Assembly (NCBI GenBank): GCA_030637655.1
Contig: DAOWGI010000051.1
Span: 1 to 11,834, forward strand
Source: a candidate division FCPU426 bacterium
GTDB taxonomy: Bacteria > Oederibacteriota > JAAXVQ01 > JAUVAV01
Reading direction: 5' to 3'
DNA: 11,834 nucleotides
The notes below the pieces were generated by a model that worked only from the letters and a program-made list of their open reading frames with translations, made no database searches and was not told the origin of the DNA. The translations under genes and the position numbers were made by a program. Positions 1-11,834 of the stretch are shown here, piece by piece (positions within the stretch are counted from its first letter, which is position 1; the number at the start of each line of letters is the position of its first letter).

Positions 1-317
1 ACTTCCACTTCCATCGCATCAACCATCGTGCTTTGCGGATCACGAACCACACAATCCTTGGCTTGCCTGCCATATTTTTTCTTGCCGGCACCCGGATTAC
101 CGGGATCCGCCACAAACTCTTTGCGAAACGAAAAATCCACCAGCGTCTTTAAGCTTCGATCCGCCACAAAAATAATATGCCCGCCGTGTCCGCCATCACC
201 GCCATCCGGACCGCCTAAGGGCACAAACTTCTCACGGTGAAAATGGGATGAGCCATTTCCGCCGCGGCCGGCCTGCACACGAATTTGGGCACGATCAATA
301 AATAAATTCTTTTTCAT
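1..317 (-). CDS. obgE: GTPase ObgE/CgtA, N-terminal part (runs off the window edge)
   Basis: Not in the ORF track. Manual translation from ATG 317 gives MKKNLFIDRAQIRVQAGRGGNGSSHFHREKFVPLGGPDGGDGGHGG..., the glycine-rich Obg fold. GAGG RBS upstream; usual position after rplU-rpmA. Confidence 0.97.
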   Translation of the reverse strand, partial: MKKNLFIDRAQIRVQAGRGGNGSSHFHREKFVPLGGPDGGDGGHGGHIIFVADRSLKTLVDFSFRKEFVADPGNPGAGKKKYGRQAKDCVVRDPQSTMVDAMEVE

Positions 318-352
318 AATAGCCTCAAATGTAAAATGAATTGTCCGTGTCT

Positions 353-446
353 GTAGGGAACGGTCGCAACCGAAGGAAATCCCATTCGTAGGGAACAGTC
401 GCGACTGTTCCCTACAATTAATTCCGGTTGGGGGACCGTTCCCTAC
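353..446. repeat. Nested GTAG-type REP-like palindromes
   Basis: Perfect 28-bp palindrome GTAGGGAACAGTCGCGACTGTTCCCTAC (388-415) lies inside a perfect 13-bp outer inverted pair, GTAGGGAACGGTC (353-365) / GACCGTTCCCTAC (434-446). Confidence 0.85.
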
Positions 447-451
447 GATAT

Positions 452-487
452 AAAAAAAAGAGCCCTAAGGCGGACCTTAGGGCTCTT
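452..487 (-). terminator. Rho-independent terminator after rpmA
   Basis: 13-bp perfect stem AAGAGCCCTAAGG/CCTTAGGGCTCTT with a 4-nt loop, followed on the minus strand by a T-run, just downstream of the rpmA stop. Confidence 0.85.
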
Positions 488-505
488 GACTTTCGTAGAT
501 TCGCC

Positions 506-892
506 TTAGACGCCGGCTGCATCCTCCGAGGGGCGCGCTTTCGTTTCCGGCTCAAGTGTTGCAGTTGCGGTTTCTGTTGCCAACACAGTAGCTTTTTCAG
601 CTTGCAAAGCAGCAACGGTTTCAACCGGCGCCAGAGCATTGGCATCCAGCACAGAGATAAAACGGCGGCCACGTTCTTTGCCTATGTATTTCACCATACC
701 ACTAATCTTGGCAAATAGGGTGTTGTCTTTTCCCATACCCACGTTCTGTCCGGGCTTGAATTTGGCTCCGCGTTGGCGCACCAGAATACTACCGGCGGTT
801 ACCACCTGACCGGTAAAACGCTTGCAGCCCAGCCGTCGACCGGCGGAATCTCGTCCATTTGTACTTGAACCTTGTCCTTTTTTATGTGCCAT
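506..892 (-). CDS. rpmA: 50S ribosomal protein L27 with a C-terminal extension
   Basis: [22 protein letters not shown]...GSILVRQRG...GKDNTLFA signature; GGAGG RBS; directly follows rplU. Confidence 0.98.
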
Positions 893-904
893 GCCTCTTG
901 CCTC

Positions 905-1222
905 CTACTTTCCGGGAACCACATCAACCACTTTGATCTGGGTATAATACTGGCGATGCCCACGAATGGTTGCTGAGTGTTTGCGAGCTTTGTACTTGTA
1001 ACTTATGACTTTGGCACCGCGAGCTTGACGAATAACCTCACCCACGACTTTGGCACCGGCAACCAGGGGTTTACCCACAGTTACTTTGTCATTGTCGCCA
1101 ATCAGAAGTACGCGGTCCAATTCAACCTGTTTCCCTACTTCCGCTTCCAGGCGCTCCACTTTGAGGAACGCGCCTTTATCTACTTTATACTGCTTCCCAC
1201 CTGTTTCAATTACTGCATACAT
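905..1222 (-). CDS. rplU: 50S ribosomal protein L21
   Basis: MYAVIETGGKQYKV...GHRQYYT motifs; GGAGG RBS. Confidence 0.98.
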   Translation of the reverse strand: MYAVIETGGKQYKVDKGAFLKVERLEAEVGKQVELDRVLLIGDNDKVTVGKPLVAGAKVVGEVIRQARGAKVISYKYKARKHSATIRGHRQYYTQIKVVDVVPGK

Positions 1223-1273
1223 GTTCCTACCTCCAGGAAATCGGCATAATACTCCACCGAACGAAGAAAAAAT

Positions 1274-1302
1274 AATATACTCAACCCAAAGTGTTTAGTC
1301 AA
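1274..1302 (-). promoter_or_regulatory. Sigma70-type promoter of rplU-rpmA
   Basis: Minus strand TTGACT (1302-1297), 17 bp spacer, TATATT (1279-1274), about 50 bp upstream of rplU. Confidence 0.65.
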
Positions 1303-1316
1303 GCCTTTTATTAAAA

Positions 1317-1465
1317 AATTGGTAACATGGCAGTCATGCGTTTTTTTGTTTGTCATCCCCGAATGCTTATATCGGGGATATGGTTTAAAAAACCAGATTC
1401 CCGATTAAACCCTCGGGAATGACAATCTTTGTTTAACTGCGCAGTTTACTGACATGTTACGAATT
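1317..1465. mobile_element. MITE/REP-like composite palindromic element
   Basis: Outer 18-bp IR with 2 mismatches (1317-1334 / 1448-1465). Inner IR TTGTCATCCCCGA / TCGGGAATGACAA (1350-1362 / 1413-1425). Three internal hairpins at 1355-1379, 1381-1395 and 1397-1420. Confidence 0.65.
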
Positions 1466-1577
1466 ATATCTATAAAAACAACAATTCTGCCGATATTATG
1501 CTTAAGGATAATACGGTCTATATCAAAATCCTGGTATAGCAAGAAACCGCAAATTTGTGCTTTAAGGAGTGTCTGTA

Positions 1578-2654
1578 ATGATAAAGCGAATGATAAGTAC
1601 TTTGCTCTTACTTGTGATCACAACTAGTTTGCTGCTTGGTTGTTCGCCCATACGCAAATGGAATCACCTCAATCGTCAAACCATTAAGTTCTTTGACGCC
1701 GGCAAATATACGGAAGCCACCAAATTGGCGGAAGAAGCTTTAACCTATGCGGAAGCCTCCTTTGGCAGCAATCATCTGCATGTGGCCACCTCTTTGAAAA
1801 ATCTGGTTTTTCTGCATAACATGCTGGGAGCTCATGATAAGGCACGGAATCTATTAACTCGTGCCCTGTCCATTAAAGAACTGAAACTCGGACCTGAGCA
1901 CCGGGAAATCGGTCTCCTGTTCATGCAGCTTTCTGAAACCTACCGATTTGAAGGCAATTACACGGAAGCGGAAACGTTTGGCAAACGATCCTTAGCAGTG
2001 CTTAAAAAGAGTCTGGACACAGAATCCCTTCTCTTAGCTGAAGCCATGAACAATCTGGCTTTTGTGTATGATGCCCAAAAGAAAAACAAACAAGCGGAAG
2101 CCTTGTATGAGGAAGTATTGACCATGCGGGAAAAAACACTGGGTGATAACAGCCCGGCTTTGCAACCGTATCTGAATAATCTGGAAAATATCTATCGCAA
2201 GCAGGGGAAAATCAATCAAGCCATTGAACTTTCCATTCGTTCCATAATCATAGAAACTCTGGAGAACCAGAGCATGCGGAGTGACTATGTACAATCCGTG
2301 GTTAATTTGGCATCCTTGTATTTGTCCTCCGGGCGCCACCTGGAGGCTGAACCAATGGCACGCCAAGCCTTACACCTGCATCAGGAAAAATTGGGGAAAT
2401 TGCATCCCCGCATTGCGTTGGATCTGGATCTGCTGGCTCGCATTCTGATCCACGAAGGACGTCTGGAAGAAGCCGACTCCTTGTACCGACGAGCCCTCAA
2501 GATTCAGGAAAACGCGCTTCCGGCAGATCATCCGCATCGAAAAGAGGTTACTAATAATTATATTCAATTGTTAATAAAAACGGGCCGGCGGGCAGATGCG
2601 AAAAAACTGGAAGCAGAAATGCAAGCTGTGAATCATCAATTAAAAAAGGAATAG
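1578..2654 (+). CDS. Tetratricopeptide-repeat lipoprotein (kinesin-light-chain-like TPR_10/TPR_12 repeats)
   Basis: About 42-aa repeats (A..L.NLA..Y...G....AE.L...AL...E..LG..HP) and a lipobox LLLGC. AAGGAG at 1564-1569 favours ATG 1578 over GTG 1569. Confidence 0.85.
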   Translation: MIKRMISTLLLLVITTSLLLGCSPIRKWNHLNRQTIKFFDAGKYTEATKLAEEALTYAEASFGSNHLHVATSLKNLVFLHNMLGAHDKARNLLTRALSIKELKLGPEHREIGLLFMQLSETYRFEGNYTEAETFGKRSLAVLKKSLDTESLLLAEAMNNLAFVYDAQKKNKQAEALYEEVLTMREKTLGDNSPALQPYLNNLENIYRKQGKINQAIELSIRSIIIETLENQSMRSDYVQSVVNLASLYLSSGRHLEAEPMARQALHLHQEKLGKLHPRIALDLDLLARILIHEGRLEEADSLYRRALKIQENALPADHPHRKEVTNNYIQLLIKTGRRADAKKLEAEMQAVNHQLKKE

Positions 2655-3511
2655 GTCAAGCCTAAAGAGAGAATCTGTTTGAGCTGGCGGCGCACAGAAA
2701 TATCATGATCGTAAAACAATTCTACATTCAGCTGCACATTAATATATTTTGCCAAGGCAGCCGTGAAATTATTATCCCAGCGCACATCCGTGGTATCCAT
2801 ACTTTTTAAATTGGAAAAAAATTCCAACTTTGAAGTAAACAAAAGAATATCGGTTAGCTGCAGACGAAAGTCGGTAGTGGATTCCAAACCCGCCTCAACC
2901 TTTATTTTTTCAATGTCTGCGGTATCCGGATCATCCGTATAGGGAACGGGAAAATCCCGGGTTATGCTCTCTTTGATTGCCAAACCCAAGCGTGTTTCTA
3001 CTATCGGATCAAATGCATAGCCTAAGCCCAGACTCTCGATAAAATAACCGGGATCCAAAAAATCGGCAATCTGAATTTTTACTTCGTCCTGATATTCATA
3101 GCTTGGTGTTAGTTGGGTCTCACCTTTCAGACTGAGGTATGGATTGAGATACTTTGCCAATGAGTAGGTAAAAACACTTTCTATTTTGATATCATCCGAA
3201 GATTTCCGGAATTCCTGTCCACCGGTCTGGGTCTCACCATAGGATATTTTTCCCGAATTGGTCCACTGATACTGTCCGGTTTTTAATTGCGCTTTACCCC
3301 GTAATCCCAATTGCCAGGAAATACTGTTTTCACCGCCTTGGGACCAGTTATCAAAACGATTTTGGGTTAAATTGAGCTGCCCGATAGCCTCATTTTTCCA
3401 CAAACTCTGCGCAGTCGGCGTATTGGCGATTTCTTCTGCTTGGACGCACACGCTGCTGATTAGACAAGCCAAGAGTAACAGACATACCAACCGAATACGT
3501 ATACCCAACAT
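2636..3511 (-). CDS. DUF3078-family putative outer-membrane beta-barrel protein
   Basis: Signal peptide ending VQA; Q..F.NW..GGEN, RKS.D, F.DPGY and DV.WDN motifs; barrel-type C-terminus LGLTYSF. Its 3' end overlaps the TPR gene convergently by 19 bp. Confidence 0.8.
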   Translation of the reverse strand: MLGIRIRLVCLLLLACLISSVCVQAEEIANTPTAQSLWKNEAIGQLNLTQNRFDNWSQGGENSISWQLGLRGKAQLKTGQYQWTNSGKISYGETQTGGQEFRKSSDDIKIESVFTYSLAKYLNPYLSLKGETQLTPSYEYQDEVKIQIADFLDPGYFIESLGLGYAFDPIVETRLGLAIKESITRDFPVPYTDDPDTADIEKIKVEAGLESTTDFRLQLTDILLFTSKLEFFSNLKSMDTTDVRWDNNFTAALAKYINVQLNVELFYDHDISVRRQLKQILSLGLTYSFFN

Positions 3512-3540
3512 TTCTCATCCCTTGGTTTATATAATCTTCT

Positions 3541-3590
3541 GTAGAGACGCGATTAATCGCGTCTCTACAAGGCGTCAATCGCGTCTCTAC
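3541..3590. repeat. GTAG-type REP-like palindrome plus a duplicated right arm
   Basis: Perfect 28-bp palindrome GTAGAGACGCGATTAATCGCGTCTCTAC (3541-3568); arm AATCGCGTCTCTAC repeated at 3577-3590. Confidence 0.85.
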
Positions 3591-3597
3591 ACGACGA

Positions 3598-5703
3598 TTA
3601 AAAAAACAGATTACCCCATTTGACAAAGACAGGCGCCAAGACTAATGACACCACGCTCATTAACTTAATTAAAATATTTAAGGACGGACCGGCTGTGTCT
3701 TTGAACGGATCACCAACCGTATCACCTACTACCGCTGCTTTGTGCGCATCCGAACCTTTGCCGCCGTGCGCGCCGCCTTCAATGTGTTTTTTAGCGTTGT
3801 CCCATGCGCCACCGGCATTGGACATAAATATTGCCATCAACACACCACACACTGTAACCCCCGCTAAAAGTCCGCCCAGGGCACGGAGGCTGACAAAACC
3901 AACAATCACCGGAACACAGACAGCTAGAAGTCCGGGCATAACCATTTCTCTAATCGCAGCGTCAGTAGAAATTTCCACGCATTTGGCATATTCAGCTTGG
4001 GCTTTGCCTTCCATTAAACCGGGAATGTTCTTAAACTGACGACGAACCTCTTCAATCATGGCCTTAGCTGCGCGGCCCACAGCATTCATGGCAAATGAGC
4101 TGAAAAGAAAAGGCAGCATGCCGCCCACAAACAATCCGGCCATAACCACTGGATCGGAAATATCAATAGTAGTTAACCCCACCTGGGTACGAAAAGCAGA
4201 GAAAAGCGCCAACGCGGTCAAGGCAGCCGAACCAATGGCAAAACCTTTACCAATCGCTGCCGTGGTATTTCCCACTGCATCCAGTTTATCCGTGCGCGCA
4301 CGAACCTCTTTGGGCAGCTTAGCCATTTCGGCAATACCGCCGGCATTGTCTGCAATCGGACCGTAGGCGTCAACTGCCAACTGAATACCCGTAGTGGAAA
4401 GCATTCCTAAAGCAGCAATGGCAATTCCGTACAGACCAGCCAGTTTAAAGGCCACCACAATAGCCACTGCAATAACGATCAATGGAATAGCGGTGGAGTT
4501 CATACCAATAGCCAGACCCTTAATGATATTTGTTGCACTACCGGTTTCCGAAGCATCGGCAATACTACGGGCTGGTTTTCGATTCTCCGCGGTATAGTAT
4601 TCCGTCACACCGGCAATAATCAAACCGGCCGCCAGACCAACCACTGTGGCCAAAGCAATGCCCCACCAGTAAAAAGTGGTTCCGGAAACAGTGAATTTGG
4701 CAGGCAGCATTACTTTGATCAGCACTATAGTTAATACTGCCATCAAACCGGCTGTTAAAAAAGTTCCGGTATTTAACGCAGCCTGCGGGTTGCCGCCTTC
4801 TTTGGTACGCACGAAGAAGGTACCTAAAATGGAAATAATAATTCCGGCTGCCGCAATAATCAAGGGCAGCATAATCGCATTGAACTTCATACCCGCGCCG
4901 CCCGGTTCGGCGGCAATGGCAGGAATCCAAATTGCGCCCAAGACCATAGCACCGATAATGGATCCAACATAGGATTCAAAAAGATCCGCACCCATGCCGG
5001 CCACATCACCCACATTATCGCCGACATTGTCCGCGATGGTTGCGGGATTGCGCGGATCATCTTCCGGAATACCAGCTTCAACTTTACCGACCAGGTCAGC
5101 GCCCACATCCGCGGCTTTGGTGTAAATACCGCCGCCCACACGGGCAAACAGAGCTATTGAGCTGGCGCCCAATGAAAACCCGGCTATGGTATTAATAACA
5201 ATGGAGGTTTCATTGCCTGTAAAATTCCAGATGTTGCAATAAATAAGCAAGAGAAGTCCGAGTCCCAAAGTAGCCAGACCAACCACGCTCATGCCCATAA
5301 CAGCGCCGCCGCTGAAGGCAACTTCCAAGGCGGCATTCAAGCTCTTTCGCGCTGCGGAGGCTGTACGGTAATTGGCTGCCGTAGCCACGCGCATGCCAAA
5401 GAAACCTGCCAGACCGGAACATATGGCTCCGACCACAAAAGAAAGTCCAACCATCCAGCTGGAACCTTCCATGCCCGCATTGGCTAGTGCCAAGAGCACG
5501 GCCACACAACCCACAAAAACTGCCAACACTTTATATTCGCGGCCTAAAAACGCCATGGCGCCTTCGCGAATATGTCCGCCAATCTCAACCATTTTTTCAG
5601 TCCCGCTGTCAGCCTTATTCACTTGTTTGGCTTTAAAATACGCGAACAGCAAAGCCAACACACCGGCAGCAGGAGTAATGTACAGCATCATTTCCAGACT
5701 CAT
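3598..5703 (-). CDS. hppA: Membrane-bound K+-dependent, probably Na+-translocating pyrophosphatase
   Basis: [29 protein letters not shown] and [10 protein letters not shown] motifs. GNTTAA has Ala at the K+ determinant; gate Glu lies in ADLFESY, as in Na+-PPases. Confidence 0.95.
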
Positions 5704-5848
5704 CTTTTCTTCTCCTCGTTGAAATTTTATAATTGCTTAATATGTCTCAGGACAGTATTTTTCATAGATGTGGAGTAATCAAACAGCGAGAAATACAACC
5801 TATAGATATGAAAGTATGGCTATACTGTTTCCGACATAATCGGGCAGC

Positions 5849-5878
5849 ATCATAGCAAAGCTTTCAGGCCGTAGTCAA
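5849..5878 (-). promoter_or_regulatory. Sigma70-type promoter of hppA
   Basis: Minus strand TTGACT (5878-5873), 18 bp spacer, TATGAT (5854-5849) with an extended -10 TGn. Confidence 0.55.
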
Positions 5879-5930
5879 CAGGAAAAATGGAAGCATAATA
5901 ATTTCTCTTAATTTTATTCCTCTGTGATCT

Positions 5931-6371
5931 TCAGGAAGAGTCAAAGGTATTCCGGCAGGGCCGGTTTTCCTGGATCAGCATCCACTGCGAGGAATTCACA
6001 ATAGGCCGAAAACCCACTTTCTCATACACGCCTTGAGCATCCGGCGTGCGCAACATCCACTGATAGACCAGTCTTAATTTTTTGTGATCCAAGGTAAAGC
6101 GTACCATACTCTGACCGATCCCTTGCTTACGCCGATTCTCCTCAACCACCACATCCATGATATAAGCAAAACAAACCTGATCTGAAACCACGCGCAAATA
6201 TCCAACCAGCGTTGAATCCAGATAGGCCCCCACAACTAAGGCCGAATGCTTGGCAGCATAGCGCACCTCATTTTGCGTAATACCTTTGCACCAATGTTCA
6301 CGGGCGAGCAATTCGGTTGCCTTTTCAAAATCAATTTGCTCAATCCGGTCGGCAAAATGAAGATTTTGCAT
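5931..6371 (-). CDS. GNAT-family N-acetyltransferase
   Basis: VGYLRVVSD..FAYIMDVVV...RKQGIG acetyl-CoA motif and A.GVYEKVGF. Start moved to ATG 6371 because AAAGGA lies at 6385-6380. Confidence 0.9.
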   Translation of the reverse strand: MQNLHFADRIEQIDFEKATELLAREHWCKGITQNEVRYAAKHSALVVGAYLDSTLVGYLRVVSDQVCFAYIMDVVVEENRRKQGIGQSMVRFTLDHKKLRLVYQWMLRTPDAQGVYEKVGFRPIVNSSQWMLIQENRPCRNTFDSS

Positions 6372-6444
6372 ACGAATGATCCTTTGATATTTTATGCATA
6401 TACACCTGCTCGTATCAGGAAGCACAGTTCAGTTTTACGATATT

Positions 6445-6689
6445 TTATCCTTCATATAAATACTGCTGAAAATTTACCACATACAGGTAATGCCCCGTGG
6501 CTTGCCACGGGAATACCGCATACCCTCTCCCTTTGGAGAGGGATAAAGGGTGAGGGTCACCTTATCATGCCCTGCGGCTTGCCGCAGGGTAATTGACAAA
6601 CGTGTTTTTAATAATATCCACCCCGCCAAGTGCCTCAGCAGCATCTGCCAGGGATCAATTAGCTCTGCTCTGGTTTCCGCTTCATTCAT
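6445..6689 (-). pseudogene. hsdR: Type I RM restriction subunit remnant (N- and C-terminal stubs only)
   Basis: ATG 6689 gives MNEAETRAELIDP, an HsdR N-terminus. It is joined out of frame to LADAAEALGGVDIIKNTF (6651-6598) and, after a 120-bp insertion, VNFQQYLYEG* (6477-6445), resembling the EcoEI-R-type C-terminus. Confidence 0.8.
6478..6597. mobile_element. 120-bp non-autonomous IS200/IS605-like mini-element
   Basis: Two directly oriented GGC-TT-GCC hairpins (6494-6511, 6570-6589) and a central CCCTCTCC/GGAGAGGG hairpin (6523-6542). Removing it restores the hsdR frame ...NTF|VNFQQYLY; no target duplication beyond an ambiguous GT. Confidence 0.7.
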
Positions 6690-6706
6690 AAGTGCTAGTC
6701 CCCGCA

Positions 6707-7846
6707 CTAAATAAAAATATCCAGGTATTTTTTATACATGTAGGATTGACCATATTTCTGGTCTTCATCTTTTTTGGTAAGAATCCCGATTTTAATAAAC
6801 CGGTCAATAACAGTCTGCGCGCCTGCGCGTGTGAATCCGGTCCACTTTTGCACAAGCGCCGTATTGACAATGGGCTGACCGTACAATTTTGGCAATACTG
6901 CAACCGCACTTTCTGATGCACGTTTACCTAGTGCCTGTATCTTGACCATATCTTTTTCACGCAACACAGTAATCTTCCCAACCATGTCTATGGCTTCATT
7001 GGCAATTTCAATCACGCCATCCAAATAAAAATCCAGCCACGTATATATTTTGCCTTCATGGTAGTCTGACAGCTTTTCGTAATAGAGTTTCTGGTGTTTT
7101 TTGAAATACGCTGATAAAAACAAAACCGGTTTTTCTAAAAACCGCTCTTTCCACAAATAAAAGGTAATGAGCATTCGTCCGGTTCTGCCATTGCCATCCA
7201 AAAAAGGATGAATGGTCTCAAACTGGGCATGAACCAAACCAGCCTTTATCACTATGGGGATTTCGTCTTCTATATTAATGAATTTCTCCAGGTCCGCCAA
7301 TGCTTGCTTCATTTCATGCACTGGCGGTGGAACAAAAACAGCATTATCCGGACGAGTTCCGCCTATCCAATTCTGGCTTTTCCGAAATTGACCGGGATCA
7401 GAATAATGAGATGATCTTGCCTTGTGCATAAGCTCTTTATGCAGTTCGCGTATAAAACGAAGCACCATGGGAAAATTATCCTCTTTGGCACGTTTCATGC
7501 CATAATCGAGCGCCTTGAGATAATACAATATATCATCAACATCTTTTGGGATACGGTCACTTATTTTGACTTCAGCTTCAATGGCATCCATCATGGTGGC
7601 CATGGTGCCTTCAATCTGGCTGGAAGAAGCAGCATCTTTTCTCAGATACATGAGCAAGAAAAAGTCAGCATCCGGCAAAAGTTTGGTAATACCATCCAGT
7701 TTGCCCAAAAGCCTCGTGGCTTCACTGTCTTTTTTCAATATTTTCGGATCAAAATCAAATCCAGCTTTGGTTGGAAAAGGATTGGGTATAAAGGCGTTAT
7801 AGCCCTGAGGTTGGGATCTTAATATTCCGATTTCAATTGCTTTCAT
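6707..7846 (-). CDS. Fic-family AMPylase, SoFic-like (class II, N-terminal inhibitory helix, probable C-terminal winged helix)
   Basis: Catalytic HPFLDGNGRTGR; inhibitory SSQIEG; PGQFR.SQNWIG; C-terminal helix-turn-helix-like segment. Confidence 0.93.
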   Translation of the reverse strand: MKAIEIGILRSQPQGYNAFIPNPFPTKAGFDFDPKILKKDSEATRLLGKLDGITKLLPDADFFLLMYLRKDAASSSQIEGTMATMMDAIEAEVKISDRIPKDVDDILYYLKALDYGMKRAKEDNFPMVLRFIRELHKELMHKARSSHYSDPGQFRKSQNWIGGTRPDNAVFVPPPVHEMKQALADLEKFINIEDEIPIVIKAGLVHAQFETIHPFLDGNGRTGRMLITFYLWKERFLEKPVLFLSAYFKKHQKLYYEKLSDYHEGKIYTWLDFYLDGVIEIANEAIDMVGKITVLREKDMVKIQALGKRASESAVAVLPKLYGQPIVNTALVQKWTGFTRAGAQTVIDRFIKIGILTKKDEDQKYGQSYMYKKYLDIFI

Positions 7847-7847
7847 G

Positions 7848-7926
7848 AGTTTGTTTGCATCCTTTTTTTGAATGTATACAAACTATAGCAGTTTGTATAC
7901 ATCTGGTCAAGCAATGTATACAAACT
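7848..7926 (-). promoter_or_regulatory. fic promoter overlapped by 13-bp operator-like boxes
   Basis: TTGACC (7910-7905), 17 bp, TGc-TATAGT (7887-7882). Box ATGTATACAAACT at 7872-7884, inverted at 7890-7902, again at 7914-7926; 11/13 inverted copy at 7848-7860. Confidence 0.7.
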
Positions 7927-7934
7927 TTTGTGCA

Positions 7935-8060
7935 TTATAACTCTCCCTGAAAAGCCTTGTTTAATAAGGGTTTTTTCAACTCCTCCAGATCAGAAAGCTT
8001 CTTCTGGTAGATCGTTTCCAGCTTTTTTGTTTCAACAGAGAGAGAATCGAGTTTGTTGAC
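7935..8060 (-). pseudogene. hsdS: Type I RM specificity subunit, C-terminal stub
   Basis: Not in the ORF track. Translates VNKLDSLSVETKKLETIYQKKLSDLEELKKPLLNKAFQGEL*, the HsdS terminal coiled coil ending KAF.GEL; no start or TRDs upstream. Confidence 0.85.
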
Positions 8061-8514
8061 AGTTAATCCACTCTTTAGAATGTCCTTTTGCAAGGTAAGT
8101 TTTCATAGCACGATCAAAAGCCAATTCGGGATCTTCGGTTTCTTCAATTCGTTCGTATCCCACTTTTGCCAACCATACTTTAAATGGTTCTGCTTTAGGT
8201 GAAGGAATTGATTGAATCAGACGTAAAAGTTGTTCGGTGTCAGCTACATCTGCCATTCGCGCTTTGCCGTCTTTGGCAAGCATTTTCAAACGGTTACAAT
8301 TTGTAACCGTTTCGTTTCCTTCTTTTAAAAGCCTGTATTTTAATACTTTCCAGTAATTCCTTGCTCCTTGAAAATCTTGTTGAGCTGTTAAAATTGCCAC
8401 AACATCAATAATAGAGAAATACCAAAGCTCTTTTTCCTCGTCCCAATGAGTTCTGACAGCTTGCTTTTAGAATAACTGTATTTTATTTTCCTTCTTTGCT
8501 TTTTTGTTATCCAT
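8061..8514 (-). pseudogene. BRO-N (phage antirepressor-like) DNA-binding protein pseudogene
   Basis: ATG 8514 gives MDNKKAKKENKIQLF*KQAVRTHWDEEKELWYFSIIDVVAILT... with an in-frame TAA at 8469-8467. RNYWKVLK and QSIPSPKAEPFK.WLA motifs are present. Similarity stops at EWIN, where it fuses to the hsdS stub. Confidence 0.8.
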
Positions 8515-9535
8515 CACTGCCTCGATTTTCAATCAAATGTATTTCCCTTTCCAGCTCGGCTTTTAATTCATCTTCTGTCGGAAGCACTAATCTGTATTTT
8601 GACGCAAAAAGCTGTTCACTCTCTTTTAGTACGGAATATTTAACAACCGTAGCTTCTTTATCACTGCAAAGAATTATCCCTATGGTCGGATTATCGTCCT
8701 TGCCCCGCTTTAGATCATCAAACATACGAACATACATATCAATCTGCCCGATATCCTGATGACTAAGTTTGCCGGTTTTCAGATCAATAAGCACAAAACA
8801 TTTGAGAATGTAGTTATAAAAAACCAAATCAATATAAAAATGGCTGGTTTCAGTACTAATTCTGAATTGCCGGCTTACAAAAGAAAAGCCTTTCCCGATT
8901 TCAAGAAGAAATGATCGAAGGTTGTCTATAATTGCCTTTTCAATGGTTGATTCTTTTAAGTTTGCATTTTCCGGCAGATTAAGAAATTCCATGACATAAG
9001 GATCTTTTATAAAATCACGGGGATTTTCTTTTTCAAAATCTTTTACTGAAATCACAGCACTTTTTTTATCCGAGGACGAAAGTAGTCTTTCGTAGTAATG
9101 GGAATTGATATTTCGTTGCAACTGCCGAACACTCCAGTTTGCTGCTTTGGATTCCTTAAGGTAATATTCGCGAGTTTTAAAATTATCTATCCGCATAATC
9201 AGACGAATATGTGACCAACTCAATTCTCTACACAGTGTGTAGAGTTTTTCGGTTTCCGGAAAGATCAGATAAAACTGTCTAAAATTCCAAAGATTCGCGA
9301 CAGAAAATCCCTTCCCAAACTCTGTATTCAATGCAATAGAAAGATTTTTTATGAGTTCCTGCCCATATTCAGCCCGGTTTTTTCCTTTTTGTTCTTCAAT
9401 CACAATTCTTTTGCCAATACTCCAATAAGCTTCAACCATTGCAGTATTAATGGCAGAATAGGCTTTGTTTCTTGCTTTTTGTAGGATTTCACGAATATCG
9501 CCATAAAATGTGTTATCAATTTTTAGCTTTTTCAT
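8507..9535 (-). CDS. yhcG: YhcG/DUF1016-family PD-(D/E)XK nuclease
   Basis: YW.IG..I..EEQ.G..RA.YG, LSWSH, KDPY..EFL, IDLVFYNYILKCFVLIDLK, D.GQ..MYV and DNPTIGIILC motifs; intact 342 aa. Confidence 0.92.
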   Translation of the reverse strand: MKKLKIDNTFYGDIREILQKARNKAYSAINTAMVEAYWSIGKRIVIEEQKGKNRAEYGQELIKNLSIALNTEFGKGFSVANLWNFRQFYLIFPETEKLYTLCRELSWSHIRLIMRIDNFKTREYYLKESKAANWSVRQLQRNINSHYYERLLSSSDKKSAVISVKDFEKENPRDFIKDPYVMEFLNLPENANLKESTIEKAIIDNLRSFLLEIGKGFSFVSRQFRISTETSHFYIDLVFYNYILKCFVLIDLKTGKLSHQDIGQIDMYVRMFDDLKRGKDDNPTIGIILCSDKEATVVKYSVLKESEQLFASKYRLVLPTEDELKAELEREIHLIENRGSDG

Positions 9536-9536
9536 A

Positions 9537-10043
9537 TCATACCAATCCCTTAATTTCCTTCATTATCTCCGCACTCTCTTTATCCAACGCTTTCATCTGC
9601 TCCAGTATCACCTTCGGCTCGCGCAGTATTGTTTCATCTTTTTTATTCGGATTTTTGACGGATAGATTATACGTCCTGGTATCCACATCTGCTATTTTGA
9701 TTGTCCAGGAATTATTTGAATCTGCTTTGGTTTTCTGCAATTTGACAAATTCTTTCAGATCATCGCCCGTAAGCGCTTTGTGATGATCAAGTAGGGGCGG
9801 TTCGCGAACCGCCCCTACAGATATTTTGGGTACAGCCCAGGTTTCCCATTTAAAAGCCGGCTTAATAATATCCGTATAGGACCTGCCTGCCAATTCCGCT
9901 GCGGTTTTTTTATCTTGCTCCAGGTCATCCAGATATTTTAAGAAAAGAACCCACGAGGTCTGTTCCACATAATCCAGTTCACTGGAGCACCCGGCATCTT
10001 TGTGCAGGATATCATCAATATTTTTAAACGCTTGTTCAAACAT
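9537..10043 (-). pseudogene. hsdM: Type I RM methyltransferase with an in-frame internal deletion of the catalytic domain
   Basis: N-terminus MFEQAFKNIDDILHKDAGCSSELDYVEQTSWVLFLKYLDD is joined at DDLKEFV to an HsdM C-terminus (...YNLSVKNPN...LREP..IL). Only 168 aa; no SAM-binding or NPPF motif. Confidence 0.88.
9791..9818. repeat. GTAG-type REP-like palindrome inside the hsdM frame
   Basis: Perfect 28-bp palindrome GTAGGGGCGGTTCGCGAACCGCCCCTAC, translated as VGAVREPPL. Confidence 0.85.
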
Positions 10044-10079
10044 ACCGCTATTCTCCTATCGACAAACAGAGTCATTATC

Positions 10080-10163
10080 CGAATAACCGGTTATTCGAAT
10101 GCTTTTCCCGGTTATGTATTCAAAACCATTCCAGATTGTACAATTTCCTGTGCTGTAGTGCAA
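10080..10163 (-). promoter_or_regulatory. Promoter of the hsd operon with a downstream 18-bp palindrome
   Basis: TTGCAC (10163-10158), 17 bp, TACAAT (10140-10135); perfect palindrome CGAATAACCGGTTATTCG at 10080-10097. Confidence 0.5.
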
Positions 10164-10413
10164 GTTTTCCGAGGGTAAGTGGGGAAATTGAAAAGTTGAT
10201 AAGGTGAGAAGCTGAGCAAATGGAAAAATTCAAAAATCCTAAGGAATTTAGTGGCTGGCACCATATTATATTTGTTTTCCAGTCAGCGGCCTCTGTCCAA
10301 TTCCGCTGCCGTACCGTGTTTAGTTCCCATTGTAATTTTCCGATAATTAATATTAAAGTGAAAATTGATTTGATTTTCTTGTGTGCATATTACGCACTAA
10401 AAAGGAGCGATTT

Positions 10414-11697
10414 ATGTCTTCCAATGAAAATGAAATGCACAATCCAATAGTCATAGGCCTTACCGGCCCCTTCGGAAGCGGTTGTACGACCTTTGCCAAT
10501 TATTTTGATGATTTAAGTGAATATGATAAAAATCAAAAAAACTGGAGTCAATTTATTAGATATTTAGGATTAAAATACTATTTTAAAAATGATAAAAATG
10601 AAAAGGGAGAACTAGATCTCTCGGAATTCGATGACAAAATATACAGGCTTTATACCAAATTTAAGGAAGAAAAAAGAGCTGTGAATATTTATGAAAAATT
10701 AAAATTCAACCTCGAAAAAAGGGAGCGACTCAATGCCTTAAGCGGAGAAACCAGCAAGCTGGCGCTTTATGTGAATAAAGAAAATCAAGGCGAACACCGT
10801 ATCATATCAATATCTGTTTCAGATGTAATAATATACATGACATTAGGGCACAAAATATCAAACAATAATGCGCCTGATAAAAATAGTGCTGCTCAAAGAA
10901 AAAAAATCGATAATTATCAAAAGATTACTAAAAAGTATAAGTCCAAATATAATGGCCCTTTAACATTAATTAAAAAACACGAGATGATACGGCTGCAAAA
11001 TAAAAAGCAAGTTAAAAACAACGGGAAAACTACAAACCAGAAAATCGAAAATTCTATAATTCAAACATTCCAGACAATTCGCGAAATCAAAAAAGAACTC
11101 AATGGTGGAAAAAAGTATCGAGATTTGCTGCAGGATTTTGGCGATAATATCCGCAGATGTGGAAACCCGTTTGATTACGAAAACAAGTTTGCTTTTGAAA
11201 ACCATATTTCAAATAATCGATGGGAAGACTTCTTAATGTGCGAAGTATCAAAAATAATAAAAATGCTACAGCATGTTGCGCAAGACAGCATTTTTATTAT
11301 TGATAGTATAAAAAACCCATACGAAGTTGAATATCTGCGTGAGAAATTTATGAATTTTTATCTTGTATCCGTCTATGCAGATAAAGCCCAGAGAAAAAAG
11401 AGAGAAGTGGATAAAAGTCTAAATGGCAAAAAAGTCGAGGAACTCGAGAATGAATTTGAAGCAAATGATAAACGTGACAGAGGAAAATCCATTGAATGCG
11501 ATGAGGAATCTTTTTATAAACAGAATGTTAAAAAATGTGTTGAGTTATCCGATATTGCAATAAACAATGAAGCGAGCAAGGGGAAATTTTATGAAAAGAT
11601 ATTGAGATATTTCGCCTTAATCCTTGATAAAGGCTGCACCAAACCGAATACTGATGAAGCGCTGATGAATCAAGCCTATGCCCTGGCTATAAGGTAA
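10414..11697 (+). pseudogene. AvcD-like anti-phage dCTP/dCMP deaminase; P-loop kinase half only, interrupted by IS66
   Basis: IVIGLTGPFGSGCTT P-loop, LQDFGDNIR, FIIDSIKNPYEV..LR, Q.V..C...SDI.INN, then P..DE..M..AY...R, which opens the deaminase domain. The stop TAA lies inside the IS66 end. AAGGAG supports ATG 10414. Confidence 0.8.
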
Positions 11698-11834
11698 GCG
11701 TCAAATTAACTACAGATAGCCATCTGAAAGGCAACGGCTGTAATTATCCATTTAAAATCGGCAGCATATCTTCAGCCTTGACTTGGGTAGGCAATAACCG
11801 GCGCAATTCTTCCGGCGTAGAGGCAGAAGGCAGA
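11694..11834 (-). mobile_element. IS66-family element, right end (partial)
   Basis: Terminus GTAAGCGTC... matches the IS66 GTAAGCG IR start; a TnpC-like C-terminus reads toward it. Confidence 0.8.
11744..11833 (-). CDS. IS66 transposase TnpC, C-terminal fragment
   Basis: Manual translation LPSASTPEELRRLLPTQVKAEDMLPILNG* fits the LP...LLP C-terminal pattern of IS66 TnpC; stop is 50 bp from the IR. Confidence 0.7.
   Translation of the reverse strand: MPSASTPEELRRLLPTQVKAEDMLPILNG

Follow-up and report, generated by a model that had tools for sequence, protein, structure and literature searches.

The window analysed here is one stretch of 11,834 nucleotides from a candidate division FCPU426 bacterium (assembly GCA_030637655.1, contig DAOWGI010000051.1). 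Between positions 6445 and 10043 it holds the remains of a Type I restriction-modification (R-M) operon, in which hsdM, hsdS and hsdR, all on the minus strand, are cut to stubs by three separate deletions. Two further genes on the same strand, yhcG and fic, lie between the stubs at full length. In the order in which the operon is read, the features are the following.

9537..10043, minus strand: hsdM remnant, an open reading frame (ORF) of 168 aa in which the N-terminal domain runs on in frame into the C-terminal ~70 residues
9791..9818, no strand: perfect palindrome of 28 bp in the hsdM stub, adding six residues in frame
8507..9535, minus strand: yhcG, intact, with DUF1016_N and the YhcG_C PD-(D/E)xK nuclease domain; PADLOC PDC-S02
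8062..8514, minus strand: bro pseudogene (Bro-N; PADLOC PDC-S13), ATG at 8512-8514, TAA at codon 16
7935..8060, minus strand: hsdS remnant, its final ~40 codons plus the stop, joined to bro in another frame; junction at ~8061-8065
7873..7929, minus strand: fic control region, a predicted promoter and three TGTATACA palindromes, conserved with genome G013
6707..7846, minus strand: fic, intact, with Fic_N and Fic domains; matches the PADLOC SoFic model over its full length
6651..6689, minus strand: hsdR 5′ remnant, the first 13 codons (MNEAETRAELIDP), 13/13 identical to three intact HsdR
6598..6654, minus strand: hsdR 3′ remnant, part 1 (SLADAAEALGGVDIIKNTF), in a frame different from that of the 5′ remnant
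6476..6597, no strand: three-hairpin repeat of ~120 bp inserted in the hsdR 3′ end, one of 10 full-length copies in the genome
6445..6477, minus strand: hsdR 3′ remnant, part 2 (VNFQQYLYEG), stop at 6445-6447

The original prediction had described the three stubs and their deletion junctions, a nonsense codon in bro and two full-length ORFs carrying their motifs, and every element of that description is found here on the minus strand at the coordinates it gave. Against intact operons in related genomes, the stubs show 52-80% identity at the amino-acid level. No nearer relative of this exact operon was found in intact form, the best hsd references being the same 52-80% identical at the protein level, and the best 120 full-length HsdM matches listed reach at most 76% identity in their best segment.

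The hsdM stub is recognized by Pfam HsdM_N (27.7 bits) and by the PADLOC MTase_I profile (E 3e-30, in two matched stretches). Compared with four intact HsdM proteins of 484-496 aa from related genomes, it lacks ~322 codons corresponding to the whole N6_Mtase domain, so that the catalytic domain required of a working HsdM is absent and what is left is HsdM_N with the C-terminal tail. The deletion is in frame and has its junction at 9752/9753, where ...GDDLK meets EFVKLQK.... Its two sites coincide with imperfect direct repeats, where the references carry GATGATCTGAAAGAtTTTGT and aATGATCTGgcAGAaTTTGT. The 28-bp palindrome occurs at four sites in the genome, two of them exact, and is absent from all 25 aligned homologs of the stub.

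The second deletion joins bro to hsdS. The bro start codon overlaps the stop of yhcG, and the frame is interrupted by the TAA at 8467-8469. Homology to PADLOC PDC-S13 (E 1e-53, profile positions 35-144 of 286) stops at ~8062-8065 (...SKEWIN), with the C-terminal ~135 codons deleted; the uninterrupted ORF of ~276-288 aa expected of PDC-S13/BRO-N proteins is thus absent. The adjoining remnant matches PADLOC Specificity_I (E 3e-7). It is reduced to the last ~40 residues of HsdS without a start codon of its own, and both target-recognition domains are missing.

The third deletion affects hsdR, of which ~30 codons at the end (6598-6654 and 6445-6477) survive in addition to the first 13, the tail being split by the ~120-bp repeat. 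Since both ends of the gene are retained, the loss of hsdR was likewise an internal deletion. Its junction, at 6651-6654, shows a TCCC-type overlap, the nuclease and helicase domains are gone, and the first 13 and last ~30 codons stand in different frames. Rfam reported nothing above any gathering score, either for the repeat or elsewhere. Restriction or modification activity cannot remain at this locus. Elsewhere in the genome, contig C68 has matches to all three Type I subunits and contig C36 to hsdM and hsdS, given here as matches only.

Such an arrangement of stubs might be produced by misassembly or misbinning, or the operon might be intact, with the stubs as a minor variant. The draft genome is fragmented into 120 contigs, one of which, 11.8 kb long, is the whole window, and rare variants are dropped from contigs. 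Nevertheless, separately built contigs of four sequencing runs bridge the junctions with no differing letters there: 8061 in all four (X1-X4), 6651 in three (X1, X3, X4) and 9752 in two (X1, X2). The bro nonsense codon is also present in the contigs of X1-X4. The four runs belong to a single study, and the source sample may be among them; even so, the sequence similarity at the junctions, 2-8 nt, is too short to mislead an assembly at k=31, and among the run contigs no other joint leading into intact hsd sequence was reported. An artefact is therefore hardly credible, and the anatomy and its breakpoints are observed in independently built contigs.

The first of the two intact genes, yhcG, is covered from end to end by both of its Pfam domains (1-137 of 137 and 2-156 of 157) and by the PADLOC PDC-S02 profile (PDLC04807; full length, 476 bits, E 2e-143), and contains the nuclease core residues IDL...DLK. 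Its ATG lies 1 nt past the stop of the in-frame hsdM stub. Similar spacing recurs among homologs: the stop of an upstream ORF lies within 10 nt of the yhcG start in 31 of 80 homologous loci. R-M subunits were found in 45 of these 80 loci, often in the order hsdM-yhcG-hsdS. The seed searches met no R-M subunit in the other 35, a number that should be read as an upper bound, since the extra HsdM and HsdR seeds taken from genome G000 are short (101-195 aa) and R-M detection relied mainly on the other seeds. Transcription of yhcG would still start from the hsdM promoter, and translation would follow directly behind the hsdM stub. The proposal that the surviving genes use the signals of the old operon is thus probably correct for yhcG but does not extend to fic, which has a promoter of its own.

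The second intact gene, fic, encodes a putative SoFic-like AMP-transferase. The Fic core motif is HxFx(D/E)GNGRxxR and the inhibitory motif is (S/T)xxxE(G/N); as so defined, they are present in the translation as HPFLDGNGRTGR and SSQIEG, respectively. The protein matches the PADLOC SoFic model with 353 bits over profile positions 5-358 of 361. The NCBIfam SoFic equivalog model gives 125 bits, far under its cut-off of 550, and Pfam SoFic-like_C was not detected in the protein at E 0.01. Upstream lies a predicted promoter, TTGACC-17-TATAGT, with the -35 element at 7905-7910 and the -10 element at 7882-7887. The three TGTATACA palindromes start at 7873, 7894 and 7915, spaced by 21 nt, where 0.08 would be expected by chance. 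Among 29 other Fic loci the palindrome set is found in one, that of the ortholog in G013, which is 79% identical. Promoter and palindromes are conserved with this ortholog and the flanking DNA is not. The homology to G013 at the DNA level covers 6699-7929, its limits being 6 nt downstream of the hsdS stop and 10 nt upstream of the hsdR ATG. These boundaries mark fic as a separate cassette, and the seed searches met no yhcG or hsd gene on the 8.6-kb G013 contig that holds the ortholog. We propose that fic is a 1.23-kb cassette flanked by the hsdS stop codon and the hsdR start codon, that it would be transcribed from its own sigma-70 promoter, and that the palindromes may serve as operators, possibly in autoregulation.

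The two genes had been proposed to form a stand-alone module and the best candidate for an undescribed system. YhcG and Fic do adjoin each other in three more of the phylum's 98 genomes (G002:C9, G098:C14 and G094:C1), where random placement would give, as a rough estimate, ~0.05 adjacent cases, and in G002 they stand side by side within a Type III operon. Of these three pairs, however, two are embedded in intact R-M loci and one stands beside an hsdM fragment, so that shared embedding in R-M operons explains the adjacency; gene order and partners also vary among the cases. The survey met no conserved pairing outside R-M operons. Fic is found within 10 kb of YhcG in just 3 of 80 YhcG loci, and, of the 30 Fic loci in the phylum, 3 have a neighbouring YhcG. 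In 22 of these 30, the seed searches met neither an R-M subunit nor YhcG within 6 kb, on neighbouring ORFs of which 140 of 265 were also covered by Pfam and the other 125 by phmmer seeds only. The histories of the two genes are separate. The closest relatives of yhcG (82% at the amino-acid level) come from other phyla; their resemblance is confined to the gene and they have no fic, and the closest relatives of fic have no yhcG. In the window the genes are 660 bp apart, with dead DNA between them and an independent promoter for fic. Moreover, each fits an already catalogued single-gene class, PADLOC SoFic and PDC-S02. A cooperating two-gene defence module is therefore very improbable, and neither the module nor the undescribed system is upheld.

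The 168-aa mini-HsdM could itself be a functional product: a translated leader needed for yhcG, a scaffold or a decoy. The deletion is in frame, the stop of the stub abuts the yhcG start, and of 24 short database proteins (149-163 aa) in the alignment, six have the same junction, one of them representing a cluster of 30 member sequences. The in-frame outcome, however, follows automatically from recombination between two repeats that are both in frame. Every mini-HsdM with this junction resembles some full-length HsdM (78-94%) more than it does the other minis (65-80%), which marks them as independent recent accidents and not as a maintained lineage, and the remaining short HsdM proteins show many different junctions. 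A function for the mini-HsdM is quite unlikely on this evidence. Instead, the independent recurrence of the junction in six database proteins points to a deletion hot spot. GDDLxDFV and NDLAEFV are conserved as in-frame direct repeats on either side of the catalytic domain in the widespread 484-aa HsdM family. A broader form of this idea is that the two repeats lead to recurrent excision of the domain, yielding mini-HsdM proteins of ~160-170 aa and a regular route to passenger-only loci, with the mini-ORF kept as a ribosome feeder into the abutting passenger (here yhcG) or for a role of its own; this form we regard as rather unlikely. A peptide pattern scan of 157 loci and the own genome found no same-junction mini-hsdM beyond the copy in the window. 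Recurrent, repeat-mediated loss of the catalytic domain would add a little to the picture of how R-M systems are lost, and may account for many short database proteins of the 'HsdM N-terminal domain' kind.

The original prediction had also read the sparing of yhcG and fic as a sign of selection. The three deletions are confirmed and chance sparing is improbable under uniform placement, so this part stays plausible for the two genes, while selection on a joint module is not supported. In a post hoc simulation built on the inferred ancestral layout, three uniformly placed deletions spared both genes with a probability of ~0.001-0.006 for the observed sizes (~0.1-0.6% of trials) and ~0.04 for random sizes (~4%). 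The alternative is neutral and very recent decay, in which the deletions missed yhcG and fic by luck and neither gene is under selection. The remnants of hsd and bro, ~1.25 kb in total, carry one point lesion and their frames are otherwise open, so the decay may be too recent for intact ORFs to need selection. A comparison of dN/dS (fic with G013; yhcG with L078 and L080; the hsdM stub with L012) does not separate the genes from the stubs: pN is 0.08-0.11 for stubs and 0.11-0.12 for intact genes, with synonymous sites saturated against every available relative (pS 0.58-0.78). None of the sequencing runs listed as containing the locus is an RNA run. At the comparable locus in G094:C1, yhcG itself lacks the first ~37 codons. 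Against neutrality stand the simulated sparing and the retention of the fic promoter and palindromes in the 79% ortholog, where the flanking DNA is not conserved. Neutral decay is accordingly unlikely, and it is plausible that selection keeps both genes.

The locus is thus probably what is left of a Type I R-M operon from which two passengers survive, each most likely as an autonomous single-gene unit. It represents gene decay of an ordinary sort rather than a new system, both intact genes being of known kinds. The ancestor would have had the order hsdM-yhcG-bro-hsdS-fic-hsdR over about 8 kb. Three internal deletions between short similar sequences took out the cores of hsdM, of bro together with hsdS, and of hsdR; bro has the nonsense codon in addition, and two small repeats were inserted. 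Purifying selection would keep yhcG and fic, in putative defence or toxin roles, while the dead hsd DNA is deleted. The locus offers a clean natural example of restriction-operon passengers that outlive their host system, and a caution that leftover neighbours in a decayed operon should not be read as a new multi-gene system.

In gene set and order, the locus fits Type I R-M operons with accessory genes such as DUF1016/YhcG, RhuM, BRO/DinD and Fic; it differs in that all three core genes are destroyed and the passengers are left without a working host system. The PrrC-EcoPrrI system likewise holds a toxic or defence gene inside an hsd operon. PrrC is a passenger nuclease guarded by the Type I host enzyme, and its latency needs the Hsd proteins. 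At the present locus these proteins are gone, and the passengers are also widespread without them, which argues for passenger autonomy: SoFic-like and DUF1016 genes would work alone and not as Hsd-dependent guards. DUF1016 and RhuM genes are described as enriched beside R-M genes and between the Type I core genes (PMC9881135), and what defines the PADLOC PDC candidates is their repeated occurrence inside R-M, BREX, DISARM and Hma loci (PMC12881386). The yhcG gene is a full-length match to one of these, PDC-S02, a candidate class of YhcG/DUF1016 PD-(D/E)xK nucleases; in the test results given in that source, the one representative tested is not among the four of eight candidates that protected E. 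coli B (PMC12881386). SoFic, a single-gene anti-phage Fic AMP-transferase of Shewanella and E. coli, is listed among the most abundant defence genes of cold-seep genomes (PMC12881386), and in E. coli it is described with a small downstream antitoxin, AS1 (PMC12249575). The fic gene shares the Fic_N and Fic domains and both motifs with SoFic, but differs in its score under the equivalog cut-off, in the lack of a SoFic-like_C match at E 0.01 and in the palindrome set specific to it and its G013 ortholog.

The locus running from 10043 down to 6445 on the minus strand is the product of an ordinary and probably recent decay of a Type I restriction-modification (R-M) operon, and the evidence says that it holds two autonomous, catalogued passenger genes and no new two-gene system. 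All the elements on which the original prediction was built are present, i.e., the lesions in hsdM, bro/hsdS, and hsdR, the nonsense codon in bro, and the intact yhcG and fic. The features are as follows, with support from four runs of one study (X1–X4) noted where it applies.

Features of the window
1-6425: ordinary chromosomal genes
6445-6477, minus: hsdR 3′ remnant, part 2, VNFQQYLYEG-stop
6476-6597: repeat of ~120 bp with three GC-rich hairpins, splitting the hsdR tail
6598-6654, minus: hsdR 3′ remnant, part 1, SLADAAEALGGVDIIKNTF
6651: hsdR junction, bridged by contigs of X1, X3, X4
6651-6689, minus: hsdR 5′ remnant, first 13 codons, identical to three intact HsdR
6707-7846, minus: fic, with Fic_N and Fic domains and motifs HPFLDGNGRTGR and SSQIEG
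7910-7882, minus: predicted fic promoter, TTGACC-17-TATAGT
~8060 to 7935, minus: hsdS remnant, final ~40 residues, in a frame different from bro
8061: bro/hsdS junction, bridged by contigs of X1, X2, X3, X4
8467-8469: TAA codon of bro, covered and identical in X1, X2, X3
8512-8514, minus: start of bro, overlapping the yhcG stop
8507-9535, minus: yhcG, DUF1016_N and YhcG_C covered end to end
9537-10043, minus: hsdM stub, 168 aa, with HsdM_N (Pfam) and two stretches of the PADLOC Type I methyltransferase model (E 3e-30)
9752: hsdM junction, bridged by contigs of X1, X2
9791-9818: perfect 28-bp palindrome, GTAGGGGCGGTTCGCGAACCGCCCCTAC, in frame inside the hsdM stub

Alignment to four intact HsdM proteins of 484-496 aa taken from related genomes (loci L011-L014) divides the hsdM stub into residues 1-97 and the final ~70 residues, joined in frame at 9752/9753, with the ~322 codons of the entire catalytic domain absent. 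In bro, the TAA is codon 16, the match to PADLOC PDC-S13 covers profile positions 35-144 of 286, and the homology ceases at ~8062-8065. The deletion predicted for hsdR is confirmed, but the last ~30 codons of the gene, previously overlooked, are also retained. Since the ends of hsdM, hsdS, and hsdR are all still standing, the three hsd lesions are internal deletions.

The remnants also carry two small insertions. The ~120-bp repeat, in which two of the three hairpins have a GGCTTGCC centre, has nine further full-length copies in the genome at 88-95% identity (e.g., G000:C28:15760-15888, C70:7350-7475, and C64:19937-20062) and about ten partial ones; shorter central pieces occur in this and related genomes, and no Rfam family matches it. 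When the 120 nt are removed, the hsdR tail reads T-F-V-N-F-Q-Q-Y-L-Y, against T-F-I-D-F-Q-K/R-Y-L-Y in the references. One X1 contig skips exactly these 120 nt (depth 4, shorter side 28 letters), which hints weakly at an allele that lacks the element. The 28-bp palindrome adds six residues that have no counterpart in the 25 aligned homologs. It occurs at four sites in the genome, of which two are exact (those outside the window lie at G000:C100:26125-26152, C30:67227-67254, and C47:38167-38194), none is found with the reversed control, and near-exact copies are numerous in some related genomes (G020, G001, G010, G026).

The window is an entire contig (C44, 11,834 bp) in a 3.28-Mb draft genome of 120 contigs with 45% G+C, and near-identical DNA is contained in X1–X4, all labelled cold seep metagenome, one of which is possibly the source sample. 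Contigs assembled separately for each run bridge the junctions without a differing letter and break at repeats only. The possibility that the junctions are artefacts of this assembly is ruled out by these bridging contigs from four runs; an intact hsd allele may exist as a minority variant. In the intact references, the hsdM breakpoints fall on two direct repeats that are imperfect and in frame, GATGATCTGAAAGAtTTTGT (GDDLKDFV) and aATGATCTGgcAGAaTTTGT (NDLAEFV), and the window sequence spanning the joint is GATGATCTGAAAGAATTTGTCAAA. With in-frame repeats at both breakpoints, the in-frame outcome therefore requires no selection. The hsdR joint has a TCCC-like tetranucleotide overlap, and the bro/hsdS joint an overlap of 2-3 nt.

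The hsdM junction recurs in database proteins. A search with the stub among proteins of 92-294 aa (E ≤ 1e-5) gave 2,926 matches; among the best 120 (P0001-P0120), 33 cover at least 97% of the stub, and 24 of these were aligned. The joint of the window, TGD|DLxxFxxLQK, occurs in six of the 24 (P0002, P0010, P0011, P0012, P0014, P0041), and the remaining 18 have other junctions. Among the same-junction proteins the joint residues vary (DLKEFV, DLADFV, DLREFV, DLIQFV, DLAEFI, DLAEFV), which places the crossovers at different points inside the repeat. A maintained lineage of short HsdM proteins is the less favoured reading: the seven same-junction forms, that of the window included, are each nearer to a full-length HsdM (78-94%) than to any other short form (65-80%), in a comparison with 233 full-length HsdM where the bigger full-length set tilts the result somewhat and the margins are wide. 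The junction is thus read as a putative deletion hot spot, which would have been hit independently many times. Repeat-mediated, recurrent excision of the HsdM catalytic domain, as suggested by these alignments, is the only mildly new point of the locus. Public protein sets likewise contain, among P0001-P0120, many 140-220-aa 'HsdM N-terminal domain' proteins that are HsdM with an internal deletion, at varied junctions.

The sparing of yhcG and fic had been taken as a sign of selection. Divergence at nonsynonymous and synonymous sites is similar for genes and stubs: pN and pS are 0.12 and 0.78 for fic against the related genome G013, 0.11 and 0.62 for yhcG against locus L078, and, against locus L012, 0.08 and 0.72 for the N part and 0.11 and 0.58 for the C part of the hsdM stub. 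Stub pN (0.08-0.11) and gene pN (0.11-0.12), like the pS values, reflect divergence that almost entirely predates the decay, and dN/dS does not separate the genes from the stubs. In a post hoc, model-dependent simulation, three non-overlapping deletions were placed on an inferred 8.13-kb ancestral layout; yhcG and fic with its promoter were spared in 0.10-0.63% of trials with the observed sizes and in 3.7% with random sizes (100-2,500 bp). Under this model, purifying selection on both genes would be favoured. The decay may instead be too recent to need it, and it does look recent, because the remnants contain just one point lesion.

The proposal that both genes use the expression signals of the old operon holds probably for yhcG, which lies 1 nt behind the TGA of the hsdM stub, but not for fic, which has its own promoter. 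No minus-strand terminator-like site was found between 10043 and 8507, and yhcG probably depends on the old operon, riding on the hsdM signals. Among 80 homologous loci from many phyla (55-82% identity), 31 have the yhcG start at most 10 nt from where a preceding ORF on the same strand stops, often with a 4-nt overlap; these ORFs are 9 HsdM, 4 HsdS, 3 RhuM, 1 Mod, 2 YhcG fragments, and 12 unclassified. Of the 80 loci, 45 carry one or more R-M subunits, 22 carry all three hsd genes, and 3 have Fic within 10 kb.

A stand-alone YhcG+Fic module is made unlikely by the separate signals of fic, by the nearest yhcG relatives (82% aa identity, MAGs of another phylum), whose DNA match covers the gene alone, and by the rarity of the pair. 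In a survey of 99 genomes from the phylum, Fic homologs (E ≤ 1e-30) were found in 26 (31 places) and YhcG_C in 35 (76 places), besides those of the window. Three other genomes have the pair no more than 3 kb apart. The first is a Type III operon, mod-fic-yhcG-res, with fic and yhcG adjoining between mod and res (L015, G002:C9, 3205-10261). The second is a Type I island with hsdR (G098:C14). The third (L050, G094:C1, ~6898-9788) is likewise a decayed locus and belongs to a different family of the phylum; it consists of a frameshifted ~100-codon hsdM fragment, a yhcG that has lost ~37 codons at its start, and an intact fic, in this order, and no other hsd genes lie within 6 kb. R-M subunits lie within 6 kb at 7 of 30 Fic loci, and neither R-M nor YhcG at 22, as screened with phmmer seeds and with Pfam on 140 of 265 neighbouring ORFs. 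The Fic/YhcG adjacency is above chance and is explained by shared embedding in R-M operons.

The chromosomal genes include the start of an Obg-like GTPase, ribosomal proteins L27 and L21, a TPR protein, an outer-membrane protein, and a membrane pyrophosphatase, named by eye from the ORF list, and a GNAT acetyltransferase (Pfam). Elsewhere in the genome, similarity matches give candidates for all three Type I subunits on C68 and for hsdM and hsdS on C36, five more BRO paralogs, and three more YhcG paralogs. On the plus strand, a 438-aa ORF (10381-11697) resembles anti-phage dCTP deaminase models in their N-terminal kinase-like half alone (NCBIfam profile 2-232 of 437; PADLOC dCTPase) and ends ahead of any deaminase domain; no forward frame stays open through the final 137 nt of the contig, up to 11834. 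The ORF may be a further broken defence gene or be cut off by the contig end.

The fic gene is predicted to be an autonomous SoFic-like cassette with its own regulated promoter. Three TGTATACA palindromes with 21-nt spacing lie by this promoter and are the only ones in the window (0.08 expected). The ortholog in G013 (79% identical) shares this promoter region but not the DNA farther upstream. The DNA homology to G013 is restricted to 6699-7929, from 6 nt past the hsdS stop to 10 nt ahead of the hsdR ATG, which makes fic a self-contained 1.23-kb cassette; neither hsd nor yhcG was found in the 8.6-kb G013 contig with the seeds used. Elsewhere in the phylum, three Fic-domain genes stand in tandem (L054, G005:C3, 6293-10752), adjoining HepT/MNT and SocA-type toxin-antitoxin genes, with a repeated TTAATTAA palindrome upstream of one of them.

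The claim of an undescribed system does not stand, as both genes belong to catalogued classes, yhcG to PDC-S02 and fic to SoFic. PDC candidates are defined by their repeated occurrence inside R-M, BREX, DISARM, and Hma loci; a PDC-S02 representative tested in E. coli B is reported to fall outside the protective four of eight candidates (PMC12881386). DUF1016 and RhuM genes are reported to be enriched beside R-M genes and to be present also between Type I core genes (PMC9881135). The fic product scores 353 bits over its full length with PADLOC SoFic and 125 bits with the NCBIfam SoFic equivalog (cut-off 550). SoFic is listed among the most abundant defence genes of cold-seep genomes (PMC12881386). 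E. coli Sofic is reported to be toxic and to be countered by a 47-aa protein that a small gene downstream of it encodes (PMC12249575). At this locus, the ORF that follows fic is made up of hsdR pieces joined with the repeat.
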